Source: an uncultured delta proteobacterium
GTDB lineage: Bacteria > Myxococcota > Myxococcia > Myxococcales > Myxococcaceae
Length of the DNA stretch: 64,000 bases
Assembly: GCA_963771175.1 (NCBI GenBank)
Contig: CAVYSY010000026.1
Span: 128,001-192,000 of the forward strand
Reading direction: 5' to 3'
Shown: positions 1 to 64,000 of the stretch, in pieces
Position numbering within the stretch: position 1 is the stretch's first letter
Layout: the number at the start of each line of letters is the position of its first letter
Translations under genes and position numbers: made by a program
Notes under the pieces: generated by a model
Database searches by the model: none
What the model saw: the letters and a program-made list of their open reading frames with translations, nothing else
What the model was told of the DNA's origin: nothing

Positions 1-420
1 TAGCAGATGAGCCGCCATGCGCCAGGGCCCGAAGTCCCTCAGCCCGACCTCCGCCGACAGCACCGCGGAGAGCAGTCGCACGGCCTCGGCCGGAGACAAG
101 CTGCGTTTGTTCTCTGGGAGTTGCTCCTGCGGGATTCCCGCGCGCACCAGCAGCCCGTGGAAGTAGTCCACGTCCAACAGGTCCGTCTCTATAGGACCCA
201 CATCGCCTCGGGGCGCACGGGCCATCCCGACCGGCCCGGAAGGAGCTCCAGACGAGGTTCCGCCGAGCATCCCGCGAACTGGCCGCGCCCGCGCACAGTC
301 GACCCCGGAGGCACAGCCCAGGTAGAGCGAGGAACCGCGCCCCTCCCCTTGCGTGGTGACGCAAGCGGGGAGTCCCATCAACAGCATCAGCAAGACGAAG
401 CGCACGGGATGGATTGCCAT
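1..420 (-). CDS. Myxococcal lipoprotein, N-terminal part (runs off left edge); resembles the conserved N-terminus of polymorphic-toxin-type lipoproteins
   Basis: Not in the ORF track. Read by hand from ATG at 420: MAIHPVRFVLLMLLMGLPAC (signal peptide and lipobox Cys) ... DYFHGLLVRAGIPQEQLP ... DFGPWRMAAHLL, open to the window edge. Confidence 0.6.
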   Translation of the reverse strand, partial: MAIHPVRFVLLMLLMGLPACVTTQGEGRGSSLYLGCASGVDCARARPVRGMLGGTSSGAPSGPVGMARAPRGDVGPIETDLLDVDYFHGLLVRAGIPQEQLPENKRSLSPAEAVRLLSAVLSAEVGLRDFGPWRMAAHLL

Positions 421-517
421 GGTCACCCCGAGCGTAGGCGAGCGCCCCCGTCCGGGTAACGAGCCGATCCGCGCGCAATGAGACGGTGAGGCACGGCGCT
501 CCCGAGGGAAGCACGCT

Positions 518-533
518 CGGCACGCGCATTGCT
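518..533 (+). promoter_or_regulatory. Putative sigma54 (-24/-12) promoter upstream of radC
   Basis: CGGCACG-CGCA-TTGCT matches YGGCACG-N4-TTGCW with exact spacing. A GGAGGG Shine-Dalgarno and ATG 563 follow. Confidence 0.6.
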
Positions 534-562
534 CATACCGCCAGGAGCGGACGGAGGGCGGG

Positions 563-1349
563 ATGGAACGGCGTGGGGCGATGGGGATGGTGGAGTGGGA
601 GGAGTCAGCGGGCAATGGGTCGGTGAGGGAGGTGAAGGAGACGCTTCCGGAGGCGGAGAGCCCTCGGGAGCGCCTCTACAGGTTGGGGGCGTCGGCCCTC
701 ACCGACCCGGAGCTTCTCTCCGTGCTGCTGGGCTCGAGCTCGCGCACGCAGGTGCTGGCGGAAGCGCTGCTCGCCACGAAGGGTGGGCTCAAGGCCCTGG
801 TGCAGCAGGACCCGAGGGAGCTGTGCGCACGCCCGGGAATGGGGCCGGTGCGCACGGCGCAGGTGATGGCGGCGCTGGAGCTGGGGCGTCGGGCTCAGCG
901 CGTCACCGAGCGGCGGCCGCGCCTGCGCACCCCGAAGGAAATCTATCACGTACCTCGCGCCCACCCTGAGCGCGCTGCGGCGGGAGGTGTTCCACGTCCT
1001 GTGCTTCAACGCGCGCAACGTGCTGCTGCACGACGTCCGGGTGGCCGAGGGCACCATCAACGCATGCCCCGTGGACCCACGCGAGGTGTTCGCCGCGGCC
1101 ATCACCTCGCGCGCCTCCGCCATCGTGCTGGCCCACAACCACCCCTCGGGAGACCCGGAGCCCTCGGGGCAGGACCTGGGCCTCACCGCGCAGCTCATCG
1201 AGGCGGGCCGGGTGCTGGGCATCAAGGTGCTGGACCACGTGGTGATTGGAGATGGGACGTACACCTCGCTGCTGGAGCGGGGCGAGCTGCCGCTGCTGGG
1301 CGGGGAGACGAGAGGGCCATGGAGCATGGTGGGAGAGGAGCGTGGGTGA
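563..1349 (+). CDS. radC: RadC family JAB/MPN-domain protein, +1 frameshift near 945
   Basis: N-terminal PRERL..GASALTDPELL in the 563 frame. C-terminal AHNHPSGDPEPS..D and LDHVVIG in the 987..1349 frame. Removing one base near 945 restores KEIYTYLAP. Confidence 0.9.
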
Positions 1350-1654
1350 TGCTGGGAGCACTGGGTGTGGTGGCGTGCGGTGGGGGCGCGGTGCAGGTGG
1401 AGGTGCTGGAGGACGAGGTGGCGCAGGTGGTGCCCATGGGAGGTGGCCCGGCGCACACGGTGCCTCGCACCACCCTGCCCTCGAACGTGAGGGAGGGGGA
1501 TGTGGTGAGGGATGGCCGCCTGGATGCCGAGCTGGGGGCCCGGCTGGCGCGCGAGGTGGCGGAGTGGCGGGCGCGCCTGGCCGTTCCAGTACCTGACGGG
1601 CTGGACCTGGACGCAGGAGCCTCTGAGTCGTTGACGCCCAAGAAGGAACAGTGA
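1319..1654 (+). CDS. DUF3006-like small protein
   Basis: VEVLEDEVAQVV ... LPSNVREGDVV pattern; overlaps the radC stop and the recQ start. Confidence 0.6.
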   Translation: MEHGGRGAWVMLGALGVVACGGGAVQVEVLEDEVAQVVPMGGGPAHTVPRTTLPSNVREGDVVRDGRLDAELGARLAREVAEWRARLAVPVPDGLDLDAGASESLTPKKEQ

Positions 1655-3724
1655 ATATGCGGCGGATGACGGAGGCCCTGCCCTACTTCGAGCAAGCACA
1701 AGAGGGACTGGTCCGTCATTTCGGGCTGACCGAGTTCAGACCGGGGCAGGCCCAGGTCATCAGCTCCGTTCTGAGCGGGCGCAACACCGTGGTGGTGATG
1801 CCCACGGGCGCGGGGAAGAGCCTCTGCTACCAGCTCCCCGCCATGCTGATGCCCGGGGTGACGCTCGTCATCTCGCCCCTCATCGCGCTGATGAAGGACC
1901 AGGTGGAGCAGCTCACCGCCCGGGGCATCTCCGCCACCTTCATCAACTCGTCCCTGTCGGACCTGGAGCGCGCGGACCGCATCCGCCGGATGCGCATCGG
2001 TGAGTTCAAGCTCGTCTACGTGGCGCCCGAGCGCTTTCGCAGCCCGAGCTTCCTGGACGCGCTGGCCCAGGTGGGGGTGGACCTGCTCGCCGTGGACGAG
2101 GCCCACTGCATCTCCCAGTGGGGCCACGACTTCCGGCCGGACTACGCGCAGCTCGGCCAGGTGCGCAAGCGCCTGCGCCCACCGCGCACCGTGGCCCTCA
2201 CCGCCACCGCCACGCCCGAGGTCCGCGACGACATCGTCCGCTCCCTGCTGATGAAGGATCCGTCAGGTGTTCGCCGACGGCTTCGACCGGCCCAACCTCT
2301 TCCTGGAGGTGTTCGAGGTCGGCGGGGACGAGGACAAGCGTCGGGCTTGCGCGGGGCTCGCATCGCTGGGGGGCAGCGGCATCATCTACTGCTCCACCCG
2401 CAAGTCGACGGAGAACATGCACTCCGCGCTGCTCGAGCGGGGCGTGAACGCCGTCCTCTACCACGCGGGCATGGACGACGACGCGCGGCGCCGGGCCCAG
2501 GACGACTTCATGTCCGCCAAGGAGGCGGTGGCGGTGGCCACCAACGCCTTCGGCATGGGCATCGACAAGCCGGACATCCGCTTCGTCGCCCACGCCAACA
2601 TCCCCAAGGCGGTGGAGGCCTACTACCAGGAGATCGGCCGCGCGGGACGCGACCGGGGGCCGGCCTTCGCCGCGCTCCTCTTCAACCACGCGGACGTGTA
2701 CACGCAGGAGCGGCTCATCGAGAGCAACCACCCCTCGGAGGCGGTGCTCTCGGACGTGTGGAACGTGCTGCGCAGCGTGCCCGAGTACGACAAGGGCATG
2801 CACGTGCTGGCCGCCCAGTCGGGCGCGAGCGAGTTCGAGGTCTCCGCCGCGCTGCGCATCCTGGAGCGCGAGGGGAAGATCGAGCGCGGCGGCCGCGGCG
2901 AGGGCGAGTACGGCATCACCCTGACGGAGAAGGCCGCCACGACGCAGCCGCACGCCCCGGACGCGCGGCGCCTGCTGGCCTCGCTGCTGGAGACGTTCCC
3001 GGTGGGGCGCTCGGCCACCACGGAGCTGCCCATCCTCGCGCGGCGCACCGGGCTGTCCGGCGATGACATCCAGCACGCGCTGAAGCTGCTGGAGCGGGCC
3101 GGGGCGGTGCAGGTGCGCCGGCCCTTCGCGGGCCGAGCCATCCGCGCGCTGGAGCAGGTGCCCTTCCGCGAGCTGGGCGTGGACCTGAGCAAGCTGCGCG
3201 AGCAGGAGCGGCGCTCGCTGCTGCTGCTCAAGCGGATGACGGACTACGCCTACACGAAGCGCTGCCGGCGGGCCTTCATCCTGCAGTACTTCGGCCAGCA
3301 GGACGTGGACGCCACCTGCGGCAACTGCGACATGTGCGCCGGCAGCAGGATGCAGCGGCTGGAGGGTGTCTCCCGCTCGGCCACCGCTTCTCGGGCCACG
3401 CCGACGCTCGCCCCGGGACGGCCCGACGGCTACAGCGAGCTGGCCGCCACCGAGCTGCGCCGCTGGCGCAAGGACCTGGCGCGGGACCTCGAGGTGCCGC
3501 CCTTCATCATCTTCAACGACGAGACGCTGCGTGGACTCGCCGCGGCGCTGCCCATCGACCGCGAGGGCTTCCTCGCGGTGAAGGGCACGGGCGAGAGCCG
3601 CTGGGAGCGCTTCGGGCCCAAGGTGGTGGAGATCTGCCTCATGGCGCGCGCCGCCGGCCACGAGCCCATCCCCGTGGCCCCCGTACCGCCCCGGGTGCGC
3701 AAGGCCCGCGGCACCCGGCACTGA
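1651..3724 (+). CDS. recQ: RecQ family ATP-dependent DNA helicase with HRDC domain, frameshift near 2262
   Basis: MPTGAGKSLCYQ, DEAHCISQWGHDFRPDY, VATNAFGMGIDK, YYQEIGRAGRD, Zn motif CRR..CGNCDMC, C-terminal HRDC (VPPFIIFNDETL). Split over ORFs 1651 and 2267. Confidence 0.93.
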
Positions 3725-3736
3725 GGCGACGCCGGG

Positions 3737-4100
3737 CTACCCTCGCGGGGAACGGCGCAGCACCAGGCCGACGCAGCGTGCCCATGAACACGCCCACCAC
3801 CACCGCGAGCAGGAAGATGATGATGATGGTGGTGGCGCCGAAGACGAGGCGCACCGTGGACTCGGTGATGTGGCCGGAGAAGTAGGCATCGCGCAGCGGC
3901 TGCATGCCCCCCACCAGCTCCAGAGCCCGCGCCGGCAGCGAGTCCAGCGACAGGGAGAGCCGCTGGAGGAAGATGGACGGCTAGAACCGCCGCGCGCCCT
4001 CCACGAGGATGCCCACCACCAGGTAGAGGATGGAGAGCAGGAAGGCGTTGCCGCTCATGATGCGCATCAGCGGCAGCGGCGGAGGAGTCTGGGCTTCCAC
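3737..4100 (-). CDS. Small membrane protein, interrupted by an in-frame TAG (3981-3983) and a probable 3' frameshift
   Basis: GTG at 4100: MEAQTPPPLPLMRIMSGNAFLLSILYLVVGILVEGARRF*PSIFLQRL... continues in frame into ORF 3639..3914, giving a second hydrophobic helix. Confidence 0.6.
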
Positions 4101-4101
4101 G

Positions 4102-7100
4102 CTATCGTCCCCCTGCCCGGCGCTGCAGGGCCGGCAATGCCTTCTTCACCCGGCCCGCCTCGGGAGAGGCGCCCGCCAGCTTCAGGAAGGACTCGTAGGC
4201 CTGCACCGCCCGCGCCGTCTCCGCGGAGTTGCGCACGAGCGCGTCCGCCAGGGCCAGCCAGACCGAGCCGTCCACGGGCTCCAGCTCCACCGCCCGGGAG
4301 AGCGCCTTCATCGCGGTCGCCTCGTCCCGCTGCTTCAGCGCCACCTGACCCAGCACGAGGTGGCTCCGCCCCGAGGAGGGCGCCAGCCGCACCGCCTCGT
4401 CCGCGGCCTCGCGCGCCTCCTTCGTCACCCCGGCGGCGAGCAGCACCCGCGCCCTGGCCGCCTGGGCGAAGCCCTTGTCCCACGTGGTGGGCGCCTTGTC
4501 CGCGAGGTCCTTCAGCACCTTCGCCGCCGCGCGTCCGCCCGAGCCGTCCACCCAGTGCTCGCCCACCTGGCCGCACGTGACGTCCGGCCCCTCGCGCCGC
4601 GCCGCCTCGAAGGCCTTGGCCGCGTTGTCCTCGAGGCCCTGCCGCAGGAAGGCGAAGGCGATCTCACAGAAGGTCTCCGGCGATTTGGGATCCAGCCTGT
4701 TGGCGTTCTCCAGTTCGCCGAAGCCGCCCTTGGTGTTGCCCAGGGCGAAAAGAACGGCGGCGCGCGCACGATGGGCTTCGGGATCGCTCGCGGCCAGCTT
4801 CACCGCGCGCCCGGCGGCGGCCTCCGCGTCCTTCATCCGGCCCAACTGGAACAGCGCCATCGCGAACCCCTTGTGGGCCGCCGCGGCGTTCGGGTTGTCG
4901 AGCTGCCACTCCTCGAACTGCTTGAGGGCCTCGTCGGTGCGGCCCAGCGCCAGCAGCGTCCGGCCGAGCGCCTCGCGCGCCTCGCCGTGGGAGCCGTTGC
5001 GCTCCACCGCCTGCGTCAGCGGCTTCATCGCCTGGTCCGGCAGGCCCCGGGCCATGAGAAGCCGGCCCAGCGCGCACGAGGCCTCGTAGTGCCGCGCGCC
5101 CTCCGCCACGGCCGCCTCCAGCAGGGTGCTCGCCTTGTCCAGGGCCTTGTCCTGCCAGTGCACCAGCGCCAATGCCGTGCGCACCTCGGACCTGCCCGTC
5201 TTCGCCGCCACGAGCGTCTTCTCCAGCGCCGCCCTCGCCCGGTCGCGCTCGCCCTCGGCGGCATCGGCCTGGGCCAGGTAGACGACGGCCTCGGCGGGAT
5301 AGCGGTCCCCCACGCGCGTGAGGGCCAGTTCCGCCCGGACGCGTTTCCAGTCGCCCAGCTTCGCGTAGGCCCCGGCCCGCACCAGCGCCACCTGGCGGCC
5401 CTCGCCCTCCACCCGGGAGAGCACCTCGCGCTCGCGGTCTCGGTCCAGGAGCGCCCGACCAATGCCCGCCTGCGCCTCCTCGCTGCCGGGCTTCACCGTG
5501 AGGGCCTGCTCAAAAGCCCGCTGGGTGGCGGCCATGTCCCCGGCCACGCGGTTCGCCTCGCCGAGCGCGAGGAAGGTCTCGTAGGCCAGCGGCCCCTTCG
5601 TGCCCTCGGCGAGGAGCGTGCGTGCCTCGCGGGCCTTGCCGAGCGCGGTCATCAACCGACCCTGCGCCAGTTGCTGGCGCGGGCGCATCGCGACCGGCAG
5701 CGCCGGGTCCGTGGCCAACCCCTGCACGTCCGAGAGGGCGGACTCCAGCTCCTGGCCGAGCACCAGCCGGCTCTCCGCGATGCCGAGACGCGCCACCGGG
5801 TGCTCGGGGGCCAGCTTCGCGACGCTCGTGTACACCTTCAGCGCGTTCACCGGGTCGCCCGCGTCGAGGTAGTAACTCCCGAGCGACAGCAGGGCGCGCA
5901 CGTTGCGCGGTGACAGCTTGAGGGCCCGCTGGAAGCGCTCCAGGGCCTCCTGCATCTTGCCCGATTCGAGCAGCACGGTGCCGGCCAGCCCCTGGACCTC
6001 CGAGGTCTCCACCCTGGCACCCAGGAGGGCGCGGCGGGCGGAGTCGCGGCCCTGCGCATCGGCCACCAGCACGTCCACCACCAGGGCGAGCCCCGGGTGC
6101 TCCGCGCGCACGTTCGGACGGTTCAGCGCGGCGAGCGCCTGCGCACGATCCTCGGCGGAAGCACTGTCGGCGTACCGCACCGCGTGGGCGTGGGCCGAGA
6201 GGGCCCAGGCACGGGTGTTGTCTGACTCCAGATCCACCACGAGGCCGAGCTGCGCGAGCGCCTCCTGCCGGGCGGACTCCGTATCCTGCTCGATGAGCTG
6301 GGAGACCCGATCCAGCGCCGCGGCGAGCGCCTGGCCGCCCTGCTTCGCCATCACGAGGAGGAGCACGCCGAGCAGCACCACCAGGGCGCCCATCGCCGCC
6401 ATCACCTTCAGCGTGCGGCCGGAGAAGAACGAGCCCCCGTCCTTGGGGAGGAGATTCTCGCGCAGCTCACGCTCATAGGCCGCGGTGAGGGTCCCCACGT
6501 CTTGGACGGGAGCAGCCTTCCGGCCCACCGGGGCGACCACCGGCGCGGGAGCCGCCTGGACGTCCGCGGTCGCCTCGGGGAGCTCATCGAGCAGCCCGCG
6601 CCGGGAACCAAGGCCCGACGGCGGAGGCGAGAGCACGGGCCCACGCCTCTCGGGCGCGGGCGGCGGAGCGGCGGGCCTGGGCTCCTCGAGCGACGGTAAA
6701 TCCGCGAGCAGTCCGCCCTCGCTCGAAGGCTCGGGCTCGCCCTCCGCCACGGCCTCCACCGGCTCTGGACTCTCCTCACTAGAGGGAGCCTCCGCCGACG
6801 CGGCCAGTGGCTCCTCCTCGACAGGCAGCTCCTCCTCGGGAGCCTCGCTCGGAGCGGCGTCGACCGGAGCGGCCTCGAGCAGCGGGCCCCCTTCGAATCT
6901 CACCGGCCTCCGGCGTCAGCACCACCGGGGCCTCGTCCGGGGCCGCCACGTCCGCGGCCTCCAGCACCGGCACGGTAGGGCCCTCTGGAGCCAAGGGAGG
7001 AGCCGACTCGGCCGGAGCCTCCGCCACCTGGGCGGACGCGGCCTCCGGAGCCGGCTCAGCGGGAGCCTCGGGGGAAGCCTCCGGACCCGAGGCCTCCTCC

Positions 7101-7576
7101 TTGGCGACGGGCTCCTCCGCGGCCTTGGGCTCCAGCGTATTCAGGTCGCTGAACTCCGGGGCGGGCCCACCCGAGAGCGCCGCCTGGGCCTGCTCCATCC
7201 ACCCACGCACGCGGGCGTCGTTGGGCTGCAGGGCCAGCGCCTTGCGGAGGATGGGCAGCGCCGAGCGGAACAGCCCCCGTTGCAGCAGCACCTCGGCGAT
7301 GAGGTTGTAGGCGTGCGGGTTCTCTTTATCGATCGAAACGGCCTGATCGAACTGGGCCATCGCCTCGGCGGGACGGCCCAGCAAGATGAGCGCCTTGCCC
7401 CACAGCACCCGCCCCGTCACCGAGTTGGGGTGATGGGAGATGCCCTGCTCGCAGACCGTAATGGCTCGAGCGGCCTCCCCCTTGGCGATGAGGGCCTTGG
7501 CCAGTTCGACGAAAACCGACGATGCAGGATCCTGGGCGAGGAGCTGCTCGTAGCGCTCCACCAACGATTTGGCCAT
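4102..7576 (-). CDS. Large TPR protein (N-terminal TPRs, Pro/Glu linker, TM helix, C-terminal TPRs), frameshift near 6900
   Basis: ORF 6779..7591 (MAKSLVERYEQLL...) and ORF 4102..6903 join in the low-complexity linker; many TPR-like repeats; TM segment VMAAMGALVVLLGVLLLVM. Confidence 0.8.
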
Positions 7577-7647
7577 GCGGCCCGCGACCATAGCACTGGG
7601 CCCGCTTCCGTTTCGCCCCCTCTGGAATGGGTGCTACCGTCTCCGGC

Positions 7648-8067
7648 GTGATTCGCCTGCTCGCTGTGCTACTCGTCCTCACTCTCGGTGGGGCCTGCGC
7701 CCACACGAAGAAAAACTCCGACACGCAGAGCCTTCAGCCGGTGGTGGAAAGCTTCCATCAGCGTGTACGCTGGAAGGACTACCGACTCGCCTCCCGCTAC
7801 ATCGTCCCCGAGCGCCGCAAGGACTTCGAGCGGGCGCGCCGGGAGCTCAAGGACGAGAGGGATCTGTCCATCACCGACTACGAAGTCGAGGAGGTGCAGT
7901 TCGTCGAGGAGGGCCATCGGGCCATCGTCACGAGCCGCATGCAGTGGATGCGCCTCCCCTCGCCCTCCGAGAAGACCGACACCGTCACCTCCGAGTTCAT
8001 CTATCGGGACGGGACGTGGCTGCTGGAGCGGCAGGTCGGGGGCCCGTTCGACGGCGAGCTGCCCTGA
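7648..8067 (+). CDS. Putative lipoprotein
   Basis: Signal peptide with lipobox LGGAC; codon usage typical of the host. Confidence 0.75.
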   Translation: MIRLLAVLLVLTLGGACAHTKKNSDTQSLQPVVESFHQRVRWKDYRLASRYIVPERRKDFERARRELKDERDLSITDYEVEEVQFVEEGHRAIVTSRMQWMRLPSPSEKTDTVTSEFIYRDGTWLLERQVGGPFDGELP

Positions 8068-8113
8068 AAAAAAAACGCCCACCGTCCCGGGGCCGGCCGA
8101 GGCGGTGGGCGTC
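8067..8113 (-). terminator. Rho-independent terminator
   Basis: 10-bp perfect stem (extendable) ending in a 9-T run on the minus strand (A-run 8067-8075 on plus). Confidence 0.85.
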
Positions 8114-8145
8114 GGTGGCCCCCCTATGGAGCCACCTGACCATGC
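8067..8145 (-). ncRNA. Candidate sigma54-dependent small RNA (about 79 nt, two hairpins, intrinsic terminator)
   Basis: Minus strand: GGTGGCTCC-ATAGG-GGGGCCACC hairpin, then ACGCCCACCG...CGGTGGGCGT hairpin plus a T-run. Begins 12 nt after a sigma54 -12 element. Confidence 0.65.
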
Positions 8146-8155
8146 CTGCCTCTAG

Positions 8156-8171
8156 AGCAATGCGGGTGCCA
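8156..8171 (-). promoter_or_regulatory. sigma54 -24/-12 promoter
   Basis: Minus strand TGGCAC-CCGCA-TTGCT with canonical spacing. Confidence 0.8.
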
Positions 8172-8199
8172 GCCCCTCGTCCGCCGCCTCCCTCCGGAA

Positions 8200-8212
8200 A
8201 ATCAGGGGGTTG
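8200..8212 (+). promoter_or_regulatory. IHF-binding site
   Basis: AATCAG-GGGG-TTG matches WATCAR-N4-TTR, located about -55 to -67 from the predicted sRNA start. Confidence 0.6.
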
Positions 8213-8257
8213 CGCGTCCGCCCCAGGAAGGCCCCACATGAGAAGGGCCCAAGTCCA

Positions 8258-8317
8258 CGACATCCGTGTCAGGAGTCGCTGGGGGCGCCGTGGATTTCTC
8301 CCCTGACAAGCGCGTCA
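8258..8317. promoter_or_regulatory. Two dyads, candidate upstream activator sites for an enhancer-binding protein
   Basis: CGACA-TCCG-TGTCA (8258-8271) and TGACA-AGCG-CGTCA (8304-8317), consensus YGACA-N4-YGTCA. Confidence 0.45.
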
Positions 8318-8327
8318 GGGGAACCCC

Positions 8328-9272
8328 TTACTCGCCGATGACGGAGCGGATCGTCTCGCGCATGGAGTGGCGAGGCTTCCAGTCCACGTCCTTCCGCCAG
8401 CGGCCGCCGTCCACGTTGCAGAGGAACTGGATGTGGTCCAGCTCGGGGGGCGGGAAGTTGGCCAGCCGGTACTTGAAGAGGAGCCCCAGCAGGGGCCGGG
8501 CCACGGGGTGCGGCACGGGGATGGCTTTGTGGCCCAGCTCGCGGAGGATGGCGGACAGGGGCACCTCGCCGGGGCCCACCACGTTGTAGACGCCCTTGGG
8601 CTCGGGGCGCAGGGCGGCCTCCACCATGGCGCGCGCCACGTCCTCCACGTGGATGAGCTGCACCATCGGATCGAAGCCCGCGAGCACCCACGGGCGGCGC
8701 AGCCGCAGGTAGTTGCTGGGCGCGTTCTTGATGGTGGGGCCCACGATGTGGACGGGCCGGAGGATGACCGTCTGGACGTCGGGGTGCTTCCAGAAGAAGC
8801 CGTGCGCGAGCATGTCGACCTCGATCAGGTCGCGCACTCCCGAGAAGCGGCTGGCCGCCATGAGCGGCGCGTCCTCGGTGAGGAAGTTGGAGTTGTCCGG
8901 GCTGGGGCCGTAGACGTTGGCCGAGGAGAGGACCACCACCTTCTTCACGTTGTAGCGGGCGCAGTACTCGAGCAGGCGCGTGGTGCCCACCACGTTGAAG
9001 GAGTGGTGCTCCTCCTCGCTCATGCGCGGGTCGTGCATGATGCCCATGTGGATGACCGCGCGGATGTCGTTCTTGCGGAAGACGTCCTCCGCCTTCTTCT
9101 TGCGCAGGTCCAACTGGTGCATCTCGATGTCCTTCGGCTTGCCCACGAAGGGGCGCCGATCGATACCGATGATGCGCTCGTGCTTGTGCAGCAGCTTGGC
9201 CAGCGTCCGGCCCAGGTTGCCGCTGATGCCGGTGACGACGACGGCCGGTCTCTTGGAAGGATCCTGTGTCAT
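8328..9272 (-). CDS. NAD-dependent epimerase/dehydratase (extended SDR)
   Basis: VVVTGISGNLG Rossmann motif, NVVGT, SSANVYG, LRP..IVGP, IHVEDVA. Confidence 0.9.
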   Translation of the reverse strand: MTQDPSKRPAVVVTGISGNLGRTLAKLLHKHERIIGIDRRPFVGKPKDIEMHQLDLRKKKAEDVFRKNDIRAVIHMGIMHDPRMSEEEHHSFNVVGTTRLLEYCARYNVKKVVVLSSANVYGPSPDNSNFLTEDAPLMAASRFSGVRDLIEVDMLAHGFFWKHPDVQTVILRPVHIVGPTIKNAPSNYLRLRRPWVLAGFDPMVQLIHVEDVARAMVEAALRPEPKGVYNVVGPGEVPLSAILRELGHKAIPVPHPVARPLLGLLFKYRLANFPPPELDHIQFLCNVDGGRWRKDVDWKPRHSMRETIRSVIGE

Positions 9273-9291
9273 GGCGCGCGTGCCGGGGGCT

Positions 9292-10148
9292 TCACCAGAA
9301 GACGCCCTGGCGCTCCTGGAGGCCCTGGTTGAGCATGGACTGGATGGCGGACTTCACGGTGCGGACCTTCTTGTCCAGCTCGGTGTCCTCGTCGTCCGGA
9401 CGGCCCGTGAAGCGCAGCGGCTCCCCGAAGTAGATGCGGTACTTGGTGGGCAGCGGGAAGGGGCAGCCCGGTGACGGTGAGGGGGAAGGAGGGGAAGCCG
9501 AGCAGCTTCGCCAGGGGCTTCACGTCCATCAGGGCGGGAGCCTGCTCCTCGGCGCCCACCACGGCGATGGGAACGATGGGGGTGTCCGTCTCCAGGGCCA
9601 GGCGCATGAAGCCCAGACCGAAGTCCTGGAGCTGGTAGCGCTGGGGCCACAGCTTGCCGATGCCGCGTACGCCCTCGGGGAAGACGAGGATGGCCTCCTC
9701 CGCCTCGAGCAGGCGCCGGCAGTTCTCCGGGGTGCCGACGATCTGGCCCACCCGGGCCATGAAGGTGGAGACGTAGGGCAGCGAGGGCACCCACTTCTCC
9801 ACCATGCTGCGGATGGCGCGCGGCGGGTCGGCCTCCAGCAGCAGGGCCACGCCAATCATCGCTCCGTCCATGGGCAGCTGGCCGGAGTGGTTGCGAGACG
9901 AGGAGGACGCGGCCCTTGGGCACGTTCTCGACGCCGTGGACCTCCACCCGGTGGTAGTGGCGGTAGAGCCAGAAGAAGGGCGCCAGCGCCGAGAGGCTGT
10001 AGTCGAGGTTGAAGCCGAACGGATCCACCCCGTACTCGTTGCCAGTGCGGGCGAGCGCCTGCAGGCGCTCCTTGCGCTCCGGCCCCACCATGCGCTCCGT
10101 CCACTCCCGGAGATCCTGCTTCACCTTGTCGGAGAGCTGCTGGAACAT
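9292..10148 (-). CDS. Lysophospholipid/1-acylglycerol-3-phosphate acyltransferase family, frameshifts near 9893 and 9455
   Basis: VHGVENVPKGRVLLV-(NHSGQLPMDG), VFPEG and PIVPIAVVG motifs spread over three frames; ends ...QGVFW-TGA at 9292. Confidence 0.85.
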
Positions 10149-10260
10149 GAGGCGTGTCTACACCATCCCCTCCCTCGCTGGGAGGCATCCGTGTCCGCTA
10201 GCGGATGGATTTCACACCAGCATTGGCGCATCCCCCCGAGGGCCCCTTATGAAGTAGCGG

Positions 10261-12123
10261 GTGGGTTCAGCACGTCCATGGACATGGCTCGGAGTCCTGG
10301 CCGTGTGGGCCGGAGCGGCGGGAACGGCCCATGCGACCGAGACGGACCAGTACTTCGCGATCGCCAAGCGGCCGCGGGACTCGCTGAGCGCTCTCAACGA
10401 GAAGATCAATCGCGAGCTCCTGGGCGCCGTGGACCTCGTGAACCGGCAAGGGAACTGGGAGCGCGCCTCCTGCGAGGACGTCGCCCACGGCGTCTACCAG
10501 CGCTTCCGCATCTCGGGACTCCACAAGATCGAGCTCTGGGCGGAGCACTCGCCCCGCCTCGAGCGCGTGCCGTCCGATGAGGAGCATGGGCGCTTCAAGA
10601 ACAAGGACTCCATCTACCGCAACGGGCGCTTGTGGGACTGGGGCCTCACCTTCGGGGTGAAGGCGACGTTCAGCGTCGCCGGGGTTCACCTGGGCGCGGA
10701 CAAGCTCTCCCACTTCTTCCAGACGGGCTGGAAGTACGACAGGCGCTTCCGCGAATACATGAAGGAGGGAGTCCCCGAGCGTGAGGCGCTCGAGCGGCTG
10801 GTCCGCTACGGAGTGAAAACGGAGTCCGGTACGCTCGGCCTCGGGACGACGGGGGTCTTCTCGTTCGGCGACCTCGAGGCCAACTACCAGGGGTTCCTCT
10901 TCTATCGGAGCCTGTGCCAGGACGAGAACCCGCGGCTCCTGAAAACCTCCGAGGGCTGGCGGCTGACGCGTCCGTTCGACTGGCGCGAGTACGTCTCCCC
11001 ATGGCTCGACGAGACCTACAACAACTCCGCGTTCACGCCGAAGCGCTGGAGGGAAGTCCGGACCAATCTGCGGCGGGATTACTGTCCGAAGCTCGACAGT
11101 GATGCCTTCGTGGAGCACTACCAGCGTTACGCGCGTTACGCGGGCAGACCCGACGACTTCAACATCCGCTACGTCCGGGAACTGCTCGCCCGCGGAGAGG
11201 TGCCACGTCAGGAGGACTACTCCGTCTGGACGGCCTGCGACCGGAGTCGGCCGGACTTCGGCGTCGGCGGAGCGGAGGCCCTGGAAGGGAGCCCCGAGCC
11301 AGCGCCTCGGTACGAGACCCCGCGCTTCGACGAGCCGCTCCTCCGGCCCACGGGCGAATTCGGCGGAGGCGGGCGCCAGGGCGCCGGCTCCGACTGGGAA
11401 GTCCTGCTCCGGGTGCGGTTCGTGCTCCGCGAGACCGTGGTGCCGGAAGATGCGTGGGATGCGGTGCGGACCCCCGAGTACCTGCTCTGGGCCTCGCTCG
11501 ACGGGACGCTCGCGGCGGGCGGGCTCTTCCACGAAGCCACCCTGCCCCATGCCGACCTCCGCTTCACGCCCATGGAACGACGCTTCGAGCTGAACGACGC
11601 CTCCACGGGAGACACGCTGGCGGTCGGTGTGGCGTTCGCGCCAGTGCGACTCACACGGTTCCTGGAACTGGACCGGAAGCTGGGAGTCGAGGCCTCCGTC
11701 GCCGGAGTCCGAGGAAGACTGGGGACGCGACTCGGCGAGCGGCAGCGGGTGGGCGTGTTCGCGTCCCTGGCGCTGGAGGCGCTCGGGTACAAGGCGGCGC
11801 TCCCCCTCTCCGACGTGGGCACGTTCCAGGGGGTGCATGTCACCAGCCTGTCGCTCGAGGCCGGCGCGGAGCTGTGGCTCGGAGAGCGGCTCCGGCTCGG
11901 CATCGTCTCTGGCGGAAGCGCGGGGGTCGGCCTGGGGTGGAGCCACGACAGGAGTGGGCTCTCGTCCCTCTCGGACCTCAGGGCCTACGCCGAGGGGCAG
12001 GTGGACGTGACGAGGTTCTTCCGCCTGTTCGCCCGGGGCCAGCTCGACGCCCTCCTGGAGTCCGGGAGTGACCGGACCCGCTCCGCGCCGACCGTCCTCG
12101 CTGGCGCCGCGGTCCTGTTCTGA
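10261..12123 (+). CDS. Secreted/outer-membrane protein of unknown function (helical DKxxHF domain plus beta-rich C-terminus)
   Basis: Signal peptide ending AHA; GADKLSHFF ... SFGDLEANYQG; amphipathic beta-strands and terminal Phe. Confidence 0.75.
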   Translation: MGSARPWTWLGVLAVWAGAAGTAHATETDQYFAIAKRPRDSLSALNEKINRELLGAVDLVNRQGNWERASCEDVAHGVYQRFRISGLHKIELWAEHSPRLERVPSDEEHGRFKNKDSIYRNGRLWDWGLTFGVKATFSVAGVHLGADKLSHFFQTGWKYDRRFREYMKEGVPEREALERLVRYGVKTESGTLGLGTTGVFSFGDLEANYQGFLFYRSLCQDENPRLLKTSEGWRLTRPFDWREYVSPWLDETYNNSAFTPKRWREVRTNLRRDYCPKLDSDAFVEHYQRYARYAGRPDDFNIRYVRELLARGEVPRQEDYSVWTACDRSRPDFGVGGAEALEGSPEPAPRYETPRFDEPLLRPTGEFGGGGRQGAGSDWEVLLRVRFVLRETVVPEDAWDAVRTPEYLLWASLDGTLAAGGLFHEATLPHADLRFTPMERRFELNDASTGDTLAVGVAFAPVRLTRFLELDRKLGVEASVAGVRGRLGTRLGERQRVGVFASLALEALGYKAALPLSDVGTFQGVHVTSLSLEAGAELWLGERLRLGIVSGGSAGVGLGWSHDRSGLSSLSDLRAYAEGQVDVTRFFRLFARGQLDALLESGSDRTRSAPTVLAGAAVLF

Positions 12124-12255
12124 CCTGCCCCCGAGGATGGGAGAGGCAGGCATCCGCGAGCGGGCCCTCGCCGCGCCGCCTGCTCCAAACGCTTGTGGGT
12201 CCACACTTCGCGCACCAGCTTTGCTGTCGTCCAGCTGGCCACGGAGGGTTGGGAC

Positions 12256-12915
12256 ATGAGGATGCGGCGGTTCCTGTGGAGCACGGGGCTGTGGGCGGTC
12301 GTGGGGCTGGGCGTGGGCTGTGCCCATGACGAGGCGAAGCAGGCACGCGCTCAGGGCGAGAAGGTGGGCGAAGCCTTCGCGGAGAAGGTCCGCTTCGCCG
12401 ATCAGCTCTCCCTGCTGAACCAGGAGCAGATCGTCCTGGGCCAGATTGCCCTGCGGAACTCCAACGACCCGGAGGTGCGGCGCTTCGCCGAGGACCTCAT
12501 CCGAGACCACCAGAGGAACCAGGAGGATCTGAAGACGCTGGCCGAGGCCAAGGCCATGTCGCTTGCCGCGGTGAACCTGTCCACGCAGGACATAGCCACC
12601 GGCGGCGCGGGCCCCGAAGGCGCTCAGCGGGGCATGGAGAAGGGGGACGAGGAGTACAACAAGAAATACGACAAGCAGGTGATGGAGTTCCTCGAGAAGC
12701 GCAACTCGCTGTCGGGCCTGAGCGGCCGCGAGTTCGACAAGGCCTTCCTGGCGGAGGTGAAGAAGGGCCAGCAGCGGGGCGAGAAGCTCATCGACGAGGG
12801 CTTGGACGACTACCCCGATGACACGACACTGGCCATGTTCCTCGGAAGGACCTCGCCGGTGATCGACAGCCACCAGCAGCGGCTCGAGACCTTGCGGGGC
12901 TTCATCGGAGACTGA
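12256..12915 (+). CDS. DUF4142-family lipoprotein
   Basis: Lipobox GVGC; EIVLGQIAL..SNDPEVRRFAEDLIRDH and LSGREFDKAFL pattern; GGAGGG Shine-Dalgarno. Confidence 0.75.
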   Translation: MRMRRFLWSTGLWAVVGLGVGCAHDEAKQARAQGEKVGEAFAEKVRFADQLSLLNQEQIVLGQIALRNSNDPEVRRFAEDLIRDHQRNQEDLKTLAEAKAMSLAAVNLSTQDIATGGAGPEGAQRGMEKGDEEYNKKYDKQVMEFLEKRNSLSGLSGREFDKAFLAEVKKGQQRGEKLIDEGLDDYPDDTTLAMFLGRTSPVIDSHQQRLETLRGFIGD

Positions 12916-13007
12916 GCGTCCGTGGCCGGGCAGAGCCCGACCAGCGTGTCGTCCGCGAGGTGCTCCATCAGGAGAGGGCGGAATCTCAGGGTCGATGGAG
13001 GTTCACC

Positions 13008-13412
13008 ATGGCTGACGTGCTCACACAGATGTGGCGGGAGATCGTCGAGCGCCCCGACGGGCCGATGGCGTTCCGCTTCTACCTCCAACCGCTGATGGCG
13101 ATGCTGTTCGCCGTGCGCGACGGCATCAAGGACGCGCGTGAGGGACGGCCCGCCTACTTCTGGGCGCTTTTCACGGACAAGCCGCACCGGAGTGAGTTGC
13201 TGCGCTCTGGATGGAGCTCGGTCGGGAAGATCTTCATCCTCGCGCTCGTGCTCGACACGGTCTATCAACTCCTCGTGTTCAGGGGGCTGCGGCCAATCCA
13301 AGGCCTGCTCATGTCCGTGCTCCTGGCCCTCGTGCCGTACGTGCTGCTCCGCGGCCCGGTGAACCGGCTCGCTCGCGCCCTCCTCCACCGCCGGGCCAGC
13401 GGACAGGGGTGA
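13008..13412 (+). CDS. Conserved hypothetical membrane protein
   Basis: GGAGG Shine-Dalgarno; R..GPMAFRFYLQP motif; hydrophobic helices; ends YVLLRGPVNR. Confidence 0.75.
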   Translation: MADVLTQMWREIVERPDGPMAFRFYLQPLMAMLFAVRDGIKDAREGRPAYFWALFTDKPHRSELLRSGWSSVGKIFILALVLDTVYQLLVFRGLRPIQGLLMSVLLALVPYVLLRGPVNRLARALLHRRASGQG

Positions 13413-13484
13413 CCTTGTTTTCGCCTCCGAGAGCGCGGGGCCTGGGGCCGCCCGCCGGATGACGGGCGGCCCCACTCCGTCAGC

Positions 13485-15186
13485 TCAGGGGTGTGCCTGC
13501 TGGAAGCGGGCGATGGCGTGCTCGACCTCATCGGCGAAGTGATGAATCGCCTCGCCGACGTTCGTGGTAGCGCCTGCCTTCCGCGCGCCCTCGCGCTGCG
13601 CCATCATCTCCTTCACCTTCTGCTTCACCTCCTCCTTGAGGGGCCCGATGCCGAGGCTGCCCGGCGCCTGGCTGGGTGGGTACTCGATGAGGCTCTCGGC
13701 GAACTGCCGGACGACCATCTGCCCCGGCACGAAGAGGAAGATCCGCTCGCCGTACCAGCGGGTGTAGAGCCCCGAGTTCGTGGCGTACTCGAACGGATCC
13801 GAGCGCACGTTGATGATGTAGGGCCAGGCGGGGTTGAAGCGCTTGCCGCTGAACCACATGTCCGGCCCCTCACCGTCCTGGTAGCTGAAGATGAGCTTCC
13901 AGTCGTCGTAGCGGACGGCGGCGAGGTCGCCGCTGTCGAGCACGTAGATGAACTCATGGCGCTTGCCGGCACCCTTGCCAGCGAGCACGTCTCGCTGCTC
14001 GTAGCCGTCGAGGTGCACGCGGAACTTCTTGGAGCCCACCTGGTGGCCCTGCTTGCACCGCTCGACCAGGTTCTCGGGGCCGCCCGCGGCCGCCACGAGA
14101 GTCGGCATCCAGTCCTCGTGAGCGAAGATGTCGTTGATGACGGTCCCCGGCTGGATGACGCCCGGCCAGCGGACGAGGCAGGGGACACGGACGCCGCCCT
14201 CCCAGGTCGAGCCCTTCTCCCCCCGGAACGGGCGCGTTGCCGCCATCGGGCCAGCTCATCTTCTCCACGCCGTTGTCGGTGGAGAAGACGACGAGGGTGT
14301 TGTCGGCGATGCCCAGCTCCTCGAGCTTGGCGAGCAGCATGCCCACGTGGTCATCGAGCTCGGCCATGGCGTCGGCGTAGAGGCCCTTGCCCGTCTTGTT
14401 CCGGTACTTTTCCTGGAGGAACGTCCACACGTGGGTGCGCGTGGTGTTGTGCCAGACGAAGAAGGGCTTGCCCTCCTTCGCCGCCCGCTCGATGAAGTTC
14501 AGCGAGGAGGCCATGAACTCCTCGTCGACGGTCTCCATGCGCTTCTGGGTGAGCGGTCCGGTGTCCTCGATGCGCTGCCTGCCCACGCGGCCCCAGCGCG
14601 GCTCCTCGGTGGGGTCGTCCCGGTCCGTCGCCCAGCAGTGGAGCACGCCGCGCGGTCCGAACTGCTCCTTGAACGTCGGGTCCTTCGGGTAGTCGGGGCA
14701 CTCCGGCTCGTTCTCGGCGTTGAGGTGGTAGAGGTTGCCGTGGAACTCGTCGAAGCCGTGCACGGTGGGCAGGTAGGGGTTGGAGTCGCCCAGGTGGTTC
14801 TTGCCGAACTGGCCGCACACGTAGCCCAGGGGCTTGAGCATCTCGGCGATGGTGGGGTCCGAGTCCTGCAGCCCGTAGGCGGCGCCGGGCATGCCGATGG
14901 TGGTGAGCCCGGTGCGCAGCGGATTCATGCCGGTGATGAAGGCGGCCCGGCCCGCCGTGCAGCTCTGCTGCCCGTAGCAGTCCGTGAGCAGCGCCCCCTC
15001 CTTCGCGATGCGGTCGATGTTCGGGGTGCGGTAGCCCATCATCCCCTGGTTGTAGGCGCTGACGTTCCAGTACCCGATGTCGTCTCCCCAGATGACGAGG
15101 ATGTTGGGCTGCCTGCGCTCACCCTTCTTGCCATGGCCGTTGCCCGTCTTCGAGTGGCCATTGCCCGTCTTCTTGCGGTGCGGCAT
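13485..15186 (-). CDS. Arylsulfatase (Cys-type, formylglycine-dependent), frameshift near 14235
   Basis: PNILVIWGDDIG, SCTAGRAAFITG, GKNHLG, STDNG, (P)FRGEKGSTWEGGVRVP. Confidence 0.92.
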
Positions 15187-15425
15187 GTGCTGCGCCCTCC
15201 TTCGTGGGAACGATTGAATGGGTGTCCATCCCGAGCACCGCCGTGCAACGAGGAGGCGAGCGGCGGCAAGTCGACGCCCGCGCCCTGTCCTCCGGGGAGG
15301 GACGAGCGGCACGCCGTGAACACGTCCCTCGGCCCGACATGCCGAGTGCCCCTCCGCCGGACGGTCCCCAGCTTGCACCTTCGCGAGGAGCGTCAGCCCC
15401 ACGTACGGAACAAGGGAGAACACCC

Positions 15426-16436
15426 ATGAGCTCGGAAGTCCGTGGAGAAGCCACGGCGCTGGAGACGAAGTCCCAGGAGGAGCCCGCGCCGCGGGAGGCT
15501 CCGTTCCCGGACATGGTGTGGATTCCCGGTGGCACCTACTGGATGGGCTCGGACAACCACTACCCGGAGGAGAAGCCCGTCCACCAGGTGACGGTGACCG
15601 GCTTCTGGATGGACATCCATCTGGTGACGAACGCGCAGTTCGCCCGCTTCGTGGAAGCCACCGGCTACGTCACCGTGGCCGAGCGCCCGCTGGACCCGAA
15701 GGACTACCCGGGGGCGGATCCGGCGCTGCTCGTCCCCGGCTCGCTCGTCTTCCGCAAGCCCGGCCAGCGCGTCAGCCTGGACGACTTCACCCAGTGGTGG
15801 GCCTACGTGCCGGGTGCCTGCTGGAGACACCCCGAGGGCCCCGACAGCACGTGGGAGGGACGCGAGCAGCACCCGGTCGTCCACGTGGCCTTCGAGGACG
15901 TGGAGGCCTACGCCACCTGGGCCGGCAAGGAGCTGGCCACCGAGGCCGAGTGGGAGCGCGCCGCGCGCGGGGGCCTGGACCGGAAGATATACGCCTGGGG
16001 AGACCTGCTCTCGCCCGAGGGCCGGATGATGGCCAACACCTGGCAGGGACAGTTCCCCATGCAGAACCTGCTCGAGGACGGCTACGAGGGGACCTCCCCC
16101 GTGGGCGCCTTCCCCGCCAATGGCTATGGCGTCCACGACCTCATCGGCAACGTGTGGGAATGGACCACGGACTGGTACCAGGACCGGCACCAGGGCAACC
16201 GCGGCAAGGCCTGCTGCATCCCCACCAACCCGCGCGGGCCGGCCCGCCCCGAGGGGAGCCAGGACCCTCGAACGCCCCAGGTGAGCATCCCGCGGCGGGT
16301 GCTCAAGGGGGGCAGCCACCTGTGCGCCCCCAACTACTGCCTGCGCTACCGCCCCGCCGCGCGCTCCCCGCAGGCCGTGGACAGCGGCTCCGGCCACATC
16401 GGCTTCCGCTGCATCGTCCGTCCTCCCTTCCAGTGA
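15426..16436 (+). CDS. Formylglycine-generating enzyme (SUMF1/FGE family)
   Basis: HPVVHV, TEAEWERAARGG, GNVWEW, KGGSHLCAPNYCLRYRPAAR (catalytic CxxxxC), HIGFRC. Confidence 0.93.
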   Translation: MSSEVRGEATALETKSQEEPAPREAPFPDMVWIPGGTYWMGSDNHYPEEKPVHQVTVTGFWMDIHLVTNAQFARFVEATGYVTVAERPLDPKDYPGADPALLVPGSLVFRKPGQRVSLDDFTQWWAYVPGACWRHPEGPDSTWEGREQHPVVHVAFEDVEAYATWAGKELATEAEWERAARGGLDRKIYAWGDLLSPEGRMMANTWQGQFPMQNLLEDGYEGTSPVGAFPANGYGVHDLIGNVWEWTTDWYQDRHQGNRGKACCIPTNPRGPARPEGSQDPRTPQVSIPRRVLKGGSHLCAPNYCLRYRPAARSPQAVDSGSGHIGFRCIVRPPFQ

Positions 16437-16478
16437 GCCGGACGGAGGGCACGGCCACGAGCACCGGTGGCCGCGTCC

Positions 16479-17207
16479 TCAGTGCACCGCCGGAGGCGCG
16501 GGGGGAGCACCGGCCGGGGGCTGCCCGGCGGCTTCTGGGTACAGGGCCAGGAACCGGCGCACCGCCTCGCCCACGGTGGGGTGGACGTTCTCCGGGCCGA
16601 TGCTCTCCATCAGCCCCGTGCGCCGCAACAGCTCCCTCAGCGGGGCCTTGGCCTGGGCGATGGCCAGCACCACCCCCTCCTCCTCCAGTTCCACCCGCAG
16701 GCTCTCCAGTCCCTCGGCCGCGGTGACGTCGAGGTCGAAGACGGCGGCGGTATCCACGAGGAACCACTTCACCGGGAAGTGCGCCCCGGCCACCAGGGCC
16801 CGGGCCTGCTCTCGCAGGTGCCGCACGTTGGCGAAGAAGAGCGGCGCGTCGAATTGGAGAGGAAGTCCGCGAGCCCGCCCGCCTTGACCAGCCCGCCCAC
16901 GAGGCTGATGACGCCCACCATGAGTGCCAGGAGCGCGGCCAGCGCGGCATAGCGCGCCGGGGAGGTGTCGGGAGGCTCCAAACAGTGCGTAGGCCAGCAT
17001 GGCGAAGATGCCCGCGTAGAGCCCCGCCACCGGGCGCACGCCGACAATCTGCGCGTAGGCGAGTCCCTGGGGGATGAGCATCGCGCTGAGGGTGAGCGCG
17101 GAGAGGAAGTCCGCGCGAAGCCACCGGCGCGGGTAGGTGCGCGCCAGCCGCAGGCCGGGGACGACCCGTTGCACCATCTGCCAGACCCCCGAGCGCTCCT
17201 TCTCCAC
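16479..17207 (-). pseudogene. SulP/SLC26 sulfate permease remnant with large internal deletions
   Basis: SulP N-terminus (IPQGLAYAQIVGVRPVAGLY..YALFGASRH), a short TM piece in another frame, then the STAS domain (FDAPLFFAN..DVTA). Most of the TM core is absent. Confidence 0.85.
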
Positions 17208-17449
17208 GTCGTCCTCCCCTCATGGCCCCAGGGGCACCCCGAACGTGGGGCGTCCCTCCTCGCGCCGGCAAGGAGAGGACCGCTGAACCCCCGGCCCTCA
17301 CCCCGCGGGGCTGTCCGAGCGGGCGGGGCAAGCCCAGTCCTCGCGCGGCTTCAGGCGGTCGAGCGAGCTCCGACTGCGGCGCTGGCGCGCCCGCGCATCC
17401 GTCGTCAACCTCATCGATGAGCGAATAAGACTCGCGGAGGGCTGAATCG

Positions 17450-19290
17450 ATGACGGAACGCACCATTCAGAGAGAGAAGGTCAAAGAGCCCGGCAGGCCA
17501 GTTCAGCCTGGGGTCCAGGCGCAACGCCGGATCGAGGATCACGCGCTCATCGGCAACTTGCGCTCGGCGGCGCTGGTCACCAAGGACGGGACGATCGACT
17601 GGTTGTGTCTGCCGGACTTCGACTCGGACGCCTGCTTCGCGAGTCTGCTCGGGACGCCGGCGAACGGCGAGTGGTCGATCGCGCCGAAGGAGCCCACCCG
17701 CAAGGTCGAACGCCGCTACCGGAAGGACACCCTGATCCTGGAGACGGACTTCACCTGCGACTCTGGGGTTGTCCGGTTGATCGACTTCATGCCTGTCCAT
17801 CAAGAGTTTCCCAGGCTCGTCCGGACGATCGTGGGGCTGAAGGGGAAGGTGGCGGTGCACTCGGAGCTGACGCCGCGCTTCGCCTTCGGCCGCTCCGTCC
17901 CCCGGGTGGAGAGCGCGGATGGCGCGCTCAGGGCGTTCGCCGGTCCGGACGCGTTGTTCCTCCGGCGTTCGGATCGGGACTCCGCGCCCCCGCTGGTGTC
18001 GGACGTCCAGGTCAGCGAGGGCCAGCGAATCTCCTGGGTGCTGAGCTGGAACTACTCGTGGCTGGATCAGGCCCCGCCGCGCCTGGACGCGGACGAGGCC
18101 GAGCGGGACACCGAGCACTTCTGGATCGGCTGGGTCTCGAAGATCATCCCGCCGCCAAGGTACCGCGACGCGGTGGTCCGGTCGTTGATCACCATCAAGG
18201 CCTGCACCTACGAGAGCACCGGAGGGATCGTGGCCGCGCCCACCACCTCGCTCCCGGAGACGCCGGGAGGCGAGCGCAACTGGGACTACCGCTTCACGTG
18301 GCTGCGCGACGCGGTGCTCGCGCGTCAACGCGTTGACGCGCGCGGGCTTGAGGGACGAGGCGGTGTCCTTCAGGAAGTGGGTGATGCGCGCGATCGCGGG
18401 AGATCCCGCGCAGATGCAGATCATGTACGGAATCCGCGGCGAGCGCCGCCTCACGGAAGCCGAGCTCGGCTGGCTCGACGGCTACGGCGGCGCGAAGCCG
18501 GTGCGCATCGGAAACGGGGCTTACGATCAGTTCCAGCTCGACGTGCTCGGCGAGGTGTCCGTGGTGGTCTACGCGGGCGCGAAGTACTACGGCGAGGTCG
18601 GCCCCGTCGCGCAGCGCGCGCTGCTCAACGTCGCCGAGCAGACGATGAAGGTTTGGAGGAATCCCGACAAGGGCATCTGGGAGATGCGCGGGCCGGACCG
18701 TCACTTCATCGCCTCCAAGGTGGCCGCGTGGACGGCGATCGACCGGGCGATCAAGGCCGCGGACGAGACGAAGCTGACGGCCCCGATGGAGCAGCTGCTC
18801 GAGACACGGGAGGCGATCTTCGACGAGGTCTGCACCCGAGGGGTTCGATCCCGAGCTGAACAGCTTCGTGCAGTACTACGGCGGCAAGCAGATGGACGCG
18901 AGCCTGCTCTACATCCCGCTGTCCGGGTTCCTTCCCGCGACGGATCCGCGAGTGGTGGGCACGGTGGCGATGATTGAGCGCGAGCTGCTCCAGGACGGGC
19001 TGGTGCTCCGCTTCAAGCCGGACGCCACCGGCTCGGTGGACGGGCTCAGCGGGGAGGAGGGCACCTTCCTCGCGTGCTCGTTCTGGCTCGCCGACACGTA
19101 CCAGATGATGGGGCGCTTCGAGGATGCCCGGCGGCTGTTCGAGATGCTGCTGTCGTTGAGCAACGACGTGGGCCTGCTCGCCGAGGAGTACATGCCGAAG
19201 CTGCACGCGCAGATCGGCAACTTCCCGCAGGCGTTCAGCCACTTCTCGCTGGTCAACGCGGCCTACATCATCACCGAGTCGCGCGCCTAG
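17450..19290 (+). CDS. Glycoside hydrolase family 15 (trehalase/glucoamylase-like), frameshifts near 18325 and 18845
   Basis: IEDHALIGN..DGTIDWLC, AAPTTSLPE..GGERNWDYRFTWLRD, QLDVLGE, EGTFLACSFW, GLLAEE, GNFPQAFSH. Confidence 0.9.
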
Positions 19291-19348
19291 AACCCGGCGA
19301 TGCGAGGTGCGTCGCCGAACGGGGCGCCGCAGGTTGACGCGGCATCGC

Positions 19349-19950
19349 ATGGATGCGCTTGCCGCGCTCGACTTCCAGCTCTTCCGCCCCTGGTCCGGCA
19401 CGGGAACCCGCGCCGGGGGAGGGGCCTTCTTGGCCCGCGTGGCCCGCTCCACCTCGTCCACGCCTCCACACTCCTGGGCCGGGCGGCGAGGTGGTCGGCC
19501 GCGTCCCGCGGCGCTACCCGCGGTCAACGCGACACAGGCACGGGAGGAGCTACCGAGTCACGTTAGCCTCCTGACTCTGGAGGTTGCCCCAGCCGTGAGA
19601 GCGCCGCACGACAGACTGCCCGTGCCCGGGGACATGGTGGGCCTGTACCGCGTGGTGGCCCCGCTGGGCCGAGGCGGCCAGGGTTACGTCTACCTGGCCG
19701 AGTGCGCCGGACGCCACTTCGTCCTCAAGTTCTTCGAGGCCCACCCGGCGAGCCCCTGGGGCGAGCTGGAGATCGACATCCTGCGCCACCTCGAGCACCC
19801 CAACGTGGTGCGGGTACTGGGCTACGGCCGATGGCCGGACCCGGAGCGAGGCTTCCTCTACATCGCCATGGAGTATGTGGAGGGCCTGACGCTGGAGGCG
19901 CACGCCCTGGAGCACAACCCCTCGGCGCGCCGGGCCGCCCCCCTGCTGCG
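19349..19950 (+). pseudogene. Ser/Thr kinase N-lobe fragment
   Basis: LGRGGQGYVY, VLK, LEHPNVVRV, IAMEYVEG; ends before the HRD and DFG motifs. Confidence 0.8.
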
Positions 19951-20844
19951 GACGTGGTCATCCTCGCCGTCGGTGGCCACTCGGCGTGGTTCGGTCACGA
20001 CGTCACCGAGGGAGAGGGCCGCGACACCGCGAATATCGACCTGCCGGCGCAGCAGGTGGAGCTCATCCAGGCCGTGACTGAAGCCGGCAAACCGGTCGTC
20101 GCCGTCGTGTCGATGGGACATCCGTATGGACTCGCCGCGGTCATCGACCGTCTCCCGGCCGTGCTCACCGCCTACTACGGGGGACCGCACCACGGAGCCG
20201 CGCTCGCGGATGCACTCTTCGGTGTCACGAATCCTGGAGGAAAGCTGCCGTTCACGCTCCCACGGCACGTCGGGCAGGTGCCAATCCACCACGGCCAGAA
20301 GACGGGCAGTGGGTACCGGCGGACCGCCGCCGACATCCACAAGGGCTACCTCGACATGCCGTCCACCCCGCTGTTCGCCTTCGGCCACGGCCTCGGCTAC
20401 ACGACGTTCGACTACGGCCCGCTGAAGCTGGAGAGCGACACCGTCGACGTGAACGGCGAGCTTCGGCTGTCCCTCTCCGTTACCAATACGGGCAGTCGGC
20501 GTGGGACGGAGGTCGTGCAGCTCTATGCCGCCGACACGGCCACGGGCGTAACGCTCCCCGCGCAGCAGCTCATCGGGTTCGCCCGGCTCGACCTGGAGCC
20601 GGGTGAATCGGAGACCGTCGCGTTCGGGGTGCCCATGAGCCTGCTCGGCTACACGGGGCTCTCCGGCGACTTCGTCATCGAGCCCGGTCCGGTGGACGTG
20701 AGCGCGGCAGCAGCTCGAGTGACATCCGCTCCAGCGCCACGTTCACGGTCATCGGGAAGCACGCGCACCATCAAGGCTGAGGAACGCGCGTTCCTCTCCG
20801 TCGCGACAATCGGCCCGTTGGGTGGTTCCGCCACACTGCACTGA
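19945..20844 (+). pseudogene. GH3 beta-glucosidase/xylosidase C-terminal fragment with FnIII-like domain
   Basis: ADVVILAVGG..EGEGRD..LPAQQ, NPGGKLPFT, PLFAFGHGLGYTTF, GTEVVQLY. No N-terminal catalytic barrel and no start of its own. Confidence 0.85.
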
Positions 20845-20909
20845 GGAGGGAGTTCCGAATCCGGAAGAGAAAGGCACACAAAAAGACAGGGAGGAACGCC
20901 GGCCTCCGC

Positions 20910-21864
20910 TCACTCAAGCGACACGGTGACTGAGAGGTGCTCGGCCGCGTCCCGCAGCGTCACCACGTCGTAATCGGACTTCAGCCAGCCGAAGAGGGTC
21001 CTGAGCCGCTCCAGCTTCCGCGCAGCGGGCACCCGCAGGTCCCTCTGCTGGCGCACCAGCTCCGGGGGAAGGCCGTCCTCCGCGCCCAGCACGTCCACCG
21101 CGTGCAGCTCGAAGTTGAAGAACGGATCCCTCCCGAGCGCGCGGTACGCGGCCCGGATGACGGGCAGCGGCAGCGTGGTGGCGAAGGTGCCGATGAAGGG
21201 GAAGCGAACCCCGGGCGTCACCGCCATCGGCAGTTCCAGCACGGCGCCCGTGCCTCGCCGATACGGTTGCGCCGGGTCCGGCCGGTACGGCGTGCGCGGC
21301 GCGAGCAGCACGCGCGGGGAGTCCAGCACCGCCCGCGAAGGACGACGCGAGCAGCGCCAGCGCCCCCATCACCGCCGCCTTCGCCGTGTAGTACGGGGCC
21401 GCCGGGAACGTGGACGAGCCGTAGCGGTAGCCGCGCTCCACCGTCGCCGCGTACAGCGCCGCGTTGAGCGTGTAGCCCGGCGCGCGAAAGCCCACCGGCC
21501 GCGCGCCCGTGGCCGCCTCCAGCACCTCGTCCGCGCGCCGCAGGTCCTCGCGGATGCTCTCGGGCGAGCGCCGCGTCAGCGCGTAGTCGTGCGAGTAGCT
21601 GTGGCTCGCCACCTCCACGCCCGCCTCGTGCGCGGCTCGCAGCGCCGCCGCCGCCACCGCGTCCGCCGCCACGTCCTCGCCGATGGCGAAGAACGTCCCC
21701 GGCACGCCCACCGACTCCAGCAGCTCCCGCAGCCGGGGCACCGCCAGCGTGTAGACGAGCCCCCGCGCCCGCGCGTCCAGCAGCGACTCGGGCAGCCCGT
21801 GGATGCGGCAGTAGTGCGGCAGCGAGTCCAGGTCGACGGAGATGGATGCGAGCCGCCGCGCCAC
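20910..21864 (-). CDS. Polysaccharide deacetylase family protein, frameshift near 21335
   Basis: SISVDLD, TFFAIG, EVASHSYSH, GFRAPGY; C-terminus in ORF 20910..21329. Confidence 0.85.
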
Positions 21865-21875
21865 CCTCGCCTCCT

Positions 21876-22592
21876 CTAGGTGCCGCGGATGCGGATGACG
21901 TAGACCAGCTTGCCCACGTTCTTCAGCACGTTGGGCACGCGCCTGAAGAGGTGGATGGAGGGCTGGCGCTTCTCGTGGAGCTGGATGGGAATCTCCACCA
22001 CCCGCAGCCCCTCGCGCCAGGCGCGGATGACGAACTCGCTGGCGAACACGTCCATGTCCACCACGCACTTGGCCACCACCGGAAGCAGCGCCTCGCGCCG
22101 GAAGGCCTTCAGCCCGTGCGTGTCCGTGCCCTGGAAGCCCAGCGTCACCCGCAACAGCTTGTTGTGCACCCGCGTGGCCACGCGCCGGATGAGGGGCCGC
22201 TGGTCGCTCGCGCCCTTGGCGGCCTTCGAGCCCACCACCATGTCCGCCCCGCCCTTCTCCAGCAGCGGCAGCGCCGAGTCGTAGAAGGTCAGGTCGCACA
22301 GGTCGATCTCATCGCAGACGACGTAGGTGCCGCGGGCCTTCTCGATGCCGGCCTTCAGCGCCGTGCCGTAGTTGGGCCGCTCCGAGTGGAACCAGCGCAG
22401 GCGCGGGTTCTTCGCGCACAGCTCCTCGAGGATCTGGGGCGTGGCGTCGCGCGAGCCGTTCTCCGCGAAGATGATCTCGTAGTCCCACCCCCGCGCGTCG
22501 AGCCCTTGGGAGAGCTCCGCCGCGGCGGAGGCGACGATGGCCGCCTCGTTGTAGACGGGGATGACGATGGAGAGGTACGGGGACGAAGCCAT
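21876..22592 (-). CDS. Glycosyltransferase family 2 (DPM-synthase-like)
   Basis: LSIVIPVYNE, ENGSRDAT, NYGTALKAG, DTHGLKAFRR. Confidence 0.9.
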   Translation of the reverse strand: MASSPYLSIVIPVYNEAAIVASAAAELSQGLDARGWDYEIIFAENGSRDATPQILEELCAKNPRLRWFHSERPNYGTALKAGIEKARGTYVVCDEIDLCDLTFYDSALPLLEKGGADMVVGSKAAKGASDQRPLIRRVATRVHNKLLRVTLGFQGTDTHGLKAFRREALLPVVAKCVVDMDVFASEFVIRAWREGLRVVEIPIQLHEKRQPSIHLFRRVPNVLKNVGKLVYVIRIRGT

Positions 22593-22664
22593 GGGCGGGC
22601 GATTCACGTAGCATGCCCCCGCGGGCTCCGTCGACGATCAACTACCGCCGGCCCCGCCCCTCCG

Positions 22665-23978
22665 TCAGCCGTTCAACCGGCGCGCGCAGGCCCGTCCGGC
22701 GAGGATGGCATCCTCCATGGACGAGTACTCCCACTGCCCGTAGCGCCCCGCGGGGAGGATACCGGCGTGCTCCAGGAAGCGGAGGATCTCCGTCTTCGCC
22801 GGCCCGTAGGCTTCGTCATAGAGGACGTAGGCGTGGGGAATCTCCCGCGCCCGGGTGAAGAGCAGGTCGTCCGCCGAGTGCACCATCTGAGAGCGAACCA
22901 GGTCCTCCACCGCGTGCTGCTCGGCCTGGGCCAGGGACAGCTCGCCGTGGTGGCTGTACTCCACGGAGAAGGTGGCGGTGTCTGGAGGTGCCAGCGGCGC
23001 GTACACCGCCGAGGGCGAGCCGATGCGGTACGACTTGAACTCGGGCTCGGGCAGGTAGATCCAATGCCAGGGCTGGCGGTTCTTCCCACGAGCGGCCACG
23101 CACACGTACGTCACCGTGGTGGCGCGCAGGCGCCCAGCGGCGGCCAGCACCTCGTCGGGCACACCGGAGCCGCCCTTCGCCACCAGCCGCACCAGCCCGG
23201 GCAGCGAGATGGAGGAGATGAGCTGCGAGTAGCCGAGCGTGCGCCCGTCCGACAGGGAGACCTTCCGGGCCTTCCAGTCGATGGCGGTGGGCTCGGTATT
23301 GACGCTCAGCTCCCCGCCCTTCAGGTGGGCCAGCATGGCGCGGGCGAGGCTCTCGATGCCGCCCTCGCGCGGGTAGAGGAAGGAGGCGTTGTAGCCCAAC
23401 GCGTCGCTCCCCACGCCCAGCGCTCCGTCCACCACCTCCTTCAAGGTAGGCCGCGGCACGAAGCGCCCCACCCAGGCAGCGGACAGCTCGGACGGGTCCA
23501 CCGTCCACAGCTTCTTGTTGTAGGGGAGCATGAAGTTCTTCGCGAACCCCTCCCCCATGTAGCGCAGGATGAACTCGGTGAAGTTGCGGGGCTCGCGCTC
23601 GCGCAGCTCCCGGCCCTTCTCCCCGTAGATGGCCTCCACGTAGCCGATGAGGTTCTCCGCCACCACCTCGGGCGGCAGGCCATGCGTGTTCACCTGGTAC
23701 GGGAAGCGCGTGAAGATGCCCCGCGAGAAGATGCCCGCCTTGCGCTGGATGGACACGAGCTGGTCCGGCAGCCAGCGCGTGTTCACCAGTTCCTTGATCT
23801 CCGGGTCTCTCAGGTGGAGCCAGTGCCCGGTGGGGTCGAAGTAGCACCCATCGAGAATCTCGGTCTTGATGAGCCCGCCGACACGCTCGGACTTCTCGAT
23901 GAGGCGCCAGGGACGCTGGAGGAAGTGCGCGGCGGACAGCCCCGCGAGGCCCGCACCGAGGATGACGATGGGTTCCAT
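22665..23978 (-). CDS. FAD-dependent oxidoreductase (protoporphyrinogen oxidase/UDP-galactopyranose mutase-like)
   Basis: ILGAGLAGL, GGL..T, PYNKKLW, FLYPREGG, GRYGQWEYSSMED. Confidence 0.85.
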   Translation of the reverse strand: MEPIVILGAGLAGLSAAHFLQRPWRLIEKSERVGGLIKTEILDGCYFDPTGHWLHLRDPEIKELVNTRWLPDQLVSIQRKAGIFSRGIFTRFPYQVNTHGLPPEVVAENLIGYVEAIYGEKGRELREREPRNFTEFILRYMGEGFAKNFMLPYNKKLWTVDPSELSAAWVGRFVPRPTLKEVVDGALGVGSDALGYNASFLYPREGGIESLARAMLAHLKGGELSVNTEPTAIDWKARKVSLSDGRTLGYSQLISSISLPGLVRLVAKGGSGVPDEVLAAAGRLRATTVTYVCVAARGKNRQPWHWIYLPEPEFKSYRIGSPSAVYAPLAPPDTATFSVEYSHHGELSLAQAEQHAVEDLVRSQMVHSADDLLFTRAREIPHAYVLYDEAYGPAKTEILRFLEHAGILPAGRYGQWEYSSMEDAILAGRACARRLNG

Positions 23979-24199
23979 GGGAAAACCGGGTCTACCACCT
24001 TCACTGCCACATGGGGCAACAGGAGCGTTGCATCTGTCGGCCCGGAACCGGCGCCCCCCGCCCGCCTGCCCTGCCGCCGAGGATGGGTCCGACGCGAGGT
24101 GTCGCGTTCTTTGCCGCCTGGAAAATGCCTCTGATAACCTGCGCCCGCCGCGGGTCAGTGCGGCCGTTCGCGTCCGATGGCCCCCGCTGAAGGAAACCC

Positions 24200-27100
24200 A
24201 TGAAAGTCTCCTGCCCGTCTTGCCAGACGAACTACAACATCGATGACAAGCGGATCCCGCCGGGCGGCGCGAAGCTCAAGTGCGCCCGTTGCCAGAACAC
24301 CTTCCCCATCAAGCCCGGCGATGCGGTGAGCGCGCCGGCTCGCGGCCTCGCGCCCGAGCCCCTGTCCATGTCCGCCGCCGTCCCGCTGCCCGGCCCCGCC
24401 GCGCCAGCGGATCCGTACGCGGCCTACGATGACTTCCAGCGGCCCCCGGAGAGCGAGGCCACCCGCGTCGTCGCCCTCCCCGTGCCGAGCGCGGCCTACC
24501 GCGACACCGCGGCCCCGTCCGCCGCCATCCCGCTGCCCGGCCCCACCGACTACGCCGGCACCGCGCGCGACTTCGACTACAACGCGTCCGAGCCCTCGCC
24601 GGACCTCGCGTACAACGTGAGCGCGTCCGAGCCTGTCACGGGCGAGGCCATCCCGCTGCCGGGCGTGAGCGACCCGTACGCGGGCAGCGCGTACCCGATG
24701 GCGGGCGACGCCGTGCCACTGCCCGGCGCCTCCGACGGCTACGGGAGCGCGGGCAACTACGACTACGCTTCGAACCCGTACGACGCCGCCCCGCAGGCGG
24801 ACGCCGTCGCCCTGCCCCCTCCGGCCTACGGCAACCCGTACGACGCCGCCCCACCGGAGGACGCCTTCGCCCTGCCTCCTCCGCCCTCCGCCGAGGAGCC
24901 CTACCCGTACGCGGCCGAGCCCACGGCGAGCGCCATCGCCCTGCCTCCTCCGCCCGGCGATTTCTCGCATCATCCGACCACGACCGAGGTGGACACGTTC
25001 GCCCTGCCGCCTCCGGCCGAGGACCCGTATGCCGCCGCTCCGGGCTCCGAGGACCCGTTCGGTCTGCCGCCGACTCCGGCCTACGAGGACCCGTACGCCG
25101 CCGCTCCGGGTTCCGAGGATCCGTTCGCCCTGCCGCCTCCGGCCGAGGACCCGTATGCCGCCGCTCCGGGCTCCGAGGATCCGTTCGCCCTGCCGCCGAC
25201 CCCGGCCTACGAGGACCCGTACGCCGCCGCTCCAGGCGCCGAGGACCCGTTCGCCCTGCCGCCTCCCGCGGCGGATGTGACGAACCTCGACTTCTCCGAG
25301 CCCCCGCCCGTCGTGCCCGCGGCGCCTCCCAACGTCGCCACCGACTTCGGGGACGTGGACTTCGGCGAGCCCCCGCCCGTCGCGGCGGCCACGGCCTCCA
25401 TCCCCGACGCGCTCGAGTTCGATCCGACCTCGCCGACCCAGCCGGCGGGCGATGACCTCGAGGCCGATCTCTCCGCGCCGCTGCCGCCTCCGCCCGCCGC
25501 GGGCACGGCCGACGGCCTGGAGATGCTCAGCTTCATCGACGACGCCGCCAAGGAGAACGGAGGCAACAAGCCCAAGGCCAACGTGCGCCGCTTCCACGTG
25601 CGCCGCCGCTCGGGCAAGGTCTTCGGGCCCTTCGAAGAAGGCGTCGTCGTCAAGATGCTCGAGGACGGTCAGCTCCTCGGCAACGAGGACGTCTCCAACG
25701 ACGCCGATTCCTGGACGCCCATCGGCACGGTGCCCATCTTCGCCACGGCCATCCAGAAGCTGATGGAGGGGCCGGGCACGCCCGCCGCTCCCGCCGCCGC
25801 GCCCCCCGTGCCCGGTACCGAGCCCGGCTCCAAGGCCAGCCAGTCCGCCGCCAATGCCGCCAATGCCGCCGCCAACATGGAGCGGTTGAACCAGCTCTAC
25901 GGCGGCCGCATGGCGGCGGTGGCCGTGGTGGACACCACCTCGCGCGCCGAGCTCCTCGTCGCGAAGCTCAAGAAGCGCCTGCCCTTGGTGATCGCCGCCG
26001 CGGCGGCGGTCCTCGTGCTCGGAGTGGGCCTTGGATTCGGAGCCACGCGCTACGGAGTCTTCGGGCTCAAGAAGTTCTTCCCCTCCAAGGTCTCGGCTGG
26101 CTCGTCGGAAGCCGCGGACGTGCAGGCCGCGCAGAAGGCGCTGCTCCAGGACTCCTTCCAGAGCTACAAGCAGGCCCGGACGCTGAGCCAGAAGGTGCTG
26201 GCCTCCAAGGAGTACCCGGAGGTCCGCGCCCTCTGGTGCCAGGCCGTCTTCTACCTCCAGCGCCGCTACTCGGCCGCGGATCCCAACGAGCTCAACCAGT
26301 GCCGCGCCGAGGAGGAGGTGGCGAGCCTCGAGCTGCTGGGCGAGAAGAACGTCGAGTACGTCAAGTTCCTCGCGGGCAAGGCGCTCACCGCCCGTGAGCC
26401 GGACACGGCCATCCCGCTCGCGCAGGACGCCTGGAGCCGCGAGGCCAACCAGGGAGATGCCGAGCTGGCCTTCCTGCTCGCCGAGGCCTACTCGGCCAAG
26501 AACCAGAACGACCAGGCCATCGAGACGCTGAAGCGGGTGCTGGAGAAGCAGCCCGACTCGGTGAAGGCGCACCACGCCCTGGGCAACCTCTACCAGGCGA
26601 CGGGCAAGGCGGACGAGGCCGCGAAGTCCTACGAGGCCGCGCTCAAGGCGGATGCCACCCACATCATCTCCGCGCTGGAGCTGGCGGCGGTGGAGGTGCT
26701 GCTGCGCAAGGACGCGCAGAAGGGCCTCGAGGCCGCCGAGCGCGCGCTGGACGAGAAGGCGCAGGCGGAGATGGGCCCCGCGGAGGTGGCCCGCGCCCGC
26801 ACCCTCAAGGGCATCGCCCTCTTCCAGCTCTTCAAGCCCAAGGAGGCCGAGCAGGAGCTGAAGGCCGCGATGGAGAAGGACCCCAGCTCCATCCTCATCA
26901 AGGCCAACCTGGCGCGCGTGCTGCGCTCCCAGCGCCGCTTCGCCGACGCCCTGCCCTTCTACGAGACGGTGGCCAAGGCCGATCCGCGGAACCTCGAGTA
27001 CACCGACGGCCACATCAGCACGCTGGTGGTCACCGGCAAGATGGAGGACGCGCAGAAGGCGGTGGAGGAGGCCAACAAGCGCTTCCCGGGCAACGCTCGC

Positions 27101-28363
27101 ATCGAGTACCTCTACGGCCGCATCGACGAGGCGCGTGACAGCAACCTCAGCGCCGAGGAGCACTACCAGCGCGCCATCAAGGCCGACGCCGAGCTCGTCG
27201 AGGCCAACGTCTACCTCGGCCGCTTCTACGTGCGCCTGCGCCGCAACAAGGAGGCGCGTGAGCAGTTCGAGCTGGCCGCCTCCAAGGCGCCCCAGAACGC
27301 CGCCGTGCGCGTGGGTCTCGGGGAGCTGGCGCTCGCCGAGGAGAACATCCCCACGGCCCAGGAGGAGTTCACTCGCGCCGTCGAGTTCGATCCCACCCTC
27401 GCCGACGCCCACCTCGGGCTGTCCCACCTGGCGCTGCTGGCCGGGGACCTGGAGAAGGCCCAGAAGGACGCCGACACGGCCCTGGAGCTGGATCCGAACC
27501 TCAAGGGTGGCCGGCTGCAGCGCGGCACCGTGCTGTATCGCCTGGGCAAGCTGGACGAGGCCCTCACCGAACTGGAGCAGGCCAAGAAGGAGGATCCGCG
27601 CTCGGTGCTGCCGTCCATCACCCTGGGCACGGTGCAGATCGCCAAGGGCAACCTCAAGGACGCCGAGGCCAACCTCCTCCTGGCGCTCAAGAGCGAGCCC
27701 TCCAACTTCGAGGCGAACTTCCAGATGGCCATGCTGCGGGCCAAGCGCGGCGAGTACACCCAGGCCCTCGAGAGCATGAAGAGCGCCGTGGACCGCGCCC
27801 CTCAGCGCGCCGACTACCGCTACGCCTACGGTGTCCTCTTCCGCGAGGCCAAGCAGCCGGCGGACGCCATCGAGCAGTGGAAGCAGGCGGTGGCGCTGGA
27901 TCCGCAGATGGCCGACGCCCACGAGTCCCTGGGTCAGGCCTACCTGGAGTCCAACTCGCTCGACGACGCCATCAAGGCCTTCCAGGCCACGCTCAAGGTG
28001 GACCCCAAGCGCACCCGGGCGCTCGCCGCCATTGGCGACGCGCACTTCACGGCCATGCGCTGGCGCGAGGCCATCCGCTTCTACGAGCAGGCGCTCAAGG
28101 CGGCTCCGGACCTCACCGTCGTCTTCTACAAGATGGCGCGCTGCTACAGCGAACAGGGCCAGCACGCCAAGTCCATCGACTGGTACGTGAAGGCCACCGT
28201 GGCCAAGCCGGACGAGGCCGATGCCTGGTACCACCTGGGCTACGCGTACAAGGAGAAGGGCAAGAAGGCGGACGCGGTCAAGGCCTTCCAGGAGTACCTC
28301 ACGCGCAAGCCCGAGGCGGAGGACCGCAAGGAAATCGAGGACGAGATCAGCTTCCTGGAGTAG
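24200..28363 (+). CDS. Zinc-ribbon (MJ0042-type), Pro-rich linker, GYF-like domain, TM helix and TPR array protein
   Basis: CPSC..CARC at the N-terminus; FHVRRRSGKVFGPF..W GYF-like segment; TM LPLVIAAAAAVLVLGVGLGF; long TPR array. Confidence 0.88.
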   Translation: MKVSCPSCQTNYNIDDKRIPPGGAKLKCARCQNTFPIKPGDAVSAPARGLAPEPLSMSAAVPLPGPAAPADPYAAYDDFQRPPESEATRVVALPVPSAAYRDTAAPSAAIPLPGPTDYAGTARDFDYNASEPSPDLAYNVSASEPVTGEAIPLPGVSDPYAGSAYPMAGDAVPLPGASDGYGSAGNYDYASNPYDAAPQADAVALPPPAYGNPYDAAPPEDAFALPPPPSAEEPYPYAAEPTASAIALPPPPGDFSHHPTTTEVDTFALPPPAEDPYAAAPGSEDPFGLPPTPAYEDPYAAAPGSEDPFALPPPAEDPYAAAPGSEDPFALPPTPAYEDPYAAAPGAEDPFALPPPAADVTNLDFSEPPPVVPAAPPNVATDFGDVDFGEPPPVAAATASIPDALEFDPTSPTQPAGDDLEADLSAPLPPPPAAGTADGLEMLSFIDDAAKENGGNKPKANVRRFHVRRRSGKVFGPFEEGVVVKMLEDGQLLGNEDVSNDADSWTPIGTVPIFATAIQKLMEGPGTPAAPAAAPPVPGTEPGSKASQSAANAANAAANMERLNQLYGGRMAAVAVVDTTSRAELLVAKLKKRLPLVIAAAAAVLVLGVGLGFGATRYGVFGLKKFFPSKVSAGSSEAADVQAAQKALLQDSFQSYKQARTLSQKVLASKEYPEVRALWCQAVFYLQRRYSAADPNELNQCRAEEEVASLELLGEKNVEYVKFLAGKALTAREPDTAIPLAQDAWSREANQGDAELAFLLAEAYSAKNQNDQAIETLKRVLEKQPDSVKAHHALGNLYQATGKADEAAKSYEAALKADATHIISALELAAVEVLLRKDAQKGLEAAERALDEKAQAEMGPAEVARARTLKGIALFQLFKPKEAEQELKAAMEKDPSSILIKANLARVLRSQRRFADALPFYETVAKADPRNLEYTDGHISTLVVTGKMEDAQKAVEEANKRFPGNARIEYLYGRIDEARDSNLSAEEHYQRAIKADAELVEANVYLGRFYVRLRRNKEAREQFELAASKAPQNAAVRVGLGELALAEENIPTAQEEFTRAVEFDPTLADAHLGLSHLALLAGDLEKAQKDADTALELDPNLKGGRLQRGTVLYRLGKLDEALTELEQAKKEDPRSVLPSITLGTVQIAKGNLKDAEANLLLALKSEPSNFEANFQMAMLRAKRGEYTQALESMKSAVDRAPQRADYRYAYGVLFREAKQPADAIEQWKQAVALDPQMADAHESLGQAYLESNSLDDAIKAFQATLKVDPKRTRALAAIGDAHFTAMRWREAIRFYEQALKAAPDLTVVFYKMARCYSEQGQHAKSIDWYVKATVAKPDEADAWYHLGYAYKEKGKKADAVKAFQEYLTRKPEAEDRKEIEDEISFLE
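24998..25267 (+). repeat. Intragenic tandem repeat with alternating 60- and 66-nt units (126-nt higher-order duplication)
   Basis: Encodes (FALPPPAEDPYAAAPGSEDP)(F[G/A]LPPTPAYEDPYAAAPG[S/A]EDP) twice plus a partial unit. Confidence 0.9.
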
Positions 28364-28453
28364 CCACTCGCCCCCTCCCGGGCGTCCGTTTCCGGGCGCC
28401 CGGGTACGACATGCCTTGCCCGGCCCGCGCGGGGTGACTAGAACCGCCTCGCC

Positions 28454-29734
28454 ATGCTGGATCTCAAGTACGTCGCGCAGAACTTCGATGCGGTGGTCGC
28501 CCGGCTGCAGTCCCGGGGCGGCAGCCTGGACCTCGGCCCCTTCAAGAGCCTCGTGTCGGAACGGCGAGACCTCTACGTGGCGATGGAGTCGCTCGCCGCG
28601 CGCCGCAACGCCGCCAATGAGGAGATGAAGCGCAAGGCCAAGGAGGACCCCGCGGCCCTCGAGGCGCTGCGCGGGGAGATGCGCGCCGTCTCCCAGTCCA
28701 TCAAGGAGAAGGAGGCGCGACTCAAGGAAGTGGAGGAGGAGCTCAGCCACATCCTGCTGCTCATCCCCAACGTCCCCCACGAGTCCGTGCCCGTGGGCGC
28801 CAGCGCCGACGAGAACGTCCAGGTGCGCGTCTGGGGCGACAAGCCCATCCTCCCCTTCACGCCCAAGCAGCACTTCGAGCTGGGCGAGAAGCTGGGGATG
28901 CTGGACTTCGAGCGCGCCGCCAAGGTGTCCGGCTCCCGGTTCGCCTTCTACAAGGGAGCGCTCGCCCGGCTGGAGCGGGCCCTGGTGACCTTCATGATCG
29001 ACGTGCACACCCAGAAGGGGTACGTCGAGATGCTGCCGCCCTACCTCGTGCTCCGCGAGACGATGCTGGGCACCGGCCAGCTCCCGAAGTTCGAGGAGGA
29101 CGCCTTCAAGACGGTCGGCGAGCCCGAGCGCTTCCTCATTCCCACCTCCGAGGTGCCCGTCACCAACTACCACTCGGATGAAATCCTCGATGGCGACGTG
29201 CTTCCGGTGAAGTACTGCGCCTTCAGCCCCTGCTTCCGCGCCGAGGCGGGCTCGGCGGGCAAGGACACGCGCGGCCTCATCCGCCAGCACCAGTTCCACA
29301 AGGTGGAGATGGTGAAGTTCTCCCACCCGGACAGCAGCCTGGACGAGCTGGAGAAGATGACGGACGACGCCTGCGACATCCTCCGGCGCCTGGGGCTGCA
29401 CCACCGGGTGATGCTGCTGTGCACCGGAGACATGGGCTTCGCTTCCCGGAAGACCTACGACATCGAGGTCTGGCTGCCTGGCCAGGGGACGTACCGCGAG
29501 ATTTCCTCCTGCTCGGACTGCGGCGACTTCCAGGCCCGCCGGGCCAAAATCCGCTACCGGGCCCAGAAGGGGGACAAGCCCCATCTCCTCCACACGCTCA
29601 ATGGCAGCGGCCTGGCCGTGGGGCGGACGACCATCGCCATCCTCGAGAACTACCAGCGCGAGGACGGAAGCATCGCCATCCCGGAGGCGTTGGTGCCGTA
29701 CATGGGCGGTCTCAAGGAATTGAGGCCGCTGTAG
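28454..29734 (+). CDS. serS: Serine--tRNA ligase
   Basis: [54 protein letters not shown]. Confidence 0.98.
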
Positions 29735-29845
29735 GCCTCTTCCCGCTGTCAGAATCCAGAACCCCACAACGTTGTTGCAATGGGCTCCGGATGATGTAGA
29801 AGGGCGACCCACGCAGTTCGGTGGGTCGCGCGGCTTCGAGCAGTT

Positions 29846-29932
29846 GGAGGAGTGGCCGAGCGGCTGAAGGCAGCGGTCTTGAAAACCGCAGGTGGCGAAA
29901 GCCTCCCGTAGGTTCGAATCCTACCTCCTCCG
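29846..29932 (+). tRNA. tRNA-Ser(TGA)
   Basis: GGAGGAG acceptor, anticodon arm GCGGT-CTTGAAA-ACCGC, long variable arm, GTTCGAATC; CCA not encoded. Confidence 0.96.
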
Positions 29933-29975
29933 ATTTTGTTCTTGCGGTACGCGGTTCTTTGACAGTAAAGGCATT

Positions 29976-30065
29976 GGAGAGATGGCCGAGAGGCTGAAGG
30001 CACAGGTTTGCTAAACCTGCATACTCGAAAGGGTATCGAGGGTTCGAATCCCTCTCTCTCCGCCA
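29976..30065 (+). tRNA. tRNA-Ser(GCT)
   Basis: Anticodon arm CAGGT-TTGCTAA-ACCTG, long variable arm, ends GCCA. Confidence 0.96.
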
Positions 30066-30163
30066 CTTATCTTGGTTGTAGTAGAGCGAAGTTGCGGTAG
30101 CGAAAAAGAAGTTGTGGTACAGAGGCAGCGGTTGTGGTAGAAGCGGCGCAAAGGTAACGGAAA

Positions 30164-30240
30164 GCTCCCTTAGCTCAGCTGGATAGAGCGTCGGACTACG
30201 AATCCGAAGGCCGGAGGTTCGAATCCTCCAGGGAGCGCCA
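30164..30240 (+). tRNA. tRNA-Arg(ACG)
   Basis: Anticodon arm TCGGA-CTACGAA-TCCGA, ends GCCA. Confidence 0.96.
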
Positions 30241-30264
30241 CCTTTCCCCTCCTCCAATCCCCTC

Positions 30265-30732
30265 ATGAGTCCGGACGAAGTCTTCATGCAGCAGGCCCTT
30301 GCGCTCGCGCGGGAGGCTGCCGGGCTTGGGGAAGTCCCCGTCGGAGCAGTAGCCGTACACGATGGAAAGATCATCGGGAGCGGTTTCAATCGACGGGAGC
30401 TCGACCGGAATCCCCTGGCCCACGCGGAGATCTTCGCGTTGGACGCAGCGGCCAAGGCGTTAGGAGCGTGGCGACTCACGGGTGTCACCCTGTATGTGAC
30501 GCTGGAGCCGTGCGCGATGTGCGCCGGAGCACTGGTCCAATCGAGAGTCACCCGTCTGGTCTTCGGAACGAAGGATCCGAAAGCCGGAGCAGTCGGCTCT
30601 CTCTACAACCTCGCGGAGGAGCCCCGGCACAACCACCGGCTCCAAGTGATGAGTGGGGTTTTGGCGGACGAGAGCCGCCAGATGCTGAAGGACTTCTTCG
30701 AGCGCCTGCGCGAGAAGAAACGAGAAAAGTGA
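30265..30732 (+). CDS. tadA: tRNA adenosine(34) deaminase
   Basis: GEVPVGAV, HAEI, LYVTLEPCAMCAGA, DPKAGA, F..R at the C-terminus. Confidence 0.95.
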   Translation: MSPDEVFMQQALALAREAAGLGEVPVGAVAVHDGKIIGSGFNRRELDRNPLAHAEIFALDAAAKALGAWRLTGVTLYVTLEPCAMCAGALVQSRVTRLVFGTKDPKAGAVGSLYNLAEEPRHNHRLQVMSGVLADESRQMLKDFFERLREKKREK

Positions 30733-30737
30733 ATATT

Positions 30738-30824
30738 GGAGAGCTGGCCGAGTGGTCGAAGGCACCTGACTCGAAATCAGGCATACCGGGAACGGTATCG
30801 TAGGTTCGAATCCTACGCTCTCCG
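30738..30824 (+). tRNA. tRNA-Ser(CGA)
   Basis: Anticodon arm CCTGA-CTCGAAA-TCAGG, long variable arm. Confidence 0.96.
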
Positions 30825-30837
30825 CAGAGTGTCTCAT

Positions 30838-30924
30838 GGAGAGGTGGCCGAGCGGTTGAAGGCGCACGCCTGGAACGCGTGTATATCTGAAAGGGTATCG
30901 TGGGTTCGAATCCCACCCTCTCCG
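30838..30924 (+). tRNA. tRNA-Ser(GGA)
   Basis: Anticodon arm CACGC-CTGGAAC-GCGTG, long variable arm. Confidence 0.96.
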
Positions 30925-30947
30925 TAGTTGTTACTTGATTTGAAGAG

Positions 30948-31038
30948 CTTGTGGTCGGGACAACGTGGGGACGTGAACCCCGCCAGGTCCGGAAGGAAGC
31001 AACGGTAGCGCACCTCCGCGTGTGTCCCGGCCGTTCTT
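30948..31038 (+). ncRNA. ffs: Signal recognition particle RNA (4.5S)
   Basis: Helix-8 motif CCAGGTCCGGAAGGAAGCAACGG inside a long hairpin GGTCGGGACA..TGTCCCGGCC; ends approximate. Confidence 0.93.
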
Positions 31039-31040
31039 GT

Positions 31041-31087
31041 GAAGGAGCCGAGCATCCCTGCAAAGGGTTGCTCGGCTCCTTCTTTTT
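31041..31087 (+). terminator. Rho-independent terminator of the tRNA/ffs transcript
   Basis: GAAGGAGCCGAGCA..TGCTCGGCTCCTTC stem followed by a T-run. Confidence 0.85.
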
Positions 31088-31117
31088 GCCCGGAAGCGCC
31101 CTGCTCCAGCGCCCCGC

Positions 31118-32562
31118 TCAGTCGCGCGCCAGCACCGTCTCGCGGCCCACCTGCTCGACAATCCGGAAGCCGGCCGCCTGGAGCTCGGCGAGGGCTCGGC
31201 CCTCGAAGGTGACGGCGCGGTTGAACCGGGCATCCCGCATGGCCCCCTGGAAGAAGGCATCGCCGGGGTTGTCGCAGGTACCCCAGGGGATGTTCTTGCC
31301 GATGTAGAAGAAGCCCCCGGAGCCCCACAGGCCCTCGTTGACGATGAGCAGCCCGCGGGCGCTGTCGTCCCGGGTGGCCGAGACGATGGCGCGGAACTGG
31401 TCCCCCTTCACGTCCACTGGGGGGAAGTAGTGCCCCGACAGGAGGGTGGCGGCCAGGGCCAGCGCCCCCAGCCCCCAGCGCAGCCGGGCATCCCCTCGCT
31501 CCAGCACGAAGGTGGCCACGAACGGGGCCGCGGCCAGCACCCCCAGTACCAGCCCCGGGTAGAGGAAGCGCTCCTCCTTGTGGGCGGTGGCGGTGATGGC
31601 GGCGAGGTACACCACCGCGCAGAAGAGCGGCAGCGACAGGGCGAATCGCCGACGCAGGGCAAGCAGGCCCAGCGGAACCGCGCCCCAGACCCAGACGGGC
31701 ACCCCCTCGAGGAAGGGCAGCAGGTAGAAGCCAGGGGGAGAGGCGCCGAACTGCCTCGCGGCCTGCCCGGAGAGGACGTTGAAGTCCACGTAGGCGAAGA
31801 AGGAATGGAAGGGCTTGCCCCACGTCGCCTGGTCGAGGGCCCCCAGGCCCAGCGCGACGCCCAGGCCCGCGAGGCAGGTGAAGGCGAGCACCCTCCAGCG
31901 CCGCGCCGCCACCAGCCAGATGAGCGCCGCCAGCACCATCACCGCCGAGCCGTAGCGCACCACCACCGCCAATCCCAGCGCCAGCCCGCCCACCAGGCCC
32001 GCGCGCGTCGGGCGCTCGGTGCGGTCCAACGCCTCCAGGGCCACCACCAGGAAGGCGGTGGACAGGGACTCGCCCAGCGTCCGGCCCGCGAAGATGAGCA
32101 CCGGCCCATAAAGGCCCACGGCGAGGAGGAGAAGAGGCCCCCCGCGCGTCCGGCACGGCGCTCGGCGAAGCGGTAGACAGCCCAGAGCATCCACCCGTGC
32201 AGCGCCGCCTGGGGTACGGCGAGCAGCGCCCGGTACGCCACCGGGTGCGAGAGGCCCAGCAGGTCCGCCAGCTTCAGAAACCCCGCGGCCACTCCCGGCG
32301 CGGCCCAGTTGCGCAGGCCCACGCGCCACTCCCAGGCCAGCACCCCGTAGCCGTGCACGCGGAACCACGCCGGCTCGAGCAGTTGGTACACCTCATCCGG
32401 GTGGATGCGGCCCAGTTGCGCCACCGCGATGACCGCGGGCAGCAGCCCCACCGCGCCCAGCAGCAGCACGAGAGGCCACCTTCGAGGTGCCACGGAGAGT
32501 GGTGGCTCGGGGATGGAGTTGGCGTGCGACGGCGGAGCGGAAATGGGCGCGGGAGCGGTCAT
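31118..32562 (-). CDS. GT-C fold mannosyltransferase (Alg9/PIG-B-like), frameshift near 32140
   Basis: HPDEVYQLLEPA..G..AWEW..GLR, R..ES, HKEERFLYP motifs; multiple TM helices. Confidence 0.82.
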
Positions 32563-32774
32563 CGGAAGGGCCTCGCGACTCTCTCCGTCCTCTCAGGGAA
32601 GCGCAAGCCGTGGGGCGGCTGTCCGCCCGCTCAGCACCGTCTCGGACGCGGAGTGTAAGGACCCGACTCCGGGCGTCCCTTTTCTGGACTCCCAGGCGTG
32701 ACTTGAAAAGTAGAGCGGCCGACGCATGGAAACCGTGCGCCCGCGTGTTCTCCGTGTTTAGATTCACGCCCCCC

Positions 32775-33989
32775 ATGAGCTACCTCGTCCTCGCCCGTAA
32801 ATGGCGCCCGCAGACTTTCGACGACATGACCGGCCAGGAGCACGTGGTCCGGACGGTCGCCAACGCCATCAAGATGAACCGGGTGGCGCACGCCTACCTG
32901 TTCTGCGGCCCCCGCGGCGTCGGCAAGACCACCGCGGCCCGCCTGCTCGCCAAGGCGCTCAACTGCGAGAACGGCCCCACCCCCGAGCCCTGCGGCAAGT
33001 GCCAGGCGTGCACGGAGATCGCCGCGGGCACCTCGGTGGACGTGGCGGAGATCGACGGTGCCTCCAACAACGGCGTGGAGAACGTCCGCGAGATTCGCGA
33101 GAACGCCAAGTACCTGCCGCAGCGCGACCGGCACAAGATCTACATCATCGACGAGGTCCACATGCTCTCGGGGGCCGCGTTCAACGCGCTCCTGAAGACG
33201 CTGGAGGAGCCGCCCGGGCACGTGAAGTTCATCTTCGCCACCACCGAGGCGCACAAGCTCCCGGACACCATCCTCTCGCGCTGCCAGCGCCACAACTTCC
33301 GCCGCATCTCCGCGAAGGTGATGCTCGATCGCCTCAAGTACATCTGCGAGCAGGAGAAGGTGGCCATCTCGGAGCGGGCGCTCTCCATGGTGGTGCGCCA
33401 GTCCGAGGGCGGCATGCGCGACGCGCTCAGCCTCCTGGACCAGATCTTCTCCGCCTGCGGCCCCGATCCCAAGGACGAGGACGTGGCCGATGCGCTGGGC
33501 ACCATCGACCGCACCGTGGTGCAGGACTTCGCCGAGGCGCTGGTGCGCAAGGACGCGAAGCGCGTCCTGGAGCGCGTGGAGGAGGTCTTCAACCGCGGCG
33601 TGGACCTCAAGCGGCTCGCCGAGGAGCTCGCGCTGCAGCTCCGTCACCTCTTCGTGGCCAAGACGCTGGGCGAGGCCCCCGCGGAGCTCGCCGAGTCCGA
33701 GCGCACGGCGCTCGTCACGCTGGCGAAGGACGCGGACTCGGCTCAGATCTCGCGGCTCTTCGACGTGGTGCACGGCTGCGTGTGGGACGTGTCGCGCGCG
33801 GCCCAGCCCCGACTGGCGCTGGAGATGGCGCTGCTCAAGGCCATCCAGCTCTCGCCCGTCGGAGCCATCCCGGACCTCATCGCCCGGGTGGACCGCCTCG
33901 CCGCGGGACTGGGTTCCGATGATGCTCGCAAGGTAGCTGCCGGGGCGCCCGGAGGTCGCTCCGGTCCCGCCAACTTTCGCTCCCACTGA
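32775..33989 (+). CDS. dnaX: DNA polymerase III gamma/tau, domains I-III (404 aa, gamma-sized)
   Basis: MSYLVLARKWRPQ, GPRGVGKTT, Zn cysteines, IIDEVHML, ILSRCQ; stop at 33987-33989. Confidence 0.97.
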   Translation: MSYLVLARKWRPQTFDDMTGQEHVVRTVANAIKMNRVAHAYLFCGPRGVGKTTAARLLAKALNCENGPTPEPCGKCQACTEIAAGTSVDVAEIDGASNNGVENVREIRENAKYLPQRDRHKIYIIDEVHMLSGAAFNALLKTLEEPPGHVKFIFATTEAHKLPDTILSRCQRHNFRRISAKVMLDRLKYICEQEKVAISERALSMVVRQSEGGMRDALSLLDQIFSACGPDPKDEDVADALGTIDRTVVQDFAEALVRKDAKRVLERVEEVFNRGVDLKRLAEELALQLRHLFVAKTLGEAPAELAESERTALVTLAKDADSAQISRLFDVVHGCVWDVSRAAQPRLALEMALLKAIQLSPVGAIPDLIARVDRLAAGLGSDDARKVAAGAPGGRSGPANFRSH

Positions 33990-34776
33990 GCGTCCTCCCG
34001 AGCCCGTCCGCCCTCCCCCCGCGCCCGTCGCGCGCTCGCCCGAGGCCCCCGCGCCCGCGCAGCCCATCGTGCGCGTGACGAACGTGCGCCTGCCGACGCC
34101 CCCGCCCGCCACGGAGGACGAGCGCTTCTTCCCCGAGGAGGGCTCCGCCGAAGGCTGTGCTTCCGGCGAGTGTCTCCCGGACGTGCCGCCCGTCCCTCTC
34201 GCCGAGCCGGAGCCGGAACCGGAAGCCGACTCCGTCCGGCCCTTCGACGTCCACCACGCCTCGGGCGCCGCGGCCCCCATGGCCACCTCGGGACGCGACA
34301 ACCCCCGACGTCCCCTCCAGGACCGGTGGCGCGCGGTGGTGGACACCGTGCGAGCCTCTTCCGGCCGGCACGCCCAGTCGCTCGCCAATGGTCGCCTCCT
34401 CTGGATTCGAGAGGGCGAGGTGGCGGTCGCCTATGTGCCCAAGGACGGCTTCCACAAGCTCATGGTGTCCAGCAACGGGCGCCCCGCCATCGAGAAGGCC
34501 CTCGCCGAGCACTTCGGTCGCCCGACGAAGCTCCTGGTGCAGGATGCGGCCGCGGACGACACCAGCCCCACCGCGGGCCTCATCAGCATCGCCCAGCAGG
34601 ACGCCCAGGAACGCACCGCCTACGAGAAGAGCACCGAGGGACGGGTCCGCAGTCACCCGGCCCTCCGCGCCACACTCAAGTTCCTCGGGGGCGAAATCGA
34701 GCACATCCAGGTGTACGACCAGCCTGCGCGCCCGGTGGCCGCCCCGACGAACGACTCTCCTGACGAGAGCCCCTGA
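33937..34776 (+). CDS. DnaX tau C-terminal region (Pro-rich linker and C-terminal domain) in the +1 frame
   Basis: Frame open from 33937 (after TAG) to 34776; W..VV..V ... IEKALAEHFGRPTKLLV ... HPALRATLKFLGGEI resembles the tau C-terminus; lies between dnaX and ybaB. Confidence 0.75.
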   Translation: MPGRPEVAPVPPTFAPTERPPEPVRPPPAPVARSPEAPAPAQPIVRVTNVRLPTPPPATEDERFFPEEGSAEGCASGECLPDVPPVPLAEPEPEPEADSVRPFDVHHASGAAAPMATSGRDNPRRPLQDRWRAVVDTVRASSGRHAQSLANGRLLWIREGEVAVAYVPKDGFHKLMVSSNGRPAIEKALAEHFGRPTKLLVQDAAADDTSPTAGLISIAQQDAQERTAYEKSTEGRVRSHPALRATLKFLGGEIEHIQVYDQPARPVAAPTNDSPDESP

Positions 34777-34864
34777 CAACCGGCTCGCCCAACGCTAGGG
34801 TGCGCGCTTCGCACTTCATCGAGCGGTCCCCGATGCCCGCTCGCACGCCCTACTGAGGAAGCAC

Positions 34865-35182
34865 ATGCCCGGCATCGATCTGAACTACTTCATCCGTCAG
34901 GCCAACAAGCTCACGGAGAAGATCGAACAGCGTAAGAAGGAACTGGCTGAAGAGACCGTCGAGGCCAAGGCCGGCGACGGCCGCGTCACCGTGGTCGCCA
35001 ACTGCGTCCAGGAGATCAAGAGCATCAAGATCGACAAGTCGCTCGTCGACCCCAACGACCTGGGCATGCTCGAGGACCTGGTCACCGCCGGCGTCAACGC
35101 TGCCCTGGCGAGCAGCCGTGAGAAGATGCAGCGCGAGCTCGGCAAGATTTCCGGCGGCGTGAAGATCCCCGGCATTACTTGA
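34865..35182 (+). CDS. ybaB: YbaB/EbfC nucleoid-associated protein
   Basis: AGDGRVTVVAN..I.ID..D..MLEDLV.AGVN; dnaX-ybaB-recR gene order. Confidence 0.93.
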   Translation: MPGIDLNYFIRQANKLTEKIEQRKKELAEETVEAKAGDGRVTVVANCVQEIKSIKIDKSLVDPNDLGMLEDLVTAGVNAALASSREKMQRELGKISGGVKIPGIT

Positions 35183-35188
35183 TACGGA

Positions 35189-35782
35189 ATGACTCCTGAT
35201 CCGCTCAATCGCCTGGTCGCCCAGCTCGCGAAGCTCCCGGGTATCGGTGAGAAGACCGCGCAGCGGCTGGCGTTCCACATCCTCCGCGCCCCGAGCGAGT
35301 ACGCCTCGGACCTGTCCCAGGCCATCCGCGAGGTGAAGGAGCGGGTGCATTTGTGCACCCGCTGCTTCTCCCTCACTGACACGGAGCTGTGCGGCTTCTG
35401 TCGGGACAACAAGCGCGACGAGCGCGTCCTGTGCGTGGTGGAGACGTACGCGGACCTGATGGCGCTGGAGCGCACCCGCGAGTTCAAGGGGCGCTACCAC
35501 GTGCTGCACGGGGTGCTCTCCCCGCTGGACGGCGTGGGCCCGGAGCAGCTTCGCATCAAGGAGCTGCTGACCCGGCTCGGCGATGGCCACGTCGAGGAGA
35601 TCATCGTCGCCACCAACCCGGACGTGGAGGGCGAGGCCACCGCGCTCTACCTGACGCGCCTGCTCAAGCCCATGGGCATCCGCGTCAGCCGCATCGCCCA
35701 GGGCCTGCCCATGGGCGGTGACCTCGAGTACGCCGACCAGGCCACGCTGGCCAAGGCGCTCAGCGCCCGGCGCGAGCTGTGA
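35189..35782 (+). CDS. recR: Recombination mediator RecR
   Basis: LPGIGEKTAQRLA, C4 zinc finger, YHVLHG.LSP, ATNPDVEGEATA. Confidence 0.97.
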   Translation: MTPDPLNRLVAQLAKLPGIGEKTAQRLAFHILRAPSEYASDLSQAIREVKERVHLCTRCFSLTDTELCGFCRDNKRDERVLCVVETYADLMALERTREFKGRYHVLHGVLSPLDGVGPEQLRIKELLTRLGDGHVEEIIVATNPDVEGEATALYLTRLLKPMGIRVSRIAQGLPMGGDLEYADQATLAKALSARREL

Positions 35783-35791
35783 GGCTCCCGG

Positions 35792-37582
<1,791 letters not shown>

Positions 37583-37592
37583 TCCCAGGGCC

Positions 37593-39554
37593 TCACTTCA
37601 AGGTGCGCACCGTGTACACGTCCGGCGCACCCGATCTGGACAGCTTGAATACGATGAGGGGCGGCTGTCCCGAGGGGGCCACCCAGGTATCGAACCGGTG
37701 CTTCGAGTCGAGCGCCACGCGCTGCCCGTTCACGAGGAGTTGCGAGCCCACCGGGGCCACTCCGGCCACCCGCACCCGAGAACCCGCGCGCTGGCCCTCA
37801 CGGGGAGCGCTGACCACGAGCGTGGGCACCGAGTTGTCGAAGACGAGCTCCAGCTTGTTCATCCGCCCGCCTCGCAGCGGCCGTCCATTGGGCGCCAGCG
37901 GGGTGATGGACCAGAGGAAGTTGCCCTCCTTCAGGACGCCCGCCTCGAGCGGCACCTGCGACGCCGAGGCGGACCGCTCCACCACGGGCTTGCTCAGCGC
38001 CCCCTGCCGGTACACCGCCACCTTGTAGGAGGCCGCGCCCGGCTCCGCCTGACAGGTGAAGGTGACGGCCGGGGGCTTGTCCTGGAAGTAGATGGTCGTC
38101 TTCTCCGGGCCCTCGGGGACGCGGTTGCGCAGCCGGTCCAGCTCGCGCCTCGAGGAGCGCTCGGGACCGAAGGACGCACTGCCCCGGGCCACCTCCGAGC
38201 CATCCGTCCGCCGCACCCGCCAGTACAGCGCGCCTCGCTCGGGGGCCGTCACGTTGACGAAGCCTCCGCGGGCCACCCCCTCCAGCACCGTCCGCTGGAA
38301 GTCGGCATCCGAGGCCACCTCCACCCGCACCTCGCCCGTCTCCTCCCACGTGAGGGCCACCTCCGACCCGCGCCGCAGGAACACCTGCTGGCCCGGCACC
38401 GGGGACAACCCGAGCGGCGCCCGCGCCAGCGCCTCCACCCGCGCGGCGGCCTCGCCCTCCACCTTGGCGCGCTGGCCCGCGCGCAGGGGCTCGCGGGCCT
38501 CACCGCGCACCAGTGTCACGTCTCCGGCGCGCGAGGCCACGGTGAAGCCATCCTCCGTGCGCCGCACGTCGAGCCGGGCCGCGCCCTTGCTCTCCAGCGA
38601 GAGTCCCGGCAGCACCACCCGGCTCGAGCGACCCGGGGCCAGCGTCAGCCCGAGCTCGCCCTTGAGCAGATCCACCCGCGCCTCATCCGTCGAGCCGGCC
38701 TGGGATACGCCCTGCACCACCAGCTCGCCGCCCGAGAGCGAGAGCGTGGACTCCGAGCCCTCCAGCGTCAGCAGCGCCGTGCCCTGGCGCACGCGCACGG
38801 CATCTCCGGCCTTGAGCGCCTCGCCCTTCCGGTCCACCACACGCCACCGGGCACTGCCCTTCTCACGCCACTCCGTGCGGCCCGTCGCGGCGTGCACCGT
38901 CACCTCGACGGACGCCAGCTCCAGCACCCGCGTCGTCACGCCCTCGGCCTTCACCGAGACCGCCTGTCCCTGCGAGGCCCGCACCGACTGCCCGTTCTTC
39001 GCCACCACCTCCACGGAGCCGAGGAGCACCTCCACGCGCCCCTCGTTCTCGCCCACGCCCACCTGCACTTCGCTCTCGCTCGTGCCCACGCGGGTGAGTC
39101 CGAAGGGCGTGAGGATGGTGAGCCGCACCGCCGGGCCCACCTGCTCCCGAGCACCGGACGCGGGCACCCGCGACAGCACGAGGCCCCGCGCCACCTCCAG
39201 CACCACGCCGCTCGCGTCCTCGCCGAGGACAAAGCGCGCATCCGGCCCTACCTCCACCGTGCGCCCGTCGGCGAAGCGCACCGTGACACCGCCGTCCGCC
39301 CCCGTCTCCACCGCGTCCCCACGCCACAGCGGACCCTGGACCGCGGGCTCCAGCTTCCCTCCGCGCTCGAGCCGCACCTCGCCCTTCACCGTCACGAGCT
39401 GCGCGAGCGGAGCCACGCCCGCGTCCACCACCGCCGGCTCCTTCACCACCGCGGAGGGAAGAGGCTGCGCGGAGGGCAACGACTCTTCGTCTCCGCAGGC
39501 GGTCGCCAGCAGCAGGCAGAGCGAGGACATCCAGAGGGGATGAAGGGGGCTCAC
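37593..39554 (-). CDS. FecR-domain lipoprotein
   Basis: Lipobox ATAC; two L..GD.V.TG..G....FADG-type FecR repeats; C-terminal Ig-like domains. Confidence 0.75.
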   Translation of the reverse strand: MSPLHPLWMSSLCLLLATACGDEESLPSAQPLPSAVVKEPAVVDAGVAPLAQLVTVKGEVRLERGGKLEPAVQGPLWRGDAVETGADGGVTVRFADGRTVEVGPDARFVLGEDASGVVLEVARGLVLSRVPASGAREQVGPAVRLTILTPFGLTRVGTSESEVQVGVGENEGRVEVLLGSVEVVAKNGQSVRASQGQAVSVKAEGVTTRVLELASVEVTVHAATGRTEWREKGSARWRVVDRKGEALKAGDAVRVRQGTALLTLEGSESTLSLSGGELVVQGVSQAGSTDEARVDLLKGELGLTLAPGRSSRVVLPGLSLESKGAARLDVRRTEDGFTVASRAGDVTLVRGEAREPLRAGQRAKVEGEAAARVEALARAPLGLSPVPGQQVFLRRGSEVALTWEETGEVRVEVASDADFQRTVLEGVARGGFVNVTAPERGALYWRVRRTDGSEVARGSASFGPERSSRRELDRLRNRVPEGPEKTTIYFQDKPPAVTFTCQAEPGAASYKVAVYRQGALSKPVVERSASASQVPLEAGVLKEGNFLWSITPLAPNGRPLRGGRMNKLELVFDNSVPTLVVSAPREGQRAGSRVRVAGVAPVGSQLLVNGQRVALDSKHRFDTWVAPSGQPPLIVFKLSRSGAPDVYTVRTLK

Positions 39555-41035
39555 CGGGACTTGGGAAAGAGATCGACGTTGAAGATGGTCTGCTCGCCGT
39601 CGTGCACGGTGACGACCTTCGTCTGGGAGAGGTGACCGGGAGCCGAGAAGATAAGACGATACCTACCCTGCTTGAGCTGGACCTGGAAAGCCCCCCGAGC
39701 GTCCGTCCGCCGGCGGATGTTCGCCTCCGGAATGACGAGCCAGGCCTGAAGCGGCTTGCCCTTACGGATGCTGCGCACCTGGCCAGACAGGGTGGCGAGC
39801 GCTCCCTGATTCGCGGAGGCGAGCGACACGGACAGTGGCGTCTCGGCGCCGGCGAGGATGACCACCGCCTCCTGTTCGGAGCGGAAGCCCTCGGCGGATA
39901 TTTTCACCTCCAGCGGCCCCGCCGAGAGTCCCTCCAGGCGCACCACGCCCGTCGCGTCGGTGAGAACCTGGGTGGAACCCATGGTGACGGTCGCCCTCGG
40001 CAGGGGCACCCCACTGCGCGCATCCAGCACGCTCACACGCAAGGTGCCCACCTGGGGCTCCCGGCGCGCCCGCACCACCAGCTCCGCGCGCCCACCGGCC
40101 GTCACCGAAATGCGACCTTCCGCGGGCTCGTAGCCCTCCGCGCTCACGCGGGCGAGCACCTCGCCCGGCGGCAGCATCACATCCGTCAACCGCCCATCCG
40201 TCCCCACCGCGCGCGGCGCCTGCGCCACACCGTCCGCCGTCAGCACCACCTGGGCACCAGGCAGCGCCATCCCGGACTCCGCGTCCACCACCGCGAGCAC
40301 GAGCGCGCCCAGCTCCGACCGCGCGGCGTCAGTTCCTCCGTAGGCGAGCTCGAACCCCACTCCCGCGCGACTGATGTCCTGCCGGGACGTCACCCCCTCG
40401 GCGGTCGTCAGGCTGTCGCGCACATATTGGTAGTCCAGCACCAGGGAGCCACCCCATTCGCCCCGGCGCACCACCGGAAGGAGCAGCGCGGCACCGGCCG
40501 CGAAACCACTGGACGTGGTGCCGATCGCCACGGGCACCTCCCCTCGCACCTCCGCGCGCAGGCGCCAGGGCAGCGGCACGACGACGCGGCCCCCCACCAG
40601 CGCGGCATGGCGCGCCACGGGAACGAGCCGCGCCTGCCCCGGGCCGGAGAAGGTCGGGAGCTGCGCGAAGCCATAGCCGGCGCTCAGCTCGGCGCGCACC
40701 GGCCCCAACGTGAACCGGGCCGCCGGCCCCACCGAGGCCCGCAGCAGTCCACCGCTGGTGACGAGGTCCGTCCCCTTCGAGAGACTGAAGCCCTCGCGCT
40801 GGACGCTGGCCCACGCGCCCCACCAGTTCTCGCCGAACACGGTGGCCCCGAGCGCCAGGTCGTTGGGCGTCATTCCCCCGTAGGACAGCGCCGGTCCGGC
40901 ATCCTGGGCCCCGTCCCGGAAGGCCAGGCCGTAGCGCAGCCGCAGCGCGACCCCCTGGGCGGAGGCGGTGATCGGCCCCCCCAAAGTGAGCACAAGTAGG
41001 AGGAGACGAAAAAAGGGGCGAGGATGGACCAGCAC
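39551..41035 (-). CDS. Secreted protein: beta-barrel-like N-terminus plus three carboxypeptidase-regulatory-like domains
   Basis: Signal peptide ending ASA; amphipathic strands; repeated V.DA.SG..LP.A.V..TD..G..SAEG[YF] modules. Start approximate. Confidence 0.7.
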   Translation of the reverse strand: MLVHPRPFFRLLLLVLTLGGPITASAQGVALRLRYGLAFRDGAQDAGPALSYGGMTPNDLALGATVFGENWWGAWASVQREGFSLSKGTDLVTSGGLLRASVGPAARFTLGPVRAELSAGYGFAQLPTFSGPGQARLVPVARHAALVGGRVVVPLPWRLRAEVRGEVPVAIGTTSSGFAAGAALLLPVVRRGEWGGSLVLDYQYVRDSLTTAEGVTSRQDISRAGVGFELAYGGTDAARSELGALVLAVVDAESGMALPGAQVVLTADGVAQAPRAVGTDGRLTDVMLPPGEVLARVSAEGYEPAEGRISVTAGGRAELVVRARREPQVGTLRVSVLDARSGVPLPRATVTMGSTQVLTDATGVVRLEGLSAGPLEVKISAEGFRSEQEAVVILAGAETPLSVSLASANQGALATLSGQVRSIRKGKPLQAWLVIPEANIRRRTDARGAFQVQLKQGRYRLIFSAPGHLSQTKVVTVHDGEQTIFNVDLFPKSR

Positions 41036-41378
41036 GGCCGGAGTATAGTGAAGACCGGACAAGTCCCCTCGAAACAGGCAGCACCCGGCTGTTCGCGACC
41101 CCTCCATGGAGAGCAATGCCCCCCTTCAGCCCCTCTCGCCCTCCCACACACGGGATGTGGGCAGGCAGCCGATGCGGGCTCGTGCCTGGACGCCAGCCCC
41201 CGGAGCACGGGACTCCACGTCGCGAGGTGGCTTCTTGCCGGGTTGGAAGGGCTTTGCTAAAGCTCCACCGGTCGGGAGCGCCGCACCTAACCTCCGAAAT
41301 TCATTCCGGAAACCTACGGGGAACCCTCGGGGGCCGCGGAAGTACAGGTCGAGCGAACGCTTAGGAGCGTAAACGCCC

Positions 41379-41858
41379 ATGGGCACGCAACTGGTGATGT
41401 ATGAAGAGGAGTTCACCAAGATCAACGCGGTTTGCGACCGGCTGACCAAGGACGCGAACGCGAAGGTGGTGTTCCTCGTCGACAAGAACGGGCAGCTCAT
41501 CTCTTCCGCGGGGCAGACGCAGAACATCGACACCACCTCACTGGCCTCGCTGACGGCCGGTAACGTGGCGGCGATGGGCGGCCTCGCGAAGTTGATTGGC
41601 GAGAACGAGTTCCCCCATCAGTTCCATGAAGGGGCCAAGGACTCGCTCTACATGACCATCGTCGGGAGCCGGGTGGTGCTGGTTGTCATCTTCGACAACC
41701 GCACGAGCCTCGGTCTGGTGCGCCTGCGCATCAAGAAGGCCAGTGACGAGCTCACCAAGATTTTCGAGACCCTGGTCAAGAAAACGGATGGTCCCGGGGC
41801 TGGGTCGCCGTTCGCCGAGATTTCCGACGACGATATCGACAACCTCTTCAGCGAGTAA
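41379..41858 (+). CDS. mglB: Gliding-motility regulator MglB (roadblock GAP)
   Basis: MGTQLVMYEEEF ... SLASLTAGNVAAMGGLA ... TSLGLVRLRI ... DDDIDNLFSE. Confidence 0.98.
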   Translation: MGTQLVMYEEEFTKINAVCDRLTKDANAKVVFLVDKNGQLISSAGQTQNIDTTSLASLTAGNVAAMGGLAKLIGENEFPHQFHEGAKDSLYMTIVGSRVVLVVIFDNRTSLGLVRLRIKKASDELTKIFETLVKKTDGPGAGSPFAEISDDDIDNLFSE

Positions 41859-41869
41859 CCCGGGAAGCC

Positions 41870-42457
41870 ATGTCCTTCATCAACTACTCGTCTCGCGAAA
41901 TCAACTGCAAGATCGTCTACTACGGTCCCGGGTTGTGCGGGAAGACGACGAACCTGCAGTACATCTACAACAAGACCGCCGCGGATACGAAGGGCAAGCT
42001 CATCTCGCTCTCGACCGAGACGGATCGCACGCTCTTCTTCGACTTCCTGCCGCTGTCGCTCGGTGAGATCCGCGGATTCAAGACGCGCTTCCACCTGTAC
42101 ACGGTGCCCGGTCAGGTCTTCTACGACGCCAGCCGCAAGCTCATCCTCAAGGGTGTGGACGGCGTGGTGTTCGTGGCCGACAGCCAGGTCGAGCGCATGG
42201 AGGCCAACATGGAGTCGTTGGAGAACCTCCGCATCAACCTCGCCGAGCAGGGCTACGATCTGAACAAGATCCCCGCCGTGCTCCAGTACAACAAGCGCGA
42301 CCTCCCCAACGCGGTGACGATGGAGGAGATGCACAAGACGCTCAACCCGCGGAACATCCCTGAGTACCAGGCGGTGGCTCCCACGGGCGTGGGAGTGTTC
42401 GATACGCTCAAGGCCGTGGCCAAGCTCGTATTGACGGAGTTGAAGAAGGGCGGCTAA
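41870..42457 (+). CDS. mglA: Ras-like GTPase MglA
   Basis: MSFINYSSREINCKIVYYGPGLCGKTTNL, RTLFFDF, TVPGQ, NKRD. Confidence 0.98.
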   Translation: MSFINYSSREINCKIVYYGPGLCGKTTNLQYIYNKTAADTKGKLISLSTETDRTLFFDFLPLSLGEIRGFKTRFHLYTVPGQVFYDASRKLILKGVDGVVFVADSQVERMEANMESLENLRINLAEQGYDLNKIPAVLQYNKRDLPNAVTMEEMHKTLNPRNIPEYQAVAPTGVGVFDTLKAVAKLVLTELKKGG

Positions 42458-42502
42458 GGACGCAGGGCGGTCCCCTGGTCCGCCCGCAGACGAGGTCGCC
42501 GC

Positions 42503-43213
42503 TTGCGCTTCACTCCCTCCACCCTCCGTCTCCTGGCCCTGATTGGCACGGGCCTGTGGGCCCCCGCGTTCGCGCAGGGGCCCGCTGTCGTTTCCGCGCC
42601 CGCGTCCATGCCCGCGTCCTCGAAGCCCGAGGCCACGCCCACCGCGAAGACGGCCGAGGAGGCCTTCAACACCCGGGTGAGGACGCTGGAGGAGCAGGTC
42701 GTCGACCTCAAGGAGAAGATCTTCCGCTCCAAGGCGCGCCTGCAGCTCCTGCAGGAGACGGTGCTGGGAGGGGACCTGTCCACGGGCTCGCGCGCGGTGC
42801 TCCTCCACCGCAACGAGATGGGCAACTCGTTCGTGCTGGAGTCGGTGGCGTACGCGCTGGACGGCGCCCCCATCTTCACCCGCACGGATGAGAACGAGGA
42901 CCTCTCCAAGCACGAGGAGCTCGAGATCTTCAACGGCCGCATCGTGCCGGGCCAGCACCAGGTGGCCGTGAAGCTCGTCTACCGGGGCCATGGCTACGGG
43001 GTGTTCAGCTACCTCGAGGGCTACCGGTTCAAGGTGCAATCCAGCTACACCTTCAACGCGGAGCCCGGGAAGGTGACGACCGTGCGCGTGGTGGGGTTCG
43101 AGAAGGGCGGGCTGACCGCGGACCTGCAGGATCGTCCAGCGGTGCGCTACGACATCGAGTCGTCGCGTGAATCGGGCAAGAAGCAGCCCGCGGCCCCAGC
43201 CGAGACGAAGTAG
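42503..43213 (+). CDS. Secreted coiled-coil plus beta-sandwich hypothetical protein
   Basis: Signal peptide ending AFA; LEEQVVDLKEKIFRSKARL coiled coil. Confidence 0.75.
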   Translation: MRFTPSTLRLLALIGTGLWAPAFAQGPAVVSAPASMPASSKPEATPTAKTAEEAFNTRVRTLEEQVVDLKEKIFRSKARLQLLQETVLGGDLSTGSRAVLLHRNEMGNSFVLESVAYALDGAPIFTRTDENEDLSKHEELEIFNGRIVPGQHQVAVKLVYRGHGYGVFSYLEGYRFKVQSSYTFNAEPGKVTTVRVVGFEKGGLTADLQDRPAVRYDIESSRESGKKQPAAPAETK

Positions 43214-43223
43214 GGAGTCGCAT

Positions 43224-45584
43224 GTGAGCACGTCGCGCCTCCATGCACTGGTGCTCGCGGCGGCCACCCTGGCGGCCTCCGGGCCCGCGCGAGCCGAGGA
43301 GAAGCCATCCCGCCCGTCCTCGCGCGAGCTGTCCGCGCGGCTGGACCAGGTGTCCGGACAGCTCAACGCGGCCGAGGAGAACCTCCGCTTCGTCGAGACG
43401 CAGTACATCGAGCGCCCCGAGCCCGGCGACGAGGAGGGCCTGCTACGGCGCTACTCCGACGGGGAGATTCAGTACCTGCTGGGCGATTGGGCCAACGCGT
43501 CGGTGCTCTTCTACGACCTGGTGAGCGACCCGAAGTTCCGCTCCCACGCGCGCTACCCGGACGCGCTCTTCTACCTGTCGGACTCGCTCTACCAGCAGCA
43601 GAACCACGTCGGCGCGCGGCTGTACCTGCGCGAGCTGCTCTCCCACTCCGACACGCGCCGCTACCGGGACGCGCTGGTGCGCTACCTGGAGATCGCCGGC
43701 CGGCTCAACCAGTTCACGGGACTGGACGAGTACATCGAGCGGGCGCGGCGCCTGTCGGGCGGGCAGATGCCGCCGGAGCTCGAGTACGTCTACGCCAAGT
43801 GGCTCTTCAAGCGGACGGATCTGCCCGACGCGGAGCGGCACGAGCGGGCCCGCGCGGCCTTCAAGCCGCTGGCCGCCACGGAAGGTGGGCGCTTCCAGAA
43901 GCAGAGCGCATACTTCCTCGGCGTGCTCTCCGTGCAGGAGGGCGACTACGCGGGCGCCGTGGAGCGGTTCCGTCCCCTCGCCTCCGACACGTCAACGGAG
44001 CCGGAGCTCAAACGGCTCAAGGAGCTCGCGAGCCTCTCCCTGGGGCGGCTGCTCTACGAGCTGGGGCGCTACGACGAGGCGCTCGACCGCTATACGGAGA
44101 TTCCGCGCGACAGCGACTCCTTCGTGGACTCGCTCTATGAGATTGCCTGGGTCCACGTGAAGAAGGGGGATCCCGAGAAGGCGAAGAACGCCACGGACAT
44201 CCTCCTGCTGGTGGCACCCGAGGCCCCCATCGCCCCCGACGCCCGCATCCTCCAGGGCCACCTGCAGCTCAAGCTGCGGCACTACGACGAGGCCACCGCC
44301 ACGTACGAGGAAGTCATCGGCACGTACAAGCCGGTGCGCGATCAGGTGGACGCGCTGCTGAAGGTGAACAAGGACCCCATCGCGTACTTCGACAACCTGC
44401 TGGCGCGCAACGAGCGCACCCTGGATGTCACCACGCTGCTGCCGCCGATGGCGCTGAAGTTCGCCACCACCCAGGAAGAGGTGGCGCAGGCGGTGGCGAT
44501 GGTGAAGGACATCGACACGAGTCGGCAGAGCGCGGACGAGTCGAAGGTCATCGCCACGCGCATCCTCCAGGCCCTGAACGAGCGAGGCCAGGAGGTCTTC
44601 CCCGAGTTGCAGGAGGGCTACCTGCGGGCGGAGTCGGTGGACAGCGCGCTCGCGCGGACGGAGCAGTGGCTGGTGCAGGTGGAGGCGGACGTGCTGAGGG
44701 AGCGGCTCACCCCCGAGGAGCGCACCGCCCTGGACGAGGTGCGCCGCGAAGCCGAGCCCCTGCGCATGCGCTTCGCCCGGCTGCCCACGAACCAGCAGGA
44801 GATGGATGCGCGGAAGGAGCGGATACAGGACCGGGTGGACGAGCTGGACCGCGATGCCTTCCGGCTGAGCTACGAGCTGCAGAGCATGACGGCCATCACC
44901 ACCGCGGTGCGCAAGTGGGTGGAGGACACGCGCTCGGAGCGCCAGAGCACTCCCGAGGAGGAGAAGGAGTTCTTCACCCAGCTCGGCAACGAGGAGCAGA
45001 CGGTGGTGGCGCTCCAGGCCGAGCTGCAGCAGCTCCGCTCGCGCCTGGCGGACGAGCGCGGCTCCGCCAACGCCTTCGTTTCCGGAGAGGACGTCATCCG
45101 CGCCCAGTACCGCGAGACGCTCCAGCGCGAGCACGCGCTGCTGGCCGCCGCCGAGGGCCGGCTGTCCGGGGACGACGCGGCGCTGGTGGGCCGCACCCAC
45201 GAGGCGCGCCAGCGAGCCGATGCCCTGCGCGCGCGGGTGGAGCTGTCCCGGCAGGTGCTGCGCGCCCAGGTGGAGCAGCGCGGCAAGCTCATCCGGGAGA
45301 AGGTGCTGGTCGAGCAGCAGCTCCTCCAGGGCTACCACCAGGAAGTGGCCGCCGTGGCCGGTGACGCGCGCAACCTGGTGGGCCGCATCGCCTTCGAGAG
45401 CTTCAAGAAGGTGCGCCAGCAGTTCTATGACTTCGTCCTCAAGGCGGACGTGGGACTGGTCGACGTGGCCTTCACCCGCAAGCAGGACAAGACGACGGAG
45501 ATCCAGAAGCTGTCCTCGCAGAAGGACCAGGAGCTGCACTCCCTGGAAGAGGAGTTCAAGGAAGTCCTCGAGGACACCCACTAG
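43224..45584 (+). CDS. Periplasmic TPR/coiled-coil protein (GltC-like position)
   Basis: Signal peptide ending ARA; TPRs; long coiled coils; first gene of the Glt-like cluster. Confidence 0.8.
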   Translation: MSTSRLHALVLAAATLAASGPARAEEKPSRPSSRELSARLDQVSGQLNAAEENLRFVETQYIERPEPGDEEGLLRRYSDGEIQYLLGDWANASVLFYDLVSDPKFRSHARYPDALFYLSDSLYQQQNHVGARLYLRELLSHSDTRRYRDALVRYLEIAGRLNQFTGLDEYIERARRLSGGQMPPELEYVYAKWLFKRTDLPDAERHERARAAFKPLAATEGGRFQKQSAYFLGVLSVQEGDYAGAVERFRPLASDTSTEPELKRLKELASLSLGRLLYELGRYDEALDRYTEIPRDSDSFVDSLYEIAWVHVKKGDPEKAKNATDILLLVAPEAPIAPDARILQGHLQLKLRHYDEATATYEEVIGTYKPVRDQVDALLKVNKDPIAYFDNLLARNERTLDVTTLLPPMALKFATTQEEVAQAVAMVKDIDTSRQSADESKVIATRILQALNERGQEVFPELQEGYLRAESVDSALARTEQWLVQVEADVLRERLTPEERTALDEVRREAEPLRMRFARLPTNQQEMDARKERIQDRVDELDRDAFRLSYELQSMTAITTAVRKWVEDTRSERQSTPEEEKEFFTQLGNEEQTVVALQAELQQLRSRLADERGSANAFVSGEDVIRAQYRETLQREHALLAAAEGRLSGDDAALVGRTHEARQRADALRARVELSRQVLRAQVEQRGKLIREKVLVEQQLLQGYHQEVAAVAGDARNLVGRIAFESFKKVRQQFYDFVLKADVGLVDVAFTRKQDKTTEIQKLSSQKDQELHSLEEEFKEVLEDTH

Positions 45585-48500
45585 ATGCGCCGCCCCCTCC
45601 TGCTCACCCTCCTGACGCTGGCCACCACGCGCGCCGCCGCGCAGGACGCGGCACGTCCGGAGTCGGTGGCCGAGGCCCCGGTACAGCAGGCGCGCTCGCG
45701 CTTCGCGGGCCTGGGTCGCACGCCCGAGCAGGAGAAGCTGCTGGAGGAGCTGAGCGAGGCCGTCCAGCGCTACGAGGAGGAGTCGCGCGAGTACAAGCGC
45801 TCGGTGCAGCGCCTCATCGAGAAGAAGTACCAGGAGCGGCGCGAGCGGCTGTCGGAGTCGTACGAGAAGGCCATCTCCACCCTGGAGGCCCAGGAGCGCC
45901 AGGAACGCCAGGACGCCATCGCGCGTTTCGAGGAGTTCCTCCGGCGCTACCCCGACGAGCCGCGCTACTCGCCGGACGTGATGTTCCGCCTGGCGGAGCT
46001 GTACTACGAGCGCTCCAGCGATGCGCACCTGGAGGCCATGCGCGGGTTCGAGGAGAAGCTGCGCACCCTCCCCGAGAGCGCCGAGCCCCCTCCCGAGCCA
46101 CAGCCGGACTTCAACCCGTCCATCGCGCTCTACCGGAAGCTCCTCGAGCGCTTCCCGGAGTACCGGCTCAACGACGGCGCGTACTACCTGCTCGGCTACT
46201 GCCTGGAGAAGCAGAACGCCTTCGAGGAGAGCCGCGCCACCTACCAGCGGCTCATCGCGCGCTACCCCACCAGCCGCTTCACCACCGAGGCGTGGGTCCG
46301 TATCGGCGAGTACTACTTCGACGCCTACGACGAGCCGGATGCGCTCGCCAAGGCGGCCGAGGCCTACGAGGCGGCCGTGCGCGACACCTCGCACCCGCTC
46401 TACGACAAGGCGCTCTACAAGCTGGGTTGGACGTACTACCGCATGGACCGCTACGACGAGGCGGTCGCTCGCTTCGTCGCGCTGATGGACGTCTACGAGG
46501 CCCAGCGCGTCGCCAGGGGCGACGAGGCCGGCGGCGGCGACCTGCGCACGGAAGCACTCCAGTACACGGCCATCTCCTTCACCGACGAGACGTGGGGCGG
46601 CCTCGACAAGGTCCAGGCATTCTTCGCGAGGATCGGCCCCCGTCCCTACGAGGCCGAGGTGTACCGGCGCGTGGGTGACGTCTTCTTCGACCAGACCCAG
46701 CACGAGGCGGCCATCGCGGCCTACCGGCTGGTGCTGCGGAAGGACCCGCTCGCCCCGGACGCGCCCCAGATTCAACAGAAGATCGTCCAGGCGTACGAGC
46801 GTGACCGCAAGCTGACGGAGTCCTCCTCCGAGTCCCAGAAGCTCTCCGAGCTCTACTCGCCCGGCTCCCAGTGGTACCAGCAGCACCAGAACGATCCGGA
46901 CGCGCTCGCCACCGCCAACGACCTGACCGAGAAGAGCCTCTACTCCAGCGCCATCTACCACCACCAGCAGGCGCTCGTGTTCAAGCAGGAGGGCCGGTTC
47001 GACCAGGCCAAATCGAGCTTCGAGCTGGCCGCCACCTCCTACGGCAAGTACCTGGAGCGCTTCCCGCGCAGCAAGAACGCCTACGAGATGGAGTTCTATT
47101 ACGCGGAGTGCCTCTACAACTCGCTGCAGTTCGGCGCGGCGGCGAAGCACTACGAGGTGGTGCGCGACTCGACCCTGGGCGACAAGTACTTCGCCGAGTC
47201 GGCCTTCAGCGCGGTGCTCGCCTGGCAGAAGCAGCTCGAGGCGGAGCTCAAGGCGGGCACCCTCCCCCCGCGCTCCCCGCTGCGCTCCACCGAGCGCCCC
47301 GAGGGCCAGAAGGTCCAGCCCTCCCCGCTCTCCGAGCTGGAGACGAAGCTGGTGGCCGCCTCGGACCTCCACGTGGCGAAGTTCCCGAAGAGCGAGCGCT
47401 CGCCCGGCATCGCCTACAAGGCGGCGGAGCTGTACTACGCCCACGACGACTTCCCCGAGGCCCGCAAGCGCTTCGAGGCCATCGTGAAGGCGTACCCCCA
47501 GAACGAGGTGGCCCGCTTCTCCACCAACCTCATCGTCGAGACCTTCCTCATCGACCAGGACTGGAAGAGCGTCGAGGACGTCAGCGGCACCCTCGCCGCC
47601 AACAAGGAGGTCATCGACCCCAACAGCGACCTCCACAAGGACCTGGTCCGCTTCAAGCTCGCCGGCCGCTTCAAGCTCGCCGACCAGCTCCTCGCCGAGG
47701 GCAAGTACGACGAGGCCGCCACCAAGTACATCGAGCTCGTCAACGAGGCTCCTCGCCACGAGTTCGCCGACAAGGCCCTCAACAACGCCGCCGTCGCCTA
47801 CGAGAAGACGCGCCGCTTCGACTCGGCCCTCAAGCTCTACGAGCGCATCTACCGCGAGTACCCCTCCTCGCCCCTGGCCGACGGAGCCCTCTTCCGCGTG
47901 GCCGTCAACGCGGAGAACTCGTACGACTTCGACCGGGCGGTGGTGAGCTACCAGAAGCTCGTGAAGGACTACCCCGCCTCGAAGGACCGCGAGGCCGCCC
48001 TCTTCAACGCCGCGCGCCTGCTCGAGGGCCAGCAGCGCTACGCCGAGGCCGCCTCCGCCTTCCAGCGCTACGCCGACCTCTTCCCCAACGCCGAGGACGC
48101 GCCGCGCAACCAGTTCCGCGCCGCCCTCATCCTCGAGAAGCGCGAGGACTGGAAGGGGGAGATCCGCGCCCTGGAGGCCTTCGTCCGCAAGTTCGCCGCC
48201 CAGCCCGCCCAGGCGGAACTGGTGGTGGACGCCAAGCGCCGCATCGGCGACGCGTGGCGGAAGCTCGGCAACGAGCGCTCCGCGCTCCAGTCCTACGAGG
48301 CCTCCGCCAGCGAGTTCGACCGCCGCAAGCTCCAGCCGGACACCCAGCCGATCGCCGCGGACGCCGCCGCCTACAGCCGCTTCCAGCTCGCCGAGGTCGA
48401 GTTCCGCAAGTTCGACAAGCTGAAGATTGGCGGCAAGGGCAAGGCGCTGGAGCGCAGCTTCACCACCAAGCGCTCCGCGGTGAAGTCCGTCAACGACGCC

Positions 48501-48884
48501 TATGCCCGCGTCTTTACCTACAAGCGGCTGGAGTGGACGCTGGCCGCGCTCTACCGCCGCGGCCATGCCCTGGAGCGCTTCGCCAACACCATCATCGAAA
48601 CCCCCATCCCCCCGGATGTGAAGCGGCTCGGTGAGGAGGGGATCGTGGCCTACCAGGACCTGCTCGCCCAGCAGACCGCGACGCTCGAGGACGCGGCCGT
48701 GGAGAGCTACGCCGCCACCCTCCAGGAGGCGCGCAAGAACCACATCACCAACGAGTGGACCCGCCGCACGCTCGAGTCGCTCCACCGCTTCCGGCCCAAG
48801 GAGTACCCGGTGCTCAAGGAGCCGAAGGACGCCATCGCCTCGGACCAGCTCTACCCCGAGGGCATCCTGGGAGATGGGACATGA
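45585..48884 (+). CDS. Large periplasmic TPR protein (GltD/AgmU paralogue)
   Basis: Signal peptide; FRLAELYYE, YLLGYC, W.RIGEYYFD, YKLGWTYY; C-terminus NEW....L....P.EYP. Confidence 0.8.
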   Translation: MRRPLLLTLLTLATTRAAAQDAARPESVAEAPVQQARSRFAGLGRTPEQEKLLEELSEAVQRYEEESREYKRSVQRLIEKKYQERRERLSESYEKAISTLEAQERQERQDAIARFEEFLRRYPDEPRYSPDVMFRLAELYYERSSDAHLEAMRGFEEKLRTLPESAEPPPEPQPDFNPSIALYRKLLERFPEYRLNDGAYYLLGYCLEKQNAFEESRATYQRLIARYPTSRFTTEAWVRIGEYYFDAYDEPDALAKAAEAYEAAVRDTSHPLYDKALYKLGWTYYRMDRYDEAVARFVALMDVYEAQRVARGDEAGGGDLRTEALQYTAISFTDETWGGLDKVQAFFARIGPRPYEAEVYRRVGDVFFDQTQHEAAIAAYRLVLRKDPLAPDAPQIQQKIVQAYERDRKLTESSSESQKLSELYSPGSQWYQQHQNDPDALATANDLTEKSLYSSAIYHHQQALVFKQEGRFDQAKSSFELAATSYGKYLERFPRSKNAYEMEFYYAECLYNSLQFGAAAKHYEVVRDSTLGDKYFAESAFSAVLAWQKQLEAELKAGTLPPRSPLRSTERPEGQKVQPSPLSELETKLVAASDLHVAKFPKSERSPGIAYKAAELYYAHDDFPEARKRFEAIVKAYPQNEVARFSTNLIVETFLIDQDWKSVEDVSGTLAANKEVIDPNSDLHKDLVRFKLAGRFKLADQLLAEGKYDEAATKYIELVNEAPRHEFADKALNNAAVAYEKTRRFDSALKLYERIYREYPSSPLADGALFRVAVNAENSYDFDRAVVSYQKLVKDYPASKDREAALFNAARLLEGQQRYAEAASAFQRYADLFPNAEDAPRNQFRAALILEKREDWKGEIRALEAFVRKFAAQPAQAELVVDAKRRIGDAWRKLGNERSALQSYEASASEFDRRKLQPDTQPIAADAAAYSRFQLAEVEFRKFDKLKIGGKGKALERSFTTKRSAVKSVNDAYARVFTYKRLEWTLAALYRRGHALERFANTIIETPIPPDVKRLGEEGIVAYQDLLAQQTATLEDAAVESYAATLQEARKNHITNEWTRRTLESLHRFRPKEYPVLKEPKDAIASDQLYPEGILGDGT

Positions 48885-50131
48885 GCCCGCGCCGACTGCT
48901 CGCCCCGGGCCTCCTGCTGCTCGCCTCGGCCTGCGCCACCACGCCCAAGGCGGGCCCGGAGACCCCAACCCCCACCGCCGCCGCCATCTCCTCCGCCACT
49001 CCGAGCGGTGACGCCGGGAAGGCCGCCGACCCGCAGCAACAGGCCACCAAGGCCGCCGAGAAGACCACCGCAGCCCCGAGCGGGAAGGACGACACCGAGT
49101 GGACGAACCTCGGCATCGCCCAGGAGCGCCTCGGCAAGAATGACGAGGCCGAGCGCGCCTACCGCCAGGCCCTGGAGCTGAAGCCCGAGCAGCAGGCCGC
49201 CTGGGACAACCTCACCCGCCTCCAGTGCCGCACCGGCCGCGCCGCCCAGGCCGAGGCCCAACTTCGCGAGCGGCTCCAGGCCAACGCCGAGGCCCTCGCC
49301 CCACGCACCGCGCTCGTGCTGGCGCTGCTGTGCCAGAAGAAGTTCGACGCGGCCGCCATCGAGGCCAAGCGCGTCCTCAAGGCGGACGAGCGCAACGTGC
49401 GGGCCATGCAGCTCCTCGCCCAGGTGTACTACCGCGAGCGCAAGTTCGAGCTGGCCAAGATGGTGCTGGAGAACGCCCGCGCCATCGCCCCCAACGAGCC
49501 CGCCACGCACAACGCCCTGGGGCTGGTGCAGCTCGCGCTCGGGACGAAGCCCGCCGCCCTGGAGTCCTTCAAGAAGGCCTCGGAGCTGAAGCCGGACTTC
49601 GCCGAGGCACGCAACAACTTCGGTGCCCTGCTCAACGAGGCCCAGGACTACCCCGCCGCCCTCCGCGAGCTGGAGGCCGCCGTGCAAGCCGCTCCGGACT
49701 TCGTCTCCGCCCGGCTCAACCTCGGCAACGCCTACCGCGGCCAGGGGGACTTCGCCCGCGCCCTCAACGAGTACCAGCAGGTGCTGCGCCTCGCCCCAAG
49801 CCTGCCGGACACCTACTTCAACCTCGCCATCCTCCACCTCGACGCCGAGCCCCAGGACCTGGACACCCTCGTCCGGCTCCAGTCCTCCCTCTCCTTCTTC
49901 GAGCAGTACCGCTCCAAGGGTGGCCGCGACGAGCGCGTGGACGACTACGTCAAGGACGCCAAAAAGGGCATCGAGAAGGAGGAGCGGCGGCGCGAGCGCG
50001 AGAAGCGGGAGCAGCTCCGCAAGTCCCAGAAGGCCGAGGAGGAGCAGAATCCTACATCTGCCTCCAAGGAAGGCGCGCCCCCTGCCCGCCCGGTCTCCGG
50101 CTCGGATAAAGTCGCCTCGGACAAGAAGTGA
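48881..50131 (+). CDS. TPR lipoprotein (GltE/AglT paralogue)
   Basis: Lipobox ASAC; TPRs (HNALGLV, ARNNFG, LNLGNAY). Confidence 0.8.
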   Translation: MSPRRLLAPGLLLLASACATTPKAGPETPTPTAAAISSATPSGDAGKAADPQQQATKAAEKTTAAPSGKDDTEWTNLGIAQERLGKNDEAERAYRQALELKPEQQAAWDNLTRLQCRTGRAAQAEAQLRERLQANAEALAPRTALVLALLCQKKFDAAAIEAKRVLKADERNVRAMQLLAQVYYRERKFELAKMVLENARAIAPNEPATHNALGLVQLALGTKPAALESFKKASELKPDFAEARNNFGALLNEAQDYPAALRELEAAVQAAPDFVSARLNLGNAYRGQGDFARALNEYQQVLRLAPSLPDTYFNLAILHLDAEPQDLDTLVRLQSSLSFFEQYRSKGGRDERVDDYVKDAKKGIEKEERRREREKREQLRKSQKAEEEQNPTSASKEGAPPARPVSGSDKVASDKK

Positions 50132-50421
50132 GCCTGCCCATGCGCCCTGCCCTCGCCCTCGCCCTCGTGCTCCTGCTCGCCGCCGCGCCCGTGCTCGCGG
50201 AGGATGGCGCCACGTCCTCCACCCCGGCCACGGCCAAGGACAAGGAGCCCGCCAAGAAGAAGAAGGTCATCCGCCTGGATGCCATCACCGTCGAGGGGCG
50301 CATCCAGAAGCCGCAGGCCTTCTACATCCTCCAGCGCTCCAACCTGGACTTCGACGAAATCAACAAGGCCGAGAGCTTCGTGCCCAAGGTCGTCAAGAGC
50401 GTGGAGAAGGAACCTTTCTAG
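50128..50421 (+). CDS. Small secreted GltF/CglF-like protein
   Basis: Signal peptide; I.LD.ITVEG.IQKP..SF..KV..SV pattern. Confidence 0.7.
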   Translation: MSLPMRPALALALVLLLAAAPVLAEDGATSSTPATAKDKEPAKKKKVIRLDAITVEGRIQKPQAFYILQRSNLDFDEINKAESFVPKVVKSVEKEPF

Positions 50422-50447
50422 AGTAGGAAGGGTCCTAGAGACGAGAC

Positions 50448-51809
50448 ATGGCTTCCACCCAGCAGAGCCGAATCCTCCGCGTCGGCCTCCTCCACCAGGA
50501 CGGACGCATCATCGAGGAGCGCCACCTGCGCCGGCCCGGGGATTTCACCGTCGGCCGCGACGCGAAGAGCACCCTCGTGCTGCCGCTGTCGGAGGACATG
50601 CCGGCCAGCTTCACCGTCTTCGAGTACCGGGCCAACCAGTACAACCTCGTCTTCAACGAGGGCATGAAGGGCCGCGTCCACCTCGGCTCCTCGGACGTGG
50701 ATTTCGACGCCCTGCGCGCCGATGGCATGGCCATGCAGCGCGGCGACCAGTATGTGCTGCCCCTGCAGGAGAGCGCCCGCGGGCTGGTGGAGCTCGACGA
50801 CGACCTGCGCCTGTTCTTCCAGTTCGTCCCCCTCCCGCCCAAGTCCGAGAAGCCGCGGCTCCCGCCGGACCTCCAGGGCGGCCTGTGGCGGACCATGGAT
50901 CGGGTCTTCTTCGGCATCCTGGCCGCCTCGCTGCTGCTCCACTTCTCCGGCGCGGCGCTCATCATCGCCTCCGATCCTCCGCCCGAGCCCGAGCTGTCCC
51001 TCGACGAGCTGCCGGACCGCTTCGCCCGGGTGCTCATGCCCCCGAAGCCCGAGGAGCCCAAGCCGCAGGCCGCCGAGAAGGCCCAGGCCGCCGCGGCCAC
51101 CGAGGAGAAGCCCAAGTCGAATGACGCGGAGGACAAGCCCGCCGAGGCCACCAAGCCCGCCAACGCCCAGGAGGCGGCCGCCCGGCGCGCCGAGGTGGTG
51201 AAGAAGGTGGAGGGCAAGGGACTCCTGAAGATCCTCGGCTCCTCGGGCAGCGGCGGCGGGGGCGCGTTCGCGGACGTGCTCGGCGGCAGCACCGGGGGCG
51301 GGGAGATCGCGGCGGCGCTGGCCGGCGCGGGCGGCGTGGGCATCGCCACCGAGGCCTCGGTGGGCGCCAACGGCCCGCGAGGCGGCGGCACCGGCAAGGT
51401 GGCCGGCATCGGCGAGCTGGGCACCAGCGGCGCCGGCAAGGTGGACCTGGGCTCCTCCAAGAAGGAGGTCGAGGTCTCCGGTCGCGTCACCAGCTCCACC
51501 CCCGAGGTGGAGAGCTCGGACGTGGACCGCGAGGCGCTCGCCCGCTACGTCAAGGCGCGCCTCAAGGCCATCCAGAACTGCTACGAGAAGGAGCTCAAGC
51601 GCAACCCGAGCCTCAAGGGCAAGGTGATGGTGCGCTTCAACATCCTGCCCTCCGGTCGCACCGGAGACATCGAAATCGAGGAAAACACCCTGGGCAACGA
51701 CGCGGTGGGGAGCTGCATCCGCACCGTCATCCGGAGCTGGGTGTTTCCCTTCAAACCAGACGACGAAGTCCCGGTGGCATACCCGTTCGTGTTCTCGCCA
51801 GCGGGGTAG
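50448..51809 (+). CDS. GltG/PglI-like membrane protein with C-terminal AgmX/PglI (TonB-C-like) domain
   Basis: Cytoplasmic N-domain, TM SLLLHFSG, Pro/Gly-rich linker, IQNCYEKEL..P.L.GKV.VRF.I..C..V.YPFVF. Confidence 0.82.
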   Translation: MASTQQSRILRVGLLHQDGRIIEERHLRRPGDFTVGRDAKSTLVLPLSEDMPASFTVFEYRANQYNLVFNEGMKGRVHLGSSDVDFDALRADGMAMQRGDQYVLPLQESARGLVELDDDLRLFFQFVPLPPKSEKPRLPPDLQGGLWRTMDRVFFGILAASLLLHFSGAALIIASDPPPEPELSLDELPDRFARVLMPPKPEEPKPQAAEKAQAAAATEEKPKSNDAEDKPAEATKPANAQEAAARRAEVVKKVEGKGLLKILGSSGSGGGGAFADVLGGSTGGGEIAAALAGAGGVGIATEASVGANGPRGGGTGKVAGIGELGTSGAGKVDLGSSKKEVEVSGRVTSSTPEVESSDVDREALARYVKARLKAIQNCYEKELKRNPSLKGKVMVRFNILPSGRTGDIEIEENTLGNDAVGSCIRTVIRSWVFPFKPDDEVPVAYPFVFSPAG

Positions 51810-51846
51810 AATCGGGCCAGCAATCCGCATCCCGGGGGTCGGGGAC

Positions 51847-52296
51847 ATGGAGAAGCTGGCCGTCATTTCGTCGTCACCGCTGTTCGAGATGCTCTCCAGC
51901 ACGGAGCTGGCGCACCTGGCCGAGCTGGCCGAGCAGCGGCGTCATCCCTCCGGGGATGTCGTCTTCGAGGAGGGAGAGCTGGGCGACAGTCTCTACGTCA
52001 TCGTCCGCGGGGAGGTGGAGGTGACGCGGCGCGACGGAGGCGGCGTGCCCCGGGCCCTCACGGTGCTCACCGCCCCGGACTTCTTCGGGGAGATGAGCCT
52101 CATCGACAAGGAGTACCGCTCCGCCACGGTGCGGGCGCGCTCGGAGACGGTGCTGCTGCGGCTCACCACCCAACACCTGGCCACCTTCCGCCAGGCGCAC
52201 CGCGACGGCTTCACCTTCGTCGTCATCAACATCGCGCGCATCCTCTCGGCGCGGGTGCGCGAGGCCAATGCCCGGCTCGCGGCCAGGCAGGCCTGA
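51847..52296 (+). CDS. Cyclic-nucleotide-binding domain protein
   Basis: VFEEGELGDSLYVI.RGEV..FFGEMSL..RSATVRA. Confidence 0.9.
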   Translation: MEKLAVISSSPLFEMLSSTELAHLAELAEQRRHPSGDVVFEEGELGDSLYVIVRGEVEVTRRDGGGVPRALTVLTAPDFFGEMSLIDKEYRSATVRARSETVLLRLTTQHLATFRQAHRDGFTFVVINIARILSARVREANARLAARQA

Positions 52297-52344
52297 GCAC
52301 CCCCCACGTTGACACCCCCTCCCCTCCTCTCTAGCGTCCAGGCC

Positions 52345-52926
52345 ATGCGCCTCGGCCCCCGAGCACAACACATGCGCTACATCGGAATGCTGGCGGTGCT
52401 ACTCACGAGCGGACTCGCCCTGGCCCAGCCTGCCCCGCGTCCAGCCCCCATCGCCTCGCCCTTCCTGGAGAAGGCCAGCGACGTGCCGGACGCGCAGAAG
52501 CTCGAGCGCGGCACCAAGGCCCTCGCCTCCATGCGCGAGGTGCTCCGGGACGTGCTGGGCAAGCTGGAGGAGGCCCGGCGCGCCAAGGACGTGGTGAAGC
52601 TCAACTGCGTCAACGAGAAGCTCACTCAAATCAAGGGCTTGCTGCGCATCTCCGAGCAGGCGGACATCGCGCTCCAGGAGGCCGTGGCCCGCCGCGAGTC
52701 CACCTCCAGCGAGCACGAGTACACCAAGCTGGTGATCGCCCAACAGAAGGTGTCCCAGCTTCGCAGCGAGGCCGAGGCCTGCATCGGGCAGCTCGCCTTC
52801 CGCACGGACGAGAACCTTTCGGTGGAGGTGGAGGAGCCCAAGAACCTTCCCGGTGGGGACCCCACCCAGCCCCAGCCCGTCGAGACCATCACCATCCGCC
52901 CCCCTCCTTCCAGCGCCGTCCGGTGA
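52345..52926 (+). CDS. Secreted helical hypothetical protein
   Basis: Signal peptide ending ALA; KDVVKLNCVNEKL..EAEACIG Cys pair. Confidence 0.75.
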   Translation: MRLGPRAQHMRYIGMLAVLLTSGLALAQPAPRPAPIASPFLEKASDVPDAQKLERGTKALASMREVLRDVLGKLEEARRAKDVVKLNCVNEKLTQIKGLLRISEQADIALQEAVARRESTSSEHEYTKLVIAQQKVSQLRSEAEACIGQLAFRTDENLSVEVEEPKNLPGGDPTQPQPVETITIRPPPSSAVR

Positions 52927-53046
52927 CGCCTCCCAGACACCTCACCTGTCTTACAAGCGACCCCTGTAGCCGCCAGTCCAGGGAAGTCTTTCGAGCACAC
53001 CCGATGTGCGTGGTATGAGCCCAGGGCTGGGGTCCTCAACCGATTC

Positions 53047-54293
53047 ATGACGCAGCCCGCCCACAAGTGGAAGGCCTGGTGCCTGCTGGCCATGGCAGCG
53101 TTGTGGCCCGCGCTCGGGCACGCCCAACAGGTGGGCGGCAACGGCCTCAAGATCGGTGAGGGCAGGCTGCACCCCACCTTCGACTTCGAGACGCGCATCG
53201 ACAGCGCGGCTGGCTACTTCCCGCCCCCGGGCAGCACGGACGGCAACACGGTGTCCGACCAGCTCTCCGGAGAGGCCGTGCTGCACTTCCGGCCCGGACT
53301 GGGACTGGATCTGCCCGGCTCCAAGGTCGCCGTGAATCTGCGGGGTTACGCCGACTATGTCCACTACACCGGCCTGCTGACGCCCGGCTCCAGCAACACC
53401 TCGCACCTGGAGGGGCTGGCGGACTTGACCGTCCACTTCAACCGGGAAGCGCCCGTGTCGGTGGTGGTGGCGGACCATTTCGAGCGCTCGGATCGCACGC
53501 GCAGCGTGGCGCTCGGCGCGGGCGTGCTGTCGCTCTACAACGAGGCGCGACTGAGCATGCCGCTGCGGCCCGGCGGTGGCGCCATCTCGGTGACGCCCCA
53601 GGTGGCATGGGGCCTCGAGCGCTTCAAGTCTCTCGCGGCCCTGTTCCCGGTAGGCTGCGACACGCCGGTGTGCGACCCCGCCGCGGTGGACCAGTTCGAC
53701 TACAGCAACCTTCGGGCGAGCCTGGAGGGCCGCTGGCGCTTCCTGCCCAAGACGGCGGTGGTGGTGGACGCCCAGTTCAACTACCGCACCTACGCCCGGG
53801 ACAGCACCCCGGAGGCCCTGCTGCTGCACACCAGAGCGGGGCTGGCGGGACTGGTGTCCCCGAGGATCTCCGTGACGGCCCTGGTGGGCTGGGGCCAGGA
53901 CTTCGGCGCGGCCGGGGCGGTGCCCTCCTCGCCCAGCTCGAGGGCGCCTACCAGCTGAGCCAGACGGCCAGCGTGAAGTTCGGCTATGCACGCACCCTGG
54001 AGCCCGTGGCCGCCTTCGGCCTGTTCCGAGATGATCGCGGCTACCTGGAGGCGCAGGCCCTGCTCGGCGGCCGACTCACCGTGAGGGGCATGACCGGCGT
54101 CAACCACCTGAGCTTCCAGGGGACCCGGCGCGACAACCTCTTCGAGTTGGATCTGGGACCCCAGTACCAGTTCAAGCGCTGGCTCATTGGAGGGACCGGC
54201 TACCTGTTGGGGTGGCGGTCGTCCAACGAATCCGGTGCCGGCATCAACTACGTCCGGCACGAAGGGTATGTTCGGATGACCGTGACGTACTGA
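53047..54293 (+). CDS. Outer-membrane beta-barrel (Wzp/EpsX-type polysaccharide export porin candidate), frameshift near 53920
   Basis: Signal peptide; alternating aromatic strands; C-terminus [10 protein letters not shown] in the 53607 frame; directly precedes an OPX gene. Confidence 0.7.
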
Positions 54294-54303
54294 GACAGCC
54301 ACT

Positions 54304-54903
54304 GTGATGCGCATCCTCTCCCTGCTCATACTGCTGCTCGCCGCGCCGACCGCGTGCCGCACCGCCATGCCCCCCCTCGCGACCGAGGCCGCGGCGGCCA
54401 AGGAGGACTCCGACACCCGCCGCACCCTGGGCGCGGGAGACCTGGTGGACGTGCGCGTCTACCTGGAGCCGGACCACTCGGGCGTGTGGGCCGTGTCCCC
54501 CGAGGGCACCATCGACTACCCGCTGTGCGGGAAGATCCACCTGGCGGGCCGCACCTCCGGCACCGCCGCCGACGCCCTGCGCGAGTGCCTCGTCCGCTAC
54601 CTGCGCCACCCCGACGTGTCCGTGGCCATCCGCGAGTACAACTCGAAAAAGGTCTTCGTCTTCGGCGAGGTGCAGAAGCCGGGCACGTTCACCTACGTGG
54701 AGGGGATGACCATCATCGAGGCGATTACCATGGCCGGAGGCCTCACCAAGCTGGCCTCGCCCAACGGCACCACCGTGGCGAGGCAGGGAGAGGGCCAGCA
54801 GCAGAAGGTCCGCGTCCCGGTGAAGGACATCCGCGACGGCCAGGAGAAGAACTTCCCCCTCCAGCCGGGCGACATCGTCTTCGTGCCGGAGAGCTTCTTC
54901 TAG
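54304..54903 (+). CDS. Short OPX/Wza polysaccharide export lipoprotein (Poly_export plus SLBB)
   Basis: [43 protein letters not shown]; lacks a C-terminal OM helix. Confidence 0.88.
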
Positions 54904-54907
54904 GCGC

Positions 54908-55732
54908 TCAGGCGCGCGGGGCCGGGGGCGTCCAGCCGATGTCGGCGAGGAAGCCCTGGCACTCAGCGATGAGCGCGGAAGCCAGGCCCGGGGCGCAGGC
55001 GAGCACGTCCCCGTGGCCCACCTGGAAGGGGGCTCCGTCGATGCGCACCATCGTCCCGCCCGCCTCCTTCACCAGCAGCGCCCCGGCGGCCACGTCCCAG
55101 GGCTTGAGGCCGAACTCGAAGAAGCCGTCGAAGCGGCCGGCGGCCACGTAGGCCAGGTCCAGCGCGGCGCTGCCCGTGCGGCGGATGCCCTGCGCCTGGA
55201 CGATGAAGCGCCGCAGCAGCCCCACCGGGCCCTCGGGCCGCTGGTGCACGTCGTAGGGAAAGCCCGTGCACAGCAGGGCGCGCGACAGTTCCGGGGTGTC
55301 CGAGGCCCGCAGGGGCCGGCCGTTGAGCGTGGCCCCCTCGCCTCGCGCGGCGGAGAAGAGCTCGTTCAGCATCGGGTCGTAGATGGCGCCGGCGAGCAGC
55401 CCGTCCGGCCCCTCCACCCCCACGCTCACGCAGAAGTGCGGCACCCGGTGCGAGTAGTTGGTGGTGCCGTCCAGCGGATCGACGATCCACCGGAAGCCCG
55501 AGCCCTGGGAGGCCCCGCTCTCCTCGGCCAGCACCGCGTGGCCGGGGTAGCGCTGGCGGATGAAGCCGAGCACCGCCTCCTCGGCCGCGCGGTCCGCGTC
55601 GGTGACGAGGTCGATGCCGCCCTTGTACTCGATGGTGCGCTCGCCCAGGAAACGCTCGGCGAGCACCCGGCCGGCGAGCCGGGCCCCCTCCTCGGCGGTG
55701 CGGCGAAGGGTGGCGGGCGACTCATCGGACAT
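54908..55732 (-). CDS. suhB: Inositol monophosphatase family protein
   Basis: DLVTDAD, WIVDPLDGTTNY, RRTGSAALDL, WDVAAG. Confidence 0.9.
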   Translation of the reverse strand: MSDESPATLRRTAEEGARLAGRVLAERFLGERTIEYKGGIDLVTDADRAAEEAVLGFIRQRYPGHAVLAEESGASQGSGFRWIVDPLDGTTNYSHRVPHFCVSVGVEGPDGLLAGAIYDPMLNELFSAARGEGATLNGRPLRASDTPELSRALLCTGFPYDVHQRPEGPVGLLRRFIVQAQGIRRTGSAALDLAYVAAGRFDGFFEFGLKPWDVAAGALLVKEAGGTMVRIDGAPFQVGHGDVLACAPGLASALIAECQGFLADIGWTPPAPRA

Positions 55733-55749
55733 GGCGGCTCCTCCCTCTT

Positions 55750-56310
55750 CTATTTGTCGGCGGGCTCGGCGAGCAGCTGCTCGATCTGCGCCTGGTACTT
55801 GGCGAGGAACTCCTCGGCGAAGCCCTCGTGTACGTAGCGCACCACGCCCTTGCGGTCGATCAGCAGCGTGGTGGGCATGGAGCGGACCCGCAGCACCTTG
55901 TCCGCCACCTCGGCGTTGGTGTCGACGAGGATGGGCAGGCTCACCTTCGTCTCCTTGAGGAAGGGAGGAATGGCGCGGGAGTCCTCGTCCACGTTGAGGG
56001 CGTACACCTTGAGGCCGCGCGAGGCGTAGTGCTTCGCGAGGTCCTCGTAGATGGGGAGCGCGTCGCGGCAGGGCTCGCACCAGGTGGCCCACACGTCGAG
56101 CAGCACCACGTCGCCGCGGTCGCTGGCGATGGCGTGGGGCTCGCCGCCTGGGTAGCGCTTGACGGTGAACTGCAGCGGGGCGGGCGCGTCGGAGGCCAGG
56201 GCCGCCGAGGAGGCCGTCGGGAGCGCGGGGCCGGTGAGCGTCGGCATCTTCTGGGCGCAGCCGGAGAGGGCGAGCGCGGCCAGGGCGAGGTGGAGGGGGC
56301 GCATGCTCAC
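55750..56310 (-). CDS. TlpA-family thiol-disulfide reductase lipoprotein
   Basis: Lipobox LSGC; WATWCEPC; MPTTLLIDRKG. Confidence 0.88.
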   Translation of the reverse strand: MSMRPLHLALAALALSGCAQKMPTLTGPALPTASSAALASDAPAPLQFTVKRYPGGEPHAIASDRGDVVLLDVWATWCEPCRDALPIYEDLAKHYASRGLKVYALNVDEDSRAIPPFLKETKVSLPILVDTNAEVADKVLRVRSMPTTLLIDRKGVVRYVHEGFAEEFLAKYQAQIEQLLAEPADK

Positions 56311-57773
56311 TTCTCTCCCATGCGGGCGCGCAGCGCGACGAGCAGTTTGTCGATGAAGCCGCCGAAGGCGCCGTTGCTCATGACGAGCAGCACGTCCCCG
56401 GGCTGGGCCTCGCGCGCGGTGCGCTCGACGAGCGTGGGCACGTCCGAGGCGTAGTCCGCGGCGATGCCCTGCTTCTTCAGCTCCTCGGTCACGCGAGGCA
56501 CGTCCAGCTCCTCGTTGGTGGGCACCTTGTCATGGTGCTCGGGCACCTTGAGGCTGGCCCTCGAGGCACCGGTGAAGGAGTGCGCGTAGTCCTCCTGGTG
56601 GATGTTGCGACGGCTCGTGTTGGAGCGGGGCTCGAAGATGGCCCACAGCCGGCGATCCGCGTAGCGGTGGCGGATGGCGGCGATCGTCTCGCGCACGGCC
56701 GTGGGGTGGTGCGCGAAGTCGTCCACCACGAGGATGCCGCCGACCTCCGCGCGCACCTCCTGGCGGCGCTTCACCCCCTGGAAGGTGGCGAGCCCCTTGG
56801 CGATCTCCTCGAAGGAGAGACCCAGGCCGCGCGCCGCGCCAATGACGCCGAGCGTGTTCTCCACGTTGTGCAGGCCGGAGAGCGGCAGCAGCACGGTGCC
56901 GAGCACGGTGCCACGCTCGAGCACCTCGAAGCGGGCGCCCTCGGGGCCGAAGCGCACGTTGCGCGGGGTGTAGTCGGCCTCGGCGCCCTCCTTGGCCACG
57001 TAGGTGACGACCTGACCGGGGCAGGCCTTCGCCAGTTGCACGGCGTTGGGGTACGCGGCGCACACCACGAGCCGGCCGTCCCGCGGAATCAACCGGACGA
57101 ACTTGTCGAAGGTGGACTCGTAGTGCGGCAGGTCCCGGAAGATGTCCGCGTGGTCGAACTCCACGCTGGTGAGGATGGCCGTCTTCGGCCGGTAGTGGAG
57201 GAACTTGGAGCCCTTGTCCCAGTAGGCCGTGTCGTACTCGTCGCCCTCGACGACGAAGTGCGGGCCCTTCCCCACCCGGTAGTTGCCCGAGTAGTTCTGC
57301 GTCACACCGCCCACGAGGAAGGACGGATCCCTCCCCGCCTCCACGAGGACGTGGGCCATCAGCGAGGACGTGGTCGTCTTCCCGTGGGTGCCCGCCACCA
57401 CGACGGAGTGCGAGCGGTCCAGGAAGAGCGAGCCCAGCGCGGCCGGGAAGCTCATCTGGGGAATGCGGCGCTCGCGGACGGCGGTGGCCTCGGGGTTCAC
57501 CCGGCGGATGACGTTGCCGATGATGACGAGGTCCGGCTTCGCCACATCGAGGTTCCCCGGGCTGTAGGGGGTGAGCGCTTGAATCCCCCAGTTGCGGAGC
57601 ATGTCGCTCATGGGCGGGTAGACGTTCTCGTCACTGCCGGTGACTTCGTAGCCGGCGGCCTTGAGCATGCCCGCGAACGAGCCCATGCCCGTACCGGCCA
57701 CGCCGACGAGGTGGATGCGGCGCACCGCGCCGGGGGTGATGGTTTCGAGGACGTTGCCGTTGTCGTCAGCCAT
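56307..57773 (-). CDS. mpl: UDP-MurNAc:L-Ala-gamma-D-Glu-mDAP ligase
   Basis: GVAGTGMG, SDENVYPPMS, GTHGKTTT, EGDEYDTA..DK.SKF.HY, DDFAHHPTA, EPRSNT, MSNGAFGG. Confidence 0.93.
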   Translation of the reverse strand: MADDNGNVLETITPGAVRRIHLVGVAGTGMGSFAGMLKAAGYEVTGSDENVYPPMSDMLRNWGIQALTPYSPGNLDVAKPDLVIIGNVIRRVNPEATAVRERRIPQMSFPAALGSLFLDRSHSVVVAGTHGKTTTSSLMAHVLVEAGRDPSFLVGGVTQNYSGNYRVGKGPHFVVEGDEYDTAYWDKGSKFLHYRPKTAILTSVEFDHADIFRDLPHYESTFDKFVRLIPRDGRLVVCAAYPNAVQLAKACPGQVVTYVAKEGAEADYTPRNVRFGPEGARFEVLERGTVLGTVLLPLSGLHNVENTLGVIGAARGLGLSFEEIAKGLATFQGVKRRQEVRAEVGGILVVDDFAHHPTAVRETIAAIRHRYADRRLWAIFEPRSNTSRRNIHQEDYAHSFTGASRASLKVPEHHDKVPTNEELDVPRVTEELKKQGIAADYASDVPTLVERTAREAQPGDVLLVMSNGAFGGFIDKLLVALRARMGEK

Positions 57774-58941
57774 TTGCTTTCGGGGTGAGGTCATGGAGGC
57801 CAAGGGCCTGCACGACGAGGTCGTGGAAGACGGGGCGGAAATCGCGGATGCGCACTTCCTGGCGGCCGAGCGCCACGCGATTGGTGACGAGCGCCACCAC
57901 CAGGGAGCGGCGCAGGTCCACCCAGAGGCTCGTGCCGGTGAAGCCGAGGTGGCCCACCGCGCCCGGAGGGGTGTCGCCGATGAAGTGGCCCGCGCTGGAC
58001 AGGCGCTCGGAGGGCGAGTCGAAGCCCATGGAGCGGGTGCTGCCCTCCAAGAGGGGATCGCTCGCCAGCGCGCGGTACCAGAGGGGACCGGGGGCGAGGG
58101 CCGCGTCTCCCGCGCACCCCGCGAGGATGGCCTGGCCAAAGCGGGCCACGTCCACCGCGGTGCCGAAGAGGCCGGCGTGGCCGCTGACGCCATCCATCAC
58201 CCAGGCGTTGTCATCATCCACCTCGCCGGGCACGGAGGGATGGGAGGGAAGCTCGCCCCACATCTTCTCCTGGCCGGGAGCGGGCTCGCGGGGACGGGTG
58301 GCCCCGGTGGGCGCGACCTGGCCGTCGGTGGGGAAATCGGTGAGGCGGTGGAAGCGCGCGGAGAGGCCGAGCGGCTCGGCGACATGGCGCGAGAAGAGGA
58401 CGTCCAGGGGCGCACCACCCGCGCGGGCGAGGATCTCCCCCAAGAGGATGAAGCCCACGTCGCTGTAGGCGGTGCAGGTGCGCAGCGGGGCCACGAGCGG
58501 GGTGCGCGCGGCGGCCTGGATGACCTCGTCCCGAACGCGGGCGCGGGTGGCCGAGGGACAGGCCGGGTCGAGGAGCTCGGGGGTGGAGGTGAGCGCCTCG
58601 GCGAAGAAGGGCACGAAGGGCGGCAGACCCGAGCGGTGGTAGAGCAGGTCCGCCACCGTGGCCCCCGCCTCCCCCACGGGCGAGCCCGGGAAGAAGCGGG
58701 CCACCGGGGTCTCGGGCCCCACCTTCCCCTCGGTCCAGAAGCGCAGGAAGAGCGAGGTGGTGCAGAGCACCTTGGTGACGGAGGCCAGGTCGAAGCGGGT
58801 GTCGCCGGTGACGTTGCCGGCCACGCCGCCGAAGACCTGGGCGCCCCGGTGCAGCACCACGGCCTGCGCTGCCGGGAAGATGCCGAGCGTGATGGCCTCC
58901 TCCAGCGCACTCTGGAGATCGGCGATGGGGTGACTGCTCAT
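57766..58941 (-). CDS. Serine hydrolase, beta-lactamase class C/AmpH-like
   Basis: FDLASVTK (SxxK), LL.H.SGL, YSD.GF, GHAGLF, HLGFTGT. Confidence 0.88.
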   Translation of the reverse strand: MSSHPIADLQSALEEAITLGIFPAAQAVVLHRGAQVFGGVAGNVTGDTRFDLASVTKVLCTTSLFLRFWTEGKVGPETPVARFFPGSPVGEAGATVADLLYHRSGLPPFVPFFAEALTSTPELLDPACPSATRARVRDEVIQAAARTPLVAPLRTCTAYSDVGFILLGEILARAGGAPLDVLFSRHVAEPLGLSARFHRLTDFPTDGQVAPTGATRPREPAPGQEKMWGELPSHPSVPGEVDDDNAWVMDGVSGHAGLFGTAVDVARFGQAILAGCAGDAALAPGPLWYRALASDPLLEGSTRSMGFDSPSERLSSAGHFIGDTPPGAVGHLGFTGTSLWVDLRRSLVVALVTNRVALGRQEVRIRDFRPVFHDLVVQALGLHDLTPKANG

Positions 58942-59849
58942 GCCTGCACCGCTCCTTCCAGGAAGGTGAGGCGGGCGGCGCTGGCATCCAACCTCACGTG
59001 AGTGCCGAGGGCGATGGGGTAGTTGGGCGTGTCGTGGCCGACCGGGAAGCCAGCGGCACACGGGAGGCCCGTCTCCTCGGCGAGCGAGCGCAGGACATCG
59101 GCGCTGCCGTAGGGAGCGTCCTTCACCTCGCAGTCGGTGAAGTCACCGAGCACGAGGCCGCGCACGCGCTCGAACACGCCGGCGAGCTTCAGGTGGGTCC
59201 ACATGCGGTCGAGCCGGTAGGGGCGCTCGCCCACGTCCTCGAGGAAGAGGACGGCGCCGTCGAGCGGCGGCATGTAGGGAGTGCCCAGCAGCCGGGAGAA
59301 GACGGAGAGGTTGCCACCGAGGAGCCGTCCCTCGACGACGCCGGGGACGTAGGTGGCCTTGCCCTGGAGGGGCGGAGGGGCCTCGGGGGACTCCAGAAGT
59401 CGGAAGAGGTACTCCTGGACCTCGGGAGGCTGCTTGCCCAGGTGGGTGATGACGGGCCCGTGAATGGTGACGCGACCGAGCCCCTGGAGCGGCAGGTGGA
59501 TGGCGGTGAGGTCGGAGAAGCCGACGAGCGCCGTGGGAACCATGTCCGCGAGCGGGAGGGACGGGAGGAGGCGCATGCTCCCGTAGCCACCGCGGGCGCA
59601 GAAGACGGCGCGGGCGCCCCGGTCGGTGATGGCGTGGGCGAGCTCCTCGGCACGACGGGCATCGGTGCCGGCGAGGTAGCGCCAGCTCTCGTAGAGGTCG
59701 GGCCGGAAGACGGGCGAGTAGCGCTGACCGAGGACGTTGAGACCGACCTCGAAGCTGGGGCGGTCGAAAGGGCCGGCGGGAGCGACGACGTGGACGGTGT
59801 CGCGAGGACGCAGCGGAAGGGGCTTGAGCCAACGCACGGGCGCCTTCAT
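58938..59849 (-). CDS. ldcA: LD-carboxypeptidase (peptidase S66)
   Basis: YLAGTD..RA, ARGGYG, GFSDLT, GGNL, LEDVGE..YRLDRM, GH. Confidence 0.9.
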   Translation of the reverse strand: MKAPVRWLKPLPLRPRDTVHVVAPAGPFDRPSFEVGLNVLGQRYSPVFRPDLYESWRYLAGTDARRAEELAHAITDRGARAVFCARGGYGSMRLLPSLPLADMVPTALVGFSDLTAIHLPLQGLGRVTIHGPVITHLGKQPPEVQEYLFRLLESPEAPPPLQGKATYVPGVVEGRLLGGNLSVFSRLLGTPYMPPLDGAVLFLEDVGERPYRLDRMWTHLKLAGVFERVRGLVLGDFTDCEVKDAPYGSADVLRSLAEETGLPCAAGFPVGHDTPNYPIALGTHVRLDASAARLTFLEGAVQA

Positions 59850-59952
59850 AGCACCGGGGGAGCAGGTGTCCCCGTGCTTCGAACACCTCATGTCTGGGTG
59901 ACAACCTCCCCCCTCCCCCCGGAGGAAGGCCAGGGTGAGGTTGTCTGGTCCC

Positions 59953-61215
59953 CTACCCACCCGTGCGTTCGAGCACGGCGGCGAAGAACCCATCGGTCCC
60001 GTGCAGGTGCGGCGCGCAGAACAGGAAGCCCTCCCGGATGCACGAGGGGTCCAACCACCCCGCCCCGGGGGCGACCGTCCGGAACTCGGGGGCCGAGCGC
60101 AGGAACTCCGAGACGACCTCCTCGTTCTCGGCACGATTCACGGTGCAGGTCGCGTAGACGAGCCGCCCCCCGGGACGCACGAGTGGGCGCGCGCGAGCGA
60201 GGATGTCGAGCTGGACCCGAGGCAGCTCGGAGAGCTTGGCGGGGTCGATGCGGAACCGCAGGTCGGGCCCGCGACGCAGGGAGCCCAGCTCCGAGCACGG
60301 GGCGTCCACGAGCACCCGGTCGGCGAGCACGCCCTCTGGAGGCGCCCGGAGCACCTGGACATTCGAGACCCCCGCGCGAGAGCACCGCTGCAGGAGCCGG
60401 TCGAGCCGCTCGGCATCCGGGTCGTACGCGAGGAGCCGCCCCCGGTTCTCCAGGGCGGCGCCGAGCTGGAGCGTCTTGCCCCCGGCCCCGGCGCACAGGT
60501 CGAGCACGGTCTCCCCGGGCCGGGCCTCGACGAGGAGCCCGAGGAGCTGACTGCCCTCGTCCTGCACCTCGAAGAGACCCTCCCGCAGCGAGGCGAGCCC
60601 ATACAGATTGGGCCTGGGGCCCACGACATGGAGCGCGAGGGGGCTGAGCACCCCAGGCCGGGTCTCGACGCCCTCGGCGCGCAACCGCTCCGCCAGGGCT
60701 TCACGGGTCGTGCGGAGCCGGTTCACCCGGAGCGTGATGGGACCGGGGACGTTGAGGTGGGCGCAGAAGTCCTCGGCGGAGGGGCCGAGCTCGCGGGTGA
60801 AGTGCTCGGCGAGCCAGTCAGGCAGGGAGTAACGGAGACCGAGCGACGGAGGCTCCCCGGCGACGAGGGCCAGCGGCGCCCCGATGCCCGCGAGCCGGGC
60901 GGCCTCCTCGGCCGGGAGGCCTACGAGCCGATGGAGGAAGGCGAAGAGCAGCGCGGGAGCGGGAGCGTCGGGGTTGCCCAGATGGAACCCGAGCCGGCGA
61001 CGCCAGAGACCGACGTTGAAGACGGCCTCGGCGAGAACCTGGCGCTGCTCGCGGGAAAGTTGCCGGTGCGCACGCAGGGTTCGGTCCAGCACGCGCTCCG
61101 CGGAGCCGCCCCCAGAGAGGACGTGCGAGAGGGCCTCGGCGACGATGGGAGCAATCCCTTCGAGCGCCGGCCAGGGAACCGGGCGAAGTCGTGAGAGCGG
61201 GTCAAAACGGGATGT
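59953..61215 (-). CDS. RsmB/NOP2-family RNA m5C methyltransferase, frameshift near 61110 (start approximate)
   Basis: LRVNRL, EVQDEGSQ, DLCAGAGGKT, LVDAPCS..G..RR.PD, YATCT..ENE, DGFF; N-terminal extension lies in another frame. Confidence 0.85.
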   Translation of the reverse strand, partial: TSRFDPLSRLRPVPWPALEGIAPIVAEALSHVLSGGGSAERVLDRTLRAHRQLSREQRQVLAEAVFNVGLWRRRLGFHLGNPDAPAPALLFAFLHRLVGLPAEEAARLAGIGAPLALVAGEPPSLGLRYSLPDWLAEHFTRELGPSAEDFCAHLNVPGPITLRVNRLRTTREALAERLRAEGVETRPGVLSPLALHVVGPRPNLYGLASLREGLFEVQDEGSQLLGLLVEARPGETVLDLCAGAGGKTLQLGAALENRGRLLAYDPDAERLDRLLQRCSRAGVSNVQVLRAPPEGVLADRVLVDAPCSELGSLRRGPDLRFRIDPAKLSELPRVQLDILARARPLVRPGGRLVYATCTVNRAENEEVVSEFLRSAPEFRTVAPGAGWLDPSCIREGFLFCAPHLHGTDGFFAAVLERTGG

Positions 61216-61243
61216 TGACAGGACGGACTCCGTTCTTTAGAAA
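61215..61243 (+). promoter_or_regulatory. sigma70-type promoter of tRNA-Asn
   Basis: TTGACA-N17-TAGAAA. Confidence 0.55.
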
Positions 61244-61294
61244 GCACCTCGTTGTCGCGGCGGTTCACCAACGGCCGACGCGCAGCGGACATAT

Positions 61295-61367
61295 TCCCCG
61301 ATAGCTCAGCCGGTAGAGCGGGTGACTGTTAATCACTAGGTCCGAGGTTCGAGTCCTCGTCGGGGAG
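61295..61367 (+). tRNA. tRNA-Asn(GTT), probable integration site
   Basis: TCCCCGA acceptor, anticodon arm GGTGA-CTGTTAA-TCACT, GGTTCGAGTCC. Confidence 0.96.
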
Positions 61368-61387
61368 CAAGATTCACCAGTAATTTC

Positions 61388-61420
61388 AGGGCCTTGGACG
61401 AAAGTTCAAGGCCCTTTTCA
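61388..61420 (+). terminator. Hairpin/terminator after tRNA-Asn
   Basis: AGGGCCTTG..GAAA..CAAGGCCCT followed by TTT. Confidence 0.6.
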
Positions 61421-61493
61421 TTTGCCCTCCCCTGCCCGTGGGCAAAATACGGGCAACCCCCCGGACGTTCTCCCCAATGGAGGGCGCGGGCGC

Positions 61494-62546
61494 ATGGGTG
61501 AGAGCACGGGCAAGAGCCAGGACTACGCGGAGACGTGGGAAGGCGGGTTCATCCGCCACGACTCGAAGGGTCGCAAGGTCTACGTCATCCGCCGGATGAT
61601 CAACGGGCGAAGCTACAAGGTCAGCACGCGGGCGACCACGCTCCGGGCGGCCATGGAGCAGCTCAAGCGGTTCGAGGCTGATCCGGAGCACTACAACCCG
61701 GCGGGCTCGCTCCACGAGCAGCCCATCTACCTGGACGCGCCGCTCGCGGCTGAGTTCCTCGCCTACTCGCGCGACGTGGACAAGAACAGCCCCACCTGGG
61801 TGACGAAGCAGCAGGGCTATCTCGCGTGGTGGGCCGACCAGCTCAAGGGTCGGGACCTGCGGAAGGCCACGCTCCTCGATGACATCCTCCCCGCCCTGGA
61901 GGGAGCAAAGGCCCGGGGTCATCGAATCGCGGTCCTCAAGCGCGTCTACTCCTGGCTGCGCAAGGTGAAGCACGTCCTCTCGGTGGCCGAGGATCCGACC
62001 TTCGGACGGCTCACCGTGCCCCAGGCTCGGCCCGAGCAGTGGAAGCGGATCAAGGTCATTCCCCGGGAGCACTACCTGCTCGCCCACGAACACCTTGCGC
62101 CTCACTGGCGCGACGGGATGGACGTGCAGGCGGGCACCGGCTGGCACGTCTCGGAGCTGGTGCGCTTCGCCAGGATGGGCAGCGTGGAGCCGTACCGGGG
62201 CGAGGCCGAGGGGATCGCGGGCGTGCTGGTGTGCCCGCAGACCAAGAGCGGCGAGCCCTTGCGCACCGCCGTGTCCGCCGAGGTGCTGGAGGCCGGAAAG
62301 CGGCTGCTGGAGCGCGGCTCGTTCAGCTCCGAGAAGTACGGTCTCGCCATCAAGGGAGCCTGCAACGCGGCGGGCATCCCGCCCTTCACCCCGGGACGGT
62401 TCCGGCACTCCGTCGCCACCTGGGCCATCGAGAAGGGAGCGGACCCGGCATCGGTGGCGGCCTTCTTCAATCACAAGAGCCCGGCTACCACGCGAAGCTT
62501 CTACGCGACGCACGCGGTCCCGGCGAAGATTCCTACGTTACGGTGA
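61494..62546 (+). CDS. Tyrosine recombinase/integrase with divergent catalytic motifs
   Basis: GGAGGG Shine-Dalgarno; arm-binding-like N-terminus; GTGWHVSEL, TKSG, TPGRFRHS.ATWA, NH....T..FY; immediately downstream of a tRNA. Confidence 0.85.
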   Translation: MGESTGKSQDYAETWEGGFIRHDSKGRKVYVIRRMINGRSYKVSTRATTLRAAMEQLKRFEADPEHYNPAGSLHEQPIYLDAPLAAEFLAYSRDVDKNSPTWVTKQQGYLAWWADQLKGRDLRKATLLDDILPALEGAKARGHRIAVLKRVYSWLRKVKHVLSVAEDPTFGRLTVPQARPEQWKRIKVIPREHYLLAHEHLAPHWRDGMDVQAGTGWHVSELVRFARMGSVEPYRGEAEGIAGVLVCPQTKSGEPLRTAVSAEVLEAGKRLLERGSFSSEKYGLAIKGACNAAGIPPFTPGRFRHSVATWAIEKGADPASVAAFFNHKSPATTRSFYATHAVPAKIPTLR

Positions 62547-62607
62547 AACTCGGCCCCGGCATCCCCACCAGTCATGGGGACACCGGGGGCCGGAGAACGA
62601 GTGCTTA

Positions 62608-63042
62608 CTAGCGGGCACGGCGAGCAGCGGTCCTCCGCTTCCTCGTAGAGGAGGTGCCCTGGCTGTCCACTACCTCGTGAGAGGCAGGCGGGCTCAGGCG
62701 CGCCGGGACAGGCCTGGGCCTAGGCTTGGGCTTGGACGTCGAGGACTTCAGCAACGCCGTCACACCGAGACCGAGGAGCACGCCAAGGCCGACGTGGACA
62801 AGCGCGTTGCCAGTGCCCACGACCTTCTGCTGCTCGAAGCCACAACCGTTGCAGCGCATGTAGTCCAGCTCCACGTGAACGTGGTTCACGTTGTCCCCGC
62901 CGCAATGCGGACACACGGGAGGCGCGACGATGTGCTCCGGGAGCGTGTCGAGCCCACGTCGAGCAAGCTCGTTCTGCGCCTTCACCGCGTTCTCGTACGC
63001 CCACTCCGGCACCTTCACCGTCTTGTACTTCATCTTCACCAT
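62608..63042 (-). CDS. Hypothetical protein: RHH-like N-terminus, Zn ribbon, TM helix, basic tail
   Basis: AAGGAG Shine-Dalgarno; KTVKVPEWAYE; CPHC..CNGC; VGLGVLLGLGVTALL. Confidence 0.7.
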   Translation of the reverse strand: MVKMKYKTVKVPEWAYENAVKAQNELARRGLDTLPEHIVAPPVCPHCGGDNVNHVHVELDYMRCNGCGFEQQKVVGTGNALVHVGLGVLLGLGVTALLKSSTSKPKPRPRPVPARLSPPASHEVVDSQGTSSTRKRRTAARRAR

Positions 63043-63063
63043 GGTGCTTCTCCTTTCCACCTC

Positions 63064-63091
63064 ATTCTACCTTTGACTACCTGGGTGTCAA
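63064..63091 (-). promoter_or_regulatory. Near-consensus sigma70 promoter overlapped by a TTGAC-N9-GTCAA palindrome
   Basis: Minus strand TTGACA-N16-TAGAAT. Confidence 0.65.
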
Positions 63092-63235
63092 GGGAGCGGG
63101 CAATCGCCTGTAGGCGTGGGCTCAGGCTGTATGCTGCTGGACCCGTAGCGGCAGCGTGGCCATGCATTGCGCTCGTGGCGAGCGCGGCCTGTCCAGCGCA
63201 CGCCGCTCACCGCCAACGAGCAACGAGGAGACGCA

Positions 63236-63718
63236 ATGGGCAAGAAGCAGCTTGAGGCGACGACGACGTGGAAGTGCGATGCCTGTGGCCAAAAGATCAA
63301 GAGCAAGAAGGACGGCTGGGTCGAGTGGCTGCACTTCTTCCCGGGGACCGGCTCAGGCCCAAAAGGGCGCGGCCTCCGCCTCGTGCATAACGGTGGGACG
63401 AGCCCCCGTGGGCGCTCGGGTTGCCAGTACGGACGGAACCCTAAAGAGCTGGTGAAGGATCTCGACCTCGAATCTTTCCTGGGTGCTGATGGGCTCATGC
63501 AGCTTCTTGCACTCATCTACGACCAGGAGGTGCCCACCGAGGAGGTGCTGGAGATGATCAAGCGCCTGCACATCCCGGGTTATGAGGAAGCGCGTCTCCA
63601 CTTCAAGAGCGCCATGGCAGCGGGCGAATACGAACCGAACACCGCACCTGGATTCCCGTTCCAGGACCAGATTGCTGGGGTTCTGGAGTTCGCGCGACGC
63701 CGCCAGTCGGATGAGTAA
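63236..63718 (+). CDS. Hypothetical protein with CxxC..H..C putative Zn site
   Basis: GAGGAG Shine-Dalgarno; WKCDACG..GWVEW..LVH..C; atypical codon usage. Confidence 0.7.
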   Translation: MGKKQLEATTTWKCDACGQKIKSKKDGWVEWLHFFPGTGSGPKGRGLRLVHNGGTSPRGRSGCQYGRNPKELVKDLDLESFLGADGLMQLLALIYDQEVPTEEVLEMIKRLHIPGYEEARLHFKSAMAAGEYEPNTAPGFPFQDQIAGVLEFARRRQSDE

Positions 63719-63753
63719 ATACCCGCTCACGGGAAGGCGAGACGGCTCCCTCC

Positions 63754-64000
63754 ATGAACGAAAAGCTGCAACGTCTCCTGGATGATGCGGCACGAGCTGC
63801 TCGCCTGCGGCTGGGGCTCACACAGGCGGAGGTGGCCAAGAAGGTGGGCTTGAAGTCCGGCGTCTACGGGCGGGTCGAGCGCGGGATGATGACGCCCAGC
63901 GTGCCCACGCTGCGACGGATGTGCGAGCCCCTGGGCATCTCCTCGGACGCGCTCCTGTCCCTGGGTGTCCAGGCTCCCGAGGCGACGGCACCGGCCCTCC
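63754..64000 (+). CDS. XRE-family HTH transcriptional regulator (partial)
   Basis: Read by hand: ARLRLGLTQAEVAKKVGL..VYGRVERG..TPSVPTLRRMC..LGISSDALL. Confidence 0.88.
   Translation, partial: MNEKLQRLLDDAARAARLRLGLTQAEVAKKVGLKSGVYGRVERGMMTPSVPTLRRMCEPLGISSDALLSLGVQAPEATAPAL

Follow-up and report, generated by a model that had tools for sequence, protein, structure and literature searches.

Several bacterial small RNAs (sRNAs) that titrate proteins, among them CsrB/RsmYZ, CrcZ and EutX/Rli55, carry repeated hairpin modules with fixed loops on one transcript, and CrcZ is driven by sigma54 together with an enhancer-binding protein. The Qrr1-5 RNAs (LuxO/sigma54) are stand-alone sRNA genes, sometimes in several dispersed copies, with an activator that is encoded elsewhere. 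In the literature found, Pxr is the only functionally characterised myxobacterial sRNA, and RNA regulation without Hfq in these organisms is poorly settled. Pxr is a developmental sRNA of Myxococcus xanthus with a sigma54 promoter, upstream dyads and an IHF-like site (PMC5568312). A survey (Whitworth and Swain 2020) is reported to list tens of M. xanthus ncRNAs. Here, we describe an RNA gene, termed SL1+SL2 RNA after its two hairpins, which very probably defines a new family of independently transcribed, sigma54-dependent RNAs in three families of the order Myxococcales.

The analysed stretch of DNA (the window; 64,000 nt of contig CAVYSY010000026.1) contains a 260-nt gap between an SDR gene and a convergent lipoprotein gene, which houses a promoter, two upstream dyads and the predicted RNA (Table 1). 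A preliminary description of this DNA had proposed a stand-alone sigma54-dependent sRNA gene here, and both dyads and the promoter were found exactly where it had placed them. Standard IHF and sigma54 consensus motifs were applied; the IHF-like site, likewise at its stated position, fits WATCAR-N4-TTR but not the stricter WATCAA form. The strict promoter consensus has nine matches on both strands of the 9.8-Mb genome. With a dyad profile derived from homologous dyads, the two sites of the window rank second and third genome-wide, these own sites being part of the training set. Folding of the predicted RNA (−48.4 kcal/mol, z = −4.08, none of 200 shuffles as stable) gave a 9-bp hairpin with the loop AUAGG followed by a 14-15-bp terminator hairpin, which confirms the two hairpins and the U-run proposed before. 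The G-rich 3' arm of the first hairpin, also noted there, is real but specific to the window's family of genomes (f1).

Table 1 Features of the SL1+SL2 RNA locus and of the candidate activator cluster. Positions are those of the window unless a locus is named.
Feature	Position	Strand	Basis
Distal dyad of the TGAC-N6-GTCA type, putative site for an enhancer-binding protein	8304-8317		Motif scan
Proximal upstream dyad, ~100 bp before the -24 box	8258-8271		Motif scan
IHF-like site (WATCAR-N4-TTR)	8200-8212		Motif scan
Sigma54 -24/-12 promoter, TGGCAC-N5-TTGCT	8171-8156	minus	Strict consensus match
Predicted 79-nt small RNA	8145-8067	minus	Start placed by distance from the -12 box
Hairpin SL1, 9 bp, pentaloop AUNGG (here AUAGG) at 8127-8123	8114-8136	minus	Fold and covariation
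Hairpin SL2, which forms the stem of the terminator; loop CCGGCC (8096-8091)	8076-8111	minus	Fold and covariation
U-run of intrinsic terminator, abuts lipoprotein stop codon	8067-8075	minus	Sequence
Upstream flank: NAD-dependent epimerase/SDR	8328-9272	minus	Pfam PF01370; MXAN_1947 by gene order and length
Convergent flank: 146-aa probable lipoprotein gene	7627-8067	plus	ORF
Ser/Thr kinase and FHA-GAF-sigma54 activator cluster, candidate activator	L215:9824-11900 (G000:C39:264823-266900)		Dyads

The probable lipoprotein matched no Pfam or NCBIfam family. Its gene is kept beside the RNA in most loci of f1 and was not seen next to it in the families f2 or f4. The genes upstream of the RNA (8328-10148) correspond to MXAN_1946/1947; for the nearby MXAN_1943-1945, insertions with enhanced aggregation in a pooled screen are reported (10.64898/2026.08.28.747804). 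Elsewhere in the window (563-3724, 4102-7591 and 9269-10148), radC, recQ, a TPR gene and an acyltransferase gene each appear to be split across frames, which suggests assembly indel errors rather than real pseudogenes.

A blastn query that included some coding flank recovered the region from 35 of the 36 further genomes available for the window's family. When GTDB was scanned with a pattern, at least 119 stretches matched; among the matches listed, the 80 titled ones belong nearly all to Myxococcaceae or Myxococcales and include M. xanthus AM003 (locus L094), Corallococcus, Pyxidicoccus, Hyalangium, Vitiosangium and Archangium. Dropped as chance matches before counting were L058, L068 and L149, which lack promoter and hairpins, and L077, judged by its title alone. 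The covariance model R2 matched all 43 f1 genomes, the one f2 genome and 12 of 13 f4 genomes (13 of 14 for these two neighbouring families; best matches 74-95 bits), some of these matches being given by construction as R2 was trained on members of f1, f2 and f4. Among 92 genomes of the other six families, R2 gave no strong match and five weak ones, the best of which (37 bits) is a plain terminator. The model R1, run on 146 genomes sampled across the phylum, yielded one weak match outside the order, and viral contigs searched with an f1-type pattern yielded none. The window's genome contains no paralogue detectable by blastn or by R2, whose next match (29.5 bits) is a plain terminator.

A sigma54 promoter is present in 147 of 148 distinct loci, with the strict consensus in 137, and the single exception is cut by a contig end. 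A GAC-N6-GTC dyad lies 55-125 nt upstream in 140 of the 141 loci with enough upstream DNA (background 2.6%), a count that comprises related and hence not independent loci; the promoterless secondary f4 copies L233-L236 and L287-L291 were left out of both counts. Two dyads occur in 53 of the 141 loci, and the commonest dyad spacing is 100-101. An IHF-like word was found in 76 of 141 loci with a loose match (background 0.9%) and in 26 with a strict one. The neighbouring genes differ in f4, where they encode a kinase, a GAF-cyclase, an esterase-like protein or a cysteine-rich lipoprotein. As promoter and dyad are still present there, the RNA forms a unit independent of the SDR operon. A small ORF was considered and rejected, since an ATG near +1 is found in only 24 of the 141 loci; deletions of 1-3 nt occur in f4. 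Thus, the locus combines a promoter and a site about 100 bp upstream with a conserved structure, an intrinsic terminator and no conserved ORF, as is characteristic of sigma54-dependent sRNAs.

When 45 sequences drawn from the three families are aligned, compensatory changes are seen in 21 of 24 base pairs (8 of 9 in SL1, 13 of 15 in SL2) and 95.3% of cells are paired, a value reached by none of 500 shuffles and compared to 39-55% in slid controls; within 29 f1 sequences, 8 of 24 pairs covary. The letters A, U, G and G of the SL1 loop are invariant in all 45 aligned sequences, while the middle base of AUNGG takes all four letters (T 32, G 31, A 26, C 4 in 93 distinct sequences). In the SL2 loop CCGGCC, five of the six positions are invariant (alignment A3). 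Both stems keep their length throughout f1, and in f4 it changes by no more than 1-2 bp. The closing pairs of SL1 are frozen as CC/GG followed by R-R-Y in f1, a pattern partly imposed by the search pattern used to collect the sequences, and are G-C or A-U in f2 and f4, where the G-run is gone. Upstream of the hairpins, the 5' leader varies from about 5 to more than 110 nt, has no conserved seed and often carries an extra hairpin (e.g. L094:1625-1675), with GGGCC or CGGCC, complementary to the SL2 loop, often in or beside its loop. Judged by sequence comparison, the element is a conserved RNA gene and not just a terminator. The proposal of a stand-alone sigma54-type sRNA gene is hence supported by its relatives, in which promoter, dyad and hairpin 1 are conserved and both stems covary, and by the lack of an Rfam match.

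No Rfam family was detected at the locus (best ncS035 with 20 bits against a cut-off of 79) and Pxr (RF01812) did not match at E<=10; likewise, no family was found at six homologous loci, where Pxr did not match at E<=1. The preliminary description had considered either a new family or a dispersed Pxr-like RNA. The former is favoured, whereas the latter is not supported, given four true Pxr copies in tandem on another contig of the same genome (L031, G000:C31:275124-276112; 81-99 bits), each with its own promoter and with an upstream dyad different from that of SL1+SL2 RNA. Genomes of the genus of L031 contain up to 6 Pxr model matches, and many f1 metagenome genomes contain sub-threshold Pxr copies as well. 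Furthermore, an f4 genome encodes a Pxr-like RNA (L238, G090:C3:109430-109532, minus strand) with a C-rich SL1 loop, a sigma54-like promoter and Pxr-type dyads. It scores 35 bits, which is below the Rfam cut-off, and Pxr may reach beyond Myxococcaceae.

SL1+SL2 RNA and Pxr share the sigma54 promoter, upstream dyads and an IHF-like site, a multi-hairpin RNA of about 80-200 nt that ends in a terminator, the restriction to a part of the Myxococcales and a copy number that is raised in some genera. However, Pxr has the loop UCCCCCCC where SL1+SL2 RNA has AUNGG and CCGGCC, and the C-rich SL1 loop of Pxr (UUCCCCCCC) is absent, loop 1 being AUNGG. Pxr is located directly behind a pxrR/NtrC-type gene, while SL1+SL2 RNA follows the SDR gene and has other neighbours in f4. 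Unlike in Pxr, the terminator belongs to the conserved part of the RNA. Finally, amplification concerns modules behind one promoter in SL1+SL2 RNA and whole genes with own promoters in Pxr. SL1+SL2 RNA is probably a regulator distinct from Pxr.

Among 146 distinct loci, 130 have one SL1+SL2 module, ten have two and six have three; in L049 the spacing suggests a fourth. Tandem modules follow a single promoter with a period of 69-71 nt, and their internal U-tracts are interrupted. Titled examples stem from Myxococcus, Pyxidicoccus and one record named Corallococcus terminator. R2 finds up to 4 dispersed copies of the RNA in G087 and G090, and two f4 genera contain additional dispersed module copies without a sigma54 promoter. 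Two of the promoterless copies (L287, L289) begin 11-15 nt past a stop codon and extend almost to the start of the following gene in the same orientation. For L234 and L236, the distance from a stop codon is 30-70 nt, and L233 and L288 are found in longer non-coding gaps. In a search for cis copies of either loop, no second module was detected in the window's genome, in which AUNGG hairpins rank 98th of 192 loop types.

The dyad offers a lead to the enhancer-binding protein to which the gene might respond. In the window's genome, it recurs 92 bp ahead of a sigma54 promoter that directly follows the gene of an FHA-GAF-AAA+ enhancer-binding protein, and it occurs again before the kinase gene upstream of that gene. 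Going by an annotation row, this protein may correspond to MXAN_4020. Of 30 orthologous loci, four, each from a different genus, keep the promoter behind the FHA-GAF gene, and 26 are without it. As matches to this protein occur almost throughout the order (136 of 141 genomes), its distribution says nothing on the assignment, and it is a lead rather than an assigned activator. The strict dyad-plus-promoter pattern was found in 18 of 61 genomes, mostly at SL1+SL2 RNA. Per genome, the promoter of the RNA is usually the sole strict match, and the RNA may thus be the main output of one enhancer-binding protein.

Promoters of this type were also observed at other positions. In the f4 loci L305, L306, L309, L310 and L314, a second dyad-plus-sigma54 promoter follows 300-500 bp downstream of the RNA, and in L305, L309 and L314 it precedes a gene for a cysteine-rich lipoprotein (DUF7107/Dickkopf_N in the L225 copy). 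Two f8 loci (L293:1500-1710, L311:1500-1710) have the same dyad together with an IHF-like site and a sigma54 promoter behind an rtcB-like gene, named by eye. There, the promoter points at a conserved 27-codon hydrophobic ORF, and no homologous RNA was found downstream. A strong dyad with a sigma54-like promoter 164 bp downstream was also detected before lpxC (L216:3200-3400, G000:C19:8213-8395).

In M. xanthus DK1622, gene order and length put the locus after MXAN_1947 (RS09445). MXAN_1948 is annotated to start at 2283290, on a GTG inside the terminator of the RNA, which places the RNA at about 2283110-2283305 on the plus strand. The MXAN_1948 annotation (L094:2-1495, minus strand) appears to be over-extended by about 185 codons into the terminator and to hide a conserved antisense lipoprotein gene (L094:1028-1480, plus strand). 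Two further candidates for intergenic, Hfq-independent sRNAs of M. xanthus, named alongside MXnc1 in the text of the TRIC-seq preprint (10.1101/2025.09.11.675593), map close to MXAN_RS24205 (MXAN_4984) and MXAN_RS10995 and are thus distinct in position; that SL1+SL2 RNA is identical to MXnc1, whose position this text does not give, is unlikely. The rows of Table S1 of PMC9548883 (vegetative and predation data) contain no sRNA called or starting at the DK1622 position. Within the accessible parts of the literature searched (including PMC5684412, PMC10217877, PMC8538405, PMC11928866, PMC8844925, PMC11980068 and PMC7694542) the RNA is not described; the survey of Whitworth and Swain (2020) may list it.

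Raw reads of one RNA run (X23) were placed on the M. xanthus locus. Minus-strand depth was 29-40 over the RNA, 33-65 over the upstream gap and 44-67 over the SDR gene. There was no step-up or cluster of starts at the predicted start, and 11 molecules end at L094:1735. These values rest on 717 reads of 150 nt placed from 42% of the run, which has leaky strandedness and stems from an unknown condition. Promoters that depend on an activator fire only under certain conditions, and short RNAs with strong structure tend to be lost from libraries of this kind; the run is therefore weak evidence against abundant expression in that sample. Seventeen RNA runs contain the M. xanthus stretch as contigs, which show neither starts nor levels and were not used.

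From the standard layout of sigma54 promoters, we infer that an enhancer-binding protein at the GAC-N6-GTC dyads, probably looped by IHF, would switch the RNA gene on under some condition. The working part would be the SL1+SL2 module, whose two fixed loops on stems of near-fixed length may be recognised by an RNA-binding protein other than CsrA, Hfq or ProQ. Induction of the RNA could then titrate this protein away from other RNAs, and Myxococcus-type genomes would gain further binding sites by repeating the module in one transcript. We regard such a decoy function as the likeliest reading, though at somewhat less than even odds. A protein-binding module fits best with the fixed loops, the free middle base, the covarying stems of fixed length, the lack of a seed, the tandem modules and the copies in probable mRNAs.

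The repetition of fixed-loop hairpin modules per transcript resembles CsrB/RsmYZ, CrcZ and EutX/Rli55, but the modules themselves differ. Csr/Rsm RNAs have ANGGA loops, whereas SL1+SL2 RNA has AUNGG and CsrA was found in none of five genomes. The A-rich Crc/Hfq motifs of CrcZ do not occur. ANTAR targets of the EutX type consist of two hexaloops with A1 and G4, while here covariation makes loop 1 a pentaloop and loop 2 is without A. Like Qrr1-5, the RNA has a stand-alone sigma54-type gene and dispersed copies, but there is no Hfq in the carriers tested, no conserved single-stranded seed and no sequence similarity. As to known partners, Hfq and ProQ were likewise each found in none of the five genomes searched (controls: CsrA positive in 3 of 14, Hfq in 5 of 14), which also separates the RNA from Hfq-dependent sRNAs, and an RRM protein was found in none of three carrier genomes. 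CsrA, Hfq, ProQ and RRM proteins were therefore discarded as partners in the carriers tested. A search for ANTAR proteins was blank, as were its controls. That no protein partner emerged speaks against a decoy, as do the missing rise at the start in run X23, the lack of a called sRNA in PMC9548883 and the occurrence of pairing sRNAs independent of Hfq in M. xanthus.

An accessible, C-rich SL2 loop in the predicted fold could also serve as a pairing seed, which counts against a decoy. In that case, SL1+SL2 RNA would be a trans-acting, Hfq-independent sRNA whose SL2 loop (CCGGCCCC, stem top open) pairs with G-rich sites of mRNAs. The loop is unpaired and nearly invariant, and the strongest predicted duplexes in the genome use it, with 120 of the top 200 beginning within positions 40-49. 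Moreover, the preprint (10.1101/2025.09.11.675593) reports Hfq-independent pairing of Pxr and MXnc1 close to Shine-Dalgarno sites. However, complementary sites were not in excess in 5250 translation-start regions of one genome with crude start calls (16.9% below −9 kcal/mol compared to 19.5% when shuffled), and complementary words were not enriched near starts, as judged by an 8-mer (9 versus 16 in control windows of equal length). The mrpC gene ranks 533rd of 5250, and this only via the non-conserved 5' end of the RNA. Base-pairing would also leave the tandem repeats of whole modules and the free middle base of loop 1, a poor fit with a pairing seed, unexplained. Altogether, we consider this function rather unlikely. 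Alternatively, the RNA might be structural and assemble with itself via the self-complementary SL2 loop (GCCGGC, GGCC), forming dimers or networks with the repeats as multivalent units; kissing contacts could form between modules or with the GGGCC/CGGCC loop in the hairpin of the leader. Copies with a changed last loop base (L287, L289) still retain the palindromic core, and GGGCC or CGGCC was found in 45 of the 64 long leaders, 30 of them with at least 3 of those bases unpaired. Yet a loop of only G and C is often self-complementary by chance, its invariant positions place the palindrome beyond the reach of covariation, the divergent copy L236 shifts the motif, and the gain in self-cofolding equals what any hairpin gives, which makes self-assembly improbable.

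The complementarity of the SL1 G-run to the C-rich loop of Pxr in f1 raised the idea of an anti-Pxr sponge in Myxococcaceae, in which the G-run (GGGG-R-R-Y) would capture this functional loop. Indeed, the closing pairs CC/GG and R-R-Y in f1 are complementary to Pxr GGUUCCCC, and both RNAs are near-universal in f1 (Pxr in 34 of 36 genomes, SL1+SL2 RNA in 43 of 43). The G-run is buried in a 9-bp stem, though, and its net pairing energy with the C-loop ranges from −0.9 to +1.9 kcal/mol in six f1 genome pairs. It is also gone in f2 and f4, including G090, whose Pxr-like gene has an intact C-loop, and the f1 pattern is the one partly imposed by the search. The sponge, proposed from sequence, was demoted as accessible conserved complementarity was not found, and we regard it as even less probable than self-assembly. 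Least probable is that the element serves the SDR operon and the lipoprotein gene as nothing more than a bidirectional terminator or 3' UTR, with a coincidental or silent promoter. Such a terminator would account for run X23, where minus-strand coverage of the SDR gene extends across the element and declines close to the end of the latter with no visible start, and where plus-strand coverage of the lipoprotein gene drops at the element, too. It would not account for a promoter and a dyad kept in nearly all loci, also where the flanking genes differ, and the invariant loops, the covarying non-terminator hairpin and the tandem repeats are unexpected of a plain terminator.

SL1+SL2 RNA is conserved family-wide and very probably a real sigma54-linked sRNA gene outside Rfam, which is distinct from Pxr and shows an unusual modular amplification. 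It adds a second sigma54 sRNA gene, which all searched genomes of the family contain and which also occurs in M. xanthus, a genetic model. Returning to the module as a ligand, it is conceivable, albeit on balance doubtful, that this is a core inducible myxobacterial RNA whose two-loop module binds an undescribed RNA-binding protein or assembles with itself via palindromic loops, and which serves in cis within mRNAs as well as in the form of a multivalent decoy driven by sigma54. If true, this would reveal a post-transcriptional system that works without Hfq, CsrA and ProQ, and an FHA-GAF enhancer-binding protein together with a Ser/Thr kinase might lie upstream of it.
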